The position numbers and the translations under genes are program-made. A model generated the notes under the pieces. That model saw nothing but the letters and a program-made list of their open reading frames with translations. It was not told the origin of the DNA and searched no databases. A stretch of 64,000 nt of DNA from Acidobacteriota bacterium (GTDB lineage: Bacteria > Acidobacteriota > UBA6911 > RPQK01 > JAJDTT01): contig CBDCLS010000006.1 of the NCBI GenBank assembly GCA_965218775.1, positions 962,071 to 1,026,070 on the forward strand, in the 5' to 3' direction. How positions within the stretch are numbered: position 1 is the stretch's first letter; each line of letters opens with the position of its first letter. Below are positions 1 through 64,000 of the stretch, one piece after another.

Positions 1-47
1 AGGACTGATTTCCAGTACAGTTCCACTTGATACTTACCCCAAAAAAG

Positions 48-76
48 AAAGGCCGTGGAGAACTATCTCCACGGCC
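48..76 (-). terminator. Rho-independent terminator-like hairpin (stem ggccgtggaga/tctccacggcc, 4-nt loop) followed on the minus strand by a T-tract
   Basis: Perfect 11-bp GC-rich inverted repeat at 51-61/66-76. The reverse strand continues with tttcttttttgggg. It lies about 230 nt downstream of the rho stop. Confidence 0.5.
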
Positions 77-304
77 TTTCTTCGATCTCTATCTTGGCCT
101 AATGACGATTGACAGTCCTCGGATACCCTATGTTGCCAAAAGGCGCCAAGTGTGTCCAAGGAAGCTGTTATTCGTCATTCCCAATCTACCAATCCTCAGG
201 ATAAGGAAAAGCGGCTTCTCAAGTCAAGGCCTTTCTGGATTTTCAGGAGTGTTTGGTTCTCAAGGAGAGTCTAGCTGCGATTCTTATGGGGGCAGGGAAG
301 GAGA

Positions 305-1633
305 CTAGCCGCCGCCGGACATGGATTTCAGGAAGTCGGCGTTGGTCTTGGTCTTACCCAGTTTTTCGAGCAACAGCTCCATCGACTCGGTGACGGAAAG
401 GGGATTGAGCACTTTGCGTAGCACCCATACCCGGTTCAACATGTCTTTGCTCATGAGCAGCTCTTCTTTGCGGGTTCCCGAGCGATTGATATCAATCGAG
501 GGGAAAATGCGCTTGTCGACCAGTCTACGGTCGAGAATAAGCTCCATGTTGCCGGTGCCTTTGAACTCTTCGAAGATGACATCGTCCATTCTGCTGCCGG
601 TATCGATCAGCGCCGTAGCCATGATGGTCAGACTTCCGCCTTCTTCGATGTTCCGTGCTGCCCCGAAGAAACGCTTGGGCCGCTGCAGGGCATTTGAGTC
701 AACTCCACCCGAGAGTACCTTGCCGGAGGGGGGAACCACAGAGTTGTAGGCCCGTGCCAGACGAGTGATTGAATCCAGGAGAATGACAACATCCTTTCCG
801 TGTTCTACCATCCGTTTGGCTTTTTCAAGCACCATTTCGGCCACCTGTATGTGCCGGGAAGCCGGTTCATCGAAGGTAGAGCTGATCACTTCTCCACGGA
901 CCGACCGTTGCATGTCAGTGACTTCCTCGGGGCGTTCGTCGATCAACAGAACGATAAGAACGACCTCGGAGTGATTGACCGCCAGGGAATTGGCGATGCT
1001 CTGGAGAATCATTGTCTTGCCGGCTCTAGGCGGTGACACAATCAATCCTCGCTGGCCCCGTCCTAGCGGGGTCAGTAGATCCATTACCCGACCGGTGAGG
1101 TTTTCCTGCTTCGTCTCCAGTTGGGCCTGACTATCGGGATAGATGGGGGTGAGATTCTCGAAAAAGGTTCGGTCTCGAGCCACATCCGGATGTTCCAGGT
1201 TGATCGCCTCCACCTTGATCAAAGCGAAGTAGCGCTCACCTTCCTTGGGAGGGCGTACCTGCCCAGAGACGGTGTCACCAGTCCGCAGGTCAAATTTGCG
1301 GATCTGTGAAGGCGACACATAGATGTCGTCTGGACCTGGGAGATAGTTGTACTCGGGCGCCCGAAGGAACCCGAATCCATCCGGTAGAGTCTCCAGAACT
1401 CCTTCGGAGAAGATCAAGCCACTGCGTTCGGTCTGGGCCTTCAGAATTTGAAAAATCAACTCCTGTTTGCGCAGCCCTGTGGCTCCGGGAATCCCCAGTT
1501 CCTTGGCGACCCGATTCAGGGTTTGGATATTCAGATCCTTTAATTCCTGAATGTTGAGGGCCGCGCCATCCTTTTTCAGTGCGGGAGTGGTAGCTTCAGA
1601 CATTACTTCAAACCTCTCAAATTGACTTGCCAC
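305..1633 (-). CDS. rho: Transcription termination factor Rho
   Basis: 442-aa ORF with an N-terminal RNA-binding region and a Walker A motif (PPRAGKT). The RecA-like ATPase core matches Rho along its full length. Confidence 0.93.
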
Positions 1634-1982
1634 GAATTCTCTCGCTCCCTATTCCTGTGGCGATGGCATAGGGAACTGTTTTTAGACAGCTGATACGAGG
1701 GAGAGACCGCGCTCGATTAGCGAAGAGATCTCCAGCCTGTATTTTTTCTATCACAGATTTGCAACGATCGACTTGATGCCATGTCCGTCACGGCCAAGCC
1801 AGCGCGGGAACCAGCGATCTCTGTTCCGTGGTCCACGAACCTAATAGTTGGGGCTCGATCCAACATGTGTCGACAAAGAAAAACTGATGATTTTGCTAGG
1901 CCCTTATGGGGGCGCCGTTTTCTAAGCGGATGATGGTCGTGGAATATTCAACACTCGATCTCGGTGAGTGGGCGGAAGTTTC

Positions 1983-4436
1983 TCAGTGAACTTCGGGGCG
2001 TTCGCCTCCTTCAATCGGGGGAGGCTGCTGTTTCTCGACAAACTTCTTCTGCTGTTTCCGACCCTTTCTGTTGATGGGCTGTTCCAGGGCGATGTCGAGA
2101 ACCTCGTCCATGGTATCAACCAGGACGATCTTGATTTCCTCCAGGACTGAATCAGGGATCTCTTTTAGGTCCTTTTCATTCTCTTTGGAGAGAACGACGG
2201 TCTTGATGCGGGCCCGGTGTGCGGCAAGAATCTTTTCCTTGACGCCACCGATGGGAAGGACCTTTCCGCGCAAGGTGATCTCACCGGTCATGGCCACGTC
2301 ACGACGCACCGGGATGCCGGTGAGAGTCGAGACAATAGTTGTGGCCATCGTGATTCCGGCCGAAGGGCCATCTTTGGGTATGGCGCCTTCGGGGACATGT
2401 AAATGCATGTCCAGGAACTTGTGAAAATCCTTGGCCAGACTGTATTCGTTACTACGGGATCGTACGAAGGAAAGAGCCGCCTTTGCGGACTCTTGCATTA
2501 CCTCACCCAACTTCCCAGTCAGCAGGAGGTCGCCCTTTCCCTGCATAGTCGTGGCTTCGGTGAGCAAGACCTCGCCCCCGACTTCGGTCCAGGCCAGGCC
2601 AGTGGCCAAGCCGATCTCGTTGGCCTCGGTCGCCATCTGGGTTCGGTATTTGGGAACGCCGAGAAATTCTCGGATAGTCTTGTCCTCGATCTTGTATTCC
2701 TTGGTTTCGCTTTTTTTGGGCTTCCTGCCAACGACGATCTTGCGCGCCACCTTTCGACAGACGCTTCCGATCTCACGCTCCAGGTTTCGAACGCCGGACT
2801 CTCGCGTGTAGTGACGGATGATTTCCTGGATGGCCTCTTCCTTGAAGTCAAGTTGAGCAGGTTTCAGGCCGTTGGCCTTCTTTTGTTTGGAAACCAGAAA
2901 CTGAATGGCGATGTTGAGCTTTTCGAGTTCCGTATAGCCTGAGATCTCAATGACCTCCATCCGGTCCTGCAGTGGGCGAGGAATGCTGTGAAGGACGTTC
3001 CCGGTGCAAATGAAGAGCACTTCCGAGAGGTCCAACTCAGTGTCGAGATAGTGGTCGACGAAGGTAGCGTTGTGTTCCGGGTCCAAGACCTCCATCAAGG
3101 CAGCCGAGGGATCGCCCCGAAAATCCATGCTCATCTTGTCTACTTCATCTAGGAGAAAGACCGGATTCTTGGTACCGGCCTTCTTCATCATCTGGACGAT
3201 TTGGCCCGGCAGGGCACCGATATAGGTGCGCCGGTGTCCCCGGATCTCGGCTTCGTCCCGGACTCCACCCAGCGAGAGGCGAACAAACTTGCGACCGGTG
3301 GCACGCGCAATGGATCGTCCCAGCGAGGTCTTGCCTACTCCGGGAGGGCCGACGAAACATAGGATGGAACCCTGACTCCGCTTGCGTACCAGCTGTCGGA
3401 CCGCCAGGAATTCCAGGACCCGCTCCTTGACTTTCTCAAGGCCGTAATGGTCTTCGTTCAGAACTTTTTCGGCACGGTTGATGTCCCGGATCTCGCGGCT
3501 TCGTTTGGTCCAGGGCATGGAAACGAGCCATTCCAGATAGGTCCTGCTCACAGTCGTCTCCGCGCTCATGGGAGGCATTTGTTCCAGGCGTCGAATTTCG
3601 TTGAGCGCCTTGTCCTGGGCATCCTCCAGCATCCCGGCTTCGTCGACTTTTTTCTTTAGCTCCTCAATCTCGTCCTTTTCGCCTCGTCCCAGCTCTTTCT
3701 GAATCGCCTTGACCTTTTCATTCAGGTAATACTCGCGCTGGGCCTTTTCCATCTGCCGCCGGACTCGCCCCTGGACTGACTTGTCCATCTTGATCTTCTC
3801 GATCTCGACCTCGATGAACTCACAGATCTTTTCCATCCGTTCGGCCGGGTTGACGACTTCCAGCAGGGCCTGCTTGTCTTCGACCGCAATCGGGAGGTTG
3901 GCGGCAATGGTGTCCGACAGCCGTTCTGTCTCGGTACTGCGAGCCGCCTGCGCGATGGTCTCGTAATTGATATTCGGGTTCAACTTGGCGAATTCTTCGA
4001 ACAGGAGGTTGAGGCGCTTGGTCAGGAGCGCGATTTTGGCGTGGGACGCTTTCGGGACCGCCTCGAAACGCACCTGGGCCTGAAAGTATTCCTCCATCTC
4101 GTGCACTTCGACAGTGCGCGCCCGGCGAAAGCCCTCGACCAGGACCTTGATATTCCCATCAGGGAGTTTGAGGCTCTGGACGATGTTGGCAACCGTTCCC
4201 ACACTGTAGATATCCTTGGGAGAAGGGTTGTCCTGGGAGGCGTCCTTTTGAGTCGCCAGATAGATCTTCTTGTCCCGACGCAGAGCCACTTCGAGTGCTA
4301 CCACAGAGGAAGCTCGGCCAATCACGAAGGGAACCATCATGGAGGGAAATACAACGACGTCCCGAATCGGCACCATCGGATAGGTGGCGGGGGTGTCGTC
4401 ATCCAAAAGTTTGATTTCGGGCTCGGTGTCAGTCAT
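1983..4436 (-). CDS. lon: ATP-dependent protease Lon (La)
   Basis: 817-aa ORF with a Lon N-terminal domain, an AAA+ module (GPPGVGKTS) and a C-terminal serine protease domain (PKDGPSAG). Confidence 0.93.
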
Positions 4437-4601
4437 TTGTCAAAGGTAGAAAGTCGGGTTCTCGTCTTCTCATGTAAAGATGCAACCAAGCAGTGATCGT
4501 TTCAATCAACAGACCTTTTGAGGAGATCTCCTTCTTGAAGCGGAAAGCCGATGAAGCGGGAAAGGATCTGAAGGGAGAGGTTGGGTTCTGCCCTCACTCC
4601 T

Positions 4602-5846
4602 TCACCCTGCTTTTTCAAGAAGCTTGAAAACCACTTCTCGGTTTTCCACTAGTTCGCGCGTTACCACTAGCTCCTTGACCTTCTTGCTAGAGGGTAGTTC
4701 GTACATTAAGTCGAGCATTAGATCCTCTAGGATCAGGCGCAAGCCGCGGGCTCCAATCTTTCGTTTCAGAGCCAGTTCGGCAGTGGCGCTGAGCGCGTCG
4801 TCCGTAAATCGGAGCCCTACGTTCTCAAACTCGAACATCTTCTGATACTGACGAATGAGCGAGTTGTTCGGCTCAGTCAGGATCTGGACCAGCGCGTCTC
4901 GTCCAAGGTCATGGAGAGTGCAAACGATCGGAAGCCTTCCCACGAACTCGGGAATCAGGCCATACTTGATCAGATCCTCGGGAAGCACGTGAGCCAGGAT
5001 GTCGGACTCACTCTCCTTCTTCCAGCGGCTTTCACTCAACGGGGATCGGAATCCAAGACCGCTGCGTCCCAGTCGTCTCCGGATGACCTTGTCCAGGCCC
5101 ACGAAGGCCCCACCAGAGATGAAGAGGATATTGGTCGTGTCGACTTGGACGAATTCCTGGTGGGGATGCTTCCGTCCGCCCTGAGGGGGAACATTGGCAA
5201 TGGTCCCTTCGAGGATCTTCAGAAGTGCCTGCTGCACTCCCTCGCCAGAGACATCTCGAGTAATCGAGGGATTCTCATCCTTACGCGAAATCTTGTCGAT
5301 CTCATCGATGTAGATGATCCCCTGCATGCAGCGTTCACGGTCACCGCCTGCAGCTTGTAGCAGCCTCAGGATGATGTTCTCAACGTCCTCTCCAACATAG
5401 CCGGCTTCGGTTAGAGTCGTCGCATCAACGATGGCGAAGGGTACAGACAGCATGCGTGCCAGAGTCTGGGCCAATAGAGTCTTGCCGGTTCCGGTAGGCC
5501 CGATCAAGAGCACGTTGCTCTTTGACAGTTCGACGTCCTGCTGTCGACGACGCCCAAGCTTGATGCGCTTGTAGTGATTGTAGACGGCTACGGCGAGCTT
5601 CTTTTTCGAGAGCTCCTGGCCGATTACGTACTGATCCAGGAAGTCTTTGATTTCGACAGGCTTGGGAAGTGTTTCCTTGATCGAAGCGGCCTCGGCCGTC
5701 AGATCATCGGAAATGATCTCATTACAGACGTCCACACACTCGTCGCAGATGAAGACAGTGGGGCCTGCGATCAGCTTCTTTACGTCATTCTGACTCTTGT
5801 TGCAGAATGAACACCGAAGAACGTCTTCCCCGCCTTTTTTCACCAA
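4602..5846 (-). CDS. clpX: ATP-dependent Clp protease ATP-binding subunit ClpX
   Basis: 414-aa ORF. N-terminal C4 zinc finger (CSFCNK...CDEC) and AAA+ Walker A (GPTGTGKT). Immediately downstream of clpP on the same strand. Confidence 0.93.
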
Positions 5847-5936
5847 TTTCCCTTGCTCCCTAGAAGTAGCACGAAGCCCTGACTACAGCCGCTGTTTCAA
5901 GAATTGAACCCTGAAATGGAAAGGACAGACGATTGG

Positions 5937-6524
5937 CTACGTATGTTTCTCAATAATCATGTCGATTATACCATACTCCTTGGCCTGCTCAGCGTTCATA
6001 ATGAAGTCCCGCTCCACGTCTTCCTCGATCTTCTCCAGATCCTGCCCCGAATGCTTGCTCAGGATCTGGTTGGTGGTCTCTCGCATCCGGAGGATTTCCC
6101 TGGCGTGGATGTCGATGTCGGTTGCCTGTCCAGACAGACCGGACATGGTCGGCTGGTGGATCAAGATTCTGCTATGGGGCAGAGCAAAGCGCTTGCTTTT
6201 GGTTCCGGCACCCAACAAAAGGGCTCCCATGGAAGCGGCCTGGCCGATACAGATGGTCGTGATGTCGTTCTTGACAAACTGAAGGGTGTCGTAGATTGCC
6301 AATCCAGCAGTGATGGATCCTCCCGGAGAGTTGATGTATAGCGAAATGTCCTTGTCCGGGTCCTCAGCTTCCAGAAAAAGCAGCTGCGCGGTCACCAGGT
6401 TGGACACGTTGTCGTCGATTGGAGTGCCTACGAAGATGATGTTGTCTTTGAGGAGGCGCGAGTAGATGTCGTAGGCCCGCTCTCCGCGATTTGTCTGCTC
6501 CACAACCATTGGAATCAGAGACAT
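5937..6524 (-). CDS. clpP: ATP-dependent Clp protease proteolytic subunit ClpP
   Basis: 195-aa ORF, serine protease ClpP family ([11 protein letters not shown] active-site region). Sits between tig and clpX. Confidence 0.93.
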
Positions 6525-6633
6525 AAACTATGATCCTCGGCTAAGTAAGCCGGCCGTCGGGGCCGGCGCTTTCGTTGGCTTTCCTCAGGACGGGTCAGGA
6601 GGTCCTGCCTCGAGGCAGGTCCACGAGACCCGT

Positions 6634-7938
6634 TCATTTTTCCAGAACCTTCGCACCATCGAGGATGACGTCGAGGGCTTTGCGCCTTCGGATCTGATCC
6701 ATCAGGCCTTCCCTGCGACTGTCCTCCTGGAAGTGCTGTCTCACCTTATCTATCGGCTGATTCGTCGATTCGGCCAGACCTTCCAGCTCTTCGCCGATTT
6801 CCTGGGAGGAAACCTCGAATCCCTCCTGGTCCGCAATCTTCCCCAATATCAGCCCTGCTCTCGTCTCTTTTTCGGCAGCTGCTCGGAGATCCGATCTCAT
6901 GCTGGCCCAGTCCAGGTTTGCCTTGGTGGGGTTGAGCCCTTGTCTCGCCATGTCGTAGGCCAGGTCTCTCACCTTATCGTCAATGCGGCGTTCAACCAGA
7001 AGCTCCGGTACTTCAAAATCGGTCGCCTCAATCAGCTTTTGCACCAACTGTTGTCTCAAATTGCTGGTTCGGTTGTGCTCCAGCTGGTGGCTGAGCTCCT
7101 CTCGAATCTTATCTTTCAGCTTATCAAGGTTCTCGAAATCACCGAGCCCACGAGCAAATTCATCGTCAAGATCGGGAAGGTCCAGTCGCTTGATGTCGTT
7201 CAGACGGACGCTGAATTGGAGGCGGTGGCCGGCCAGCTTCTCTTCTGGGTAGTCGGCGTCGTAAGTTGCCTCGAAGGTCTTGTCCTGTCCCACGTCCATT
7301 CCCTTAAGGGCTTGGTCAAAGGATTTATGGGTGTGCTCGCCGCCCAGTTGGAGTGTTGCGCCTTCTTCTTCGATCGGTTCGACGGTCTTCCCGTCTGGAT
7401 CCTGGTCCAGGTACTCCCCCTTCAGGTCCACTGTGACGTAGTCCCCATCAGCCGCAGTTGTTCGACCACTCACTGCCACCAGGGGGGCTTGACGTTGCCT
7501 CATTTTCTCGAGCTGCTCCTCCACCATTCCTTCCGTCAACGCCTCGGTGGGAACGCGCACCTCCAGGCCACTGTACTCCGGAAGTGCGATCTCGGGCAGA
7601 ATCTCGACCTGAGCTTCGTATTGCAGGGACGCGCCTTCTTTGAAAGAGAGCTGCTCAATCCTCAGGTCCCCCAGCGGTTTGACCTCCCGTTCACGGAGCG
7701 CCTGGTCATAGGACTCGGGAATCAGGCGTTGCAAGACATCCTGGCGGATATCCTTTTGAAATCGACGCTTTACCAGCTGCAGAGGAGCTTTGCCGGGACG
7801 AAACCCAGGGAGACGAGCATGTTTCCTGTAATCGTTAGCGATCTGGTTGAACTCTTTCCCTGCAACCTCGGCTGACACTTCTACCTTCAGCTTCTTCTTG
7901 ACCGGGCTGATGTCTTCCACTTCGAGACGAATATCCAT
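6634..7938 (-). CDS. tig: Trigger factor (ribosome-associated chaperone/PPIase)
   Basis: 434-aa ORF with an N-terminal ribosome-binding region (GFRPGKAP motif) and an FKBP-type domain. Canonical tig-clpP-clpX-lon order. Confidence 0.9.
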   Translation of the reverse strand: MDIRLEVEDISPVKKKLKVEVSAEVAGKEFNQIANDYRKHARLPGFRPGKAPLQLVKRRFQKDIRQDVLQRLIPESYDQALREREVKPLGDLRIEQLSFKEGASLQYEAQVEILPEIALPEYSGLEVRVPTEALTEGMVEEQLEKMRQRQAPLVAVSGRTTAADGDYVTVDLKGEYLDQDPDGKTVEPIEEEGATLQLGGEHTHKSFDQALKGMDVGQDKTFEATYDADYPEEKLAGHRLQFSVRLNDIKRLDLPDLDDEFARGLGDFENLDKLKDKIREELSHQLEHNRTSNLRQQLVQKLIEATDFEVPELLVERRIDDKVRDLAYDMARQGLNPTKANLDWASMRSDLRAAAEKETRAGLILGKIADQEGFEVSSQEIGEELEGLAESTNQPIDKVRQHFQEDSRREGLMDQIRRRKALDVILDGAKVLEK

Positions 7939-8134
7939 CGGGTACTTCTCTGCGTTCCACTCTCGGAAGGGCTCACCGAGCCAAGATCTTTACCTTGGGC
8001 GAGACAACCATTCCACGACACCCCACGACTTCCAGGCAACCGAGGCCCGGAAGTCGAATTCGATTTTCCAGCGGCTCATTCTATCCTATCGAGCGAAGGG
8101 GCCCTTTGTCATGCCGAATTTTCCAACGATCCGG

Positions 8135-9520
8135 CTAGCCCGCGATCTGGGTAGCCACCGTCTCGGCCGCCGACAGGAAAGCGTCCACCTCCTCTTCCGT
8201 GTGCCGGGTCGAAACGGAGCCGAAGCCATGGACCACGTGAAAGCCCTCATTGGCCAGTGCCAGCCGAAGGATCTTCTCTCGCAGTTGCACGTCAGAGGTT
8301 TCCGGGTTCCAGACGACCTCCGGTGATGAGATAGGCGTGTCTTCCTGAATAGGGAAATGGATCACAGCCATTGAGCTCTGGGAGACCGGGCCACTCGGAC
8401 CTCCCGTGACCACCGATCGAATTCCCGCTCGTTCGAAGATCCCAGGAATCTGGCTCCGCGCCCTTTCCGCCAACCGATGAATCCTCGGATAGATCTCGTC
8501 TGAGTGTTCCGAGAGATAGTCGAGCAGGGCGATAGCTGCCAGTACCGATGCCGGATGCCCCGAATAGGTGCCCCCTTCGAATTTAACCTGCTTGGGATGA
8601 CCCTGATTGGTATTGGCCAACTCCAGAACATCCGCCCTTCCTGCCACGGCGGTCAATGGCATGCCTCCTCCCAGGACTTTTCCGAAGGTCGAGAGATCCG
8701 GTTGGATCCCATAGAGGCTGGCCAGGGAGCTGGGACAGAATCGAAATCCAGCGATAATCTCGTCCAGGATCAGAAGCGCCCCCCACTCGCTGGTAAGCTC
8801 CCGGGCCCTCTCCAGGTAGTCCTCGTCCGCGAACAGAAAACCTCCTTCGCCCATGAACGGTTCCAGAATGAAGCACGCAATCTGTTCTCCGAATTCCTGG
8901 AAAACCTGCTCGAGCTGGGCAGTGTCGTTGAATTTCGTGGTTAAGGTCTCTTCCGAGATGGAAGGGTGCAATCCCGAAGATTCCACCTGTCCCAAGCCAT
9001 CCGTATAGGCCGTGACGCCCTTCAGAAGGTAGGGTTGGGCACCGTGCCAACCGCCGCCGATTTTGAGGACTAGACTGCGCTTCGTGAAAGCTCGGCTCAA
9101 CATAACCGAATAGAGGGTTGCCAACGATCCACTGGTTGTGAAACGAACCCTTTCCGCGCCGGTGCGAAGCGAGAGCTTCTTCGCCAGTTCCAGTTGCAGC
9201 GATCCGGGAAAGCCGGTCTGTAAGCCACGGCCCCCTCGCAGCTCGCGGATGAGTGGCTCAATCACTTCGGGGGGGTTGTGTCCCAGTATGTTGGCGTAGT
9301 GACCCTGCCAGAAGTCCACATAGACATTTCCGTCCAGGTCCACAACTTTCGAACCGGAACACTGTTCGTCGAAAAAGGGAAAGGGCTCGAACAGTCTCAG
9401 ATTGTGGCTGCCTCCGCGAACCTGGAACCGGGAGGCTTCCTGGGAGTGAGTCCGGGACTTGGGAGCGCGGCTTTCGTATTTCTCTACCAGACGGGTCCAA
9501 AGGGCTTGCCTGTCCATCAT
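8135..9520 (-). CDS. Class III (omega) aminotransferase, glutamate-1-semialdehyde aminomutase-like
   Basis: Long PLP-dependent aminotransferase class III fold (FILEPFMGEGG; LILDEIIAGFR; STFGKVLGGGMP lysine region). The ORF track starts at 9610, but the likely start is the MMDRQ methionine at 9520. Confidence 0.78.
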   Translation of the reverse strand: MMDRQALWTRLVEKYESRAPKSRTHSQEASRFQVRGGSHNLRLFEPFPFFDEQCSGSKVVDLDGNVYVDFWQGHYANILGHNPPEVIEPLIRELRGGRGLQTGFPGSLQLELAKKLSLRTGAERVRFTTSGSLATLYSVMLSRAFTKRSLVLKIGGGWHGAQPYLLKGVTAYTDGLGQVESSGLHPSISEETLTTKFNDTAQLEQVFQEFGEQIACFILEPFMGEGGFLFADEDYLERARELTSEWGALLILDEIIAGFRFCPSSLASLYGIQPDLSTFGKVLGGGMPLTAVAGRADVLELANTNQGHPKQVKFEGGTYSGHPASVLAAIALLDYLSEHSDEIYPRIHRLAERARSQIPGIFERAGIRSVVTGGPSGPVSQSSMAVIHFPIQEDTPISSPEVVWNPETSDVQLREKILRLALANEGFHVVHGFGSVSTRHTEEEVDAFLSAAETVATQIAG

Positions 9521-9742
9521 GGCCCGAATTATATTCGCAGTCGAAATGGACGAACAACAATTGATGTTAGTGACACTGAAGGCCGAAGCCTTCGACCGCA
9601 TAGTTGGCAAGTACCGAGAACTTCAACAGTCGGGCTTCTACAGCCGAAACTGGGTAGAGCTCGCCGAAGTAATAGACGCTGAGCTGAAGGAAATTTCAGA
9701 TACCGAGAGCGATTGAGCCAAGGGTTAGAGGAGGAGAGAATC

Positions 9743-11362
9743 GTGATCAAGCTGTGGGCTTTGTCCATGCTGCTGGTGGTGGGAATGGTAGCCTGCGGAG
9801 ATTCCCGCCAACCCTGGCTGCTGAAATCGGGAGCCGACTGGAGCGACGCCAGCGACTCTGCCCAGGGCGTCGCGGCGGGCGAAGGTGGATTGGTGCTGGA
9901 GGGTTCCTCCGAGGGTATATGGACGAGCGGATGGCACGACTGGTCGCATCCCATCGAGTCGGCTCGTGTGACGACGACCGCCCGATTGGATCTGTTCGGA
10001 GCCAAGACCATCGAGGTGCTGGTCGATGGCTCGGAGAAGCCTTTCACGGACAAAAAAGGCATCCCTCACGACTGGTATGGACGATGCATGATCGCCATCC
10101 TCGACGAGAATCGCTGGATCATGGCCGTCCGCTCTGGCGTCGACCACATCTCCTGGGATGACTGGGATGCCATTCACATCCTCACCTCCTCCGACGAGGG
10201 GAGGACCTGGGGAGGACTGAATCGTTGGTTCGATGGCACGCCTATCGAGGGCATGCCCTATGACGACGGCTACACCCACAGTGAGCCAGGCCTTTTCCGG
10301 ATGCCCAACGGAGACCTGATCCTCCAGTTTTGGCGCACCGCCTACAGTACCGGCACCAAGCAGCTGCGCTCTCAGGATCGGGGAAAGACCTGGGAGCCGG
10401 ATATCGACCGGATCAGCGTGGCAGGCGTGGTGGGCGCTGATGACGACCTGGCGATTGGGACCGAGGACTACTTCGTCGATCCGGAGAACACCAGTCACGT
10501 CTACATGGCATTCCAGTACTTTCATTATGAATCCAAGGCGGGCACCTTGCTGGCGCGCTCCACTGATGATGGAAGGTCCTATTCCTTCCTCAGCTGGATT
10601 GGGCCCTTGTCGGACGAGAAAAAGCCTGAGGGCGGAGCCACCTTCGAGCCCGCCATCGAGTACGTGGGCAATCGGACCATCGTGGCGATCCTTCGGGATG
10701 CGGCCGGCAATCGCCATACCTGGCAAACCATCAGCACCGACATGGGAGCCTCCTTCGCACCCCTGGAAGAGATTACGGAGAAGATCAACGGCGGTGTTCC
10801 CAACGGTCGCTGGCAAAGAGCTCGGATCTACAAGGAAAGCAATCCCTATTTTCAGCACAACAGTTCGTTGGACTACAGCAAAGGGGAGGGACGGCTCTGG
10901 GGCTTCGGCATTCACAGCATGGGAGGAGGCTATACCCGCAAGCCCGTCGTTTATTGGTCGGACGACGACGGCAGCTCCTGGCAGGGTCCGGAACTCCTGC
11001 ATGGCCCCATGCATCCCGGAACAGACACCGGATACGGCGATCTGAAGCGGCGCGTCGACAACACCTTCGTGGCAGCCACCTACTATGCCGACAGGAAATC
11101 AGATGTAGCTGATCTGGAGCAGTACACCTTTGGCGGTGCCAGGGCAAGGCTGCTGCTGGAAGCTGACACCGACGGCGACGGAAACCCGGAGTCCAACTCG
11201 GGCTGGCACGAACTTCGTGATGGTGAGACCGTCTTGTCGGGTTCCTCGCTGCCCGGCAGCCGCTGGAGGGTGACTTTTCAATTGAGCGGCAGCAACACAA
11301 ACGAAGAAACCAGGGTCAGCCGTATCGAAATCGCTCCAGACGCGGTTGGAAACACCGAGTAG
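9743..11362 (+). CDS. BNR/Asp-box repeat glycoside hydrolase-like lipoprotein (exo-alpha-sialidase family-like)
   Basis: At least 4 Asp-box motifs S-x-D-x-G-x-T-W (SSDEGRTWGG, SQDRGKTWEP, TDDGRSYSF, SDDDGSSWQG). N-terminal signal with a Cys (LLVVGMVAC). Probable GTG start at 9743 after a GAGGAGGAG RBS; the ORF track begins at a TTG at 9713. Confidence 0.7.
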   Translation: MIKLWALSMLLVVGMVACGDSRQPWLLKSGADWSDASDSAQGVAAGEGGLVLEGSSEGIWTSGWHDWSHPIESARVTTTARLDLFGAKTIEVLVDGSEKPFTDKKGIPHDWYGRCMIAILDENRWIMAVRSGVDHISWDDWDAIHILTSSDEGRTWGGLNRWFDGTPIEGMPYDDGYTHSEPGLFRMPNGDLILQFWRTAYSTGTKQLRSQDRGKTWEPDIDRISVAGVVGADDDLAIGTEDYFVDPENTSHVYMAFQYFHYESKAGTLLARSTDDGRSYSFLSWIGPLSDEKKPEGGATFEPAIEYVGNRTIVAILRDAAGNRHTWQTISTDMGASFAPLEEITEKINGGVPNGRWQRARIYKESNPYFQHNSSLDYSKGEGRLWGFGIHSMGGGYTRKPVVYWSDDDGSSWQGPELLHGPMHPGTDTGYGDLKRRVDNTFVAATYYADRKSDVADLEQYTFGGARARLLLEADTDGDGNPESNSGWHELRDGETVLSGSSLPGSRWRVTFQLSGSNTNEETRVSRIEIAPDAVGNTE

Positions 11363-11405
11363 GATCGACTTGGGCCCATGCTCGATGAAGTTTCGGGTCA
11401 GCCCC

Positions 11406-11548
11406 GTCTCCGGCTGCGCCGGATCCTACCTGAAAGAAACTTCAGGTCCGACGTAGCGGTGGTCTCCAGGCCGCCGTCCCGAGCCAAAGGCTCGAAAGAA
11501 ACAGACTTCGGCCTGGAGGCCAAAGCTACGTTCGCCAATGAAGGTTCA
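11406..11548 (+). repeat. Copy 1 of a roughly 150-nt structured dispersed repeat (family C), in the convergent intergenic region
   Basis: Near-identical to the reverse complement of 52462-52620 (e.g. ggtggyctccaggccgccgtcc...gacttcggcctggaggccaaagctac). Contains internal inverted repeats. Confidence 0.7.
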
Positions 11549-12547
11549 GCTTAGCGCCGCTATCCGAGTTCCCGGCTGGTTCTTCAGCGGGACCGGGAGA
11601 TAAACGGTGTCCTGGGTCACTCCGGCTTCTTCCAGACGAGCTGCTATCGACTGAATCTCTTCGTTGGACAGCTTCATGAGCGGCGGACGGACATGGGCGC
11701 TTTCTAGTCGCCCCAGCAAGACCAACGCTTCCTTCATTCGGTTGTGCATATCCAGAAAGGGTTCGCGGTAGAAGGCCCGAACCGTGGGATAGATCATGTC
11801 GTTAATAGCCTGAGCGGTCTTGAGATCCTTTCCCTTGACGGCCCGCACCAAGGCCACATGAAGGTTGGCGATGACGCTGCCGGCACCCGAGAGCAGACCA
11901 TCGCAGCCGAGAACCAGCGAGGCAAGCAGCCAGGCACTGTGGGTTGAGAGCACAGAAACCGGGCGGGTCAGCCCGTGAAGCTCTCGAATGTGTCGTTCGT
12001 GCAGGGCGGGGTCGTTGCACCAATCCTTGATGGCTCGGAGCGTAGGCACTTGCTGGCACAGCTCGATCAGCGTATCGAAGGGATAGCCCAACCCCGACGA
12101 CAGAGGATATTGAAACAGGATCAGGGGTAGCCGGGTGGCATTTGCGATCCGATCGAAGTGCTCCCTGGCCATCTCGGGCCGAAGCTGTCCCCCCCAATTC
12201 ATGCTCCCAGGAGGCAGGATCAAGAGCCCGTCTGCTCCTGCTGTTTCGGCCATACGTGCCAGGCGGCTTGCTTCGAGACTGGAGTCGGCCCAGATTCCCA
12301 CCACAATAGGCAGGGCACCTCCCAACTCGTCGCGGGCCAGGTCTAGAGATCGCTGCTGTTCTTCGAAGCTCAGCGCGTGAACCTCTGAGGCATGACCGTT
12401 GATGGTGATAGCCGCAATTCCCTCTACGCCTGCTAGATCACGAAGATGCGTCCGGTATGCTGTCTGATCGATCTCGAAGCTTGCGTCAAAAGGCATCAGG
12501 CAGGCAGGGATCACCCCTTGTGGGACGAAGTCTTCTGTTCCTGTCAT
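11546..12547 (-). CDS. DapA/DHDPS-family class I aldolase (N-acetylneuraminate lyase / 2-keto-3-deoxy-sugar-acid aldolase-like)
   Basis: 333-aa ORF. The TIM-barrel DapA family signature is shared by dihydrodipicolinate synthase and N-acetylneuraminate lyase. It neighbours a sialidase-like gene, which suggests a catabolic role. Confidence 0.75.
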   Translation of the reverse strand: MTGTEDFVPQGVIPACLMPFDASFEIDQTAYRTHLRDLAGVEGIAAITINGHASEVHALSFEEQQRSLDLARDELGGALPIVVGIWADSSLEASRLARMAETAGADGLLILPPGSMNWGGQLRPEMAREHFDRIANATRLPLILFQYPLSSGLGYPFDTLIELCQQVPTLRAIKDWCNDPALHERHIRELHGLTRPVSVLSTHSAWLLASLVLGCDGLLSGAGSVIANLHVALVRAVKGKDLKTAQAINDMIYPTVRAFYREPFLDMHNRMKEALVLLGRLESAHVRPPLMKLSNEEIQSIAARLEEAGVTQDTVYLPVPLKNQPGTRIAALS

Positions 12548-12780
12548 CTACTTATCTCCTCAGTTAGGATCCGCGTCCGGGCAGGGCATCGGCCGCCCTC
12601 GATCAGGTCTAGTAGAAAGTCATCGTCTGTCTCTGTCAACCCTCTCGAGAGGTAGAAGAAGGCGAATACCAGAGCGGAGTTTGAGACAGGTTGCGTTTCG
12701 AGGGGGCGAGGTGATGACTCCGGTCTAGCGGGGAGGGTGCGCCAGCGTGATAGGATTTCGGGAGGGGGTGGGAGAGGTAT

Positions 12781-13647
12781 TTGCCAATGTTGATCATCGA
12801 TTGCCATGCCCATGTTTATTCTCCAGACGAGGAACGTTACCAACCTACGCAGAATCCTCTACGGGTACCCGGTGGCGGAGGTTCCATCGAAGACCTTGGA
12901 AAGATCAGTCGGGACAACGGAGTCGCGGCGGTGCGTGCCGTCCAGACGGTTTCCTTCTACGGCTACGACAATCGTTATCTGTGCGACGTAGCCCGAACCC
13001 ATCCCGACTGGGTCTCTGGCGTCTGTACCCTCGATCCCGACGACCCGCATAGTCCCGGCTACTTGCAACAGTTCGTGCACGAGTCTCGGGTAGAGTCCCT
13101 GCGCAGCATTCCGGGACGTTCCAGGACTACATTTAACGATCAAGCCGTCCGTAGGCTTTGGAGGGAGGCGTCAGATCTCGGCATCACCGTAGACCTGTTT
13201 CTGATGGATCTGAAGTGGGTCGAAGGGGCCGTCAAGCTGTTGCAGGAGTTCTCAGATCTGACGGTTGCCTTCTGCCACTGTATGGACCTCAAACCCGGCC
13301 CGGCCTACGCAAAGACACTGGACCAGGTGCTACGGCTCGCGCGTTTCAAGAACCTGTATGCCAAGGTGGACTTCATCAGTACCGGTACCGAGAGGGGTTA
13401 CCCTGGTGACGACCTGCAGTCTGCGGCGCTCCAGATTATCGAGGCCTACGGCTCGGAGCGCTGTGTTTGGGGCAGCAACTATCCCAACCAGCTCTGGACG
13501 CCCAAACTGACCTATGCCGAGCACCTCCGGATCTTCAAGGAAGCTCTTCCTCTTAGTAGTCGGGCCCGGGCTGACGTCCTGGGGGAGACTGCCCGTCGAC
13601 TTTGGTTTCCGGAGCTGGAGCCCAGGGTTCCCGCGGCGCAGAACTGA
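12781..13647 (+). CDS. Amidohydrolase-2 family metal-dependent hydrolase (lactonase/decarboxylase-like TIM barrel)
   Basis: N-terminal IIDCHAHVY motif typical of the PF04909 family. 288 aa. Divergently transcribed from the DapA-like gene. Confidence 0.65.
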   Translation: MPMLIIDCHAHVYSPDEERYQPTQNPLRVPGGGGSIEDLGKISRDNGVAAVRAVQTVSFYGYDNRYLCDVARTHPDWVSGVCTLDPDDPHSPGYLQQFVHESRVESLRSIPGRSRTTFNDQAVRRLWREASDLGITVDLFLMDLKWVEGAVKLLQEFSDLTVAFCHCMDLKPGPAYAKTLDQVLRLARFKNLYAKVDFISTGTERGYPGDDLQSAALQIIEAYGSERCVWGSNYPNQLWTPKLTYAEHLRIFKEALPLSSRARADVLGETARRLWFPELEPRVPAAQN

Positions 13648-13881
13648 ACGAAGAGATGGCGGGAGAGTCAATGTGCGACCCCTCGCCAAGATGTTGTCTC
13701 AGTGCTCACACCGCTTATTCTTGGTTCCGCGGTGAGCCTGATGGAAAGGTGCCAGCTATTTCAGTACGATGCGCTCATGGTCCACCGTGATTCGACGGCT
13801 GGAGCGGCCTAAGGTGGTGTGAGATAAGATGCGAAAATGTGAAGTTATTCTTGCACGAACCCTTAACGAGTGCACTAGACG

Positions 13882-16800
13882 ATGTCTCTGATTAAGCGTC
13901 TTCTGACCGCCAACCGAAGCGAGATTGCGATTCGCGTGTTCCGCACCGCGCACGAGCTCGGTATTCGAACGGTTGCCCTGTATTCGCACGAAGATCGCTA
14001 TGCCCTACACCGCTTCAAGGCGGATGAGGCCTACTTGGTTGGGCGTCAGGGTGAGCCGCTGAAGTCCTATCTGAACATTGACCGAATTATCCAGTTGGCC
14101 CGGCGCCAGCGGATCGATGCCGTTCACCCGGGCTATGGCTTTCTCTCGGAAAACGCCGGTTTTGCGCGGGCTTGCGGGGAAGCGGGAATCATTTTCGTCG
14201 GACCACCACCAGAATTGTTGGAGCAGCTTGGGAACAAGGTAACAGCTCGCAAGGTGGCCCAGAAGTGCGGTGTGCCCGTACTTGCCGGCAGCGAACGGGC
14301 GATCCGCGATGTGGCCGACGGGAAGCGGCTATCTGGAAAACTGGGTTATCCGGTCATCTTGAAGGCTGCCCGCGGCGGCGGTGGTCGAGGGATGCGAATC
14401 GTGAGAAAGGCCGGCGAGTTTGCCGCCGCCTTCGAGGTAGCTCAGCGAGAGGCGCGGACTGCCTTCGACAGCAGCGACTTGCTCGTGGAGAAGTACGTCG
14501 AAAGGGCTCGGCACGTTGAGGTGCAGCTGCTGGGCGACAAACAGGGTTCCCTGGTTCATCTGTTCGAACGCGACTGTTCGGTGCAGCGGCGCCACCAGAA
14601 AGTCGTTGAAATCGCACCCGCACCCGCTCTGGGGGACGTACGAGACCAAATTTGTGAGGCTGCCCTGGCGATCGGGCGTGAGGTGAACTACGAGAACGCG
14701 GGGACGGTGGAGTTTCTGCTGGATGTCGATACCAACGAGTTCTACTTTATCGAAGTCAATCCGCGGATCCAGGTGGAGCATACCGTCACCGAACAAGTGA
14801 CGGGGATCGACATAGTGAAGTGTCAGATACTCATTGCTCAGGGCGCTTCGCTTTCCGATCCGGAAATAGGGCTGGCATCGCAGGCCAACGTGCGTACCAA
14901 TGGCTTCGCCGTGCAATGTCGGGTCACCACCGAAGATCCGGCCAACGATTTCCTGCCTGACCATGGGCGTATCTCGCATTATCGATCGGCTGCAGGAATG
15001 GGGATCCGACTCGACGCGGGCACCGCCTTCTCCGGTACCACGGTGACCCCCTTCTACGATTCGCTCCTGGTGAAGGTCACTGCGTGGGGGCACAGGTACC
15101 TCGACGCCACCCGGCGTATGGAGCGCAGCCTGCAGGAATTTCGGATTCGCGGAGTCAGAACCAATATCCCTTTCCTCAGCAAACTGATGGTGCATCCCTC
15201 ATTCGTAGCCGGGGGTTGTACGACGCGCTTCATCGATGAGACGCCCGAGCTGTTTAAGTTCCCTGAGCGTCGGGACCGAGCCACGAAGGTGCTGACGTTT
15301 CTTTCTGAGATGATCGTCAACGGCAACGCGCTGGTGAAGGATCGTCCCCGCGCCAGCCGGCGGACGCCGGCTCCGGTGCCTTCGTTCCACCTCGATCCAA
15401 GCGGAGGGCCTCGGGTGACTGTGGGCAGCGAACCGCTGTCGGTTGAATCGAGTCTGGATAGCCTCGCCTCCATTCCTTCCGGCACGCGCCAGCTTCTCGA
15501 ATCCCTGGGCCCGGAAGGCTTTGCGAAGTGGATCCTGGAGCAGGACCGTCTTCTGCTGACCGATACGACTTTTCGAGACGCCCACCAATCGCTGTTGGCT
15601 ACCCGCTTTCGTACCTCCGACCTGCTCAACATCGCCGAAACCTATGCCCGCCTCTGTCCCGGATTGTTCTCCCTCGAGATGTGGGGTGGTGCGACCTTCG
15701 ATACGGCGATGCGCTTCTTGAAGGAATGTCCCTGGGAGAGACTGGTCAGGTTACGAGGGCGGGTTCCGAACATCCTTTTCCAAATGCTTCTGAGGTCTTC
15801 CAACGCAGTCGGATACACCCACTATCCAGACAATGTCGTGAGGGAGTTCGTGGTGGAGGCAGCCGGAGCGGGTATCGACGTGTTCCGCATTTTCGATGCA
15901 CTCAATATCACCTCCAACATGCGTGTCGCGATGGAGGCGGTGCAGAAGACAGACAGGCTGTGCGAAGCTGCGATTTGCTACAGCGGAGATATCCTGGATC
16001 CTGATCGCACCAAGTACGACCTGCAGTATTATGTCGACCTGGCACGGCGTCTGGGAGGCATGGACGCCCACATCCTCGCGATCAAGGACATGGCTGGGTT
16101 ATGTAAGCCTTACGCTGCCCAGCTACTCGTCAAGACACTCAAGGAGGAGATCGGCATCCCCGTCCATTTTCACACTCACGACACCGCCGGCCTGCAGTCC
16201 GCCTCGATTCTCAAGGCTTCTGAGGCAGGAGTGGACATTGCCGATGCAGCGTTCGCGCCGCTTTCCGGAGGTACCTCGCAACCGAACCTGAACACGCTGG
16301 TCGAGTCACTCCGGTTCACGGGAAGGAACACTGGGCTTGCCGCCGATTCCCTCGACCTGATCGCCGAGTATTGGCAAGGGGTACGAGAGTTCTATCTGTC
16401 CTTCGAGAGTCCGGTGCCGGTAGCGGGAGCCGATCTCTATCGACACGAAATGCCTGGGGGGCAATATACGAACCTGATAGAGCAGGCACGCGCGCTCGAT
16501 CTGGCCGACCGTTGGCCCGCCGTCGGCCAGATGTACGCCGATGTAAATCAGATGCTGGGAGACATCGTGAAGGTCACACCCACTTCAAAAGCGGTGGGAG
16601 ATCTGGCGCTGTTCCTGGTTGCGAACGACCTTACCACCGAAGAGGTGTTGAGTGGAGAACGTGAACTGACCTTTCCCCAATCTGTCATCGATCTCCTGGA
16701 CGGCAGCATGGGACGGCCGAAGGGAGGTTTTCCCGCCAAGGTCCGCAAGCGGATTCTGGGCGACCGAAAGCCGGTCCGGGGAAGACCAGGGAATTTGCTG

Positions 16801-17391
16801 CCGGCTGCCGACTTCGATCAGGCGGCCGTCGAAGTCAGGCGGTTTCTCCGCCGCGAACCCAAACGTCGCGAGGTGGTTTCCTACCTACTCTATCCGGAAG
16901 TGTATCAGCAGTTTGTTGCCCACCAGCAGCGGTATTCCGACACCGGCGTGCTACCGACGCCTGTGTTCTTCTTCGGTATGGAGATGGACGAAGAAATCGC
17001 CGTTGAAATCGAATCGGGCAAGACCTTGATCATCAAGCTGATCACGGTCGGCGAACCCAATGCCGAGGGGCAGCGCACGGTCTTCTTCGAGCTGAATGGG
17101 CAGCCGCGCGAAGTGACCGTCCCCGACCGTTCCTTGAGGCGGCAGGTTTCCACCCGGGTCAAGGCTCAGCTCGGTGATTCTACTCAGATCGCCGCTCCCA
17201 TGCCCGGCATGGTCGTCAGTGTTGAGGTCCGTGAAAGGGAGCATGTGGTCAAAGGCCAGAAGCTGCTGACACTGGAGGCGATGAAGATGCAGACAGAAAT
17301 CGTCGCCGAGCACGAAGGCCAGATTGCCCGCCTCCTTGTCAGTCCGGGATCGCAGGTGGAAAGGAATGACCTGCTGCTTTCGCTGGGCTGA
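13882..17391 (+). CDS. pyc: Pyruvate carboxylase (single-chain biotin carboxylase + carboxyltransferase + biotinyl domain)
   Basis: 1169-aa ORF with a biotin carboxylase N-terminus (ANRSEIAIRVFR), a central HMGL-like TIM barrel and a C-terminal biotinylation motif EAMKMQ. Confidence 0.92.
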   Translation: MSLIKRLLTANRSEIAIRVFRTAHELGIRTVALYSHEDRYALHRFKADEAYLVGRQGEPLKSYLNIDRIIQLARRQRIDAVHPGYGFLSENAGFARACGEAGIIFVGPPPELLEQLGNKVTARKVAQKCGVPVLAGSERAIRDVADGKRLSGKLGYPVILKAARGGGGRGMRIVRKAGEFAAAFEVAQREARTAFDSSDLLVEKYVERARHVEVQLLGDKQGSLVHLFERDCSVQRRHQKVVEIAPAPALGDVRDQICEAALAIGREVNYENAGTVEFLLDVDTNEFYFIEVNPRIQVEHTVTEQVTGIDIVKCQILIAQGASLSDPEIGLASQANVRTNGFAVQCRVTTEDPANDFLPDHGRISHYRSAAGMGIRLDAGTAFSGTTVTPFYDSLLVKVTAWGHRYLDATRRMERSLQEFRIRGVRTNIPFLSKLMVHPSFVAGGCTTRFIDETPELFKFPERRDRATKVLTFLSEMIVNGNALVKDRPRASRRTPAPVPSFHLDPSGGPRVTVGSEPLSVESSLDSLASIPSGTRQLLESLGPEGFAKWILEQDRLLLTDTTFRDAHQSLLATRFRTSDLLNIAETYARLCPGLFSLEMWGGATFDTAMRFLKECPWERLVRLRGRVPNILFQMLLRSSNAVGYTHYPDNVVREFVVEAAGAGIDVFRIFDALNITSNMRVAMEAVQKTDRLCEAAICYSGDILDPDRTKYDLQYYVDLARRLGGMDAHILAIKDMAGLCKPYAAQLLVKTLKEEIGIPVHFHTHDTAGLQSASILKASEAGVDIADAAFAPLSGGTSQPNLNTLVESLRFTGRNTGLAADSLDLIAEYWQGVREFYLSFESPVPVAGADLYRHEMPGGQYTNLIEQARALDLADRWPAVGQMYADVNQMLGDIVKVTPTSKAVGDLALFLVANDLTTEEVLSGERELTFPQSVIDLLDGSMGRPKGGFPAKVRKRILGDRKPVRGRPGNLLPAADFDQAAVEVRRFLRREPKRREVVSYLLYPEVYQQFVAHQQRYSDTGVLPTPVFFFGMEMDEEIAVEIESGKTLIIKLITVGEPNAEGQRTVFFELNGQPREVTVPDRSLRRQVSTRVKAQLGDSTQIAAPMPGMVVSVEVREREHVVKGQKLLTLEAMKMQTEIVAEHEGQIARLLVSPGSQVERNDLLLSLG

Positions 17392-17692
17392 CCATCAACT
17401 CGAGAATTTTCTTAAGGTAAGGCTTCGCTGGAATCGAGACGATACAGATGGTTGCGGTGAGGGTAAAATGGAGGATTTACAAAGGCGAGTGAGTTTTCCA
17501 TCCTCACCGCGCTCCAGTTGCCGCTTAGGTTTTCTCTCCCACAGAACCGCTTCACATCGCCTGTCCGTTGCATGAAGACCTGCTAGGCTTACCCGCCTGA
17601 GTTTCACCTTGTCCCAGAACGAGGCAACCAGAAGGAACGGTTTTTCTATCGACTAGCGAGAGTTCAAGAGGGCCATCCCCGTGCCCGGGGAC

Positions 17693-17817
17693 GAGGAGGG
17701 TCAGGGGGACAGTGGCGCTTCCGTGAGATATAGCCACACACTGGGTCTTTGTTGGAAGGGAGTTTAAGAAAGGAGGCTGCATCTTCTTGCGGCTCCACTG
17801 TCCCCCTGACCTTCCTC
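17693..17817. repeat. Long hairpin: perfect 23-bp inverted repeat (gaggagggtcagggggacagtgg / ccactgtccccctgaccttcctc) around a 79-nt loop
   Basis: Read directly from the sequence. It sits in a roughly 1 kb non-coding stretch after pyc. Confidence 0.8.
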
Positions 17818-17998
17818 TTAACTACACCAGCCGATTCGCCGCCTGTCGCTACAGAGCGCTAGGCAGGCCCACCGAACTTTGAACCCGAGAAGATCTCGTA
17901 ACAACAACACCCGAATCCTTGTGCATAGTAGCACGGTGTGGTGATAGAAAATGGATGGCGGTGAGAGGCCGTAGGGTCCCGAATCAATTCCCACACCC

Positions 17999-18274
17999 CT
18001 AGTACAGCGTTCTGTAAATACCGATACGTTTGTGGCGAGCGCGACGGGTCGAGTTCGCGAAGCGACGCCGAACTCGATGCTTTGTATCTTGGAGGAGGCG
18101 CGACAAAGAAATCGGCGCGTCCCGTCGCCACCCGTAGGGCAGATGCGGGTTGCGGACGATCTCTGTGTGGGTCGTCGTCGAAGATGGCCAAGCATCGTCT
18201 TCCTCCTCCTGCCTTGATCTCGCCTCGCAAACCCCATCTGCAAACGTATCGGTATTTACAGAACGCTGTACTAG
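17999..18274. repeat. MITE-like palindromic element, copy A: 34-bp terminal inverted repeats (ctagtacagcgttctgtaaataccgatacgtttg) with a conserved core
   Basis: Perfect 34-bp terminal inverted repeats. The roughly 95-nt core (gggttgcgg.cgatctctg...tcgtcgtcgaagatggccaagcatcgtcttcctcctcctgccttgatctcgcctcgcaa.cccca) is shared with 39214-39493. Confidence 0.8.
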
Positions 18275-18362
18275 TAGGCAGGAACATGAATACTGCTACG
18301 TTGTGTAAATGGGGCTTGCGAGGCGAGATCGAGGAGGGATTCTACTAGCGACCAATCCCTCA

Positions 18363-18836
18363 TCATTCTCCGGAACGACGCACGCACAAGGCCCCGTGCC
18401 TGTAGGAGTAGGCGAGGTGGAGGTGGCTGCGCCTGCCGATGCCGAAATAGAAAAACCAGGCTCGATCCGAGCCTTCCTTGCTGGAACTCCAGGTGCAACA
18501 GCGGGTCAGCTTGAAGGGTGACCTGATTTTGTAGCGAGCCTCCATACTTGGATTGTGAAGTGCTTCCAACTCGTCAATGGTCGGCAATCTCCAGTCCGAA
18601 TGGCCTTCGAGCCTCAGATCCTCACAGTATCTCTTGGCTGAGGGCCAATCGATGTGGGCGCCATTGTCCTTTCTCGTCCACATCAGGCCGGTTTGAGAAT
18701 CCACGACCAGATCATCTGAGACGGCGGGTCGAGGCGGCTCCACACTCTTTGCCCCACCCACCGCCAGGGTGCTGCTGAGGAAAAGCAACACAGTACAAAT
18801 CGGGGTCAGAGTGATAGAACTTCGAGTGATTCTCAT
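18363..18836 (-). CDS. Secreted DUF1566 (Lcl C-terminal domain) family protein
   Basis: Signal peptide after the Met at 18836. Motifs GLMWTR and DWRLPTIDEL are typical of DUF1566. Confidence 0.55.
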   Translation of the reverse strand: MRITRSSITLTPICTVLLFLSSTLAVGGAKSVEPPRPAVSDDLVVDSQTGLMWTRKDNGAHIDWPSAKRYCEDLRLEGHSDWRLPTIDELEALHNPSMEARYKIRSPFKLTRCCTWSSSKEGSDRAWFFYFGIGRRSHLHLAYSYRHGALCVRRSGE

Positions 18837-18901
18837 TGGAACCTCCTTACTGTTGGGTCTATTGCATCCCGGACAATTCAATCAGCGATTGCCGTCGCAG
18901 G

Positions 18902-19090
18902 TCAGTGCTTCTTCTGAGCCGATAACGCGACGCCGATCGCCAAGCCCATAGCTACCCCAACGCCGACCCCAATGCCGACCCAGCTCCCCATACTGCCCGA
19001 CGCGGCTCCGATGCCAGCCCCGAGAGCCGAACCGAATCCTGCGCCAAGTGCCAAACAGACGCCAATCAGGTGGGACTTGTCCTTTGCCAT
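18902..19090 (-). CDS. Small glycine-zipper membrane peptide (62 aa)
   Basis: One hydrophobic segment with repeated GxxxG/AxxxG spacing (GAGFGSALGAGIGAASG...GIGVGVGVAMGLAIG). The C-terminus is KKH. Confidence 0.45.
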   Translation of the reverse strand: MAKDKSHLIGVCLALGAGFGSALGAGIGAASGSMGSWVGIGVGVGVAMGLAIGVALSAQKKH

Positions 19091-19148
19091 GAGGATCTCT
19101 CTCCTTTTCCAGAAATAGTGCCCACTTCAAGAATCAGGACGGTAGCGA

Positions 19149-19482
19149 TCACCTGTCCAGGAAAGCTAGAAAGGCGTCTCGGTTGTCGGAACGATCCTGC
19201 TCCGACCCCTCCGTTCCCTGGTAATGCGTGGTAAGGGCAAGGTGCCGAGCTTCCGCCTCCGCCGAAGCCTTTCTTACTGCCTGAAAAAACTGAAAATGCT
19301 GCCCCGCCTGCTCTTCCCTCCTCGCTCCATCCAGTTGTAGAACGTCCTCTCGCAGACTCCCGACATCTGAGCTCCACCTGGTTGTAGTTGCCATCCCTGA
19401 TCGCCTGGACGATCTTGTCTTGGACCTGTTTCGTCAGTTTTGCAGGACGGCCCATGTTCGGCATTCTAACTTGGTCGTACAC
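19149..19482 (-). pseudogene. Transposase-like remnant: HTH N-terminal fragment (MPNMGRPAKLTKQVQDKIVQAIRDG) followed by a frame-shifted coiled-coil segment
   Basis: Two overlapping short ORFs in different frames. The N-terminus resembles IS3-type OrfA / terminase-small-subunit HTH. No intact transposase follows. Confidence 0.35.
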
Positions 19483-19558
19483 CCCTCAGGCCCGCTTGAC
19501 CGGTTAAGATTTCCTGTCCCCCCGCTTGCGGGGCCGTCCTCCCTTTTTCCGTTCCCCA

Positions 19559-22500
19559 TCAGGGGCCGTCTGTGCTGGCCTCGAATCTGGTTCGGACATA
19601 CTCCTTGGCGTCCTCCGGCCCCAGGCGAATACTGCCGGGGCCGCTGCGGACGTAGAGGTCGCCCATCTCGGATTTCTCCACACCCTTCCAGCGCAGATAG
19701 ACCGGCTCGGGACTGCGCTGGCAGCTCACCAGGCAAACAGTCTTCCCTGAGACGATTTGGGTCGTCGGGTCGATGCAGGTGCCAGTGCGGTCGCCCAGGC
19801 CGTTTCGGACGACCTGAGCCAGGTGGCGCATGAACTTGTCCTCGTTCTCCAGCCGGTCGCGCTCGATCCCCAGGACGGTCCGATCGTCGGCCACCCCAAT
19901 CAGGAGATCGCCCCCCTCGGTGTTCAGGAATGCGGCGATGGTCTTGAGGACGGCGTGAGTGACTTGTTGGTCATCCTTCCGGTCCTCCTTCAGGTTCCAG
20001 CGCAGGCTCGACTTGAACTCCAGGGTCTTGGACTCCTGGAGCTTGAGAAGCTCCTCCGCACGCCGGTGACGGCGAATATAGTCGTCGAAGAGGAGATTCT
20101 TGAGCGCCTGACCGAAGGCCGGGTCATCGGTGATCCGCTTGTAGAGCTCGAAGTTGGTCTCGACGATCTCCTGGATCTTGTCTTCGACTTTGGGGTCGAA
20201 GGTGAGCCGTACATTCTCCCGGGTGTTGACGCGGGCGCTGGCACCGAGGCCGGCATCCTGGTCCAATGCGTCCCGGATTTGTTCCAGGGTGATCTTGTGC
20301 TCAGGGCCCAGGTTCAGACCGAAGCGCTCATTCAGGTCGGCGATGATCTGGGAAAGCGGCTCGACCTCCTCCGCTCCCTTTCCGTGGTGGGCCTTGCTTC
20401 GCATCGGATCGAGCTGGCCCGCTCGGCGCTCCAAGGCGATCCTGCCCCGGCTGGTCTCCTGGATCCGATAGGACTCCATGTCGATATTCTGTTGGACCTC
20501 ACGCGGGAGTCCCTCGCTATCCCCGGGCAGAAGGCGTCGGAGATATCTGGCGAAGACATAGAGCTTCTCCAGGTCCAGGTCGGCGAAGGTGAGCACCTGG
20601 GACAGGAAGGCATAGAGGCGCACATAATCCCGAAGCTGACCCCGAAAGTCCGGTTGCTCTTCGGGACTGATCTCACCGAATCGCTGCCGGACCGGCTCCA
20701 GGGCCGCGTAGAGCTGGTCCTGGGTGGCCTTGGGATCGAAGTAGAGGCGGGCGAAGGCCTCCACGTCCTCGCCGGTGTAGACACCGAACTCCAGGAGCCG
20801 CCCTTGCACCTCGTACAGGAGGTTGGGATCGGTCTCCTCGGAGAGGAGCGTCGTCTCGTAGAAGGGCTCGAAGGCCTTGCGGATCTCCTCGGCCTCGTTA
20901 GCAAAGTCTACGACCATGGTTCCGGGCTTGCCACCGTGAGTCCGGTTCAATCGCGACAGGGTCTGGACCGCGTTCACGCCGCCCAGCTTCTTGTCCACGT
21001 ACATGGTGTGCAGGAGGGGCTGATCGAAGCCAGTCTGGAACTTGTTGGCCACCACCAGGAAGCGATTGGCAGGTTTGTCGAACTCTGCCGCCGTCTGACG
21101 CTCACCGATCACGTGCTGCCTCCCGGCGGAGTTCGTGCCAGACTCGGTGTATGCCTCCCCGCCGTCGCGAACGGTGCCAGAGAAAGCCACCAGGCTCTTC
21201 CAGGGATGGCCGTTCTTCTCCAGATAGCGGTCCAGGGCCAACTTGTAGCGTACGGCGTGCAGACGCGAGCGGGTCACGATCATGGCCTTGGCGCGCCCGC
21301 CGATCTGATTCTGCACCCGGGAGGCGAAATGCTCCACCATGATGGCGATCTTCTCCTGGATGGCGTGAGGGTGAAGATCGACGAACGACTTCAGGAGATA
21401 CGCGGCCTTGTTCTTGTCGTAGTGGGGGTCGTTCTCGATGGTCTTGAGGAGCCGCCAATAGGCCTTGTAGGTCGTGTAGTTCTGGAGGACATCCAGGATG
21501 AAGCCCTCCTCGATGGCCTGGCGCATGCTGTAGAGGTGAAAGGGCTCGAACTTCCCGTCTTCTCGCCTGTTACCAAAGAGCTCCAGCGTCTTTGGTTTGG
21601 GCGTGGCCGTGAAGGCGAAGGTCGAGAGGTTCGGAAGCCGGCCACGCTTGCGGATCTCCTCGAGGACCGTATTCTCGAGCTCCTCCTCGGGAGTCTCGGC
21701 TCCGGCCTCCTCCTGTTCTGCCTCATCGAGGCTCGAGGAGGACAGGACCGCCTTCAGGCTCTTCGTGCTTTCGCCCGACTGGGAGGAGTGGGCCTCGTCC
21801 ACGATCAGGGCAAAGCGCTGGCCGGGAAGCTCACCGATCTGTTCGGCGATGACCGGGAACTTCTGGAGTGTGGTGACGATGATCGTCCGGCCCGATTCCA
21901 GGGCTTCCTTGAGCTGGCGCGAGGTCTGATCGATGTTCTCTACCACCCCCAGGGTCTGCTCGAATTGGCGGATCGTGTGTTGGAGCTGCCTGTCCAGGAC
22001 GCGCCGGTCGGTCACCACCACGATGGAATCAAAGACCCGGCGATCCTCGACATCATGGAGGGTCGAGAGCTGGTGGGCCAGCCAGGCGATGGTGAAGCTC
22101 TTTCCGCTGCCGGCCGAGTGCTGGATCAGGTAGCGCTGTCCGGTCTCATGGCTCCTAGCATGCCCAACCAGCCGTCGCACCGAATCGAGCTGCTGGTAGC
22201 GGGGGAAGATCAGAAAGCGCCGACCAGTCTTGCGACCCTTCTCGCTCTCCTCTTCCACCTCATGGATGAACTGGCGGATCAGGTCCAGGACGCTGTCCCG
22301 AGCCCAGATCTGCTCCCAGAGGTAGGCCGTCGGATAGCCCGCCCGAGTGGGTGCTACCGGAGGATTCCCTGCCCCACCGAAGCGGCCCTGATTGAGGGGT
22401 AGAAAGCGGGTCTTGATGCCGGCGAGGCGTGTGGTCACGAACACCAGCTCCGGGTCCACGGCGAAGTGGGCCAGACAGCGCCGATGCGCGAAAAGAGGCT

Positions 22501-23107
22501 GCCGGGGGTCGCGGTCGTTGCGGTACTGGGTAATGGCGTCCTGGACGTTCTGTCCATTGAGAGGGTTCTTGATCTCGGCAGTGAAGATGGGAATCCCGTT
22601 CAGAAGGATGGCAAGATCCAGGCTCTGCTCGTCCTTCTGGCTAAAGCGAAGCTGGCGTACCACCGAGAAGAGATTGGCTGCGTAGAGACGTTGGGACTGT
22701 TGGTTGAGTCCGCTGGCCGGCCGAAAATAGGCCAGGTGGAAACGGCAACCTGAATCCTTGATGCCGCTCCGTAGTACGTCGAGAGACCCCCGCCGACCGA
22801 TCTCCCGTGAGAGCCGCCCCAGGAAGCGCTCCTTCACCTCCAACCCATGATGTTGACGAAGCTTCTCCCACTCTTTTGCCTGGGTAGCCAGGAGGAAGTC
22901 GATCACGTCCTTGGGAATGAGACAGAGCCCGCGGTCGTAGCCCTCGGGACTCCTCTTCAGGTAGCCCCCCGGCACTGGATCGTAGCCGTAGGAAGGCACC
23001 GACTCCCGCACCTCGATGACATCACCCGGGCAGGCGTCTGGACCATTCTCGAGCAACGCGCATTCGATTGCCTCCTCAAAGGCGCGTTCGGTGACTTCAA
23101 CCGTCAT
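19559..23107 (-). CDS. hsdR: Type I restriction enzyme R subunit (HsdR) with a C-terminal Schlafen/AlbA_2-like putative DNA-binding domain
   Basis: 1182-aa ORF with helicase motif I (GSGKSFT) and a DEAH box (IVDEAHSSQ). The last roughly 165 aa (KTLEFKSSL...FLNTEGGDLLIGV) resemble AlbA_2. Its start overlaps the hsdS stop (ATGA). Confidence 0.88.
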   Translation of the reverse strand: MTVEVTERAFEEAIECALLENGPDACPGDVIEVRESVPSYGYDPVPGGYLKRSPEGYDRGLCLIPKDVIDFLLATQAKEWEKLRQHHGLEVKERFLGRLSREIGRRGSLDVLRSGIKDSGCRFHLAYFRPASGLNQQSQRLYAANLFSVVRQLRFSQKDEQSLDLAILLNGIPIFTAEIKNPLNGQNVQDAITQYRNDRDPRQPLFAHRRCLAHFAVDPELVFVTTRLAGIKTRFLPLNQGRFGGAGNPPVAPTRAGYPTAYLWEQIWARDSVLDLIRQFIHEVEEESEKGRKTGRRFLIFPRYQQLDSVRRLVGHARSHETGQRYLIQHSAGSGKSFTIAWLAHQLSTLHDVEDRRVFDSIVVVTDRRVLDRQLQHTIRQFEQTLGVVENIDQTSRQLKEALESGRTIIVTTLQKFPVIAEQIGELPGQRFALIVDEAHSSQSGESTKSLKAVLSSSSLDEAEQEEAGAETPEEELENTVLEEIRKRGRLPNLSTFAFTATPKPKTLELFGNRREDGKFEPFHLYSMRQAIEEGFILDVLQNYTTYKAYWRLLKTIENDPHYDKNKAAYLLKSFVDLHPHAIQEKIAIMVEHFASRVQNQIGGRAKAMIVTRSRLHAVRYKLALDRYLEKNGHPWKSLVAFSGTVRDGGEAYTESGTNSAGRQHVIGERQTAAEFDKPANRFLVVANKFQTGFDQPLLHTMYVDKKLGGVNAVQTLSRLNRTHGGKPGTMVVDFANEAEEIRKAFEPFYETTLLSEETDPNLLYEVQGRLLEFGVYTGEDVEAFARLYFDPKATQDQLYAALEPVRQRFGEISPEEQPDFRGQLRDYVRLYAFLSQVLTFADLDLEKLYVFARYLRRLLPGDSEGLPREVQQNIDMESYRIQETSRGRIALERRAGQLDPMRSKAHHGKGAEEVEPLSQIIADLNERFGLNLGPEHKITLEQIRDALDQDAGLGASARVNTRENVRLTFDPKVEDKIQEIVETNFELYKRITDDPAFGQALKNLLFDDYIRRHRRAEELLKLQESKTLEFKSSLRWNLKEDRKDDQQVTHAVLKTIAAFLNTEGGDLLIGVADDRTVLGIERDRLENEDKFMRHLAQVVRNGLGDRTGTCIDPTTQIVSGKTVCLVSCQRSPEPVYLRWKGVEKSEMGDLYVRSGPGSIRLGPEDAKEYVRTRFEASTDGP

Positions 23108-24468
23108 GCCACCTCCTCCCGGACGTCGATCTTGCCGGTGACCGCCGCGGAGATCAGGGCAGTGCGGAATTCTTTGAGGCGGTCGATGGCTTCACGGTTC
23201 TTGCCGATTAGCTCATGGATCTTGACCGTCTCTTGGTCGAGGAGGTGGGTGATCATCTTTTGCTCTTGCATGGATGGAAGGGGCGTCTCGATTTCGAAGA
23301 ATGCATCTGCATAGAGGCGGAGACGCGATCTCCACACGCCCTTGGACCGTCGAATGATCTCAGCAACGTGGAGGGGAATCCGGCACAGATAGTCGTAATA
23401 CTTTGGATCAAGCTCGGCCGAGGTGACCGCATAGACGTTGTAGGAAGGGCTGACCATTCCGTCCTCTTTGGTAACTCCCAGCGCACCCATCCATGCCCAC
23501 ATTGTGTTAATCGCTAGTTGGTTTGCGTCGCAGATCTTGTAGCCCTCATGTGATTCCGCTTCGATCATAGTCACGTCGGGCTTTTCAGAACGCGGCGTTA
23601 CGCCTGTGATGTGCGACACGGTTAACAACTGTTCTGCGCCTACCTCAGACCTGAGATCCGTCTCTCGAAACAACCAACGGTTCTTCTCGGTGGACCAATG
23701 CGGCGGGATCTCACCCAACCACTCCACACCAGAGTCCTTCATGGGAACATTCCGGTCGAGGCCTCGGGTAACGGCACGCGTGATGAGGGCGGTGCGCTTT
23801 TCCTGGAGCAGCTCTATGAGCCGCTCCTTCTTGGCCACCAGCGCGTCGATCTTCGCCGTCTCGCGGTCGAGGAATGCAGCGATGACGCTTTGCTCCGCCT
23901 TATTCGGGAATCCGGCACCCTCACTGAGATAGCTGGCACTGTCGAGATTCTGGATGCCTGTGCTCTGCTTGATTGACCTCGTATTGATTCTGGCCGCATA
24001 CATCGATGAGTGAACGTAGGCCAGAAACCGTGGATCAAAGCTGTCCTCTACCGGCATGCGAGCGATGAAGTTCGAGCAGACTGCTCTCTGTTGGTACTCG
24101 AAAAGGACAACTACTCCGACTGGATGCTTGTCTCCACCACCCGACTTCTCGAGAAGCAGATCGCCGGGATGGAGCCCCCTCGTTTGCACGATCTTTGGCT
24201 CTACCGAACGAAGAGTTGGCTCATCGAGCTTGACTCGGAGTGCCACACGATCAAAGTCCGCCACACGCACACACGTAACATCATTCACTTCACCTGGATC
24301 CTCGCCCCACAACCCGTTTTGACAGCCGGTAACAGTCGATCTGAGCCGTTTAATTGCCCAATGTGCAGGCATCTGCCCTATCCACTCCACGCCCGACTTC
24401 TTGTAGTCCGGATACGGCCGAAATCGCCGGAGTTCGGCCACGTGGTCCCGCTCTAGCGCTTCAGACAT
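23104..24468 (-). CDS. hsdS: Type I restriction-modification specificity subunit (HsdS), two target-recognition domains
   Basis: Conserved central and C-terminal coiled-coil repeats (RETAKIDALVAKKERLIELLQEKRTALITRAVT / QETVKIHELIGKNREAIDRLKEFRTALISAAVTGKIDV). The probable start is the MSEALERD methionine at 24468, overlapping the abiEii stop by 8 nt. Confidence 0.85.
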   Translation of the reverse strand: MSEALERDHVAELRRFRPYPDYKKSGVEWIGQMPAHWAIKRLRSTVTGCQNGLWGEDPGEVNDVTCVRVADFDRVALRVKLDEPTLRSVEPKIVQTRGLHPGDLLLEKSGGGDKHPVGVVVLFEYQQRAVCSNFIARMPVEDSFDPRFLAYVHSSMYAARINTRSIKQSTGIQNLDSASYLSEGAGFPNKAEQSVIAAFLDRETAKIDALVAKKERLIELLQEKRTALITRAVTRGLDRNVPMKDSGVEWLGEIPPHWSTEKNRWLFRETDLRSEVGAEQLLTVSHITGVTPRSEKPDVTMIEAESHEGYKICDANQLAINTMWAWMGALGVTKEDGMVSPSYNVYAVTSAELDPKYYDYLCRIPLHVAEIIRRSKGVWRSRLRLYADAFFEIETPLPSMQEQKMITHLLDQETVKIHELIGKNREAIDRLKEFRTALISAAVTGKIDVREEVA

Positions 24469-25423
24469 CGCCCTGATCTCCTTCGTTCCGATAGGCAGCA
24501 GGCTGCCAGGGACCACCGGCGGGCCAGAAGCGCGGGAACGGCTCACCGTCGATCAAGGCGTCCCAGAGTGGCCCGAGAAATCGTCGCAGTTCCTCTCCCA
24601 AGTCCACGAACCGTGCTGGCCCGTATCCCTGACGCTCAACCTGACGCTGGAACTCCTGCCAGCGCCCTGCCCTCATGGAATCCTCGTAGAATGCTGGCTG
24701 AAGCGCCTCGGGCACATCTTTGCTGAGCGCGGTGCGCCGCCGCCGGAAGGTTTCGCCAATTGCTGTGGAAAGAGTCTCCCCGTCGAAGGCGAAGTGCCGC
24801 GCCAAGACCGCAATGTCCCAGAAGTCCCTGAGGCGCGAGTTGGATCGGCCCAGGCGAACCATCGCCTCACACTTCTCGGCCACGAAGGTCTCTCGAGGAT
24901 AAGTCCATAGGAGAGGGGCCGGATGGTACAGAAGCGTGGGGTACTCCCGCTGTTCCCGTCCGGGCGTGACGACATCGCCGAAGCCCAAGTCTGCCTGAAC
25001 GGCCAGGCGCACTTCTCCGAGCTCCCCTCCCAATCGCACACGCATACCACCATACTCCTGCTCGCCGCGAATATCCTCGATCCGCATGCTCGCCGGATCG
25101 AAGACGACTCCGTCCTCGGGGCAAGGCACCGCGCAAATCGCCTCCATCCCCAGGCGGATGCCTGCGCGATCCTCTCTGCCGCTGGCGAGGAAGTCCACAT
25201 CGTGCGTTGCTCGGAACTGTCTTCCAGTCCATACGAGGAAGAGGGTGGCACCCTTGAGCGTGAAGTGGTCCACTTCAGCCGAGAGTCCCAGCCGATAGAG
25301 AAACCGCTCGATTGCGTAGCGTTGGAGCACGAGGTTGAAATCTGATCGCTCCTCTCTCGCCAGGTTCAGGAGTCGCTGCCGAACCGAGGCCGGAACATTG
25401 CGGATCTTTCCCGTGGCCATCAT
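24461..25423 (-). CDS. abiEii: AbiEii/AbiGii-family nucleotidyltransferase toxin (type IV toxin-antitoxin / abortive infection)
   Basis: Hallmark N-terminal region IRNVPASVRQRLLNLAREERSDFNLVLQRYAIERFLYRL plus a DUF1814 nucleotidyltransferase fold. The MMATGK start overlaps the abiEi stop (ATGA). Confidence 0.8.
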   Translation of the reverse strand: MMATGKIRNVPASVRQRLLNLAREERSDFNLVLQRYAIERFLYRLGLSAEVDHFTLKGATLFLVWTGRQFRATHDVDFLASGREDRAGIRLGMEAICAVPCPEDGVVFDPASMRIEDIRGEQEYGGMRVRLGGELGEVRLAVQADLGFGDVVTPGREQREYPTLLYHPAPLLWTYPRETFVAEKCEAMVRLGRSNSRLRDFWDIAVLARHFAFDGETLSTAIGETFRRRRTALSKDVPEALQPAFYEDSMRAGRWQEFQRQVERQGYGPARFVDLGEELRRFLGPLWDALIDGEPFPRFWPAGGPWQPAAYRNEGDQGDV

Positions 25424-26085
25424 GCGCTTATCGCCTCCAACGCCGGACCGAGGAGGGAGCGAGCGCGGCACACCTCGGCAGCGCGCCAGATCTCGTCGGC
25501 TGTAGCCTTGCGCTGATACAATGCATCGCGCAGCGCCTCGTACGCCACGTCGTGGCCCACGAGCCGGCGCAAGCGGAAGCAGTCCACCACCGTACGTCCC
25601 GGATTCGTGATGCGAGCTGGGACTCCCTCGAACAGGATCTTCTCGACACCATAGCGAAGAGTCACCCCAGTGAACCGGACGACCCTAGTCGAGAACTCCG
25701 GAATGAGCGGGACCCGAGCCTTGTGGGGGATGGCGATCCAGACCTGGCGCGGCAACTGCGTCCCGAGTTCATGCACCCTCAGAGCCGACAGCAGACAGAC
25801 AATGCCCTTGGGAGCACGAGCGCACACGGCAGCGAGGCTGTAGTCCACAGTGGGCTCGGCATCGGCCAGGCGATAGAGGCCGCGGCCCACCCGCTCTACG
25901 CGACCTTTTTCGATCAGTCGTCGAAGGTCTCGCGATCCGAGGCCCAGCTCTGCCGCGTCACGCGGGCGGAAGAAGTTCCCGGCTCCGACCGCCCTGAGGC
26001 TCTCGGCCGTCAGTTGAGGAACAGAGACGGCCACTTGTTGCAAAATGTTGGCATTGGAAAATTCTTGCTGACCTTTTGATTCCAT
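25420..26085 (-). CDS. abiEi: AbiEi-family antitoxin / transcriptional regulator (COG5340)
   Basis: 221-aa ORF with an N-terminal winged-helix (RPRDAAELGLGSRDLRRLIEKGRVERVGRGLYRL). It lies immediately upstream of abiEii with overlapping stop and start. Confidence 0.78.
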   Translation of the reverse strand: MESKGQQEFSNANILQQVAVSVPQLTAESLRAVGAGNFFRPRDAAELGLGSRDLRRLIEKGRVERVGRGLYRLADAEPTVDYSLAAVCARAPKGIVCLLSALRVHELGTQLPRQVWIAIPHKARVPLIPEFSTRVVRFTGVTLRYGVEKILFEGVPARITNPGRTVVDCFRLRRLVGHDVAYEALRDALYQRKATADEIWRAAEVCRARSLLGPALEAISA

Positions 26086-26125
26086 AAGGACATAATACCA
26101 TTACCGTACCGCGAGCGGGTGTTAA

Positions 26126-26160
26126 AAATGTCGGCATATTTTCGCGTTTGCCGACATTTA
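26126..26160. promoter_or_regulatory. Putative AbiEi operator: near-perfect inverted repeat aaaatgtcggca-N12-tgccgacattt, 40-75 nt upstream of abiEi
   Basis: Palindrome read directly from the sequence. AbiEi antitoxins are known to autoregulate by binding inverted repeats in their promoter. Confidence 0.5.
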
Positions 26161-26170
26161 AGTACAATGA

Positions 26171-28309
26171 TCACGGTTTTCCACTTTGGTAGGACGACCC
26201 CGTGACGGATGCCAGCATTTTGACGATGTCGCTCTCAATCGCCTGGATATCCGCCTCGATCTCCTCCAGCGGCCTTGGCGGGCGATATTCGTAGAAGTAG
26301 CGGTTGAAGTTGATCTCGTAGCCCACGATTCCCACCTGGCCATCTTGGCTGTCTCGCCGGCCAGTGTCTATCCAAGCATCGGGAACGTGCGGCTGGACCT
26401 CTCGCTCGAAGAACGCTTCGACGCTCTCCGACAGAGGGACGCTCTCGGTGTCGCGCAGCTCCGGATCGGGCTCCGGACGTCCCTCCTTGTCGAGGCACAT
26501 CCTGGCCTCTTCGTTGCGCTCAGACAGGGCTGAGAGGATGGCTCTCTTGATCGGAGCAGACAGTTTGACGTCGGCCCTGGGAGCCGCTTCAGCCAGCATT
26601 GACTCGAACTCGGCTCGATCCTGACAGAGCTGATCGGGAAGACCTTGGAGAAGCTGACGGACGGCCGCTTGCAGGGCGCGCCCCGCCGCTTCGTCCTCGG
26701 CCTTGGCAGGCCCTCTCCTGCGGGACACAGCCAGATTGTGGAAGCCACGCTGCTCGTCCAGTCGAGCGATGCGCTCGGGTGTGGACTGGAAGTCGAGGCG
26801 CAGCGGGCGCTCGACTGTAATCTTCCGAAAGCCGAAGTGGGTGTTGGGGTAGATCCGGCTCACGACCACGTCCCGCTCTTCTCCGTCCTGCTGGATACTG
26901 CGGGTCTCGCCGTCCTGGAAGTCTGTGAGCAGCCGCAGGATGTCCTGCTTCTTTTCGAAGGGGATCTCCCTGCGCTTGGCACCCAGACTTCTCCTGAGGG
27001 GCACCCAGAACGAGCTGGCGTCAATCAGTTGTACCCTGCCCCGGCGCGCGCGGGCCTTTCGATTGGTTAGGACCCAGACGTAGGTGGCGATTCCCGTGTT
27101 GTAGAAGAGCTGCTCCGGCAACGCGATCAGGGCCTCCAGGAGATCGTTCTCCAGGATCCATCGCCGGATCTCACTCTCGCCGCTCCCGGCATCACCGGTG
27201 AAGAGGGGGGATCCGTTCATGATGATGGCGATACGGGATCCGCCCCTCTCGGGCTCTTTCTCGTGGGCCAGCATGTGGAGAAGGAACAAGAGCTGCCCAT
27301 CGCTGATACGGGGAAGGCCTGGTCCAAAGCGTCCAGCCGCGCCCCGCTCGTTCTCGGCCCGGACGGCGTCCTGGTCACGCTTCCAGTCTTTCCCATAGGG
27401 TGGATTGGCAATGAGGTAGTCGAAGTTGACACCGGCGTGCTGGTCATTGGACAGCGTACTCCCGAAGGCGATGTTCTCGGCGTCGCGCCCGTCCGCGGAT
27501 TTCATGTAGAGGTCCGACTTGCTCACCGCCCAGGTCTCCGGGTTCACTTCCTGTCCAAAGAGGTGAATATCAGCCTCCTCATTGACTGGACCTCGTATCC
27601 TGACGTCATCACGGCGCTCACCGACGGTGATGTGCTCCTTGGCGATGGTGAGCATCCCGCCCGAACCGCAGCAGGGGTCATAGACCGTCAGGACGACACC
27701 CTTCTTGCCCAGTCGCCCCTCTTCCCCAAACACCAGGAGATCCACCATGAGATGGATGACGTCGCGGGGCGTGAAGTGCTCACCGGGATTTTCGTTCAAC
27801 GCCTCGTTGAACTTCCGGATGAGCTCCTCGAATATGGTCCCCATTTTGAAGTTGTCCACTACGTCCGGGTGGAGGTTCACACGCTGCGGGTCGCCGAAAC
27901 GCTGCATCACCTGGAAGAGAAGGCCTGACTCGTCCAGCTTGCTGATGGTGTTGTCAAAGTCGAATTTCTCCAACACCTCCCGCATATTTGGGCTGAAGCC
28001 GGCGATGTAGTTTCGGAGGTTCTGGGCGATGTGGGGGGCATCGTCCAGGAGCCTCTGAAAGTCGTAGCGGGAGGTGTTGTAGAAGGCAAAGCCCGAGGCC
28101 CGTCGGAGGAGGGGATCCAGGTTGTCGATTTCGCTCTTGTACTTCGCCTGGACTTCCAGGACCGTGGGCTTGGTCGGAGCCAGCACGCAGTCAAGACGGC
28201 GCAGGACCGTCAGCGGAAGGATGACATCCTGGTATTTTCCCCGTTTGAAGGTGTCGCGGATCAGGTCCGCTACCCCCCAGATGAAGCTGACGACCTCGCT
28301 ATGGTTCAT
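26171..28309 (-). CDS. hsdM: Type I restriction-modification DNA methyltransferase subunit (HsdM), long form with a roughly 200-aa C-terminal extension
   Basis: N6-adenine methyltransferase motifs (DPCCGSGGML motif I; NPPYG motif IV). 712 aa. Confidence 0.88.
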   Translation of the reverse strand: MNHSEVVSFIWGVADLIRDTFKRGKYQDVILPLTVLRRLDCVLAPTKPTVLEVQAKYKSEIDNLDPLLRRASGFAFYNTSRYDFQRLLDDAPHIAQNLRNYIAGFSPNMREVLEKFDFDNTISKLDESGLLFQVMQRFGDPQRVNLHPDVVDNFKMGTIFEELIRKFNEALNENPGEHFTPRDVIHLMVDLLVFGEEGRLGKKGVVLTVYDPCCGSGGMLTIAKEHITVGERRDDVRIRGPVNEEADIHLFGQEVNPETWAVSKSDLYMKSADGRDAENIAFGSTLSNDQHAGVNFDYLIANPPYGKDWKRDQDAVRAENERGAAGRFGPGLPRISDGQLLFLLHMLAHEKEPERGGSRIAIIMNGSPLFTGDAGSGESEIRRWILENDLLEALIALPEQLFYNTGIATYVWVLTNRKARARRGRVQLIDASSFWVPLRRSLGAKRREIPFEKKQDILRLLTDFQDGETRSIQQDGEERDVVVSRIYPNTHFGFRKITVERPLRLDFQSTPERIARLDEQRGFHNLAVSRRRGPAKAEDEAAGRALQAAVRQLLQGLPDQLCQDRAEFESMLAEAAPRADVKLSAPIKRAILSALSERNEEARMCLDKEGRPEPDPELRDTESVPLSESVEAFFEREVQPHVPDAWIDTGRRDSQDGQVGIVGYEINFNRYFYEYRPPRPLEEIEADIQAIESDIVKMLASVTGSSYQSGKP

Positions 28310-28755
28310 GGTCCCGTCCCGTACAAGATAGAGTGGCGCACGACCGCCCGCACGTTGTGCGCCTCAACTCACTTCCTCTGACTGGTTCAGAGCATCTTAC
28401 ATGGTCTCCTCAGATACGTCGATGGTGATATTGGTATCCTAGAAATCGCGTCTCTATGAGCGTTCGACTCTGGTGGCATTCGCAGCTACAGGACACAGGT
28501 TTTGTGGTCGCTCCGGACAAACCAAATGCGGAGTTCTGGTTGTCCTAGGTGTGCTCCCCTTGGACACCATTCTTTGCTGGTGAGGCACCATCAAAACCTT
28601 CAAAAGCCCCTTCTTGACCCTTTTGATGGTTTTATAGGTCCCTCTCCCGGACCTTATTGGTTCTCTTGAGCTCTTGGATGGCCTGCCTGTAACTTGATAA
28701 GGGACTAGCTTAGCTATCTTTCCTGGTTAAGCTGTTTCTTACCAGATAAATAGAG

Positions 28756-28831
<76 letters not shown>

Positions 28832-29033
28832 ACGTTGCGGTTGGAAGTCAGGTAGTTTAACACGGCGGAAGAGGGTTTCGGAAGTGTTGCTTGGTCCGGT
28901 GATTAGTGCTCCGAGCGGCATCCCTCTTCCCGATCTGACGCTCCGGGAGGAGGGATCTGAGGATCGGCTGCGACTGGCTCTCCGCGCTGACCCTCCTTGG
29001 AATTGGTGGAGTCGCCACCTATACTCTGACGCC

Positions 29034-29600
29034 ATGAGGCCGGGCATTTTTTCTTCTCCCCGAAAGGCCTGGATTGCCGTGGTGCTGTACACCGTTTTCC
29101 TTTACAGCACCCTGACCCTCGCCTTCGATCTCTACATGAGCCTCTTTGACCGGATGGGTCGAGAGTTCATGGACAGTTTGATGAGCTGGATGTATCTGCC
29201 TCTGGGGCTCATCCTTGTTGCGCTCATATTGCTCTTCTTCCCACGTCGGATCGGAGCCCATGTGGCATTCTTGCTAGTCACCCTCGCTTTGATCTGCTGC
29301 CTCCAGTTTCTCACCGTGCCCGCGAAACGCTTTCACTTTCTGCAGTATGGTCCGCTGACCGTTCTGGTTTTCGATGCCCTGCGTTTTCATTGCCACGATC
29401 GCTATCACTATGTCTGGACCTTGTTGATCGTGGCGCTCCTGGGTCTGGGAGACGAAACCGTCCAGGGGATCCTGCCGGATCGACACTTCGGTGTAGCGGA
29501 TGTCGTGCTCAACTCGGTAGCTGCTCTCCTCACCCTGGCCTTCCTTGGTTTCGTCATTGGAGATGAGAACTATCCCTGGGGCAGACGCAGCAAGCGTTGA
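29034..29600 (+). CDS. VanZ-family membrane protein
   Basis: Multi-transmembrane protein with the VanZ-like motif GLGDETVQGILPDRHFGVADVVLN. The start is the Met at 29034 within a longer ORF. Confidence 0.6.
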   Translation: MRPGIFSSPRKAWIAVVLYTVFLYSTLTLAFDLYMSLFDRMGREFMDSLMSWMYLPLGLILVALILLFFPRRIGAHVAFLLVTLALICCLQFLTVPAKRFHFLQYGPLTVLVFDALRFHCHDRYHYVWTLLIVALLGLGDETVQGILPDRHFGVADVVLNSVAALLTLAFLGFVIGDENYPWGRRSKR

Positions 29601-29869
29601 ATCGGCGGCGGGTAGTGTCCTAATTTCAGGCCTGCGCACTCAGAACCGCTCCCGCCTATTGACACTTTCGGTTTGCTTGCTAATAATTCCTGGTGACACC
29701 CGAGACTGCCGAGTGCAATCAACACCCGGCAGCCTCTAAGCCAACTCGTCCTGGAATGGAGGAAGAGATGGCCTGAGTAGTATCTTACTTCAGCGCCCCT
29801 CGTTTGTTCATCCTCCATTCCGGACCTGTTGGTGATTCACCGCAATGTTTCACTAAGGAGGCACACAAA

Positions 29870-30733
29870 ATGAACAAACTTCTATCCACCGCCGCAGCCG
29901 CTCTTCTGCTTCTCTCGATGGGGACCCCCCTTCGCGCGGAGCACGGGAGTCTCTTCGGAGCCGAGCTGGATCACTTCCTGTACTTCCCGCACTTCGGCAA
30001 TGGGGAGACCATCAAATCCGAGCTGGTCCTGCTCATCACGGGAGGCGAGGCGCACCCTCTCATCCACTTCACCGACCACCAAGGCAACCCCGTGTCCGCC
30101 GACTCCCTGGTCGAGATCACCGACACCCTGATGCTTGACGGGGACGGAGGATTGACGACGGTCGATCCCGTCCCCGCCGGCGGAGAGATCACGATCTCTA
30201 CGAACGGAGCGGGAGAAGTAGTGACGGGGTCCGTGAAGGTGCTCAGTGCAACCAGCATCGAGGGCTTCTTGCGCTTCACCCTGCCCTCTGGGGTTGCCGG
30301 CGTGGCCTCGGCCCGGCCGAACCACAACTTCATCGTCCCGGTCCAGCTCCAGGAGGGGGGCATCAACACCGGCCTGGCGATTCACAACCTCAGCGACAGC
30401 TTGACCCGCGTCAACTGCACGTTGAGGAAAGACGGTCAAGAACTGGAATCCGCGGACATCGACGAGGACCTGGGCCTCGAGGACGCGGACATGGCGCTTG
30501 CGGCCAACAGCCAGGTCGCCCAGTTCATCGACGAGCTTTTCCCCAAGTACTTCGCCACAACGCCCGCGTCGACGGACACCACCCCCTTCACCGGATCGGT
30601 GCGGTGCGGAGCTTCTTCGAGGGTTACGGCAGTGGCCCTGGAGCTTGATTACCTCAGCGGCGCCGTCGGCGTCTTCACCACGCTGCCGGTCATCTCCTGG
30701 TCCTCGGGAGCCGGCTTCTTCTCCTCACCCTAA
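29870..30733 (+). CDS. Secreted hypothetical protein (signal peptide MNKLLSTAAAALLLLSMGTPLRA)
   Basis: AAGGAGG RBS 8 nt upstream of the ATG at 29870. High-GC codon usage. No recognisable domain. Confidence 0.55.
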   Translation: MNKLLSTAAAALLLLSMGTPLRAEHGSLFGAELDHFLYFPHFGNGETIKSELVLLITGGEAHPLIHFTDHQGNPVSADSLVEITDTLMLDGDGGLTTVDPVPAGGEITISTNGAGEVVTGSVKVLSATSIEGFLRFTLPSGVAGVASARPNHNFIVPVQLQEGGINTGLAIHNLSDSLTRVNCTLRKDGQELESADIDEDLGLEDADMALAANSQVAQFIDELFPKYFATTPASTDTTPFTGSVRCGASSRVTAVALELDYLSGAVGVFTTLPVISWSSGAGFFSSP

Positions 30734-30930
30734 CCGAAGGGGTGCCCTCTAGGGGCGCGGGGAATTCACCCCGCGCCCTATCTCCACCACAATACCCAGG
30801 CTATAATCGGAAACGGTAAGGGCCGCTCAGCAAAGCGGCCCTCGGGAAACGTAGAATCAAAGTAGGTTCTCTGATTCTACCTTCCCCACCCGACAGACAC
30901 AAGGGCGAAATTCACCCAGGAGGAGTTCAC

Positions 30931-31155
30931 GTGGACCAAAAAGAGTTTGATCAATGGATGGAATGGTCTGAAATAGCTAGTGAGCAGGACCGCATGAGAC
31001 AGATGATCGTGGAGCTTCCCAAAAAAAAGCTGCGTGAATTCCTAATCCGGCTACAGGATTTGTTTGGAGACTCACTGCCAATTGGTTATCTCATGAATCA
31101 CCGCGAGGAATTAGCCGATCAGATATTTGAGTTAAAGCGTTCGAGTAAGGATTGA
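30931..31155 (+). CDS. Small acidic helical hypothetical protein (74 aa), low-GC cassette gene 1
   Basis: GTG start after a GGAGGAG RBS. The local GC is about 45% against about 60% for the window. The stop overlaps the RBS of the next gene. Confidence 0.45.
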   Translation: MDQKEFDQWMEWSEIASEQDRMRQMIVELPKKKLREFLIRLQDLFGDSLPIGYLMNHREELADQIFELKRSSKD

Positions 31156-31178
31156 CGTGCGTCCGAGGGAGGAAAGAA

Positions 31179-31442
31179 ATGCCTGACAAAAGAGTGAGTG
31201 CAGACGATCTGGCCGAATCCTTAGAAGCATTGATGCAGAAAATAATTGAAAATGAAATCTTGATGACAGCCTTATTGGAGGCTCTTAACAGGTGGGATCC
31301 TTTGCTCACGAGAAAGATATTCCTGATACTCGCTGAGGAACCTCTTAAAAGCGATTTCAAATTCAAGGACCGCTACGAGAGTGGGCATAAGAAACTCTTG
31401 CATCGCTTCCGTTCTACTTACTTCCCTGAAGACTCCGGATGA
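31179..31442 (+). CDS. Small hypothetical protein (87 aa), low-GC cassette gene 2
   Basis: ATG start after a GGGAGGAAAG RBS. Low GC. Immediately upstream of the IS1-family transposase. Confidence 0.45.
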   Translation: MPDKRVSADDLAESLEALMQKIIENEILMTALLEALNRWDPLLTRKIFLILAEEPLKSDFKFKDRYESGHKKLLHRFRSTYFPEDSG

Positions 31443-31617
31443 ATTACCTCTGGTTTCACTCATGCAGTTAGTCTCCCATAAGGGGTAATTACTAAACCGG
31501 GGCTCCGGGGGCTGTCACCCCCGGAGTCCTCCTCAAGTCCAGTGTCGGTGTACAACACTGAACCCTTACGTAAGCGCTCATTGTGAGCCGGCCTGGAAGA
31601 AAGGTCAAGGCTCACCA

Positions 31618-32403
31618 ATGAACCTGCTTCCCCAACCCAAACAAGAACTCGTCATCCATCTGCTGCTCGAGGGCAGCTCGATCCGCTCCACGGAGCGGCT
31701 CACCGGCGTCCACCGCGACACCATCATGCGATTGATGGTGCGGGCCGGCCTCCACTGCCAGGAGCTGATGAACGCCCATATCCGCAATCTGCCCCCTTCA
31801 GTGATCGAGGTCGACGAGGCGTGGTCCTATGTCGGCAAGAAAGACGGCCATCTGAGCCCTGCCGAGCGGTCCGATCCCGAGGTCGGATCCCAGTGGATCT
31901 TCGTCGCCATGTGCCGCGAGTCCAAGCTGATCCCCGCCTTCGCCCTGGGTAAAAGAACCACCGAAGTGGCCGAGGATCTCATGGGTCAACTCAGCCGCCG
32001 CCTTCGCGGACGGCCGCGCATGGTCACCGATGCGTTCGGACCCTACCTGCAGGCCGTCGATCGCACCTTCGGGTCCGAAGTGGACTATACGATGATGACC
32101 AAGGAATTCCGGGACGGAACCGCATTCGTGCGGTCCCTGCGGATCCAGGGGAAACTCCCCGACGAGGAAGTTTCCACCAGCGGAATCGAGCGCCAGAACC
32201 TCACCCTGCGCAACTTCGTCCGGAGGCTGGCCCGAAAGACGATCTGTTTCTCGAAGAAGCTGGAGAACCTCAGAGCGGCCCTCGCGCTGCACTTCTGCTG
32301 GTACAACTTCGGGCGGGTCCACGGCACCCTGCGATGCACCCCCGCGATGGAGGCGGGACTGGCAGGTTCGGTGTGGGAGGTTGACAGGCTGTTGCCGGCT
32401 TGA
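31618..32403 (+). mobile_element. IS1-family transposase gene (single ORF with InsA-like HTH N-terminus and InsB-like catalytic region)
   Basis: IEVDEAWSYVGKK and GIERQNLTLRNFVRRLARKTICFSKK match the IS1 InsB signature regions (DE..W.YVG ; [25 protein letters not shown]). Confidence 0.75.
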
Positions 32404-32595
32404 ATTGGGCGCTCCGCTAACCGGCGTGGTATCCTGGAAACGATAAAGGCCAGCGCTTTCACGCTGGCCTTTAAACAAATCAACCGGAGGGCCCGAAAAA
32501 GGCCCAACAAGGAAGATCAACCCACTTCTTCCTTGTAGCAGGACTCCTGCGCCTTTGTCAAACCCTCCAGCCAACAGATTCGGATTTTGGATCGG

Positions 32596-32675
32596 ATAGC
32601 AAACGCACGGCGATGGAAGCTGGCCTGGCCGGCTCGATCTGGAAGGTTGACAGGCTATTGCCGGTGGAAAATTAG
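32596..32675 (+). mobile_element. Duplicated 3' end of the IS1-family transposase (about 80 nt, encodes MEAGLAGSIWKVDRLLPVEN*)
   Basis: Near-identical to 32330-32403 (the tnp C-terminus AMEAGLAGSVWEVDRLLPA*). Remnant of a second IS copy or an internal duplication. Confidence 0.6.
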
Positions 32676-33004
32676 CCGTCGACGTCCTCACCAGACCCGA
32701 TCTTCTCGACGGATACCACCACGCTCTTCGGCACTGCCGCAACGACCTCGGATCCTATTTTGAAAACATAGCTGTCGCACTGCGGCTTGAATCCGTTGAC
32801 GCTGTCGGCTTCGATGAGCTTGAACCCACTTTGGCCTTTGATATATCTGACACGGTACGTATTCATGCAGGAATCCTATCATAGTGCCAACGCCGGCGAT
32901 GGACGCGAGGAGCCTCACTCCTGGACCCCCGCCGACGGCCCCTGATTCAAATTAGGACACTACCCGGCGGCGGGAAAACACCTATAATGTGGTAGGTTCG
33001 ACAA

Positions 33005-33541
33005 ATGCACAGGGTCTTTTGGGTGGTTTGTTTTGTTATCGTGATGGCCGTGCCTGCCGTGGCTGGCCATTTCTTTCTCCCTTCTCGCAGTTTCTTCTAC
33101 TACCGGCCCGACAACTTTCTTTACAATCAATATGGGGCCTATTGCGGTTATTCCCACTTCTCCTATCGTCAGCCGAGTGTGGCTGTCACTCCTCTGCTTC
33201 GGCCGCGCTATAGGGTTCGGCGACCTCTGGCTCGGGCGGTGGTGGGCTCCAAGGGTGTGCGGATCATACCGACTACTTCTCAAGTGATCTTTGAAGTCGT
33301 CCCGCCCTCGGCCCTGGTCTATGTGGATGGCCGCTTGATGGGCAGCGCCAGAAGCTTTACCAATGAGGAGACGGCCTGCCCTCTAAACGAGGGAATCCAC
33401 GTTCTGCGCTTGGAGGCATCCGGCTACCAGAGCTATGAGGCTGATATCGCGACGATCCCCGGTCGAACGGTTCGTCTCGATATTACTCTGGAGAGGGAGC
33501 AGGCAGACGGAGCGACTCAAGAGACGGCTGGTGTCTTCTGA
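33005..33541 (+). CDS. Secreted PEGA-domain-like protein
   Basis: Signal peptide and a C-terminal segment (ALVYVDGRLMGSA...GIHVLRLEASGYQSYEADI...VRLDITLE) matching the PEGA beta-sandwich pattern. Confidence 0.45.
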   Translation: MHRVFWVVCFVIVMAVPAVAGHFFLPSRSFFYYRPDNFLYNQYGAYCGYSHFSYRQPSVAVTPLLRPRYRVRRPLARAVVGSKGVRIIPTTSQVIFEVVPPSALVYVDGRLMGSARSFTNEETACPLNEGIHVLRLEASGYQSYEADIATIPGRTVRLDITLEREQADGATQETAGVF

Positions 33542-33598
33542 TCTGAAACTTGAACAAATTGTTCGCAAGTCGCGGGTTGCAGATCTGCCCGAAGACGG

Positions 33599-34486
33599 CT
33601 AGCTCCTGCTTTCCTGGAGCGCATCCCGAACAATGGCTAGGCACTCAAGCATCTTCGGAATCGGGTTTTCCTTGTCTCCTTCGAACTCAAGAGAAAGCGG
33701 TCCATCGAACCCAATCTTCACCAGAGTAGCAAGAGTCTGTCCCACGTCCAGCTGACCTTGACCCAGGACCACGTCGTCGCCCTGCTGGTCAAAGTCCTTC
33801 AGGTGGACACCGAGAACTCGAGAACCCAACATTTCCAGGGCCTCAATCGGATCGACATCGGCACGTATGAAGTGTCCCAGGTCGGCGCACGCTCCGATCC
33901 TGGGGTCGAGGTCACTCACCGCCTCGAGAATCCAATCGGGCCGGCGCCAGCGCTCGTCCTCGGGGCCGTGGTTGTGAATCGCGATCTGGACGTCATACTC
34001 CTCGACCAGCTTCTCCAGGCTGCCGAAAGCATTCTTTCTTGGATCCGCGCTCAAGCATCTCACTCCTAGCGCCTTCCCGAATTTGAAGAAAGCCTCGTTG
34101 GCTTCGTGATCCTCGCTGAAGTGTTCCACCCCAAAGGCGTTCGTGATGAGTCCCGCCGCCGCCAGGCGCTTCTGTATTTGTTCCAACTGGGGCAGGGGAG
34201 TCGAGGTGGGCAGGTGACCCCGGTAGAGCTCTACGTAGTGGAGTCCCAAGCGGCCGGCCTGTTCCAGGAAATCATCTAGCTCCGTGAAGTGGCGCAGGGA
34301 ATAACTCTGGAATCCCATGTCGAAGGGAGCATAGGGGTTCATCCCGGTGCTGGAAACCTCGGGCTCGGGATCCGCTACTGGCGAGCAGCGGCTGAGCAGG
34401 GCCGCTGAAAGGGTTGTGCCCAGGGCCAATCCGCCAATTTTCCCAGAGCTTTCACGGAAGAAATGTCTTCGATTTATTGGTCTCAT
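33599..34486 (-). CDS. Sugar phosphate isomerase/epimerase (xylose-isomerase-like TIM barrel) with Tat signal
   Basis: Twin-arginine motif RRHFFR followed by a hydrophobic stretch. AP-endonuclease-2 / xylose isomerase-like fold (GVHLKD, HNHGPE). Confidence 0.7.
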   Translation of the reverse strand: MRPINRRHFFRESSGKIGGLALGTTLSAALLSRCSPVADPEPEVSSTGMNPYAPFDMGFQSYSLRHFTELDDFLEQAGRLGLHYVELYRGHLPTSTPLPQLEQIQKRLAAAGLITNAFGVEHFSEDHEANEAFFKFGKALGVRCLSADPRKNAFGSLEKLVEEYDVQIAIHNHGPEDERWRRPDWILEAVSDLDPRIGACADLGHFIRADVDPIEALEMLGSRVLGVHLKDFDQQGDDVVLGQGQLDVGQTLATLVKIGFDGPLSLEFEGDKENPIPKMLECLAIVRDALQESRS

Positions 34487-34644
34487 GGTCTCGCTCCTTG
34501 GGATGAGTTGGCGAAGGCAGAGTATGGACCTGGCTCAATCCGGTTACAAGTGCTGTAAGGAGAGGCGTGGCTCACATTGGATCGTTCTGGGGGAGCTTGA
34601 GGGTGGAATCTGGATGGATTGTGCGAGCGCGGGAAGCGCCGGAC

Positions 34645-34720
34645 GAGTTGTCCGCTCTCTCCTTGGAACTGGGTCTGATATCGCCAACACGTCACGTCGT
34701 TCGCGGCTCTGTCGGACTTG
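34645..34720 (+). repeat. Dispersed roughly 76-nt intergenic repeat, family B, copy 1
   Basis: ctctctccttggaactgggtctgat...cgtcgttcgcggctctgtcggac aligns with copies at 42478-42552 (-), 44543-44620 (+) and 58186-58262 (-). Confidence 0.75.
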
Positions 34721-34832
34721 GTTTGATGTTGCCGACATCCGGCCCGGTGCTGATGTCTTCCTCAGCAACTTCGACGTTTAGACGAATCGTTCAAGTTTCG
34801 GGCCAGTAGCAAGTTTCTGGTGAATCCGGACT

Positions 34833-34858
34833 ACAGTTTTCCTGGTTCGCGACGATAA
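34833..34858 (+). promoter_or_regulatory. Possible sigma-28 (FliA)-type promoter upstream of flagellin (acagtttt-N12-cgataa)
   Basis: Resembles the TAAAGTTT-N11-GCCGATAA consensus. It lies about 90 nt upstream of the fliC ATG. Confidence 0.3.
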
Positions 34859-34947
34859 GGCCACTGAGACACGAAGGGGTTGCCGGTACCCAGGAACCGG
34901 CGAGGGGCAAGGATGCCCCCTAAGAAGCTTTTCAAGGAGGAAAGTCA

Positions 34948-35811
34948 ATGAGCAGTACTTTCAGTGTCATCACCAACCTCCCGAGTTTGGTGGCCCAGCA
35001 CAATTCCACCCAGAACCAGATGAGCTTGCAGAGAACGCTCTTCCGGCTCTCGACCGGTCAACGGTTGTTCCGGGGTGGCGAGGACCCTGCCGGCCTGGCT
35101 CTGGCGGACGGCTTGCATGCGCAGATTCGTACCCTGGAACAGTCCATCAGAAACGCCAATGACGGCGTTGGTTTTGCCCAGGTGGCAGACAGTGGTCTGG
35201 GTCAGATTCAGAATCTGCTGGGCCGGGCAGCTTCACTGCTGTCCGAGGCGGAGTCCGACACCAACAGTTCAGGGGAGGTCGCTATTGAAACCGAGTTGCA
35301 GGAGATCTACAGGGAAATCGACCGGATTGGATCGGCCACCTCTTTCAATGGCACCTCAGTCTTTGCCGACAGCGACGTCAACATCTTCGTTGGGGACACG
35401 CAGAACCTGACTGCGTCCAATGCGGAAATCGGGGTCAGCGGTAGCGCTCTCAGTGCGAGTGCACTGACGATTACGGTTGGCATAGGCGGCAGCGGCGGAT
35501 CTTCTATCACTGTCAACATCGCCGCTAGTTCGACCGCCACTTCGATGTTGACCCAGGTGGAAGCAGCCATCGACACGGTTGCGGCCAGACGCGGTAAGTT
35601 GGGAGCTTCCATGAACCGACTCGAAAACGCAGTGTCGGTCATGCAGTCCCAGGTTCAGAATCTAACCGCTGCCGAATCACAGATTCGGGATGCGGACTTC
35701 GCCTCGGAGATCGCAAATCTGACGAAGTACCAGATTCTGTCCCAGGTCGGTGTAGCGGCAATGGCTCAGGCCAACGCCGTACCCCAGAGCGTTCTGGCCC
35801 TCTTCCAGTAA
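34948..35811 (+). CDS. fliC: Flagellin
   Basis: N-terminal D0/D1 regions (RLSTGQRL..GEDPAGLAL; RNANDGVGFAQVADSGL) and the C-terminal region (AAESQIRDADFASEIANLTKYQILSQVGVAAMAQAN) are characteristic of flagellin. AAGGAGG RBS. Confidence 0.85.
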   Translation: MSSTFSVITNLPSLVAQHNSTQNQMSLQRTLFRLSTGQRLFRGGEDPAGLALADGLHAQIRTLEQSIRNANDGVGFAQVADSGLGQIQNLLGRAASLLSEAESDTNSSGEVAIETELQEIYREIDRIGSATSFNGTSVFADSDVNIFVGDTQNLTASNAEIGVSGSALSASALTITVGIGGSGGSSITVNIAASSTATSMLTQVEAAIDTVAARRGKLGASMNRLENAVSVMQSQVQNLTAAESQIRDADFASEIANLTKYQILSQVGVAAMAQANAVPQSVLALFQ

Positions 35812-36302
35812 TAGGACGAGGCTCACGAATTCGAGTAGGGGGTGAGGTCTGGGCGCAAGCCCCGACCCCGCCCCGCTCTTCCCCCGGCACACCGTGAGAC
35901 AATCAACGTCCCGGAAAAAAAGGGAGAGGAACTACTCCGGATTCCTATACCGAGCCGTCGCGAAGCGGCAACAGAGTTGTCTTGTAAGGCCCCCTGAACG
36001 GCGCACTTTCAGCAGGCTACCTTCCTCACAAAGCGCTTGCTGTCAAAACGTAACCCCCGCTTCTGGTGGTGGTTCCGTTTTCCCAACCCCTCGACGCAAT
36101 GTCAACCTGCGCCGTTGGGAGGCCCACAGCATTTCGGTTCGTAAAGACAACCCTTGAGCCGCTTCGCGACGGCTCGGATTTTCAACCCTTCCCGAGCTCT
36201 TCATCTCTTCCATCAGCCACCCTTGATCTAGCGGCTCCGTTGAAGATAACCTAGGTCCGACTCCTGGATTGGGTTACTTCCGCGCACAAGGAGAGATGGT
36301 TC

Positions 36303-37367
36303 TTGTCCAGCAGCGTTACCAGCAGAAGAGGGTTTCTGCGTCCCCAGGCGCTTGCTTCGGTGATAGGAGCCGGGTTTGCCGAGGTTCTGCCTCCCCTTGA
36401 GAACTTTGACTCCGACCATCTGTTGCGCGCCGGCCGCGCGGCAATGGCCTGTCGATTCGAGATTCTCTTTGGATCTCGAGATCGTTTGAAGGTAATGGCG
36501 GCCCACCGGGCCCTTGACGAGGTAGCGCGGCTAGAGCGTCAGATGACCATTTTCAGTGAGGAGAGTGAGATTTCGTCCATCAATCAGGGCGCTCACCAGG
36601 GGCGGGTGACGGTGGAGCCGCGATTGCTCCAACTTCTGCGTCTCGGCTGTGATCTCTGCCGGAAGACGGGTGGCGCCTTTGATATGACCGCCAGCCCCTT
36701 GTGGCGCTGCTGGGGTTTTGCCCAACGCCGGGGCGAGGTCCCCACTGAGGAAGCACTGAATCGCGCCCTCGAATCGGTCGGTTCCCAACTGCTCGAGCTC
36801 GACGAAGAGTCTCAATCGGTCCGATTCCATCATCCTGACCTGGAACTGAACCTGGGGGGCATCGGCAAGGGTTACGCTCTGGACCGGGCCGCTGCGATGC
36901 TGCGGGACGAGGGCCTTTCGAATGTTCTTCTCCACTTCGGGCACAGCAGCATCCTCGTCTTGGGCAATGCGCCCGGACAGGCGGGACGAGGTTGGCCGCT
37001 CAGCCTGCGTCACCCCCTGCAACGGAAGCAGAGCCTGGCCCGGATCCAGCTTCGCGATCAGGCGATGGCGACTTCCGGTGTAGGTGAGCAGTCCTTTCGG
37101 GCTGAAGGGAAGCGCTACGGTCATGTGCTCGACCCCAGAACCGGGTATCCCACAGAGAAGAATCTGAGTGCAACCGCTTTTGCCAGGACGGCTGCGGTGG
37201 CCGACGCTTTGTCAACTGCCTTCCTGGTGATGGATCTGGAAGAAGTCCGCGAATACTGCCACAATCATCCAGGCGTGGGTGCCCTGTTGGTGCCGGCATC
37301 CGGCAGCGCCGAGATCGAAGTGCATCGTTTTGGTCTGGATCCCAGCGATGTGGAGATAATCCTTTGA
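36303..37367 (+). CDS. apbE: FAD:protein FMN transferase (ApbE family) with Tat-like signal
   Basis: GGIGKGYALD motif and ApbE fold. N-terminal SRRGFL twin-arginine motif. Confidence 0.8.
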   Translation: MSSSVTSRRGFLRPQALASVIGAGFAEVLPPLENFDSDHLLRAGRAAMACRFEILFGSRDRLKVMAAHRALDEVARLERQMTIFSEESEISSINQGAHQGRVTVEPRLLQLLRLGCDLCRKTGGAFDMTASPLWRCWGFAQRRGEVPTEEALNRALESVGSQLLELDEESQSVRFHHPDLELNLGGIGKGYALDRAAAMLRDEGLSNVLLHFGHSSILVLGNAPGQAGRGWPLSLRHPLQRKQSLARIQLRDQAMATSGVGEQSFRAEGKRYGHVLDPRTGYPTEKNLSATAFARTAAVADALSTAFLVMDLEEVREYCHNHPGVGALLVPASGSAEIEVHRFGLDPSDVEIIL

Positions 37368-37876
37368 ATCAGTCGTCGGGAGCGACCCGCGTTCAGAAAT
37401 TCCTGCTGGTGTTGCTGCGGTTCTCGATCGGGTGGCATCTCTTCTACCAGGGGCTGGGAAAGCTCCGGGCTGTGGAGTGGACGGCCCGAGGCTATCTGGG
37501 AGCGGCAACCGGCCCGTTTGCTCCCCTGTTCCAGAGTATTGCGGACGGTCCAAGGCTGATGGCATTGGCAGATTTTTCGACCGTCTGGGGTCTGATGGTC
37601 CTGGGGATCCTGCTGATGGTGGGATTGTTCACTCGCGTCTCTGCCTTGGGAGGTATCGCGCTTCTGATGCTCTTCTACCTGGCGGCTCCTCCCCTTGCTG
37701 CAGAGGGTTTCACGGTAATGTCTTCAGAAGGAGCAGAACTTTACGTCAACAAGACGCTTCTCGAAGCCCTTGCCCTGCTGCTGGTCCTCTCCTTTCCTAC
37801 GGGCCAGATGGTAGGGCTCGACATCCTGATTCGATATAGGAGGGAGAGCAAGCAGACCGCTTCGTCTGGAGCTTAA
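37364..37876 (+). CDS. DoxX-family membrane protein
   Basis: Four transmembrane segments (RFSIGWHLFYQG...). The start overlaps the apbE stop (ATGA). Confidence 0.65.
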   Translation: MNQSSGATRVQKFLLVLLRFSIGWHLFYQGLGKLRAVEWTARGYLGAATGPFAPLFQSIADGPRLMALADFSTVWGLMVLGILLMVGLFTRVSALGGIALLMLFYLAAPPLAAEGFTVMSSEGAELYVNKTLLEALALLLVLSFPTGQMVGLDILIRYRRESKQTASSGA

Positions 37877-37948
37877 ATAGGTGGCAGCTATTGGCAGCTA
37901 TATCCTTGTCTTCTCTAGAATGGAAACCATCAACAGGGCACGGTAACT

Positions 37949-39217
37949 ATGACTGAAGAACAAAAAAAGCTAGGTCGACGAAACTTCATCAAGGCAGTAG
38001 CCACAATTCCACCCGCAGGTGCTCTGGTCTGGAAGGCCTCCTCCATGACGCCGGTCAGGGCGGGGATTATCGGGACCGGCAGCCAGGGACGGGTGTTGAT
38101 GGAAAACGCTCCTCCCAGCCACATCCGAATCTCGGCTGTCTGTGACATTTATCCCAAGAACCTGGAGAAGGGTCTCAAGATCGCTCGCGAACGCTTCGAT
38201 CCCCAAGCGGAAACCTATACGGACTATCGTAAATTGCTGGAGAGAAAAGACCTGGAAGCGGTCTTGATCGCGACCCCTATGTGGCAGCACGAGCCGATGA
38301 CAGTGGATGCCCTGCGGGCGGGAAAGCATACCTTCAGCGAGAAGGCGATGGCCCATAGCATTGAAGGCTGTCGCAGAATGATCGACGCCGCACATTCTGC
38401 CCGCCGGACCCTCCAGGTCGGGCATCATCGAAACTACAACCCCTTGTACCAGGAAGCCTACCAGCTGATAAAGGGCGGAGTGATCGGCGACGTCTATCAT
38501 GTTCGCGCCCTCTGGCACCGAAACAAGAGCTGGAGAAGAAAGCTGCCGAAGGGCGACTTCGATCCCACCCCCTGGGGTTATGACAACCTGGACGAGTACA
38601 AGAACTGGAGACTCTACCGGAAGTTCGGGCACGGACTGATGGGTGAGCTCGGGAGTCACCAGATTCAGGTGGTCAACTGGTTCAGCGGGAGCCTTCCGCA
38701 TTCCGTGTACGGCTCGGGAGGAACCTACCACTACAACGATGACCGGGAAGTCGAAGACCACGTCTATCTGATCTATGAGTATCCAGAGGGGTTGACGTTT
38801 ACCTACTCTTCTATTCAAACCAATGCCTACGACCACTACTACGAACAGTTCATGGGAACCAAAGGGACGATTGTGCTGAGTGGTGAGCGGGAAGCCATGC
38901 TCTTTTCAGAGGGAGGTGAGGCAGCTGCTACCGAACTGGCGGCGGCTCCGATGGGTGAAGGACCCGTCTTGGAGGCCTCGGAGAGTCGCGCCAACAATGC
39001 CGCCGGCTCCAGTGTCGGAGGCACGTCCAGCATGGCCTTGGCGCTGCGCGGCTATCAGAATGAGCTGGCAGGTTTTGGCCGAATCATCCGGCATGGCGCA
39101 GACAATCTGAGCGACGGCCCCATGGCCATGAACGTGGTCATTCCCATGATCAAGGGCAACGAGTCGATCGCTAAGGGCGAGAGGTTGGATATTCCGAAAG
39201 AGCTGTACTGGACCTAG
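37949..39217 (+). CDS. Gfo/Idh/MocA-family oxidoreductase with Tat signal (periplasmic)
   Basis: RRNFIK twin-arginine signal. Rossmann N-terminus (AGIIGTGSQG) and Gfo/Idh/MocA C-terminal domain. The stop codon TAG lies inside the terminus of the downstream MITE-like element. Confidence 0.8.
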   Translation: MTEEQKKLGRRNFIKAVATIPPAGALVWKASSMTPVRAGIIGTGSQGRVLMENAPPSHIRISAVCDIYPKNLEKGLKIARERFDPQAETYTDYRKLLERKDLEAVLIATPMWQHEPMTVDALRAGKHTFSEKAMAHSIEGCRRMIDAAHSARRTLQVGHHRNYNPLYQEAYQLIKGGVIGDVYHVRALWHRNKSWRRKLPKGDFDPTPWGYDNLDEYKNWRLYRKFGHGLMGELGSHQIQVVNWFSGSLPHSVYGSGGTYHYNDDREVEDHVYLIYEYPEGLTFTYSSIQTNAYDHYYEQFMGTKGTIVLSGEREAMLFSEGGEAAATELAAAPMGEGPVLEASESRANNAAGSSVGGTSSMALALRGYQNELAGFGRIIRHGADNLSDGPMAMNVVIPMIKGNESIAKGERLDIPKELYWT

Positions 39218-39493
39218 GAGCCTGTCCGAGTAATGGTCCGGGTTGCGTTACAGGCGCCGTTAGTCCAGATGCGAGGCAGGGCGACGAAGGCGATGCTCGG
39301 CCATCTTCGAGGAGCCAGAACAAAGCAGATGGGCTGACGCCGCCTATAACCCGAAGGGAGAATGGGGGTTGCGGCCGATCTCTGCGTTCGTCGTCGTCGA
39401 AGATGGCCAAGCATCGTCTTCCTCCTCCTGCCTTGATCTCGCCTCGCAAGCCCCATTCTCGCAACCCGGGCCATTACTCGGACAGGCTCCTAG
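39214..39493. repeat. MITE-like palindromic element, copy B (terminal inverted repeat ctaggagcctgtccgagtaatggtccgggttgcg, conserved core shared with 17999-18274)
   Basis: 34-bp terminal inverted repeats. The interior is an imperfect long palindrome. The same termini with no core occur at 56574-56632. Confidence 0.8.
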
Positions 39494-39677
39494 CACGCCT
39501 TGACCTCGACCACCATGACGCGTCCTTAACCCACAATCTCCAGGTTGACAGAGTACTAGTTGTCGCAGGCCGCTAGATCGTAATCGGTCCCAGCCAGACA
39601 CCGGGAGATCCCGAGGCCGATGCCCCTGAGTCCTCCCGTTACCAGGGCCACTTTTCGGGTCCCCAACTTTGTATCCA

Positions 39678-40838
39678 TCAAGCCTCCAGCTCCGGGATGT
39701 CGACCCAGGCCCGCTGCTTCCAGGACTCGAGTCCCTTCTCTGCCAATTGCACTCCTCTGGCGCCTTCCAGCAGGTTCCAGGGAAAGGGCTCTTCAGTAAC
39801 AACATGTCGTAAAAACAGCTCCCATTCTGCCTTGAAGGCATTACCATAAACCTGGTCTTCGAAAACGGGTGACCAGGAGTCCTGGTGTTCTATGGGGCTC
39901 TCAAGATCGGGATTCCAGGTCACGTAAGGTGCATCACCGTGGGATTGGACCAGGCAATCACGAAGACCACAGACGGCCGACCCACGCGTCCCGTCGACCT
40001 GGATGCTCAGCAGATCGTCGCGTTTGACCCGCACCGTCCAGGACGAGTTGAAGTTGGCGACGATGTCTCCTTCCAGTTGAAAGCTGGAGTAGGCCGAGTC
40101 TTCGGCAGTGCAGACGTACTCTCGTCCCTGCTCATCCCAGCGCTGCTTGATGTGGGTGGTGCCCAAGCAGGAGACCGCTTTGACCTTGCCGAAAAGATTC
40201 TCCAAGACGTATCGCCAATGGGGGAACATGTCGAGGATGATGCCGCCCCCGTCTTCCTTGCGATAGTTCCAGGACGGCCGCTGCAAGGACCTGTCCGCTC
40301 CTTCGAACACCCAGTAGCCAAACTCCCCCCGAACCGAGAGGATGCGACCGAAGAAGCCGTTTTCCCTCAGCTGTTTGAGTTTGATGATGCCGGGCACCCA
40401 CAGCTTATCCTGGACCACGCCATGCTTGACACCGGCCGCCGTGGCAAGCCGATAGAGTTGATAGGCATCCTGGGTCGTCATGGCCGTCGGTTTTTCGCAA
40501 TAGATGTGCTTGCCAGCTTCGATGGCCTTTGTCACTGCCGGCACACGCTGCTGGGTCGACTGAGAGTCGAAGTAGATGAGGTTTGCCGAGTCCTCCAGAG
40601 TCTGATCCAGATCCGTGGTCCACTTTTCGACTCCGGTACGTAGGGCGAGCTGCTCGAGCTTGACTGGGTTGCGACCTACCAGGGTTGGAACGGGAAGGAC
40701 ACGTCTGTTCTCGTCGATTCGGAGGCCGCCCTGCTCGAGAACGGCGAGCACCGAACGGATCAAGTGTTGGTTGGTTCCCATGCGGCCGGTTACACCGTTC
40801 ATGATGATTCCGACTGTCTGCGTCCTCAGAGCTGACAT
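39678..40838 (-). CDS. Gfo/Idh/MocA-family oxidoreductase (cytoplasmic)
   Basis: Rossmann N-terminus (GIIMNGVTGRMG) and a conserved EKP motif (YCEKP). Confidence 0.8.
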   Translation of the reverse strand: MSALRTQTVGIIMNGVTGRMGTNQHLIRSVLAVLEQGGLRIDENRRVLPVPTLVGRNPVKLEQLALRTGVEKWTTDLDQTLEDSANLIYFDSQSTQQRVPAVTKAIEAGKHIYCEKPTAMTTQDAYQLYRLATAAGVKHGVVQDKLWVPGIIKLKQLRENGFFGRILSVRGEFGYWVFEGADRSLQRPSWNYRKEDGGGIILDMFPHWRYVLENLFGKVKAVSCLGTTHIKQRWDEQGREYVCTAEDSAYSSFQLEGDIVANFNSSWTVRVKRDDLLSIQVDGTRGSAVCGLRDCLVQSHGDAPYVTWNPDLESPIEHQDSWSPVFEDQVYGNAFKAEWELFLRHVVTEEPFPWNLLEGARGVQLAEKGLESWKQRAWVDIPELEA

Positions 40839-41099
40839 CTTCTTCTTTCCTCTCAGAACTCACTTCGCAGCTGAAGTTTCTACTTCTCAGCGGATAGCTT
40901 CCAGAAGTCCTCGATCTTGGATGACAGTCCGGAGGCTTCGAGTTCGAGGTTGATCGAGATCATGGCACTGGGAAGTCTTTACTCTGATTCTTGCCCTACC
41001 GCAACCTTGATCGGTCACGATAGGGGGAATAGAATTGCTTCCACAGACCTGGGCCACAGGCTGATCGCAGTCTTGCAACCCGTGACCAGGAGGAAGCCC

Positions 41100-42383
41100 A
41101 TGCCCCAGAAAAGACCTTGGGACCGAAGAGAATTCTTGACGAGTGGCCCTGCCCTCGCTGCCAGCGTGTCTATGACCTCCACTGTGGCTCAGCGCAGGGG
41201 AGATCCGGCTCTGGCCAATCCTCACACCCGGCCCGTTCGCAATCGGCGAGACATCATCATCTACCGCGACCCTTTCGCCTACTGCTCACATGCCAGCATC
41301 GTCCGACTGGCCAACGGCGAGTGGGTGGCTGCCTTCAACGAAACTCAGAGGATCGAACCTTTCAGCATCGTCAGAACGGATTACCACCACCCGCCTGACG
41401 ACCCTCATTATCACAACCTGATCACCCGCTCGGACGACGAGGGTCGGACCTGGAGCCCTCCCCAGGCTGCCCCCAATTGGGACTGGTACGGAGTCGAGTG
41501 TCCGGGTCTGGCCCAGCTGAAGGACGGGACCGTAGTTCTCAATCAGTGGCAGTTCCTCTGGTATCCCCTGGAGGAGGGCCGAAGGCGCTTCTCCCGGGGA
41601 GAAGATATCTGGGTGAGGGTCGGCGGGCCCCCATGGAAGCGGGCCCAGCCGGACACGGACTGGAGCGGCAGCGATATGCCCTGGTGCCGGGCCCAGGGTG
41701 GTTGCTATGTGCATTTAAGTCCCGATGGCGGCCGCACCTGGGGGCGGACCGTCAAGATCTCCACCGCACCCTACATGGGAGGCTACACCCCCCGGGGAGT
41801 TGTCCAGCTAGAGGACGGGAGCGTGCTCATGGTAACGGCTGACAATACGCTGAATAAGACTGCTTATCTGGTGCGCTCCCAGGATGGCGGCCTGAGCTGG
41901 AGCCAACCCCTGGCTTTGGCAAGCGTGAAGGAAGGGAGTCTCTCGGAGCCCACGGCCGTGGTCCTGCCAGGGAACAGGGTAGTCGCCATGATGCGCAGCA
42001 GGACCGGCTACCTTCACCAGAGCGAGTCCCCGGATGGGGGACTGACGTGGACACCGGTGCGCCGTACACCGATTAGGGGATCCCCGGGGCATCTACTGCT
42101 TCTGTCCGATGGCCGGTTACTGGTGACCTACGGGCACCGTGGAGCTCCCTGCGGCATCCGGGCCTGCCTGAGTCAGGACGGCGGGCGGACCTGGGACTAC
42201 GAGAGCGAGCTGCTGATCCGGGACGATATGCCCAACAAAAACCTGGGTTACCCGGTATCGATCGAATACGAGCCCGGGCGTCTGTTCACCATCTACTATG
42301 GGGAACAGGAAGGGGATGGTGCCAGAGCAGTAGCGGGCTACGGGGTCAGCAGTATCCGGGGATCCTACTGGGAGCTGTCTTGA
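41100..42383 (+). CDS. BNR/Asp-box repeat sialidase-like protein with Tat signal
   Basis: RREFLT twin-arginine motif after an AGGAGG RBS. Five Asp boxes (SDDEGRTW, SPDGGRTW, SQDGGLSW, SPDGGLTW, SQDGGRTW). Paralog of 9743-11362. Confidence 0.75.
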   Translation: MPQKRPWDRREFLTSGPALAASVSMTSTVAQRRGDPALANPHTRPVRNRRDIIIYRDPFAYCSHASIVRLANGEWVAAFNETQRIEPFSIVRTDYHHPPDDPHYHNLITRSDDEGRTWSPPQAAPNWDWYGVECPGLAQLKDGTVVLNQWQFLWYPLEEGRRRFSRGEDIWVRVGGPPWKRAQPDTDWSGSDMPWCRAQGGCYVHLSPDGGRTWGRTVKISTAPYMGGYTPRGVVQLEDGSVLMVTADNTLNKTAYLVRSQDGGLSWSQPLALASVKEGSLSEPTAVVLPGNRVVAMMRSRTGYLHQSESPDGGLTWTPVRRTPIRGSPGHLLLLSDGRLLVTYGHRGAPCGIRACLSQDGGRTWDYESELLIRDDMPNKNLGYPVSIEYEPGRLFTIYYGEQEGDGARAVAGYGVSSIRGSYWELS

Positions 42384-42477
42384 GCGGACGTCCAGATGCC
42401 TACTTGGGTTGGGAGCTAGACGGACGGACGTGGTGCGCCAGAAACTCGCGAATTGCAGTATGACGAAGCCGGGTCCG

Positions 42478-42552
42478 GCAGTGCCGCGAACGACTTGGCT
42501 CGTTAGCAAGATGAGGCCCAGTTCCGAGGAGAGAGTCGGACAACAGCACAAC
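42478..42552 (-). repeat. Dispersed roughly 76-nt intergenic repeat, family B, copy 2
   Basis: Its reverse complement aligns with 34645-34720 and 44543-44620. Confidence 0.75.
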
Positions 42553-42639
42553 GTGTCCCCCTGTACGCATCCCCTTCAGGGATGAAATCCAAAGGCGGTG
42601 GGCTCCCCCAGGGTTGGGAAACCCGTACCTGTTTAGCCC

Positions 42640-42780
42640 CTTGCCTTTGCCCTTGCCCGTGCCCTTGCCCTCTAATCTCTTGGGTCTTACCGGCGAGGGA
42701 CCTTGCTCACCGCGTTGGCCAGAGCCTGAAAAACCTGGAGTTGGGATTCAGGGCAGGGGCAAAGGCAAGGGTGAAGCGCT
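42640..42780. repeat. Hexamer-like tandem repeat (ccttgcctttgcccttgcccgtgcccttgccc) and its inverted partner (gggcaggggcaaaggcaagggtg) about 80 nt away, forming a long hairpin
   Basis: Read directly from the sequence. Confidence 0.7.
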
Positions 42781-42882
42781 AAACAGGTACTTCGAAGTTT
42801 CTTTGACGAATGACCCGGCTCGCAGCCGGCGGCTGGACCAAGGTGAAGGAGCGCTTGTTGGTTGGGACTGCCGTGCAGGCTC

Positions 42883-44430
42883 CTAGCTTGCCTCCCAGAA
42901 GTTGCGATCGAGTGAGCGGTACTGAATCGCTTCGGCCACATCCTCGGACCGAAGATCGTCGGAGTCTGCCAGGTCCGCGATCGTGCGGGCGACTTTGAGA
43001 ATGCGATCGTAGGCTCGGGCAGAGAAGGCCAATCTCCGGATTGCATTCCCGAGCAGCTGTTTGGTGGCCCCGTTCAAGCCACAGTATTGCTGGATCTGGG
43101 AGGATCCCATTTGGGCGTTGCAGAAGATGTTCTCGCCCTTGAAACGCCCAAGCTGCCGGGCTCGAGCTGCCCCCACCCGTTCGGCGATCTGTTGAGAAGG
43201 CTCGCCATCAGGATCACGCGTCAGTTCGTCATACTTGACCTCGGGAACGTCGACGTGGAGGTCGATTCTGTCCAGCAGTGGGCCCGAGATCTTGGCGAGA
43301 TAGCGCTGGATCTGGGGAGGCGTACACACGCACTCCTTGACCAGACTGTTCCAGTATCCGCAGGGGCAAGGATTCATCGCAGCGGCGAGGGTGAAGCGGG
43401 CTGGGAAAGTCAGGGTTCGAGCTGCCCGGCTGATCGTCACCTCGGCCTCCTCCGACGGTTGGCGAAGCATTTCTAGAACCCGCCGCTCAAATTCTGGTAG
43501 TTCGTCGAGAAAGAGCACCCCGTTGTGTGCCAGGGAGACTTCTCCGGGCCGGGGTTGAGATCCTCCGCCGACGAGTCCGGCGCCGCTGATGGTGTGATGC
43601 GGTGCCCGGAAGGGGCGACGGCTCAAGAACGAGCAATCCGATTTCAAGAGGCCGCAGACACTGTGGATCGCGGTTGTTTCAAGTGCCTCGGCGAAGCTCA
43701 TGAGCGGCAGGATCGATGGAATGCGTTTCACCAACATGGTTTTTCCAGCGCCCGGAGGACCGATCATAAGGATGTTGTGACCTCCGGCGCAGGCCACCTC
43801 AAGGGCCCGCTTTGCCGCCCCTTGCCCCTTGACCTCCGCGAAGTCTGGAAGGGACGACTCCTGTTGTCTCGCCAACTCTCGCAGATCGACTCTCAGGGGT
43901 GGGTACTGGGACAGATCGCCGTTGAGCAGACGCAAGACTTGAGGCAGGCTGAAGGCCGCATAGACATCCACGCCATTTACCACCGAGGCCTCCCGCGCGC
44001 TGTCGTTGGGAAGGAGAAGTTGGTGGAACTTGTGTCGCTTTGCACTGAGAGCGACCGGCAATGCGCCCCGAATGGGTCGAACACGCCCATCCAGAGAAAG
44101 CTCTCCCATGATGATCCACCGCTGGACCTGCTCCGGCTGCAGTTCACCGCTGAGGCCCAGGATAGCGAGAGCGATCGGGAGATCGTAGCAGCTGCCTTCC
44201 TTCTTGAAGTCAGCCGGTGCCAGGTTGATCGTGATGTTGCCCTGACCGGGAAAGGAGTAGCCGCAGTTTCGAATCGCCGCACGCACCCGTTCGCCGCTCT
44301 CCTTGATGGCCGTATCAGGGAGTCCCACCACGTGGTAGCTGGGCTTGCTGGCAACAGACAGATCGACTTCGATATCGATCAGTTCGGCTTGGATCCCCAG
44401 TACAGAGGCGCTGTGAACCTTGAGCAGCAT
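42883..44430 (-). CDS. comM: YifB/ComM-family Mg-chelatase-like AAA+ ATPase
   Basis: Lon-protease-like N-domain, a sigma-54-type AAA+ core (GPPGAGKTML, arginine finger) and a C-terminal ChlI/MCM-like region. The probable start is MLLKVHS. Confidence 0.8.
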   Translation of the reverse strand: MLLKVHSASVLGIQAELIDIEVDLSVASKPSYHVVGLPDTAIKESGERVRAAIRNCGYSFPGQGNITINLAPADFKKEGSCYDLPIALAILGLSGELQPEQVQRWIIMGELSLDGRVRPIRGALPVALSAKRHKFHQLLLPNDSAREASVVNGVDVYAAFSLPQVLRLLNGDLSQYPPLRVDLRELARQQESSLPDFAEVKGQGAAKRALEVACAGGHNILMIGPPGAGKTMLVKRIPSILPLMSFAEALETTAIHSVCGLLKSDCSFLSRRPFRAPHHTISGAGLVGGGSQPRPGEVSLAHNGVLFLDELPEFERRVLEMLRQPSEEAEVTISRAARTLTFPARFTLAAAMNPCPCGYWNSLVKECVCTPPQIQRYLAKISGPLLDRIDLHVDVPEVKYDELTRDPDGEPSQQIAERVGAARARQLGRFKGENIFCNAQMGSSQIQQYCGLNGATKQLLGNAIRRLAFSARAYDRILKVARTIADLADSDDLRSEDVAEAIQYRSLDRNFWEAS

Positions 44431-44542
44431 TTTTTCGGCGCAGCCTGCAGACGCGGCGTGCACCCTTTTCTAACGTGGTGATTCTGGAAGATGTGATGGA
44501 AAATCGGTTCAGAGGGAAATCTGTTCGGGGAGCGGGGAGATT

Positions 44543-44620
44543 CCACTGTTGTCCGGCTCTCTCCTCGGCACTGGGACCCATCGTGCTGACTAGTCAAGTC
44601 GTTCGCGGCTCTGTCGGACT
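44543..44620 (+). repeat. Dispersed roughly 76-nt intergenic repeat, family B, copy 3
   Basis: ccactgttgtccggctctctcctcggcactggg...caagtcgttcgcggctctgtcggac. Confidence 0.75.
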
Positions 44621-44640
44621 GCGGTTGTTTCGGGGACTGT

Positions 44641-44675
44641 TCACTGCTCACTGCTCACTGCTCACTGTTCACTCA
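44641..44675. repeat. Heptamer tandem repeat (tcactgc)x3 followed by tcactgt and tcactca
   Basis: Five consecutive 7-nt units directly following the family B repeat copy, upstream of hemE. Confidence 0.8.
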
Positions 44676-44753
44676 GTTTCAGCGAAGAGGGCATCCACGC
44701 TAAGATGTTGCAGTTGTGAGCTTGGCCGGCGCTGGAAACTAGGAGACGGATAC

Positions 44754-45812
44754 ATGGAGACTACAGCCCAGGACGAGAGTCGGTTTCTGAAGGCGTGTCG
44801 AATGGAGCCGGTAGATTGCACTCCGATCTGGTTCATGCGTCAGGCCGGACGCTATCTGCCTGAGTACAGAGAGCTACGGAAGTCGCACACGCTTCTGGAT
44901 CTGTGCCGCAATCCTGAGCTGGCTGCTGAGGTCACACTTCAACCGATCCGACGCTTCGACCTAGACGCCGCCATTATTTTCGCCGATATCTTGCTCCCCT
45001 TGGAGGGAATGGGTGTGGCCTTTGAGTTTGCCAAGGGGGAGGGCCCGGTCATCCATCGGCCCCTGCGTACCCCGGACGACGTGAAGTCCTTGCGCCTCAT
45101 GGAACCGGTCGAGGAACTCGCTTTTGTCTTGGACGCGATCCGCCTGGTACGACGAGAGCTGCCCCCCTCGATCGCCTTGATTGGATTTGCAGGAGCCCCG
45201 TTTACGCTGGCAAGCTACATGATTGAAGGTGGGCGCTCGCGAGCCTTTCAAGAGGCCAAGCTCTTCATGTACTCAGAGCCTGATGCCTGGCATGCACTGA
45301 TGGTCAAGCTAGCCATGGTAACGGTGGCGTACCTTTCCGCCCAGATCGAGGCTGGCGCCCAGGCGGTCCAGCTCTTCGACAGCTGGGTGGGGTGCCTTGG
45401 CCCTGAAGACTACGAGCAATACGTGCTTCCGTACTCCCAGAGTATCTTTGAGCGCCTCGAACGCTATGAAGTGCCGTTGATTCATTTTGGGACCGCCACT
45501 GCCACCCTGCTGGATCTCATGAAGAAGGCCGGTGGGTCCGTGATAGGACTCGATTGGCGGGTTCGGCTTGGCGGAGCTTGGCAGAACCTGGGTCGAGATG
45601 TGGCCATACAGGGCAATCTGGATCCGATAGCCATGCTGGGACAGCAGAACCTGCTGAGAGGGAAGGTTCTAGATGTACTGAGGGAGGCGGCCTCGCAGCC
45701 CGGCCATATCTTCAATCTGGGCCACGGGATCCTTCCTCAGACCCCAGTCGAGAACGTCTCGGCGGTAGTCACCTGGGTGCACCAGGAGACCCGTAGTACG
45801 GACGGCGCATAA
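44754..45812 (+). CDS. hemE: Uroporphyrinogen decarboxylase
   Basis: N-terminal PIWFMRQAGRYLPEY signature. About 352 aa from the METTAQ start at 44754. Confidence 0.9.
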   Translation: METTAQDESRFLKACRMEPVDCTPIWFMRQAGRYLPEYRELRKSHTLLDLCRNPELAAEVTLQPIRRFDLDAAIIFADILLPLEGMGVAFEFAKGEGPVIHRPLRTPDDVKSLRLMEPVEELAFVLDAIRLVRRELPPSIALIGFAGAPFTLASYMIEGGRSRAFQEAKLFMYSEPDAWHALMVKLAMVTVAYLSAQIEAGAQAVQLFDSWVGCLGPEDYEQYVLPYSQSIFERLERYEVPLIHFGTATATLLDLMKKAGGSVIGLDWRVRLGGAWQNLGRDVAIQGNLDPIAMLGQQNLLRGKVLDVLREAASQPGHIFNLGHGILPQTPVENVSAVVTWVHQETRSTDGA

Positions 45813-45893
45813 ACACCTGATTTAGCGGCTATCCGCCGAGCGTTTAAACCTTTTGTTAAACTTTTCCATCAAATATAGGAGTGGACAACAGCC

Positions 45894-46487
45894 GTGGCCA
45901 AACAGTCCTGCAGCTTTTTGCTTACTTTCCTGGTTCTCATGGTGGTGGTCTTTCTGGGTGGCAAAACGTCTTACGCCAGGGTTCCAGAGAAGCAGTGTTC
46001 CTTGATCGCTAGAGAACTGAAACTGCCCGCCAAGTTGAAGACTCGTGGCAAGCCCCATCGGGCCCGCTGGGAAAAGGTGGATGAGGTGATCAGTGATTTA
46101 CGGAAGAAGATCGAGAGAACCTCATGCTCGTTGACCCTTCATCAGCTTTTTCGGCCCACCAAGAAGGAGCTGATGTTCCCGTTGACCAACAATCTACTGC
46201 GCACGACACCGGACTCGTCCCTCGAGGGTGTGGAGGTGTTCAACCAACAGGGACAGCGTCTTGGCCAATATGCCAACAGGGTGATGTACCAGCGTAGCGG
46301 TGGGCTTTATAAAAAGAGGAAGTACACGCTGTACTATTTCCAATACAAAAACTCACAAGGCAAGTTGGAGTCGACTGGGAATCAGCTCCTCCTCGACTTC
46401 TACCTGGTGAGATGGGATGACATCAAGGAGAGGGTTGTCATCGCGGCTGAATCGGAAACTAATCCGACCAAAGATTCGGTAAATTAG
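45894..46487 (+). CDS. Secreted hypothetical protein (197 aa), Lys/Arg-rich, lower GC
   Basis: Signal-anchor N-terminus. GC is about 50%. No recognisable domain. Confidence 0.45.
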   Translation: MAKQSCSFLLTFLVLMVVVFLGGKTSYARVPEKQCSLIARELKLPAKLKTRGKPHRARWEKVDEVISDLRKKIERTSCSLTLHQLFRPTKKELMFPLTNNLLRTTPDSSLEGVEVFNQQGQRLGQYANRVMYQRSGGLYKKRKYTLYYFQYKNSQGKLESTGNQLLLDFYLVRWDDIKERVVIAAESETNPTKDSVN

Positions 46488-46497
46488 GAGGTCCGTC

Positions 46498-47472
46498 GTG
46501 CGAAGAAGCAGAATGAGACGATCGATCCTGCCATTTCTTCGTGGTCTCATTGCCCTATCTGCGGGTATGTTGGTTCTACTTCTTACGAGCGTCGCGGCCG
46601 AGTCTGACAGTCACCAGATTGCCTACGACGCAGGCTATGCGGACGGTGTTGAGTCAGGACAACAGGATCGTTCCGTCGGCCTCTATTTCGATTTCGCCAA
46701 CAAGAAACGGTATCAGCAGGCAGATCATGGTCTCGATCCGTTGAAGCACGATCCTCAGGTTTGCCGACTTTCGTATCGTCACGGCTTCGAGGACGGATAT
46801 GAGAAGGGCTATGATCTGAACTCCGGCGATGAGGTGGAGGCGGTAGCGTCTTCACCCCTGCCAGACAAGTCTCAGCGAACTCTAGCGAGCGCACGATCAG
46901 GTCCGTCAGGAGAGGATCTTCGAGTTCCCGAAGGCACCGAGTTCCGAATCAAGGTGCTCGGGACTCTGAGCACCCGCAGTAGCAAGGTGGGGGATCGTTT
47001 CGATGCTGAGGTAGTCGAAGACGTTCTCGCTGGACAGAATACCGTGATTCCCGAGGGTACTGAAGTGCGGGGCTCTGTGACCCACGTGAAGCGGGCCGGT
47101 CGGATCGCTGGTCGAGCTCAAATGACCATTGCTTTGAAGGAGCTCTTGTTCGACGACGGCTCTACCCTGCCAATTGACGCCCGTCTGGTGTCGATCGAAG
47201 AACACAACGGCGGAAAGGTCAAGGACGACGGAAGCACGGTAGAGGCCGGAGGATCCAAGAAAGAAGACCTGAAGAACGTCGGCACCGCTGCCGCAATCGG
47301 GACAATAATCGGGATCCTGGGAGGCGGGAGAAGGGGTGCCAAGGTCGGAGCTGGTACCGGGGCAGCCGGAGGTGTCGCTGGAGTCCTCATTACTCGCGGC
47401 CGCGACGTCCTCATCCTCTCCGAGACCGAGATGGTAGTCCGACTCAAACGTCCGCTGGTGATCAGTGAATAG
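46498..47472 (+). CDS. Hypothetical exported protein with a C-terminal glycine-zipper-like segment (324 aa)
   Basis: N-terminal signal or transmembrane segment. C-terminal GTAAAIGTIIGILGGG...GAGTGAAGGVAGVL. Confidence 0.45.
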   Translation: MRRSRMRRSILPFLRGLIALSAGMLVLLLTSVAAESDSHQIAYDAGYADGVESGQQDRSVGLYFDFANKKRYQQADHGLDPLKHDPQVCRLSYRHGFEDGYEKGYDLNSGDEVEAVASSPLPDKSQRTLASARSGPSGEDLRVPEGTEFRIKVLGTLSTRSSKVGDRFDAEVVEDVLAGQNTVIPEGTEVRGSVTHVKRAGRIAGRAQMTIALKELLFDDGSTLPIDARLVSIEEHNGGKVKDDGSTVEAGGSKKEDLKNVGTAAAIGTIIGILGGGRRGAKVGAGTGAAGGVAGVLITRGRDVLILSETEMVVRLKRPLVISE

Positions 47473-47806
47473 TGATGGTGTTGTGCGCGGCCGCGTTTTG
47501 CGCTTACATCGATAGATACCTTCCTAGCTTTCTGCTCTTACATTAATAGATGACTTTCCCTGGTCAACGTTCAGACGTCCAGACGTTTTCGACGCTCCGG
47601 TATTCCGACACAGCTCAGTCATTGAAGGATAGCAGCATGTCAATATTCTGATTTTCTTGTGTCACCCTCATCCCAGAGACAACTGGAATGAAAACGTTTA
47701 TTCTGACCAAATTCAAACTTATCTAGGTTCGAATCGCAGGTTGTGGCGCGAAGTAGCTTCATGGGCACTCTTAGAAACCTTACCTTACCTTAGTTTAGAG
47801 TCTGAT

Positions 47807-47834
47807 TTGATTTAGGCTTAAGAAAGCGTATAAT
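47807..47834 (+). promoter_or_regulatory. Near-consensus sigma-70 promoter: TTGATT -16 nt- TATAAT, inside a roughly 440-bp AT-rich (about 40% GC) non-coding island
   Basis: ttgatt taggcttaagaaagcg tataat read directly from the sequence. It lies upstream of ORF 47923-48342. Confidence 0.5.
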
Positions 47835-47922
47835 ACCCCTTTCTGGGTCAATCATTTAAAAAATCTGTTGGGACTGGAAGGAGAATTTCTTCTTCCGGTG
47901 GCGACGCATTGGAGGGGAGAAA

Positions 47923-48342
47923 TTGAGCAAAATGAAGAAGAGAAGGCGGAGAAGCCGGAGCGAGATCCAAAGGGTCCGCGACCATTTTATGGGAGCTGTT
48001 CTCGAGGAAGGGAAGATTTCGCTCACGGAATTGGTCTCGAAATACGGTTCTGAGATCAATGTGCAGAACACCGCAAGTGACAAGAATCTGGTCAAGCGTC
48101 AGCTGGATCAACTGGCTCGTGAGGGTGCGCTCGAATTGCGCCGCGACGGACGTGATCTGGTGGCTCGGGCGTCGGAAAACGGTCGGCCCACGGGGAAGGC
48201 CGCGCCTGTTGCGGAGACCCGTCATACATCAGATGATCTGGATGTTATCCGGGCCTTTGCTCGCCAGTTGGAAGAGTTTTCGAGGACGCTTCAGGATCAG
48301 ATCAGCACCCTGGTCCGCATGGTTGAAAAAGCAGCCCGCTAG
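47923..48342 (+). CDS. Hypothetical basic protein with a possible winged-helix domain (139 aa)
   Basis: The N-terminus is KKRRRRSRSE-rich. The segment ISLTELVSKYG...LVKRQLDQLAREGALEL looks like a winged-helix HTH. Confidence 0.4.
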   Translation: MSKMKKRRRRSRSEIQRVRDHFMGAVLEEGKISLTELVSKYGSEINVQNTASDKNLVKRQLDQLAREGALELRRDGRDLVARASENGRPTGKAAPVAETRHTSDDLDVIRAFARQLEEFSRTLQDQISTLVRMVEKAAR

Positions 48343-48483
48343 CCTCCTGACTCGCATCAGCCAGAGTGACAGAGACCCTTTTGCCCACAGGGAAGAGCAC
48401 TTGTGGACCTCCCTCTGCTCTCCGAAAAGCAGAGGGATCTGGAAGCTTCAACCCCTGTAAACGTTCGACCCTGTCTGGGCCCC

Positions 48484-49221
48484 ATGACCGATCCGGGTAA
48501 CGATCCGACGCCTGAGAGCGTACTGATCGAGATCTACTCCGCGCTTGAGAACGCCTATGGCTGCTCTCAAGGCTGGCCGGACGGGAACTGGCCGGCCAGC
48601 GGAAGGTTTGAGCCCCGCCAGTTCGAGGTGGCGGTGGGGGCCGTTCTCACTCAGAATACTAGCTGGACGAACGTAGAGAAGGCGTTGGACGGTCTGGTCG
48701 CCGCTTCTCTGACCAATGCTGAAGCGATCGTCTCTGGTTCCCCGGGAGACCTGGAGGGTGCTATCCGGTCTTCGGGTTTCTACCGCCAGAAGAGCATTCG
48801 ACTCAAGCGGCTAGCTCGCCAGATCACCGACTTCCCCGGAGATTTCTATGCTGAGGTGAGCCGGGAACAGCTACTTTCGCTTTCCGGGATCGGACCGGAA
48901 ACCGCGGATTCGATTCTGCTCTATGCCTGCGGCCGGCCCCACTTCGTGGTCGACGCCTACACCCGGCGAATCTGCAACCGCTATGGTTTTCTTGCCGAGG
49001 GTCTAAGCTACGAAGGGATGCAGACCTTCTTCGAGCAACATCTTCCAAAGAGCGTGGCAGGGTACCGAAGATTCCATGCCTTTCTGGTTGAGCACGCCAA
49101 GGAAGTTTGTCGGAAGCGACCCAGGTGTTCTTCCTGTGTCCTGAAGTCGAACTGTGAGCGAGCGCATTCAGAGCTAGCACTGAGCTTCGACAACGTAGGT
49201 GCTGAGAAACGACTCGAGTGA
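48484..49221 (+). CDS. HhH-GPD superfamily DNA glycosylase (endonuclease III-like)
   Basis: Helix-hairpin-helix motif (LLSLSGIGPETADSILLYA), catalytic Asp (VVDAY) and a C-terminal Cys cluster (CRKRPRCSSCVLKSNC). Confidence 0.7.
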   Translation: MTDPGNDPTPESVLIEIYSALENAYGCSQGWPDGNWPASGRFEPRQFEVAVGAVLTQNTSWTNVEKALDGLVAASLTNAEAIVSGSPGDLEGAIRSSGFYRQKSIRLKRLARQITDFPGDFYAEVSREQLLSLSGIGPETADSILLYACGRPHFVVDAYTRRICNRYGFLAEGLSYEGMQTFFEQHLPKSVAGYRRFHAFLVEHAKEVCRKRPRCSSCVLKSNCERAHSELALSFDNVGAEKRLE

Positions 49222-51144
49222 TCGGTAGTAGGCTTCAATCGTCTGCGCTTGCCGCCATCCGTGGCCCTCGCCTGGGTACCGTTCGTAGAGCAGAGGCACT
49301 CCTCTACTTGAGAGGGAGGCAGCGATCTGATCTGACTGGCTGGGTGGCACCACCTGATCCTCTTCGCCCTGGAACAGGGCCAGGGGATCCTGGATTCGGT
49401 CGGCAGCAAAGACCGGAGACCTTTCCCGATAGCGGTCGCTATCTTCCGGCAGGATGCCCACCAGGGAATCAAGGTAGTGCGCCTCGAACTTATGGGTCTG
49501 TTGAGCGAGTGCCAGTAGGTCAGAAACACCGTAGAGGCAGATTCCCGTTTTGAAAAACCCCGGGTGACGAATCAGACAGAGCAGTACCGTATATCCTCCC
49601 GCACTCCCGCCCATGATAGACAGCCGGCTAGGATCTGCCAGATGTCTTTCGATCAGATAATCGGCAGCGAAGCGGGCGTCTTCCACATCGGCGATACCCC
49701 ACTGATGTTTCAGGGCTTCTGCGTACGATCTTCCGTAACCTGAGCTCCCCCGGTAGTTCAGTTCGAGCACGGCATATCCTCGGCTCGTCAGAAACTGGGT
49801 GTCGTAGCTGAACTCAGCAAGAAACTGAGAAGTGGGTCCGCCGTGAATCTTGATGATGGCAGGGGGTAGGCCAGAACCGTGAAAGTCGAGGTTCGCCGGG
49901 GCGTAGTAGAGCCCGTGGCAGGTGCCTCGGCCCGGCGAAAAGGCGAGGCCGGTTCCGGAATCAACACGCAATGTTGTCGGGGCTGTCGCCCAGGAGAGGG
50001 GTCTGGGAGCACTCAAATAGCCACTGTCGTAGTTGCTGGGTGCACTCTCCTTGACCACCACTACCTTCCCGTCCTCAGGGGACACACGAATCACCCTCTC
50101 AGGCTGGGTCGAGGAAGACGCGATCAGGGCGATCTGCTCGCCGTCTGGTGAGATGGCAATCTGCCGTAAGGCCGTGTACTGCTCCAGTTCTCCCCTGATG
50201 GGTGTGAGTTTTCGATCCCTGAGATCGAGACGCTCCAGGAAAGCAAAACCGTCCCGGTGGCAGATGAGATAGAGCGCCTTCGAGTCGGGTGTCCAGGCCT
50301 GGGTTCGAAGACCCTGAACCCAGGCGGGGATCCCGTACTCAGCTTCCCTCTGGACGGCAGGCTCGCTACTTTGTGAGGCCAGGTCGAAGAAGTACAGGTT
50401 GGACCAACCCTTCTGGTCGGAGATATAGCTGAGATAGCGGCCGTCCGGAGAGAAAGCGGGCTGAAAGATAGCCGTTTCTCCGGAGGGATTTCCTGCAATT
50501 TCAGCAGCGTTCTCGACGGTTGGAACTTCACCCTGAAAGGACAAATTCGCCAGGTATAGAGCGGTGCCATCCCAAGGCATGTTGGGGTGGTTCCAACAGA
50601 TCCAAGCGATTTGGGTCCCGTTGGGATGCCATGTGGGCTGCATGTAGAAGTCACAGCCGCTAGCCACTTTCTGCGGCCAGTTCTTGCCCTCGGCATCCAC
50701 CAGTGCGACGAGATCTTCTCCATCGGCGGAATGGACATAGATCACCTGGCTGCCATCTGGCGAGACAGCGGGACTAGAAGGCTGTCCCCAGGCCGGGGTG
50801 AAGGCGATGGGGTCACTCCCCTCGAGACGGCAACGATAGAGTCGACCTCCGGCCGCGAAGAAAGCGAAGCCGCCGGAAAGGGTAAAGTCGCCTCCCCCGT
50901 AGCCGACCCTCGCCCGGACTTCGGGCTCGACCACCAGATCCTGTGGACCCTTCTGGGAGGGTGGCTGCCAGGCAAGCGCTCCCTTCCCTGACCGGCCTTC
51001 CCACCATGCCAGTGAGTTGTCTCTGGTGTCCCAGAAGACGTTGCTCAAACGGAGGGCGTCGGCTCCGTGCTCAGGGGTAAGTGGACTTGTCCAGTGCCCA
51101 AAGGGTGCTTCCTGAGATCTTTGTGTCATTGATTCCCAAGCCAA
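49174..51144 (-). CDS. S9-family serine peptidase (prolyl oligopeptidase / acylaminoacyl-peptidase-like) with N-terminal beta-propeller
   Basis: The C-terminal alpha/beta hydrolase has GGSAGGY around the nucleophile Ser. TolB/PD40-like repeats at the N-terminus. Confidence 0.8.
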   Translation of the reverse strand: MAWESMTQRSQEAPFGHWTSPLTPEHGADALRLSNVFWDTRDNSLAWWEGRSGKGALAWQPPSQKGPQDLVVEPEVRARVGYGGGDFTLSGGFAFFAAGGRLYRCRLEGSDPIAFTPAWGQPSSPAVSPDGSQVIYVHSADGEDLVALVDAEGKNWPQKVASGCDFYMQPTWHPNGTQIAWICWNHPNMPWDGTALYLANLSFQGEVPTVENAAEIAGNPSGETAIFQPAFSPDGRYLSYISDQKGWSNLYFFDLASQSSEPAVQREAEYGIPAWVQGLRTQAWTPDSKALYLICHRDGFAFLERLDLRDRKLTPIRGELEQYTALRQIAISPDGEQIALIASSSTQPERVIRVSPEDGKVVVVKESAPSNYDSGYLSAPRPLSWATAPTTLRVDSGTGLAFSPGRGTCHGLYYAPANLDFHGSGLPPAIIKIHGGPTSQFLAEFSYDTQFLTSRGYAVLELNYRGSSGYGRSYAEALKHQWGIADVEDARFAADYLIERHLADPSRLSIMGGSAGGYTVLLCLIRHPGFFKTGICLYGVSDLLALAQQTHKFEAHYLDSLVGILPEDSDRYRERSPVFAADRIQDPLALFQGEEDQVVPPSQSDQIAASLSSRGVPLLYERYPGEGHGWRQAQTIEAYYRSLESFLSTYVVEAQC

Positions 51145-51303
51145 CCTGTTCGGAGTTTGAGAGCGGTCGGGAGAGTCGGAGTCCTGAACCGGTCCGCAGC
51201 CTGTGAAAGGGATTGTCCGGCGGCCATCTCTTTAGGCCGTGAGACCTGCCGGGCATCCAGACCGGTCTTGAAAAGGCCGAGTATATCGTGTTTGATAAGC
51301 TCG

Positions 51304-52461
51304 ATGAAAATTCATGAGTTCCAGAGCAAAGAGATCCTGAAGCGCTTTGGAGTCCCGGTTCCTACCGGACAGATCACACAGAGCGTCGAAGAGGCCTACG
51401 AAATTGCCAAGCGTCTCGGAGGCGTGGTTGCGGTCAAGGCTCAGATCCATGCGGGTGGACGTGGCAAGGGCGGAGGCATCAAGATCGCCCGTTCACCCCA
51501 GGAGGCGGAAGATCATGCGCGTCGCATACTTGGCAGCCGCCTGGTTACGCCGCAGACCGGACCGGCGGGCAGCCTTGTCCGTCAAATCCTGGTTGAAGAA
51601 GGGCTGAACCTGGCCAGCGAGTTCTATCTCGGAATCATCCTCGATCGGGCTGAGAACAAGCCCGTAGTGATGGTCAGTACCGAAGGGGGAGTGGAGATCG
51701 AAGAGGTGGCGAGCAAGACCCCCGAGCTGATATTGAAGGAACATGTCGACCCGGCAGTCGGTCTTCAACCCTTCCAGGGCCGAAATCTCTCCTACGGATT
51801 GGGTCTGGACTCAGCGCTGGCCCGCAAAATGGGCAAGGTCATGACGGCCCTGTATGAGGCCTTTCTCCAGACGGATGCGTCTCTGGTTGAGATTAACCCT
51901 CTGGTTTTCACCGAAGAGGGAGACCTTTACGCCCTCGATGCCAAAATGAACTTCGACGACAATGCCCTCTACCGCCACCCCGAGATTCAGGCGTATCGAG
52001 ATTTTCAGGAGGAGGAGCCTCTTGAGATCCAGGCTTCGCGCTCGAATCTAAACTACATCAAGCTGGACGGAAACGTGGGGTGCATGGTCAACGGAGCAGG
52101 TCTGGCCATGGCCACCATGGACATCATCAAACTGTCGGGGGGCAGCCCCGCCAACTTTCTCGACGTGGGTGGGGGGGCCAGCGTGGACCAGGTCCGAAAC
52201 GCGTTCAAGATCCTGGTCTCGGACGAGAACGTCAAAGCGGTGCTCATCAATATTTTCGGGGGTATCATGCGCTGCGACATCGTGGCGGAGGGCGTCGTTC
52301 AGGCCGCCAGGGACCTGGGAGTCTCGATCCCAGTCGTGGTACGGCTGGAAGGAACCAATGTAGAACAGGGAAGAGAAATTCTCCAGAGCTCGGATCTTGA
52401 GTTTGAGGTTGCGCTGGGAATGGCAGATGCGGCCGAAAAAGTATGTAGGTCGGCGCATTAA
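51304..52461 (+). CDS. sucC: Succinyl-CoA synthetase beta subunit
   Basis: MKIHEFQSKEILKRFGVPVP ATP-grasp N-terminus. The start is the Met at 51304 within a longer ORF. Confidence 0.92.
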   Translation: MKIHEFQSKEILKRFGVPVPTGQITQSVEEAYEIAKRLGGVVAVKAQIHAGGRGKGGGIKIARSPQEAEDHARRILGSRLVTPQTGPAGSLVRQILVEEGLNLASEFYLGIILDRAENKPVVMVSTEGGVEIEEVASKTPELILKEHVDPAVGLQPFQGRNLSYGLGLDSALARKMGKVMTALYEAFLQTDASLVEINPLVFTEEGDLYALDAKMNFDDNALYRHPEIQAYRDFQEEEPLEIQASRSNLNYIKLDGNVGCMVNGAGLAMATMDIIKLSGGSPANFLDVGGGASVDQVRNAFKILVSDENVKAVLINIFGGIMRCDIVAEGVVQAARDLGVSIPVVVRLEGTNVEQGREILQSSDLEFEVALGMADAAEKVCRSAH

Positions 52462-52620
52462 CGTGAAACTCCATTGGCAGAAGTAGCTTTGGCCTCCAGG
52501 CCGAAGTCTTATTCTTCTGAGCCTTTGGCTCGGACGGCGGCCTGGAGGCCACCCCTACGCCGGACCCGAAGTTTCGTTCTCGAATGGGGCAGCACCGCTG
52601 GGGGGACACTAAGCTGAAAC
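52462..52620 (-). repeat. Copy 2 of the roughly 150-nt structured dispersed repeat (family C), inserted in the sucC-sucD spacer
   Basis: Its reverse complement aligns along its length with 11406-11548. Confidence 0.75.
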
Positions 52621-52663
52621 TTCATTTGGGCAAGGGGATGGACCCACTAGCGAGAGGAACAAG

Positions 52664-53533
52664 ATGGCGATCTGGGTAGACGCTGAGACCAGGGTCCTGG
52701 TTCAAGGCATTACGGGTAGAGAAGGAAGTTTCCATACGGCTCAGTGCCGCGAGTATGGCACGAAGATCGTCGCCGGTGTCACTCCAGGAAAGGGTGGAAG
52801 TACCCACGAGGGTATTCCCGTCTATGACCGGGTTGCTGAAGCCGCCGCCCAGGAAGGTGCGAATGCCTCTATGATCTTCGTGCCGCCACCCTTCGCCGCG
52901 GATGCCGTCATGGAGGCGGTCGACGCTGGGATAGGTCTGGTGGTCTGCATCACGGAGGGCATCCCGATCCTTGATATGCTGAGGGTCACCCAGTTTATGA
53001 GCGGGCACAAGAGCCGGCTCATCGGGCCGAATTGCCCCGGAATCATTTCCCCGGGGAGTTGTAAGATCGGGATTATGCCTGGCCCCATTCATCTCCCCGG
53101 ATCCGTTGGCTGTATTTCGCGTAGCGGAACCTTGACCTATGAGGCTGTAGGCCAGCTTACCTCTCGCGGGATTGGCCAGAGTACCTGTATCGGCATCGGA
53201 GGAGATCCGATCGTAGGCACCGGTTTTGTCGATGCCTTGGCTGCCTTCAACCAGGATACCGACACCGAGGCAGTGGTGATCATTGGCGAGATCGGAGGCT
53301 CGGCCGAGGAGGAGGCCGCCGAATATATAGGACAGCATTTTCAGAAGCCGGTAGTCGGGTTCATAGCCGGCCAGACGGCGCCGCCGGGCCGCCGCATGGG
53401 ACACGCCGGCGCGATCATTTCGCAGGGAACCGGGACGGCGGCTGAGAAAATGGAAAAGATGAAAGAGTGCGGCATTCACGTGCTCAGCAGTCCTGCCGAG
53501 ATCGGTGCTGCCGTGGAAGCCGCCTTGAAGTGA
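52664..53533 (+). CDS. sucD: Succinyl-CoA synthetase alpha subunit
   Basis: CoA-binding N-terminus ([14 protein letters not shown]) and the phosphohistidine region (GHAGAII). Confidence 0.92.
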
Positions 53534-53579
53534 AAAACCAGGCGTGCGTGAGAGCGCGCCTAGCAGATAGGAGATCCAG

Positions 53580-53996
53580 ATGGAGCAAGTGACCCTGGGA
53601 ATTGTCAAACCCGACGCCGTAGGCAAGAAGCACCTCGGAAGCATCATTCGGAAGCTTGAAGGAGGGGGGCTTTCGGTCGTGGCCTTAAGAATGATCCATA
53701 TGAGTCGGCCGCAAGCAGAGGGTTTCTACTATGTCCATGGCGATAAGCCCTTCTTCGGGAGTTTGACCGACTTCATGTCTGAGGGACCCAGCGTAGTCAT
53801 GGCGCTGCGTGGGGAGAATGCTATAGTGCGGTGGCGGGAAATCATGGGCGCCACCAATCCCGCCCAGGCAGAGGAGGGAACCCTGCGAGAACTGTTCGGA
53901 GAGAGCATCGAGAGAAACGCGGTTCACGGAAGTGACAGCCCCGAGTCCGCGAGCTTCGAAATTGGATACTTTTTCGCCGCACTGGAGCTGAGTTGA
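53580..53996 (+). CDS. ndk: Nucleoside diphosphate kinase
   Basis: 138-aa ORF with NDK signatures (LGIVKPDAV; NAVHGSDS active-site His). Confidence 0.92.
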   Translation: MEQVTLGIVKPDAVGKKHLGSIIRKLEGGGLSVVALRMIHMSRPQAEGFYYVHGDKPFFGSLTDFMSEGPSVVMALRGENAIVRWREIMGATNPAQAEEGTLRELFGESIERNAVHGSDSPESASFEIGYFFAALELS

Positions 53997-54099
53997 ACCA
54001 AGCAGGGGTCATCTCCGAGTGGAGCGAGAGGTGCTAGAGTCGGTCTGCGCCAAAGCCACGTGTGACCGGCGTCCTGAGTGCAGAGGACGGAGGTGAATC

Positions 54100-54310
54100 C
54101 TGAAAGGATTCCGTATTTCAGCCCAGGGTTTCCGAACCCTGAGTGAACGCCACCGTCCCCGGATTTCAACCCTGAATGGGTTGCGTACAGAAAGGCAAGA
54201 ACTGGGTCAGAACGCAACCCTTACAAGGGTTGATTATTAAGGGGTTGACTCTCTTACCCAGGGTTCGGAAACCCTGGGCTGGAAGACGCAATCCCGTTGG
54301 GATTGACCTC
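54100..54310. repeat. Cluster of five short palindromes built on GGGTT/AACCC
   Basis: The five palindromes are cagggtttccgaaccctg, caaccctgaatgggttg, caacccttacaagggttg, cccagggttcggaaaccctggg and caatcccgttgggattg. They sit in the ndk-downstream spacer. Confidence 0.8.
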
Positions 54311-54420
54311 GATTGGTTTTGATAGAACCCACTTCCCATCCCGCGATCCCAAAGTCGATCTGGTTTCGTCGGTAGTCAGTGCTTCCCTGGGGTCGAGAAC
54401 AGGTTACCTTCAAGCGCTTC

Positions 54421-55389
54421 ATGGAGTACTGCCTTTACGATCCCCTCCGCGGCTACTACACCACCAGGTCGAAGATCTTTGGTCCGGAGGGTGACTTCTA
54501 CACATCGCCATACACCCATCCGCTGTTCGCCGAAGTACTGGGAGACGCTCTTGCCACCTATCTGGCCGCTGTGGGCAGAGAAGGTGAACTTCACCTGGTA
54601 GAGTTGGGTTCCGGGGAGGGAATCCTGGGTGGAGGGGTGCTGAGACGTCTCGAGAATCACCATCCGGAGATTTCTGCACGGCTCAAGTATCTCCCAGTTG
54701 AAATAGGACGCTCCCAGCTCCCACAGGAGTTCCGAGGAGTGGTGTTTTCCAACGAGTTCTTCGACGCACTGCCGGTGCACCGCGTTCGGGTCACTGGTGG
54801 GGAACTCCGGGAAGTCTATGTTTGCTGTCAATCCCGGGTTGAGGAGGTGGAGGGAGAGCTGTCCGACCCGCGGATCCTCGAATACATGCGATCAGGTTTC
54901 GCCGAGTGGAACGAGGGCTACGACTACGAGGTTAATCTGCGCATGGTGGAAACTCTGGAGGACCTGAATCGGCGTATCGAAAGCGGGTTTCTGCTGACGA
55001 TTGACTACGGATACACTTGGGAAGACTACGCTGCTGTGGAGAGGAGGGGGGGCACTCTGATGTGTTATCACCGCCACCGGGCCCACCCAGACCCCTATGT
55101 CAATATTGGACAACAGGACATTACCGCCCACGTCAACTTCGAGGTCCTGGGGAAGACGGGCGATCGGTTGGGCTGGCGCGGCTCCGACTTGAAGAGCCAG
55201 AGGCAGTTCCTCCGAGAGTGGGGACTGGAGGAGAGACTAGTGGAGAAGGAAAAAGCTGACGCCCTGAAGGCCGCGCAGCTTGAAGAGCTCTTGGGCCTGA
55301 AGAGGCTGCTTCTCCCTGGTGGTGTCTCAGACGTCATGAAGGTCCTGGTGCAGTCGGTGCGTACTGACTCAGGCCGCCCGGGATTCTGA
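54421..55389 (+). CDS. Class I SAM-dependent methyltransferase, MidA/NDUFAF7 family (DUF185)
   Basis: The N-terminal region MEYCLYDPLRGYYT...FGPEGDFYTSPYTHPLFAEV is characteristic of the MidA family. Confidence 0.7.
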   Translation: MEYCLYDPLRGYYTTRSKIFGPEGDFYTSPYTHPLFAEVLGDALATYLAAVGREGELHLVELGSGEGILGGGVLRRLENHHPEISARLKYLPVEIGRSQLPQEFRGVVFSNEFFDALPVHRVRVTGGELREVYVCCQSRVEEVEGELSDPRILEYMRSGFAEWNEGYDYEVNLRMVETLEDLNRRIESGFLLTIDYGYTWEDYAAVERRGGTLMCYHRHRAHPDPYVNIGQQDITAHVNFEVLGKTGDRLGWRGSDLKSQRQFLREWGLEERLVEKEKADALKAAQLEELLGLKRLLLPGGVSDVMKVLVQSVRTDSGRPGF

Positions 55390-55482
55390 TAAACTGTGCG
55401 TCTATCCGGCGGATGAAGGGTTGCGGCGGCATCCGGGCCGGTACCTTCAAAAGGGTAGTCCTTCTTGGAGGCAGCCGCGAAG

Positions 55483-55559
55483 TGGTGGGCGATACTGGAT
55501 TCGAACCAGTGACCTCCGCCGTGTGAAGACGGCGCTCTAACCAACTGAGCTAATCGCCC
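55483..55559 (-). tRNA. tRNA-Val (anticodon CAC), CCA encoded
   Basis: Reverse complement: GGGCGAT acceptor, D-arm GCTCAGTTGGTTAGAGC, anticodon loop TTCACAC, T-arm GGTTCGAATCC, and ACCA. Confidence 0.85.
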
Positions 55560-55596
55560 AAAAAAGACGACCAATTGTAGAGAAGCCAAAGAGCTC

Positions 55597-56577
55597 GTGT
55601 CAATGAAGGAACATCTGGATCTTGTTGTTGTGGGTGCTGGCCCTTCGGGCCTGGCCTGTGCGATCGAAGCGAAGAAAAGGAAGCTCAAATTCTGGGTCCT
55701 GGAAAAGGGATGCGTGGTTCACTCGATCTATCGCTATCCTACCAACATGACCTTTTTTACGACGGCGGATCTGCTGGAGGTCGGGGACATTCCCATGATC
55801 GTATCCGCGGCAAAGCCGAGCCGTCTGGACGGGCTCAAGTACTACCGGCGGGTGGTGGAGTACTATGATCTCCCCATCAGGGACTACGAACAGGTGCTTT
55901 CGGTGACAGGAAGGAACGGCGAGTTTCGAGTGCTCAGCAGGGACCGGCTGGATCAGGAGTGCGAGTATTCCTGCAGTAAGATAATTGTAGCCACAGGGTA
56001 TTACGACAATCCGAATCTCCTGGATGTTCCAGGGGAGGACCTGGACAAGGTGAGCCACTACTATTCCGAGGCCCATCCCTATTTCGGCAAGAAGGTTGCC
56101 GTCGTGGGCGGAAACAACTCTGCAGCTGAGTCGGCCCTCGAGCTCTATCGTAGCGGAGCCGAGGTGACCGTGATCCATCGCGGCGAGGCGATGGGAAAGG
56201 CGATCAAGTATTGGGTGCTTCCCGATATCAACAATCGGATCCAGAGGGGAGAGATTCAGGCTCTCTTTTCGAGCCACATCACAGAAATCCGAACTCGGGA
56301 CATTGAAGTGGAAACCCCGGAAGGCATGAAGACGATTGAGAATGACTTTGTCCTGGCGATGACGGGATATCATCCGGATTCAGACTTCCTTCAAAAGATG
56401 GGGATTCAGACCGACCAGGACAACTTTGTTCCCCAGCATAATTCCGAGACCCTGGAGACGAACGTAGAGGGTATCTACCTGGCCGGATCGATTATTTCGG
56501 GAAAAATGACCAATCGAATCTTCATCGAGAATGGCCGTTTCCACGGATCACAGATCTTCCAGCATTGGAACCTCTAG
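55597..56577 (+). CDS. FAD-dependent pyridine-nucleotide-disulfide oxidoreductase, YpdA/thioredoxin-reductase-like
   Basis: Two Rossmann motifs (VVVGAGPSGL; VAVVGGNNSAAE). The stop TAG is provided by the terminus of the palindromic element at 56574. Confidence 0.6.
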   Translation: MSMKEHLDLVVVGAGPSGLACAIEAKKRKLKFWVLEKGCVVHSIYRYPTNMTFFTTADLLEVGDIPMIVSAAKPSRLDGLKYYRRVVEYYDLPIRDYEQVLSVTGRNGEFRVLSRDRLDQECEYSCSKIIVATGYYDNPNLLDVPGEDLDKVSHYYSEAHPYFGKKVAVVGGNNSAAESALELYRSGAEVTVIHRGEAMGKAIKYWVLPDINNRIQRGEIQALFSSHITEIRTRDIEVETPEGMKTIENDFVLAMTGYHPDSDFLQKMGIQTDQDNFVPQHNSETLETNVEGIYLAGSIISGKMTNRIFIENGRFHGSQIFQHWNL

Positions 56578-56632
56578 GAGCCTGTCCGAGTAATGGTGCG
56601 CAACCCACACCGTTACTCGGACAGGCTCCTAG
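56574..56632. repeat. 59-nt palindromic hairpin sharing termini with MITE copy B (ctaggagcctgtccgagtaatggtgcgcaacc / ...ggacaggctcctag); solo termini without core
   Basis: Read directly from the sequence. It lies between the YpdA-like stop and the der start. Confidence 0.8.
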
Positions 56633-56641
56633 CCAGGCGCT

Positions 56642-57964
56642 ATGTTTCGAGTCGCAATCGTAGGAAGACCGAATGTAGGCAAGTCAACCCTATTCAATCG
56701 GTTGACTGGAACCCGCAAGGCGTTAGTAGGCAGCAGACCCGGCCTGACCCGAGACCGTCTCTCAGAGATAGCCACCTGGGACGGGAAGCAGTTCGAGGTG
56801 ATTGATACCGGGGGGATCATTCCGGATGAGAAGCAGGAGATCCCGGAAAAAGTTCTGCAGCAGGCGGAAATCGCGATTGAAGAAGCGAACCTGATCCTTT
56901 TCGTCGTCGATGCCCGCCAGGGCATGACCCCCTTGGACCAGGAGCTGAGCACGCTTCTACGAACTCGGGGAAGAGATCCCCTATTAGTGATCAACAAGGT
57001 CGATGTCCCCCGTCTCGAAGCGGATGCTCTTCAGTTTCATGTTCTGGGGCTGGAGCATCTCTATCTGATTTCCGCCGATCACAATCTAGGATTGGGGCCT
57101 CTCCTGGATGACATCCTCCCGCAGGTGCCTGCATCCCAGGAGGACTCTGAAGCGGGGGCGATTCGGGTTGCCATCATCGGTCGCCCGAATGTTGGAAAGT
57201 CGTCACTTCTGAATCGCATTACCGGTCAGGAGCGGGTCATAGTGACCGCCACGCCGGGCACCACTCGGGATGCGGTCGACACCGATGTGACAATCGAGGG
57301 TGCTCCCTATCGCTTGATCGACACGGCCGGGATCAGGCGCAAAGGCAAGACGATCGAGATGGAGGAGAAGCTGAGCGTGGTCATGGCCCGCAAGGCCCTG
57401 GAGCGTTCGGATGTCGTGCTGCTGGTAGTGGAGGCATCCGAAGGGCCCCAAAAACTGGATGCCACCATCGGAGGCTACGCCGAGGAGGCCGGAGCTTCGA
57501 TCATCCTGGTGGCGAACAAGTGTGATCTTGTCCCCACGGATACGGCCACCAGATCCGCAATGGAGCGTGCCTTCAGGGCGCGCTTTCGCTACCTGAGCTA
57601 TGCTCCAATGGTCTTCGTGTCGGCCAAGACCAATGAGAGGGTCCCGCAGATATTTCGGCTGGTCGAGAAGGCGTACCAGGGCAGAATGGTCCGAGTCCCT
57701 ACGTCCGAGTTGAATCAGTACCTGGGGCGGGAGGTTCAATCTCAGCTATTGCCGGAAGGAAGCTCCAGGCGGCATCCTCTGAAATACGCCTGCCAGGTGG
57801 CGATGGGTCCTCCCACCTTCGTCCTCTTTACGCGCACCCGCAAGCTTCATTTCTCAGCCCTCCGGTTCTTGAAGAATCGTCTGCGCCGGGCCTATGGTTT
57901 CTACGCCACGCCAATTCGAATTCTCTTGCGTGAGCCAGGGAAGCGCCGAGGATCATCGTCGTAG
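56642..57964 (+). CDS. der: Ribosome-biogenesis GTPase Der (EngA), tandem GTPase domains + KH-like domain
   Basis: Two G domains (GRPNVGKST... twice, DTGG/DTAG, NKVD/NKCD). Confidence 0.92.
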   Translation: MFRVAIVGRPNVGKSTLFNRLTGTRKALVGSRPGLTRDRLSEIATWDGKQFEVIDTGGIIPDEKQEIPEKVLQQAEIAIEEANLILFVVDARQGMTPLDQELSTLLRTRGRDPLLVINKVDVPRLEADALQFHVLGLEHLYLISADHNLGLGPLLDDILPQVPASQEDSEAGAIRVAIIGRPNVGKSSLLNRITGQERVIVTATPGTTRDAVDTDVTIEGAPYRLIDTAGIRRKGKTIEMEEKLSVVMARKALERSDVVLLVVEASEGPQKLDATIGGYAEEAGASIILVANKCDLVPTDTATRSAMERAFRARFRYLSYAPMVFVSAKTNERVPQIFRLVEKAYQGRMVRVPTSELNQYLGREVQSQLLPEGSSRRHPLKYACQVAMGPPTFVLFTRTRKLHFSALRFLKNRLRRAYGFYATPIRILLREPGKRRGSSS

Positions 57965-58001
57965 CCGCCGCAAACGATCGACTTTCATCCCGAACCATTA
58001 G

Positions 58002-58176
58002 CCCGGATTTCTCATCGCCAGTCGTAGCGAGGCGGCGCAAGCGCCGTCCTGGCAAGGCTTGCGACCGAGGTCTCCGCAGTCGTACTCGTGCACTACGTCG
58101 AGGAGGCCGACCGAGCATAACACAGCCAGGGCGGATGATTGCGGCGCCGTAGTAGACTGGCGATGAGAAATGCGGG
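58002..58176. repeat. Imperfect palindromic element bounded by 22-bp inverted repeats (cccggatttctcatcgccagtc / gactggcgatgagaaatgcggg)
   Basis: Read directly from the sequence. It lies downstream of der, directly abutting a family B repeat copy. Confidence 0.7.
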
Positions 58177-58185
58177 TTAGGGATC

Positions 58186-58262
58186 CAACAGAGCCGCGAA
58201 CGACTTGATCTGTTAGCACTATGAGCCCAAGTTCCGAGGAGAGAGCCGGGCAACAGCAGGAT
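58186..58262 (-). repeat. Dispersed roughly 76-nt intergenic repeat, family B, copy 4
   Basis: Its reverse complement aligns with 34645-34720. Confidence 0.75.
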
Positions 58263-58324
58263 CTCGGCTGACCCCGGAAAAGTTTCTTTCGCGAATCATC
58301 TGGCTCGCAGCCGGGGGGGCGGAC

Positions 58325-59743
58325 TTAGCTGGGACGGAATTCGTTTTCCAGATCCTGGCGAAGGCGGGTTGCGGAGCTGTCCGCGGGTAGTCTTACATCG
58401 GCATAGGTCAGGAGCTGGTCCTTGGTAACTGGGTGGACTACGGTCGCTTCGGAGGCCAGTCCTATGGGAAGGAGTCTGGCTGATAGACTCTCAGGGGCGG
58501 GCACCAGCTTGCCGAAGACGCTGTAGCCGCCCTCGCCATCCAATATCTCACCGGACTTCAGATCGCGTTTGGCGCAGGCTGCCACGTCTGCCAGAAAGGT
58601 CATGGGAGACCCGGTGGGTTCCTGGCGCAGGCCAGCCATAGCCACGCTGATTCCCAGTTCCAGGCCGATCAGGTGATGGGAGCGATAGAGAGAGGAATAT
58701 TGGCCAGTTTGGTCCTGGAGCAGGCCGTACTGTCCGAAGCAGGCCTGTACATAGTCGCTAGGAGCCTTGAAGGTGACGTAGACTCCCCATCTCAGATCCT
58801 GTCCCAGAGAGGATCCGTCGCGATTGGTAGAAGCTACTACCTCAACGGTGCCACTGTGAGTCAGGATGCCGCCGTCGGATTCGGGTTTGAGGACATCGGC
58901 CAGACGATCCACCGACACGGGTGGGAAGCGCAGTCCGCCCCTTTGGGGTTTCAGTCCAGTCCCGTTGGCGACAGCGGCCATCTCGATCGCCGACTTGGTT
59001 CCATCCAGGAAGGAATTGTACATCTTGGCGTTGAAGCCCCCGGCTCTCACCTGCTCCGGTGTGAAGCCGTAGTCTTGGAAGACGGTATCCGGAGTCGAAT
59101 AGGGGTATCGCTCCAGGTACTTAGTACCCTTGCCTGCGGCAGCCACTTCGAATCCACAGGTGCGGGCCCAGTCAACCAGCTCGCAGATCAGGGCCGGCTG
59201 ATCTCCGTACGCCATGCTGTATACCACACCCGCCTGTTGGGCTCGCTTGCTCAGGATCGGTCCAACCAAGACATCCGCCTCAACTGTTACGAGCACCAGA
59301 TGTCGCCCTGAATCGAACGCGCACAGTGCATGTTGTGTGGCCGCTCCCGGACTTCCCGTAGATTCGACGACCACATCGACTTCGGCCCGAATGAGCTCCT
59401 CGGCCGACTCGGTAAGGGCGACCCTGCCGCTCGAGGCAAGGTCGTTGATCTCCTGGCTGGTCCCGGCCGGGTGCATCTGTTCTGAGGGCCAGCCTACCCG
59501 AAGCAGAGCGTTGCGGGAGTGTTCGATTCGCAGGTCCGCCACCCCCACCAGCTGGATGCCCTCGGTGAAACGAGCTTGTGCCAGGTACATCGAGCCAAAC
59601 TTTCCCGCTCCGATCAATGCTACGCGTAGCGGCTTCCCAGACTCCGCACGCTGCTTCAGCTCCGCACTCAGATTCACGGTGTCCTCCTTGGCGAATCGGC
59701 TAAAGGTACAGTCGTCTAGAGAGCGAAGAGGGCATTTTACCAC
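58325..59743 (-). CDS. NAD(P)-binding dehydrogenase with C-terminal SAF domain (COG4091-like, homoserine-dehydrogenase-like)
   Basis: Rossmann motif LRVALIGAGKFG. 472 aa. The overall architecture matches the predicted-dehydrogenase/SAF family. Confidence 0.5.
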   Translation of the reverse strand: MVKCPLRSLDDCTFSRFAKEDTVNLSAELKQRAESGKPLRVALIGAGKFGSMYLAQARFTEGIQLVGVADLRIEHSRNALLRVGWPSEQMHPAGTSQEINDLASSGRVALTESAEELIRAEVDVVVESTGSPGAATQHALCAFDSGRHLVLVTVEADVLVGPILSKRAQQAGVVYSMAYGDQPALICELVDWARTCGFEVAAAGKGTKYLERYPYSTPDTVFQDYGFTPEQVRAGGFNAKMYNSFLDGTKSAIEMAAVANGTGLKPQRGGLRFPPVSVDRLADVLKPESDGGILTHSGTVEVVASTNRDGSSLGQDLRWGVYVTFKAPSDYVQACFGQYGLLQDQTGQYSSLYRSHHLIGLELGISVAMAGLRQEPTGSPMTFLADVAACAKRDLKSGEILDGEGGYSVFGKLVPAPESLSARLLPIGLASEATVVHPVTKDQLLTYADVRLPADSSATRLRQDLENEFRPS

Positions 59744-59819
59744 GAGGATAGAGCTCGACCCGTCGATCCTCTACCTTTTGGAGACTGATTCGAATATTCT
59801 TTTGGCCGGAGGCGAAAAC

Positions 59820-60833
59820 GTGAGTGAAAAGCCAATCATTCGATGGGGAATTATCGGTGCTGGAGATATCGCTGAACGGGTAACAGCTCCTGCGATGGCG
59901 GCGGCGGCTCACAGTGAGTTGGTTGCCGTGATGCGCCGCAATCGAACGGCGGCGGAAGAATTCGCGGGACGCCATGGGGCATCTCGTGCCTACGATCGTG
60001 TCGAGGGACTGCTCGGAGACCCCCAAATAGACGCCGTGTATGTGGCCACGCCGGTTGAGCGTCACTGCCCAGATGTGTTGGCAGCCGCAGCCAGTGGAAA
60101 GCACATACTGTGTGAAAAGCCACTGGCGCTCAGCATCCTCGAGGGTGAAAGGATGCGTGAAGCCTGCAAGCAGGCAGATCTGTTGTTCATGACCTGCTAC
60201 TATCAGCGCTTCAACGCGCGCCATCGCCGAATCAAGGAGATCCTGGCGACGGGCGAGATTGGGCAAGTAACCTCGGTGCGGATGAACTTCTCGGGCCGCT
60301 CCCCCCAGCGCCCGGGGGCCTGGCGTCAGGACCCCGCCCAATCGGGTGGCGGGGTCTACATCGATAATGGCAGCCACTGCATCGACCTGCTGCGGTTCTT
60401 CTTCGGCGAGATCACAGCGGTCGCAGCATTTGTGGCGACCCTGGTGGAAAGCTACTCTGTGGAGGATACTGTGTCCTCGGTATTGAGACTCTCCAATGGT
60501 GCTCAGGCGGTCGTCACCTGTCACTGGAGTACAGGGGACCCGGACGAGCACCGCAATGCGATCATGGAGATTCTGGGTACGGACGGAGCTATTCTGTCTT
60601 CACCACAGCATGAGAAGTTTTCTCGCGGACGCCTGGTCGTCGCCACGGCTTCGGGTGAGCGGACCTACAGTTTTGAGGAAAGTACCCACGTAAACTTGCT
60701 CGAGGAGTTCGCTGCTGCTGTGGCCGAAGGCCGACCTCCGGCCGTTGGCATAGAGGACGGAATTGCGGCGCAGCGGGTGGTAGAGGCGGTGTACGAGAGC
60801 TCCCGCAGCGGGCGGGTCGTATCGCTTCAGTAG
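59820..60833 (+). CDS. Gfo/Idh/MocA-family oxidoreductase
   Basis: GTG start after a GGAGG RBS. IRWGIIGAGDIA Rossmann motif. EKP motif (LCEKPLAL). Confidence 0.8.
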   Translation: MSEKPIIRWGIIGAGDIAERVTAPAMAAAAHSELVAVMRRNRTAAEEFAGRHGASRAYDRVEGLLGDPQIDAVYVATPVERHCPDVLAAAASGKHILCEKPLALSILEGERMREACKQADLLFMTCYYQRFNARHRRIKEILATGEIGQVTSVRMNFSGRSPQRPGAWRQDPAQSGGGVYIDNGSHCIDLLRFFFGEITAVAAFVATLVESYSVEDTVSSVLRLSNGAQAVVTCHWSTGDPDEHRNAIMEILGTDGAILSSPQHEKFSRGRLVVATASGERTYSFEESTHVNLLEEFAAAVAEGRPPAVGIEDGIAAQRVVEAVYESSRSGRVVSLQ

Positions 60834-60914
60834 AGGTCAGGTTGGAGATCTTATTCCTGCGAACTTGCGTGGGGACGCTTGAGAACCCAATACACGATGT
60901 GAGGTGAAACGGAT

Positions 60915-62957
60915 ATGTTACTGACTGCGGATTGGCTTGCTGAATTCCAATCACGTGTGGGTAGTGCTGCCTTCGCCCAGGCGCGGAGGTCGTTGGCAGA
61001 AGAGGCTGATGGTTACCGCGCCTTTCTTCCCGACCTCCCGGAGAGGCAGGCGGGCTACTATCACGAATTCTTCTGTCCTGATCACGCCGTCGAACTGATC
61101 TTTGATCCGCGCAAGCCCTCACACCACGTTTGTCCGCAGGACGGCACTGTTTTCTCAGGAGAGCCCTTCGATAGCGCCTGGCGTTGGTCGGTCAATGATA
61201 GGCTGAGTGATGCTGCCTTGAGATTGGCAGTCCACTCAATTCTCCCTGCCGGGGATGAGGCAGGGGCGCCTGGGAAGGCCTCCAGCGACCGCAGCGTCGT
61301 TCGGTACATCCTGGAAGGCTATGCAGACCGCTATCGGACAATGCCTCCCGCACCCGAGGAGCATGGCAACCATCCGGGAGTAGTGACCTGGTCAGGACTC
61401 GATGAGTCGGTCTGGATTATTCGTTTGGCCTGGGCTCATGCGATCGTCGAAGATTCGCTTTCAGCCGACCTCAATTGGCATATTCGGGAGAACTTGTTGC
61501 GGCCGGCCTCGGACCACCTTTTCCGTGTCCTCTACCCGGGAATTCACAACGCGACGAACTGGAACAATGCCGCCATCATCACGCTGTCGTTGGCGCTGGA
61601 GGATACGGAGCGACTCCAGCAGGTGTTGGAAGGTCCCGACGGTCTCCATGCCCAACTGAGAGAAGGTGTGGGATCGGACGGATTCTGGTGGGAGGGATCG
61701 CTCAGCTACCACTACTACACCCTTGCCGCCTTGGTCTGGACGGTGCGCGCCCTGCGCTCGAGTGGCCACGGTTTCGAAGACAACGGAACCCTGCTCAACA
61801 TGCTGCGGGCCCCAATTTTTCAGGCTTTCCCGGATCTGACTCTACCCGCGATCAACGATTGCTGGAGCTTCATAAGACTGACCGGGCGGGTCGGACACGG
61901 CATCCCTTCATCTGCCGAGTTCTACGAAACCGCCTGGGCCTGGTACGGTGAACCGGAATTTGCTTGGGTTCTGAACCAGAACGGCCCTCTGCAGACACGC
62001 TCTGGGCTGGAGGTGCTGCTTGATGGCGTCGAGGAGATACCAGAAGCGGCCGAGCCTGTTTTTGAAGGGTCACATATGGTGGACTCGGGAGTGGTGATTT
62101 TCCGCGGCAGTGGACCACGAAAGCATCAGAGCTATCTCCTCCTGAAGGCCGGGCCGGACGGAGGTGTTCATGGCCATCCCGATCAATTGGGCATTCAGCT
62201 TTTCGTCCAGGGGGAACGTCTCACCTCCGATTTGGGGACCCCCGGGTATGGCATCGACCTCAACGAGTCCTGGTATCGTCAGACCGCGAGCCACAGCACC
62301 GTCACCCTTGATGGCCGCTCCCAGCCTCCGGCGGTGGGTCAGGTCCGCACTTTTCGAACGGGTCCTGGGTTTGGAGTCGTTGATGGGGTAGTGGCCTGGG
62401 ACGAAGGCGACTATGCTGGAGTCCGTTTGCGCCGCATCCTCTTGTGGCGAGAGCCCTACTTTGTCGATGTCTTCGACGTCGAGTGTGGCGACTCGCGCTG
62501 CGCTGACTGGATCTATCACAATCGCGGCAATCTGGTGGAGCAGCCTGCAGGCCAGCGCCGACTAGACGCCCTGAATGGTGAGGGCGGATTTGCTCACTTC
62601 AACGAGGTCGTTCGTCTAGGGCAGAATGGAGACAATCGCCTGGTGTGGGAAAGGGGAAAGGCCCGACTCGAGTTCTACTGGCCGCAGCACCAAGATGTCG
62701 AGGTGATGGTGGGTACGGCGCCATCGAATCCCGCTTCAGAGACACTGTCGGTCCTGATTCGTCGCCTCACGTCCTCGAGGTCAAGATTTCTGGGACTGTT
62801 TGTTCCGGGGCAGGCTCGAGGTGCATCGTCGATCCTCGGTTCGCCTCGCTGGGAGATGGACGGAGAAACCTGCAGACTGACAGTGGAGACCTCGCAAGGG
62901 ACCGATCTCTGGCTGATTGGTGCCGACCCCGCGGCCGCGCAGCTCTTGACTCCCTAG
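60915..62957 (+). CDS. Heparinase II/III-family protein (polysaccharide lyase-like)
   Basis: 680-aa ORF with an alpha/alpha toroid N-region and a Hepar_II_III-like C-region (VHGHPDQLGIQLF). Confidence 0.65.
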   Translation: MLLTADWLAEFQSRVGSAAFAQARRSLAEEADGYRAFLPDLPERQAGYYHEFFCPDHAVELIFDPRKPSHHVCPQDGTVFSGEPFDSAWRWSVNDRLSDAALRLAVHSILPAGDEAGAPGKASSDRSVVRYILEGYADRYRTMPPAPEEHGNHPGVVTWSGLDESVWIIRLAWAHAIVEDSLSADLNWHIRENLLRPASDHLFRVLYPGIHNATNWNNAAIITLSLALEDTERLQQVLEGPDGLHAQLREGVGSDGFWWEGSLSYHYYTLAALVWTVRALRSSGHGFEDNGTLLNMLRAPIFQAFPDLTLPAINDCWSFIRLTGRVGHGIPSSAEFYETAWAWYGEPEFAWVLNQNGPLQTRSGLEVLLDGVEEIPEAAEPVFEGSHMVDSGVVIFRGSGPRKHQSYLLLKAGPDGGVHGHPDQLGIQLFVQGERLTSDLGTPGYGIDLNESWYRQTASHSTVTLDGRSQPPAVGQVRTFRTGPGFGVVDGVVAWDEGDYAGVRLRRILLWREPYFVDVFDVECGDSRCADWIYHNRGNLVEQPAGQRRLDALNGEGGFAHFNEVVRLGQNGDNRLVWERGKARLEFYWPQHQDVEVMVGTAPSNPASETLSVLIRRLTSSRSRFLGLFVPGQARGASSILGSPRWEMDGETCRLTVETSQGTDLWLIGADPAAAQLLTP

Positions 62958-63003
62958 CCGGCTAGGAATAGAGACTGGCCTTAGTACACTGGTTAATGTG
63001 TGC

Positions 63004-63816
63004 TTAGTGCTCGATGACGACACCACCGTCGATGTTGATCGACTGGCCGTGGATCCAGGATCCCGCTTTCGTGCATAGGAACGTGATGAAGTTCCCGACT
63101 TCTTCGGGTGTCCCTGTCCTTCCGATCGGTGAGTTTGCCCCGATTTGTTCCCATCTTTCACCCCGGCCGAACATATCCATACGTGCCGTATCGACGGCGG
63201 CGGGACAAATGCAGTTGACGTTGATTCCATGCGGACCCAGTTCCATTGCCAATGATTGTGTCATTCCCACCTGTGCGAAGTTGGCGGCGTTATAGGCAAG
63301 AGCATTGGCTGCCCCTCGCTTGCCCGCGGAGGAGGCTATGTTGACGATCTTTCCACCCTCTTTCTGTGCGACCAGAGTTCTCGCCACCACCTTGCTGCAG
63401 AGGTAGGTGCCTCGAACCTTGACGTCCACCACCCGCTGGAAAACTTCGGCTTCGAGTTCGGTGGTTGGGACCCTGTCCTTTCCGATCGGCATGGCAGCGT
63501 TATTGACCAGGATGTCGACCCTGCCGAACTCCTCCAGTGTTCGGCTCATCATCTGTTCAACCTGCTGCTCGTCGGTCACATCGGCAACCAGAGCCAGGGC
63601 TCCGGGACCGAGTCGACGAACATGTTCCGCAGTGCTTTGGACGTCCTTCCAACCCACTGCCTTCTCGTCGGCTGGAAAGGTGTCCGGATCGCGACCGGTT
63701 CCGGTCACCACAACGCTCGCACCCAGACCTGCCAAGGACATGGCGGTGGAGTATCCAATGCTGCGGAGTCGCCCTCCCCCTGTGACAATTGCTACTTTTC
63801 CCTCAAGTTCGCTCAT
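63004..63816 (-). CDS. SDR-family short-chain dehydrogenase/reductase
   Basis: TGGGRLRSIG glycine-rich motif, NNAA, and the catalytic YxxxK region. Confidence 0.85.
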   Translation of the reverse strand: MSELEGKVAIVTGGGRLRSIGYSTAMSLAGLGASVVVTGTGRDPDTFPADEKAVGWKDVQSTAEHVRRLGPGALALVADVTDEQQVEQMMSRTLEEFGRVDILVNNAAMPIGKDRVPTTELEAEVFQRVVDVKVRGTYLCSKVVARTLVAQKEGGKIVNIASSAGKRGAANALAYNAANFAQVGMTQSLAMELGPHGINVNCICPAAVDTARMDMFGRGERWEQIGANSPIGRTGTPEEVGNFITFLCTKAGSWIHGQSINIDGGVVIEH

Positions 63817-64000
63817 GTTGGTTCCTTATGATGAGAGTGAATTTACTACGCTCTAAGCTGAAACTTAACCAGGTGGTTGGCCAGTTCTTTGCCTCTCCCA
63901 AGGTCATAGAGTTTCCCCCTGAATGATCCCGTCGGCTGGTGGCCGTTGGACTGGTTAGTTAGTTGAATCGTTCGTAGTTGACCGCCATCAAGAAAAGAGT

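Follow-up and report, generated by a model that had tools for sequence, protein, structure and literature searches.

How did palindromic elements bounded by CTAG come to be scattered through a stretch of Acidobacteriota DNA, what moved them, and do those that lie on the stop codon of an upstream gene act on that gene? We addressed these questions for the window, meaning the whole stretch of 64,000 nucleotides that was analysed, and for related loci (numbered with the prefix L).

Copies in the window and their target sites

A preliminary description had claimed three elements, at 17999-18274, 39214-39493 and 56574-56632, and all three were recovered at exactly those coordinates; we refer to them as copies A, B and C. 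It had also assigned 34-bp terminal inverted repeats to A and B, with a different repeat sequence in each, and this was confirmed: the 34-nt arms are 100% complementary in A (276 nt) and 97% complementary in B (280 nt). Copy C (59 nt) has B-type termini and folds into a hairpin whose two 25-nt arms are 96% complementary. A fourth copy of the family, in inverted orientation and 5'-truncated, was detected at 18275-18344, with CTAG 18271-18274 common to it and A and its other end at CTAG 18345-18348. Patterns made from the terminal repeats and the core had 2-4 occurrences in the window, whereas shuffled sequence predicts 0-0.17. The features are as follows.

17999..18274, plus strand: copy A, full-length MITE including both CTAGs; a 92%-identical copy lies in locus L052, and the site is empty in L213 and L216
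18000-18001 and 18272-18273: TA duplication of copy A
18002-18032 and 18241-18271: left and right terminal repeats of copy A
About 18033-18134, and 18136-18241: left hairpin module and right hairpin module (shared core) of copy A
18275..18344, minus strand: fourth copy, 5'-truncated, made up of the 3' end of the right module and the terminal-repeat variant GTAGGCAGGAACATGAATACTGCTACGTTGTG; L213 and L216 do not have it at their orthologous sites
39214..39493, plus strand: copy B, full-length MITE including both CTAGs
39215-39216 and 39491-39492: TA duplication of copy B
39217-39247 and 39460-39490: left terminal repeat of copy B (its first 20 nt being the IS1182-family inverted repeat) and right terminal repeat
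39245-39353 and 39355-39462: left and right modules of copy B
39215..39217, plus strand: TAG stop of the Gfo/Idh/MocA gene (37949..39217), composed of the duplicated TA and the first G of copy B
39494..39555, no strand assigned: short repeat unrelated to the family, between CTAG 39490-39493 (common with B) and CTAG 39556-39559; 68 nt including both CTAGs, with copies in L052 and L077
56574..56632, no strand assigned: copy C, minimal hairpin MITE including both CTAGs; empty site in L081
56577-56629: copy C element proper, 53 nt, which with one duplicated TA makes 55 added bases
56575..56577, plus strand: TAG stop of the YpdA-like gene (55597..56577), which predates the insertion

A core of roughly 95 nt had been described as common to A and B. 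Such a core is present (18130-18237 against 39349-39456; 108 nt, 91% identical), but it does not mark the limit of the homology, which spans the entire interior, the left halves being more diverged. Copy C had been taken for a solo hairpin with B termini and no core. The hairpin and the termini stand, but a reading of C as a core-less progenitor does not, because the loop of C, CGCAACCCA, corresponds to the inner part of the right arm of copy B; this shows C to be an internal-deletion derivative. Hairpin elements of 49-69 bp, comparable to copy C, are also present in metagenomes.

The preliminary description had proposed looking for empty sites in relatives, and these were found for C and for A together with the truncated copy. 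In L081 the sequence after a 92%-identical YpdA orthologue reads ...ggaacctCTAGccgggcgcaATG, and the occupied site in the window reads ...ggaacctCTAG(55 nt)ccaggcgctATG. At the site of A and the truncated copy, L213 has GCTAG followed directly by CCACCAATCC and L216 has CATAG followed by the same sequence; the window reads CTAG(A)CTAG(truncated copy)CTAG followed by CGACCAATCC. All of these empty sites fit plain insertion at a (C/A)TAG that was already there. Among the orthologues compared for copy B there was no clean empty site, its right side abutting another repeat and a deletion.

Flanking bases across the family define the target more closely. The A-type element proper has G as its first base and C as its last, and its 3-base flanks are direct repeats (TAA/TAA nine times and TTA/TTA four times, the inverted combination TAA/TTA occurring once). 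A preceding C was found in 21 of 28 A-type copies and a following G in 21 of 28; other copies had CTAG on both sides. Insertion thus takes place either in CTWAG, where TWA is duplicated, or in CTAG, where the duplication is TA. The flanks of B-type elements in metagenomes were CTA..TAG in 21 cases, TTA..TAG in six and CTA..TAA in four, and since the last two combinations occur, TA alone must be duplicated in these elements.

CTAG is scarce in the window: counting both strands there are 84 sites, whereas shuffles that preserve dinucleotide composition predict 145 +/- 10. Each insertion rebuilds CTAG at both ends, so that elements come to be stacked head to tail. Two such clusters are present, one of A with the truncated copy and one of B with the 68-nt repeat, and regeneration of the target at both ends accounts for this clustering.

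Spread, terminal repeats and partner transposase

Further copies outside the window, another check that had been proposed, were plentiful. A census with an 18-nt core pattern, covering one genome per species and giving lower bounds only, returned at least 53 family segments in at least 47 eight-kilobase loci, with five Acidobacteriota MAGs among the matches listed. The 20-mer GGAGCCTGTCCGAGTAATGG, comprising the first 20 nt of the terminal repeat of B and C, had matches in more than 120 metagenome contigs, and BLASTN against plasmids with copy B gave no match. The pyruvate carboxylase of the window is 93% identical to that of one of the MITE-bearing MAGs, which makes an origin of the window from a related Acidobacteriota bacterium very probable; a search for exact-protein records of the window's own genes returned none, and homologues were used for comparisons. 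Flanks of the family loci are unrelated from copy to copy, which excludes a segmental duplication including flanking genes, the alternative that had been raised for these repeats.

Paired B-type ends in metagenomes enclose elements in size classes of 34-69, about 163, 167-202, about 270 and 319-346 bp. Nine further B-ended metagenome elements were 1437-1543 bp long, all nine flanked as C-TA...TA-G and identical in their 20 terminal nt. The one long element that was examined contains a single ORF of 455 aa, which scored 357 bits against NCBIfam NF033551 (IS1182 family; cut-off 270) and also matched Pfam DUF772 and DDE_Tnp_1. Homologues of this transposase, at 47-87% identity by tblastn, were present in the other eight.

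The closest known system is ISMno8 from Methylobacterium nodulans ORS 2060 plasmid pMNOD02 (NC_011887.1). Its curated ends read CTAG, GAGCCTGTCCGAGTAA...TTACTCGGACGGGCTC, CTAG, and its terminal inverted repeat, GGAGCCTGTCCGAGTAA, is identical to the ends of B and C over 17 nt; like B and C, it has CTAG on each side. Together with the long metagenome elements, this comparison of ends shows that B and C carry the terminal inverted repeat of ISMno8-like IS1182-family ISs and are integrated in CTAG with the central TA duplicated. Unlike IS1182-family ISs, B and C are only 53-274 bp long and non-coding, with an unrelated interior whose core has no match in the IS copies; unlike ISMno8, copy A has another terminal repeat. 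An IS1182-family IS with CTAG flanks was found in a MITE-bearing Acidobacteriota MAG (L076 5250-6827), and its repeat, CAGCCTGTCGGACTT, is related but different. The window encodes no IS1182-family transposase, and no IS with the exact B-type repeat was found in about 450 kb of Acidobacteriota DNA plus the window. A-type ends include GTACAGCG..., GTACACTGG... and GTGCTCC..., and among the sequences searched there was no autonomous element with A-type terminal repeats. Since its target is the same kind of palindrome, we infer that copy A was moved by a related transposase.

The ISs adjoining family copies in L052, L001 and L081 were considered as partners and rejected, as they belong to the IS4 family (NF033592) and have unrelated ends (CAGTAGTGTCCCAACGTT). 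At L001 1600-5000, two IS4-family copies lie in tandem with a family MITE before each, the MITE being located in a CTAG inside the IS end (palindrome AACGTTTGGACACTAGTGTCCAAACGTT). The CTAG-targeting MITEs reported in the literature for Haloquadratum and Halobacterium were judged not relevant.

Taken together, the copies in the window are small (59-280 nt) and carry no transposase gene. The arms of the terminal inverted repeats are near-perfect in 37 of 38 aligned copies. Direct flanking repeats (TAA/TAA and TTA/TTA, or TA alone in B-type elements) combine with the empty sites in L081, L213 and L216 to show target-site duplication, and the copies are dispersed among unrelated flanks. The termini, duplications and dispersal bear out the preliminary description of a MITE-like family with CTAG termini. 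For B and C there is in addition a partner with the same terminal repeats, in the form of IS1182-family elements with 17-20 identical terminal bases, and these two copies have every defining feature of a MITE. The family as a whole very probably consists of non-autonomous, hairpin-forming MITEs moved in trans by DDE transposases.

Two other routes of mobilization were weighed against movement in trans by DDE transposases. The IS630 family classically inserts in CTAG with TA duplicated, and an IS630/Tc1-mariner transposase would thus leave the same target signature as the TA duplication within CTAG seen here. However, the full-length elements with identical 17-20 nt ends encode IS1182-family transposases, which already contradicts this reading for B and C, and the A-type subfamilies duplicate 3-bp TWA, unlike IS630; we consider mobilization by such an enzyme hardly tenable. 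The palindromic, intergenic and mosaic character of the elements would also suit REP/BIME repeats handled by RAYT, or IS200/IS605 PATEs. Those classes are without target-site duplications or true terminal inverted repeats, and REPs bear GTAG or CGTC tags (PMC3733652), whereas terminal repeats, TA or TWA duplications, empty sites and a DDE partner are all present here, so that this assignment can be practically dismissed.

The elements resemble several known repeats in part. MITEPsy1 of Pseudomonas syringae is an IS5-family-derived MITE of 100 nt with a CTAG or YTAA target and a reported 4-nt duplication (PMC3189936). It is likewise small and non-coding, with repeats like those of a DDE IS and insertion at a duplicated CTAG-type site, but here TA or TWA alone is duplicated, and the interior consists of hairpin modules of about 105 nt, whereas MITEPsy1 is without a long structured interior. 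Correia/NEMIS, RUP, ERIC and YPAL are intergenic, TA-associated foldback repeats, as are the elements described here, and are co-transcribed into long RNA hairpins (PMC2229807); they differ in sequence, host and partner transposase, and one interior under several exchanged repeats has not been reported for them. IS1272 of Staphylococcus belongs to the same transposase family as the partner of B and C and uses palindromic or stem-loop targets, often just downstream of genes (PMC5678879), a further likeness to the palindromic targets near gene ends in the window. In IS1272 the target hairpin is replaced and there is no duplication, whereas the empty sites here show plain insertion into CTAG with duplication.

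Stop codons under the elements

The Gfo/Idh/MocA ORF (37949..39217) and the YpdA-like ORF (55597..56577) both terminate in the TAG of an element's first CTAG, as had been noted from the sequence. The claim built on this, that the element supplies the stop of the upstream gene, does not hold, since the stop was preserved rather than donated. At ypdA the empty site ggaacctCTAGccgggcgcaATG in L081 already has the TAG stop as part of its CTAG target, and the stop was therefore kept. The Gfo/Idh/MocA orthologues are of equal length (422 aa) and end in TAA at the same codon, followed by a spacer of about 200 nt and a short-chain dehydrogenase gene; copy B therefore neither created nor moved this stop. 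The accompanying suggestion of insertion at the native stop was thus correct at both genes. The stop codon belongs to the target and is preserved by the element.

A simple mechanism accounts for this arrangement. The duplicated bases and the terminal G of the element restore the stop codon of the target. As CTAG and CTWAG hold a stop on both strands, insertion exactly on TAG or TAA is harmless, and intragenic insertions are removed by selection, which accounts for the quarter or more of surviving copies that lie at stop codons. When gene-like ORFs were called conservatively, 9 of 33 copies lay directly at the stop of one, as compared with 36 of 467 (7.7%) unoccupied target sites (odds ratio 4.5, p = 0.0013), and a cruder tally placed 8 of 14 CTAG-type copies at stops. 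The metagenome set, with its short contigs and crude ORF calls, gave 10/58 against 15/135, which is not significant. Orientation relative to the abutting gene is unbiased, with about 8 copies adjoining it at their left end and 7 at their right. For the most part, then, target choice and selection against intragenic insertion have been shown to be a sufficient explanation of the stop bias. The family is a case of target choice mimicking function: a stop-containing palindrome is preferred, and elements come to lie on stops with the gene unharmed.

The position of very stable hairpins directly past stop codons could also mean that they are intrinsic terminators recruited by the host, and a terminator-like role had been suggested for them. 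The proposed fold check did find them 10-14 standard deviations more stable than shuffled sequence (z = -9.8 for A, -14.3 for B and -10.9 for C). However, the sequence gave no support to such a role: the bases following the hairpins (CTAGTAGG, CTAGCACG and CTAGCCAG) contain no T-run of the kind found in intrinsic terminators, and a terminator scan was empty at the hairpins of A, B and C. Moreover, copy C occupies the ypdA-der spacer and ends 9 nt short of the der start; in the empty site the spacer is only 9 nt, the two genes are probably co-expressed, and a strong terminator there would be costly. Relatives differ in which sites are occupied, copies are found in either orientation, and some are away from gene ends. 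We therefore regard recruitment as terminators as very unlikely.

Structured interiors and neighbouring repeats

An end-to-end alignment of 13 B-type homologues (67-96% identity) was used to examine covariation. The consensus fold has an outer stem formed by the terminal repeats and two internal hairpins, with 97% paired cells. Changes on both sides affected 37 of 84 pairs, as compared with 19.6 +/- 2.4 in shuffles (0 of 500 as high) and 9-13 with slid partners. The interior comprises one or two hairpin modules of about 105 nt, short forms having the left module only or the right only, and A-type copies have the same right module together with a diverged left one.

The terminal repeats vary more than this interior, with mean pairwise identities of 0.68 and 0.84, respectively, and in pairs of copies with less than 60% repeat identity the core is still 86% identical. 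At least seven terminal-repeat variants exist, with matched arms in each and with outer and inner parts combined mosaically. Recombination between subfamilies does occur, since a chimeric copy (L028 3986-4347) has the left repeat of one subfamily and the right repeat of another, with 21 arm mismatches. A nested MITE-in-MITE origin of the variable outer repeat gained no support: a search of 862 kb found no solo outer palindromes except the deletion derivative C, plus a few truncated single arms. In a textbook MITE the repeats would be the less variable part, and simple descent from a single IS does not explain the opposite pattern found here. MITEs are a known kind of element; the non-textbook property of this family is a structured, conserved interior under exchanged ends.

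What maintains the structure may be explained in several ways. Template-switch correction of DNA quasi-palindromes can generate compensatory changes with no selection involved, and the covariation may have come about in this manner. It may instead derive from an RNA role. Alternatively, master copies may have been selected for a fold required for mobilization, which would fit the stem-loop recognition reported for IS1272 (PMC5678879). We infer that proliferation is confined to master copies whose hairpins are intact, the structure being needed for mobilization or persistence. If selection does act on the folded nucleic acid, hairpins kept by compensatory change while the repeats are swapped would give new insight into what MITEs need in order to spread.

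A role for the interior as a functional structured RNA or ssDNA module, stabilizing or processing the 3' end of the upstream mRNA or sequestering SD-like sequence, with the repeats as its vehicle, could hold alongside the reading as MITEs. The strong covariation in three helices and the conservation of the interior across exchanged terminal repeats speak for it, as do the conserved unpaired motifs TCGTCGTCG and CTTCCTCCTC in the internal loop of the right module. On the strand as aligned there are more G-U than A-C cells (37 vs 17), and many copies lie directly 3' of stops, where co-transcription is expected. Against this, the orientation of copies relative to genes is balanced, conservation is about the same in paired as in unpaired columns (0.83 vs 0.78), and template-switch correction could produce the compensatory changes in the absence of selection. 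At gathering score, Rfam 15 placed no family at the elements, the only matches in the window being two tRNAs; relaxing the limit to E = 5 brought up nothing but plant miRNA hairpin models, far below threshold at 24-30 bits against cut-offs of 74-200. Terminator motifs are missing, as described above, and the three element regions contain no promoter-like sites. On balance such a function is unlikely. A fuller version, in which the interior is a selected structured RNA or ssDNA module with a pyrimidine-rich loop (TCGTCGTCG / CTTCCTCCTC) that has moved among at least seven repeat sets with two duplication lengths, as a structured passenger recruiting different transposases and acting in cis on mRNA, is tentative and would be somewhat surprising.

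Coding potential was ruled out for the short ORFs conserved between copies, which had been suspected to be artefacts of the repeat: after the SD-like AGGAGG-ATG, which lies on the other strand, frame and peptide differ among homologues. The elements do create spurious ORFs and are in this respect an annotation hazard.

In this uncultured Acidobacteriota lineage the intergenic DNA is filled by the family together with at least four further repeat families found in the window, and at one site elements are associated with the loss of a gene. Copy B and the 68-nt repeat replace about 870 bp of the orthologues in L086-L091, comprising the spacer and most of the short-chain dehydrogenase gene. A remnant of this gene persists in the window as its first ~35 codons (VALVTGGLRGIGLG..., minus strand, 39561-39677), homology resuming at 39561-39564. 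In one strain the dehydrogenase gene deleted in the window is interrupted by a gene for a 578-aa DDE_Tnp_1 transposase (L090 12033-13769), and mobile elements seem to have hit this gene more than once.

Other repeats in the window were observed in passing. At 57996-58185 there is a MITE-like repeat of about 190 bp that ends in 25-nt terminal repeats and is flanked by TTA on each side; the MITE-bearing Acidobacteriota MAGs contain six copies of it (81-92% identity), of which one adjoins a family copy in L037. Another repeat family is represented by two inverted copies 41 kb apart (11384-11560 and 52450-52629), with 8-9 copies in the related loci examined. A four-copy family (34641-34716, 42463-42551, 44508-44683 and 58182-58317), common to the MAGs, contains AAGTCCGACAG, a sequence similar to the end of the L076 IS1182-family IS, and its copy at 44640-44680 has ACTGTTCACTGCTCACTG repeats like those beside the IS4-family IS in L081. 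The hairpin repeat at 54060-54317 has 55-nt arms that are 84% complementary, with partial copies in L014, L036 and L039, and in L086 the Gfo/Idh/MocA gene is followed downstream by a similar motif. A stretch of about 600 nt (17410-17987) separates the pyruvate carboxylase gene from the Lcl_C gene in the window and also in L216, but is absent from L213 and L215, where the gap is 22-117 nt; it includes a hairpin with 43-nt arms at 17693-17817 and is probably yet another inserted element.

Follow-up and report, generated by a model that had tools for sequence, protein, structure and literature searches.

The hsdR gene of the 64,000-nucleotide stretch of DNA analysed here (the window) encodes a type I restriction subunit that carries a C-terminal Schlafen (SLFN_AlbA_2) domain, and we propose, with a probability of roughly 55%, that this tail is a covalently attached backup RNase, i.e., a putative second effector cutting tRNA, as suggested by its sequence and by analogy with characterised systems. 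In textbooks, type I restriction enzymes defend the cell by acting on DNA only, and Schlafen nucleases block viruses by tRNA cutting in humans and bacteria. If the proposal is true, the restriction motor itself would be the sensor for the Schlafen domain, and direct restriction and translational shutdown would form layered immunity within one polypeptide. Such a system would be simple and genetically tractable; it would do with a covalently fused Schlafen domain what PrrC does beside EcoprrI, and it would be the bacterial parallel of human SLFN11, in which DNA triggers the cleavage of tRNA. If the tail merely binds, the protein would be an ordinary domain-architecture variant. The features of the operon and of the protein are collected in Table 1.

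Table 1. Genes of the hsd operon and features of the HsdR protein, with positions in the window (aa, amino acid residues of HsdR, unless a protein length is given)
Feature	Position	Strand	Evidence
hsdR, 1182-aa restriction subunit with C-terminal Schlafen tail	19559..23107	-	continuous ORF; Pfam domains; PADLOC REase_I E=1.6e-35
hsdS, specificity subunit	23104..24546	-	PADLOC Specificity_I E=4e-105; Pfam Methylase_S
abiEii, nucleotidyltransferase toxin, inside the operon	24461..25471	-	PF08843 E=5.8e-40; PADLOC AbiEii E=1.8e-96
abiEi, antitoxin/regulator	25420..26085	-	PF13338 E=2.5e-12; PADLOC AbiEi E=1e-64
hsdM, methyltransferase, 712 aa	26171..28309	-	N6_Mtase E=4.6e-55; HsdM_N E=6e-24; PADLOC MTase_I E=2e-267
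HsdR core, aa 1-1003 (nuclease, SF2 motor, C-terminal helical region)	20099..23107	-	end-to-end alignment with tail-less HsdRs
PD-(D/E)xK DNA-nuclease motif, D164 ... E178-I-K180	22565..22618	-	D164, E178, K180 conserved in 74/74 aligned family members
Walker A / helicase motif I, AGSGKS, aa 332-337	22097..22114	-	G335, K336 conserved in 74/74
DEAH box / helicase motif II, VDEAH, aa 436-440	21788..21802	-	DEAH conserved in 74/74
Linker helix, HsdR core to Schlafen domain, aa 1004-1021	20045..20098	-	helix H2-18 in AlphaFold model
Schlafen / AlbA_2 domain, aa 1025-1161	19625..20035	-	PF04326, AF2 model, Foldseek, profile match, dN/dS
Ex4ExK putative catalytic motif, ESKTLEFK (E1025, E1030, K1032), aa 1025-1032	20012..20035	-	aligns with SLFN14 E206/E211/K213 and pig SLFN11 ESQSIEFK
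Schlafen box AAFLN, counterpart of SAFAN, aa 1058-1062	19922..19936	-	aligns with SLFN14 SAFAN; N1062 conserved in 74/74
Gly/hydrophobic core strand with third acidic residue, GGDLLIGVADD, aa 1065-1075	19883..19915	-	aligns with SLFN14 GGYVLIGVDDK

The hsdM and hsdS genes are co-operonic with hsdR and share its strand, and the stop codon of hsdS overlaps the start codon of hsdR (ATGA). Two of the reading frames are shorter in the database gene calls, where hsdS comprises 454 aa (23104-24468) and abiEii 320 aa (24461-25423). The gene order hsdM-abiEi-abiEii-hsdS-hsdR is the usual setting of the clade of SLFN-tailed hsdR genes, and the abiEi/abiEii pair was present in 35 of 55 related loci.

By its predicted domain composition, the protein is a type I restriction R subunit with an N-terminal PD-(D/E)xK nuclease, an SF2 translocase and the usual C-terminal region. 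Pfam placed HSDR_N at residues 143-208 (49.8 bits vs. a cutoff of 25.1), SWI2_SNF2/ResIII/DEAD at 302-544 (all above their cutoffs) and a T1R_D3-like domain at 682-736, and the PADLOC and TIGR00348 models span residues 143-751. The only PDB family matched by the whole protein was the HsdR of EcoR124I (E=5.8e-14). With TIGR00348, the NCBIfam model of an hsdR subfamily, the protein scored 217.2 bits, i.e., under the cutoff of 284.55, which indicates that it belongs to a divergent subfamily. Residues 741-1010 had no Pfam match (best E=0.13); as the protein aligns end to end with tail-less HsdRs, this segment is taken as the normal HsdR C-terminal region.

The similarity of the tail to Schlafen/AlbA_2 domains is far beyond chance. 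Within the full-length HsdR, PF04326 matched residues 1025-1161 with E=8e-19 (68.8 bits vs. a gathering cutoff of 25.3), and for the isolated 179-aa tail the match rose to E=2.8e-20 (73.4 bits). The first-pass annotation of this DNA, made from the letters and their translations, had proposed such a C-terminal domain at 19559-20055, i.e., in approximately residues 1018-1182 plus the stop codon, quoting the peptides KTLEFKSSLRWNL and AAFLNTEGGDLLIGVADDRTVLGIE; the domain, its position and both peptides are borne out by the present analysis. The PF04326 match is a single one, corresponding to one lobe, and 21 residues remain after the domain. GHKL/HATPase_c_4 (PF13749) was not found in HsdR with Pfam, so the protein lacks the Schlatpase supradomain.

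The structure of the tail was modelled with AlphaFold2 from an alignment of nine diverged HsdR-fused tails, which gave a pLDDT of 85.3 and a pTM of 0.84; an alignment of 60 close homologues (70-83% identical) yielded a pLDDT of 45.8 and was unusable. In the model, the tail has the two-layer alpha+beta Schlafen fold, preceded by the linker helix, whose first ten residues are of lower pLDDT and just before or within which the tail-less relatives stop. A Foldseek search of the model against the PDB returned 26 matches at E<=1e-3, every one of them Schlafen/AlbA_2, among them DIP2311 (3lmm), the DNA-binding domain of SAMD9 (7ksp), SLFN11, SLFN13, SLFN14, SLFN12, SLFN5 and 2kyy. A profile of the HsdR-fused tails likewise matched human SLFN14 (E=1.2e-12) and the bacterial tRNase CbCash (E=7.8e-6). 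According to PDB titles, SLFN5 and the AlbA_2 domain of SAMD9 also bind DNA.

The putative active site of this domain appears to be complete. The motif E(x)4(E/D)xK, as defined in PMC13056530, is the signature of Schlafen tRNases, and the SAFAN box has been described in bioRxiv 10.64898/2026.05.29.728809; both have counterparts in the tail (Table 1). The alignment of GGDLLIGVADD with GGYVLIGVDDK of SLFN14, which includes D248/D249, makes D1074 the equivalent of D249. Amongst the aligned family members, E1025 was conserved in 73 of 74, whereas E1030, K1032 and D1074, as well as G1065 and G1066, were present in all 74. The residues E1025, E1030 and K1032 also show no variation in nine HsdR-fused Schlafen tails whose identity to that of the window is only 25-43%, and the Ex4ExK motif was found in 80 of 81 related loci. 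Purifying selection is as strong in the tail (dN/dS 0.15-0.17) as in the core (0.17-0.20). The tail is thus apparently an active Schlafen nuclease with an intact signature; it should be stressed that an intact motif by itself proves neither activity nor substrate.

The first-pass annotation had further suggested that the domain stands in place of the canonical HsdR C-terminal region. This replacement is rejected, as the tail-less relatives align through the whole core and their alignment with residues ~750-1003 runs right up to their own C-termini. Judging from these alignments, the Schlafen domain is an addition to a complete HsdR. The tail-less relatives (38-57% identical, 960-1020 aa) align with approximately residues 47-1008 of the query and then end, and in the nearest of them (P0241, P0242, and P0244; 53-57% identical) nothing follows the core. 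Their operons still include hsdM and hsdS.

The same continuous hsdR-SLFN reading frame was found in 80 other genomes of many phyla, full-length and collinear in all 80 loci, and all of the 120 best protein matches carry the SLFN tail. Members of this clade are 71-82% identical across many phyla, and at least 357 species-level genomes, again from many phyla, encode close relatives; the best match among species representatives, which do not include the window's own genome, is 82% identical. In a survey of the 150 nearest representatives at 50% identity, the SLFN tail was present in only eight, scattered over at least five positions of the core tree. Other members of the subfamily bear different C-terminal tails, i.e., Schlafen with an S24 peptidase, ASCH, zinc-finger and HEPN-like ones; for the last of these, the Rx4H motif and a sub-threshold top Pfam match (HEPN_RiboL-PSP, E=0.2) give only a hint of a HEPN identity. 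The variable C-terminal slot of this HsdR subfamily suggests a general route by which restriction enzymes gain accessory effectors. When the tail alone or the diverged-tail profile served as the query, all matches were fragments from the same clade, with no other architectures among them, and the fused HsdR-SLFN was not found on PLSDB plasmids.

Accessory genes also occur separately within the operons of the relatives. In one tail-less relative, a standalone Schlafen-ATPase gene with Schlafen and GHKL domains lies between hsdM and hsdS (L082:2509-4200), in another (L083) the hsdM-hsdS slot is occupied by a PIN toxin, and in some relatives a Fic gene is located between hsdS and hsdR. Together with the abiE pair, these genes suggest that this lineage employs backup modules that are RNA-directed or abortive.

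The tail probably acts as a built-in backup weapon. In the proposed mechanism, a single-lobe Schlafen (AlbA_2) endoribonuclease, appended to HsdR via a short helical linker, would leave its inactive state once the restriction complex has engaged foreign DNA or is overwhelmed by it, or once an anti-restriction factor of a phage blocks the complex, the nature of this trigger being conjectural; the tail would then cleave tRNA, translation would stop, and an abortive or backup layer of defence would thereby stand behind restriction. The switch may consist in the pairing of two HsdR tails, derived either from one R2M2S1 complex or from colliding complexes. Such pairing is plausible because the characterised single-lobe prokaryotic Schlafens work only as a two-lobed, horseshoe-like dimer: RzAgo must dimerise before its bilobal nuclease is restored (bioRxiv 10.64898/2026.05.29.728809), and CbCash (PMC13462974) is a further precedent for single lobes joining into a horseshoe of two. 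That the tail is an RNase, that tRNA is its substrate, that it responds to the state of HsdR and that dimerisation switches it on are all points that we infer from the sequence and from such analogies.

The analogies are of two kinds. Prokaryotic Schlafen domains, which receive their specificity from a fused sensor, were shown by experiment to be tRNA-cleaving antiviral effectors only in 2025-26 (PMC13056530, PMC13462974, bioRxiv 10.64898/2026.05.29.728809), and the phage-defence tRNases defined by the Ex4ExK motif include RorSlfn5 (PMC13056530), CbCash (PMC13462974) and RzAgo (bioRxiv 10.64898/2026.05.29.728809). Suicidal RNases backing DNA-targeting systems are also described, i.e., HEPN nucleases in R-M systems (PMC3710099) and Schlafen, HEPN and PIN nucleases in BREX (PMC12839542). 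A wider version of the proposal, which we offer tentatively and consider rather doubtful, is that HsdR-Schlafen cuts both DNA and RNA, its tRNase being gated in cis by whatever state the restriction motor is in, and that the hsdM-abiE-hsdS-hsdR cassette has spread horizontally through many phyla; the candidate gating states would be engagement of unmodified DNA, a collision pairing two Schlafen lobes, and blockage by an anti-restriction protein.

The main alternative to a backup RNase, in our opinion an unlikely one, is that the tail binds or senses nucleic acids without catalysis and so tunes the recognition, processivity or regulation of restriction, and the first-pass annotation had indeed read the AlbA_2 module as a sensor giving an extra recognition input. 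Pfam and NCBI have historically labelled AlbA_2 as putative DNA- or RNA-binding, database entries are accordingly named "putative DNA binding domain-containing protein" or "RNA-binding domain-containing protein", the AlbA_2 domain of SAMD9 was crystallised with DNA (7ksp), and SLFN5-N binds DNA (7cux). Binding leaves unexplained, however, the near-absolute conservation of E1025, E1030, D1074 and K1032 between lineages only 25-43% identical and in 73-74 of the 74 family members; moreover, all the motif-bearing prokaryotic Schlafens characterised so far are nucleases, and mutation of the motif kills defence (PMC13056530, PMC13462974, bioRxiv 10.64898/2026.05.29.728809). As the signature is intact and practically invariant and prokaryotic Schlafens cleave tRNA, the domain is more likely to be an extra output (RNA cleavage) than an input, so that of the earlier reading the domain stands and its sensing role becomes the less likely one. 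Somewhat less probable still is that the tail is a second nuclease acting on nucleic acids of the invader (ssDNA, R-loops, or phage transcripts), which would boost direct restriction instead of causing abortive infection. Through its fusion to HsdR the tail is carried by a DNA translocase that sits on foreign DNA, its catalytic residues are intact, and mammalian Schlafens bind ssDNA and have rRNA and mRNA, too, among their substrates (PMC13462974), whereas the substrates shown so far for prokaryotic Schlafen domains are tRNAs, and HsdR already has a conserved PD-(D/E)xK DNA nuclease; the sequence data themselves do not tell such a substrate from tRNA.

Within the clade of at least 70% identity the tail is universal (120/120 best protein matches, 80/80 loci), as would be expected if it were simply the ordinary C-terminal structural or assembly domain of the subfamily, docking to the methyltransferase core or dimerising the R subunits, with no separate function. 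We consider this improbable, as the closest HsdRs outside the clade (53-57% identical) lack the tail while their operons retain hsdM and hsdS, unrelated tails take its place in other members, its occurrences are dispersed over the core tree, and assembly does not need a conserved nuclease active site. A domain uniform throughout the subfamily is rejected by its presence in only 8 of the 150 nearest representatives. That the fusion is an artefact, i.e., a frameshift, a read-through or a misassembly of two genes, is effectively refuted, nothing having been found in favour of it: the ORF is continuous in the window, an identical protein (P0001) is encoded on a 0.48-Mb and a 3.16-Mb contig from two public sources, and the tail is under selection as strong as the core. 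The recurrence of the same continuous frame in the other 80 genomes and in all 120 best protein matches argues specifically against an assembly artefact.

The proposed backup RNase resembles the pSlfn nucleases RorSlfn5, CbCash and RzAgo in having a single-lobe SLFN_AlbA_2 domain with E(x)4(E/D)xK, the Schlafen box and the GG-hydrophobic-GV-D strand, in being fused to a larger infection-sensing module, and in its location among defence genes. In contrast to these nucleases, the partner is here a complete type I R subunit, itself a DNA nuclease and translocase, and the Schlafen domain is C-terminal. Ig-like, Csx15, GHKL-ATPase/Argonaute, histidine-kinase and HTH modules do not play the partner's role in HsdR-Schlafen, which also lacks PF13749.

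A functional parallel is PrrC of EcoprrI (and RloC), a latent tRNase coupled to type I restriction as a backup (PMC3710099), a logic that is proposed here for HsdR-Schlafen. PrrC is a separate protein with an ABC-type ATPase and a HEPN nuclease, encoded inside the hsd operon (PMC3710099), whereas in the present case a Schlafen fold is covalently fused to HsdR; there is no homology, and the analogy is functional only. With Pfam and PADLOC, an ABC-type ATPase with a C-terminal HEPN nuclease (PrrC/RloC type) was absent from all genes of the operon. PrrC is known to be activated by an anti-restriction peptide; for HsdR-Schlafen, such activation is a conjecture.

With the mammalian group III Schlafens SLFN11, SLFN13 and SLFN14 the tail shares a homologous catalytic C-lobe with aligned active-site residues, and these proteins also join a Schlafen nuclease with a DNA-contacting, helicase-type NTPase. 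In their chains, both the N- and the C-lobe are present and an SF1/DUF2075 helicase lies at the C-terminus, whereas HsdR has one lobe placed after an SF2 motor with a DNA nuclease of its own; the combination of Schlafen and helicase is convergent with that of mammalian Schlafens and not inherited. The HsdR of EcoR124I (2w00, 7bst) resembles the protein in its HSDR_N nuclease and SF2 motor motifs and in being encoded in one operon with hsdM and hsdS, and differs from it in that the protein of the window belongs to a divergent HsdR subfamily and has the extra 179-residue Schlafen tail. Since HsdR-SLFN is abundant and very well conserved, it is a realistic experimental target.

No description of an HsdR-Schlafen fusion was found in the literature that was searched, the published tables of 55 pSlfn architectures lying outside this search. 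Related recruitments are documented, i.e., a Schlatpase fused to the type I HsdS in Poribacteria (bioRxiv 10.64898/2026.05.29.728809) and Schlafen domains fused to R-M methyltransferases (PMC13462974, cluster 3). Common to these and to the protein of the window is the recruitment of a Schlafen nuclease into R-M; the HsdS- and methyltransferase-linked Schlafens are S or M fusions or standalone proteins, mostly with a GHKL ATPase, whereas here the fusion is with R, and the motor of HsdR is the only ATPase. A plasmid-encoded N-6 DNA methylase with a Schlafen module was also observed (NZ_CP011038.1).

The genes hsdM, abiEi, abiEii, hsdS and hsdR constitute one minus-strand operon in the window; the operon is flanked by housekeeping genes, including those of pyruvate carboxylase and flagellin. 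Its HsdR is a complete restriction subunit with an appended, conserved and seemingly catalytically competent Schlafen domain.

Coordinates of the operon, of HsdR domains and motifs (aa) and of related genes; nucleotide positions refer to the window unless another locus is named
Feature	Position	Strand	Remark
hsdM	26171-28309	minus	
AbiEi/AbiEii pair	24461-26085	minus	between hsdM and hsdS
abiEi	25420-26085	minus	
abiEii	24461-25471	minus	
hsdS	23104-24546	minus	stop overlaps hsdR start
hsdR	19559-23107	minus	1182 aa
ORF antisense to hsdR	19757-22402	plus	881 aa
HSDR_N	aa 143-208		Pfam
SWI2_SNF2/ResIII/DEAD	aa 302-544		Pfam
T1R_D3-like	aa 682-736		Pfam
SLFN_AlbA_2 (PF04326)	aa 1025-1161		Pfam
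E(x)4(E/D)xK motif	aa 1025-1032		ESKTLEFK
'SAFAN' box counterpart	aa 1058-1062		AAFLN
Gly/hydrophobic strand with third acidic residue	aa 1065-1075		GGDLLIGVADD
Fic/DOC-family gene	L005:6821-7891	plus	C-terminal HTH; Fic E=8e-17
Schlatpase gene	L082:2509-4200	plus	Schlafen + HATPase_c_4
PIN-domain toxin gene	L083:3981-4391	plus	

The first-pass annotation had placed a Schlafen/AlbA_2-like domain at 19559-20055. Both the assignment and the position are correct, because PF04326 matches the end of the protein (E=8e-19, 68.8 bits vs gathering score of 25.3) and scores 73.4 bits on the isolated 179-residue tail (aa 1004-1182). AlphaFold supplied with 60 close homologues gave a pLDDT of 45.8; the usable model came from nine aligned, diverged tails of HsdR fusions (pLDDT 85.3, pTM 0.84), and in it a linker helix at the N terminus leads into a two-layer alpha+beta domain. 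All 26 Foldseek matches of this model in the PDB with E<=1e-3 were Schlafen/AlbA_2 structures, i.e., DIP2311 (3lmm), the SAMD9 AlbA_2 domain (7ksp), SLFN11, SLFN13, SLFN14, SLFN12, SLFN5 and 2kyy, and further matches had E>=0.1.

The window HsdR belongs to a divergent, poorly modelled subfamily. TIGR00348 (NCBIfam) scored 217 bits, under the cutoff of 284.55, and no Pfam model matched residues 741-1010. PADLOC and PDB matches were limited to residues ~143-751, and residues 1-46 are missing from most relatives. Searching 1.84 billion representatives clustered at 50% identity with residues 1-1010 yielded 12,258 relatives, the best 150 of which form one HsdR subfamily aligned with the query from ~47 to ~1008. 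The closest tail-less relatives, P0241 (57% identical, 990 aa), P0242 (57%, 1019 aa) and P0244 (53%, 977 aa), stop 8-16 residues past the aligned region. As they finish just after the core (aa 1-1003), the Schlafen domain is an appendage on a complete HsdR, and the earlier proposal that it stands in place of the canonical C-terminal region fails, since tail-less HsdRs align up to ~1008.

Twenty-two of the best 150 representatives reach 1090 aa or more; in P0313 the surplus is N-terminal, and the C termini of the rest were searched with Pfam. A Schlafen tail was found in eight of the 150 (P0247, P0254, P0258, P0259, P0264, P0265, P0269 and P0290), and with P0241, P0242 and P0244 being tail-less the extension is not uniform across the subfamily. 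When 131 near-full-length cores were placed on a neighbour-joining tree, members with a Schlafen tail came out in at least five separate positions among tail-less ones; despite the roughness of this tree, the patchy distribution is clear. Other tails were also identified. A five-member clade (P0322, P0347, P0350, P0362 and P0379) carries a ~200-aa domain of no known family with a conserved HDR motif; Pfam found the treble-clef zinc finger PF23477 in P0322 and P0350, a Pfam scan of P0347 gave no match, and P0362 terminates ahead of the Cys-rich segment. Four tails (P0321, P0345, P0373 and P0330) contain an Rx4H (HEPN-like) motif, WRNDNAH/WRNESGH, for which no Pfam match reached significance (best E=0.2), and P0345 additionally has an ASCH domain, while several of the remaining long representatives have tails matching no known domain. 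In this HsdR subfamily the C terminus is a variable accessory slot. P0258 (1329 aa) is a triple fusion of HsdR core, Schlafen (E=5e-18) and a C-terminal LexA-like Peptidase_S24 (E=4e-7), which raises the possibility that the tail is released by self-cleavage or in an SOS-linked manner.

Schlafen nucleases are recognized by three elements (PMC13056530; bioRxiv 10.64898/2026.05.29.728809), and all three were found in the tail (see the table). The nine-tail profile matches human SLFN14 (E=1.2e-12), with the motif falling on E206/E211/K213 and D1074 on D249; this alignment also displays the substitutions of mutant chains in the PDB (E211A and E206A/E211A). It also matches CbCash, an experimentally validated bacterial tRNase (E=7.8e-6), and the close-homologue profile matches pig SLFN11, with ESQSIEFK aligned. 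The E, E and K of the motif are invariant across nine lineages just 25-43% identical to the window tail. In the close family, E1025 is kept in 73 of 74 sequences and E1030, K1032 and D1074 in 74 of 74 each, and 80 of 81 loci have the Ex4ExK motif. Nei-Gojobori dN/dS ratios range from 0.15 to 0.17 over the tail and from 0.17 to 0.20 over the core. Since the D164/E178/K180 motif of the DNA nuclease, the Walker A motif and the DEAH box are invariant to the same degree, HsdR apparently has two intact nuclease sites plus a motor.

In prokaryotes, Schlafen domains that have this motif act as tRNA-cleaving effectors, activated by a fused module: an Ig-like sensor in RorSlfn5 (PMC13056530), Csx15 with cA4 in CbCash (PMC13462974), Argonaute and a GHKL ATPase in RzAgo (bioRxiv 10.64898/2026.05.29.728809). 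Single-lobe domains need pairing to restore the bilobal nuclease (PMC13462974; bioRxiv 10.64898/2026.05.29.728809). RNases are known to back up DNA-targeting systems, e.g., PrrC/RloC and HEPN domains fused to R-M helicase subunits (PMC3710099), and Schlafen, HEPN and PIN in BREX loci (PMC12839542). We favour, with a probability of roughly 0.55, the tail being a catalytic, RNA-directed backup effector. It would then be a latent tRNase, unleashed upon engagement with unmodified DNA, collision with another complex or inhibition of the restriction complex, and pairing of two tails would be a plausible switch. That the state of the restriction motor gates the RNase in cis is a tentative proposal.

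A non-catalytic binding or sensor role, the latter suggested in the first-pass annotation, agrees with old annotations and with DNA-bound SAMD9 and SLFN5 structures, but it leaves the invariant acidic residues unexplained and we regard it as improbable. Somewhat less probable still is that the tail is an additional nuclease attacking the nucleic acid of the invader, a reading which sequence alone cannot separate from the RNA-directed effector. An ordinary assembly domain, contradicted by both the tail-less relatives and the alternative tails, is very unlikely, and an artefactual HsdR-Schlafen fusion is excluded.

Both parts, HsdR and Schlafen, are of known kinds, and PF04326 is already annotated on such proteins in databases. 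Schlafen links to R-M systems were reported earlier for the S subunit (bioRxiv 10.64898/2026.05.29.728809), the M subunit (PMC13462974) and neighbouring genes. Our literature search, whose reach ended short of published architecture tables, turned up no paper in which an HsdR-Schlafen fusion is described or tested. The candidate nuclease is a testable lead, which extends the latest findings on prokaryotic Schlafens to classical restriction.

In 55 related loci with hsdM upstream, both abiEi and abiEii lie between hsdM and hsdR in 35, one of them in 11 and neither in nine. This type IV toxin-antitoxin/abortive infection pair recurs in many phyla, so the five-gene cassette travels as a unit. The hsdS-hsdR gap is at least 900 nt in 22 of 51 loci, and that of L005 contains a Fic/DOC-family gene; in L005, an additional HTH_3 protein and another AbiEi-like gene follow hsdM. 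In two operons with tail-less HsdR, the hsdM-hsdS slot holds a PIN-domain toxin (L083) or a standalone Schlafen+GHKL-ATPase gene, a 'Schlatpase' (L082); the latter begins within the hsdM stop and retains an intact Ex4ExK motif (EAVGREFK). This type I lineage therefore habitually carries toxin/RNase modules, embedded as genes or attached to HsdR as tails.

PF04326 was present in 120 of the 120 best 90%-cluster matches of the query (79-100% identical). A scan of species-representative genomes gave 357 stretches encoding relatives, and in their 80 best loci (71-82% identical) the tail is universal (80/80). The hosts are Acidobacteriota, Gemmatimonadota, several proteobacterial classes, Actinomycetota, Methylomirabilota, Planctomycetota, Spirochaetia, Latescibacterota, Myxococcota and others; such identity across many phyla implies horizontal spread of the clade. 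Among PLSDB plasmids, the search gave no HsdR-Schlafen fusion. A Pseudoalteromonas nigrifaciens plasmid (NZ_CP011038.1, 65445-66074) has a tail-like region (29.5% identical, E=1e-16) within a gene annotated as N-6 DNA methylase, and other plasmid matches were DUF262 and 'ATP-binding' Schlafen proteins.

The HsdM of the window is unusually long (712 aa), with ~270 C-terminal residues past the N6_Mtase match; no Pfam domain was found in residues ~436-712, yet a single PADLOC MTase_I model spans the whole protein. The long ORF opposite hsdR is accompanied by several further long antisense ORFs in the same region of 58-62% GC, and all of these most likely arise as a side effect of GC-rich codon usage.
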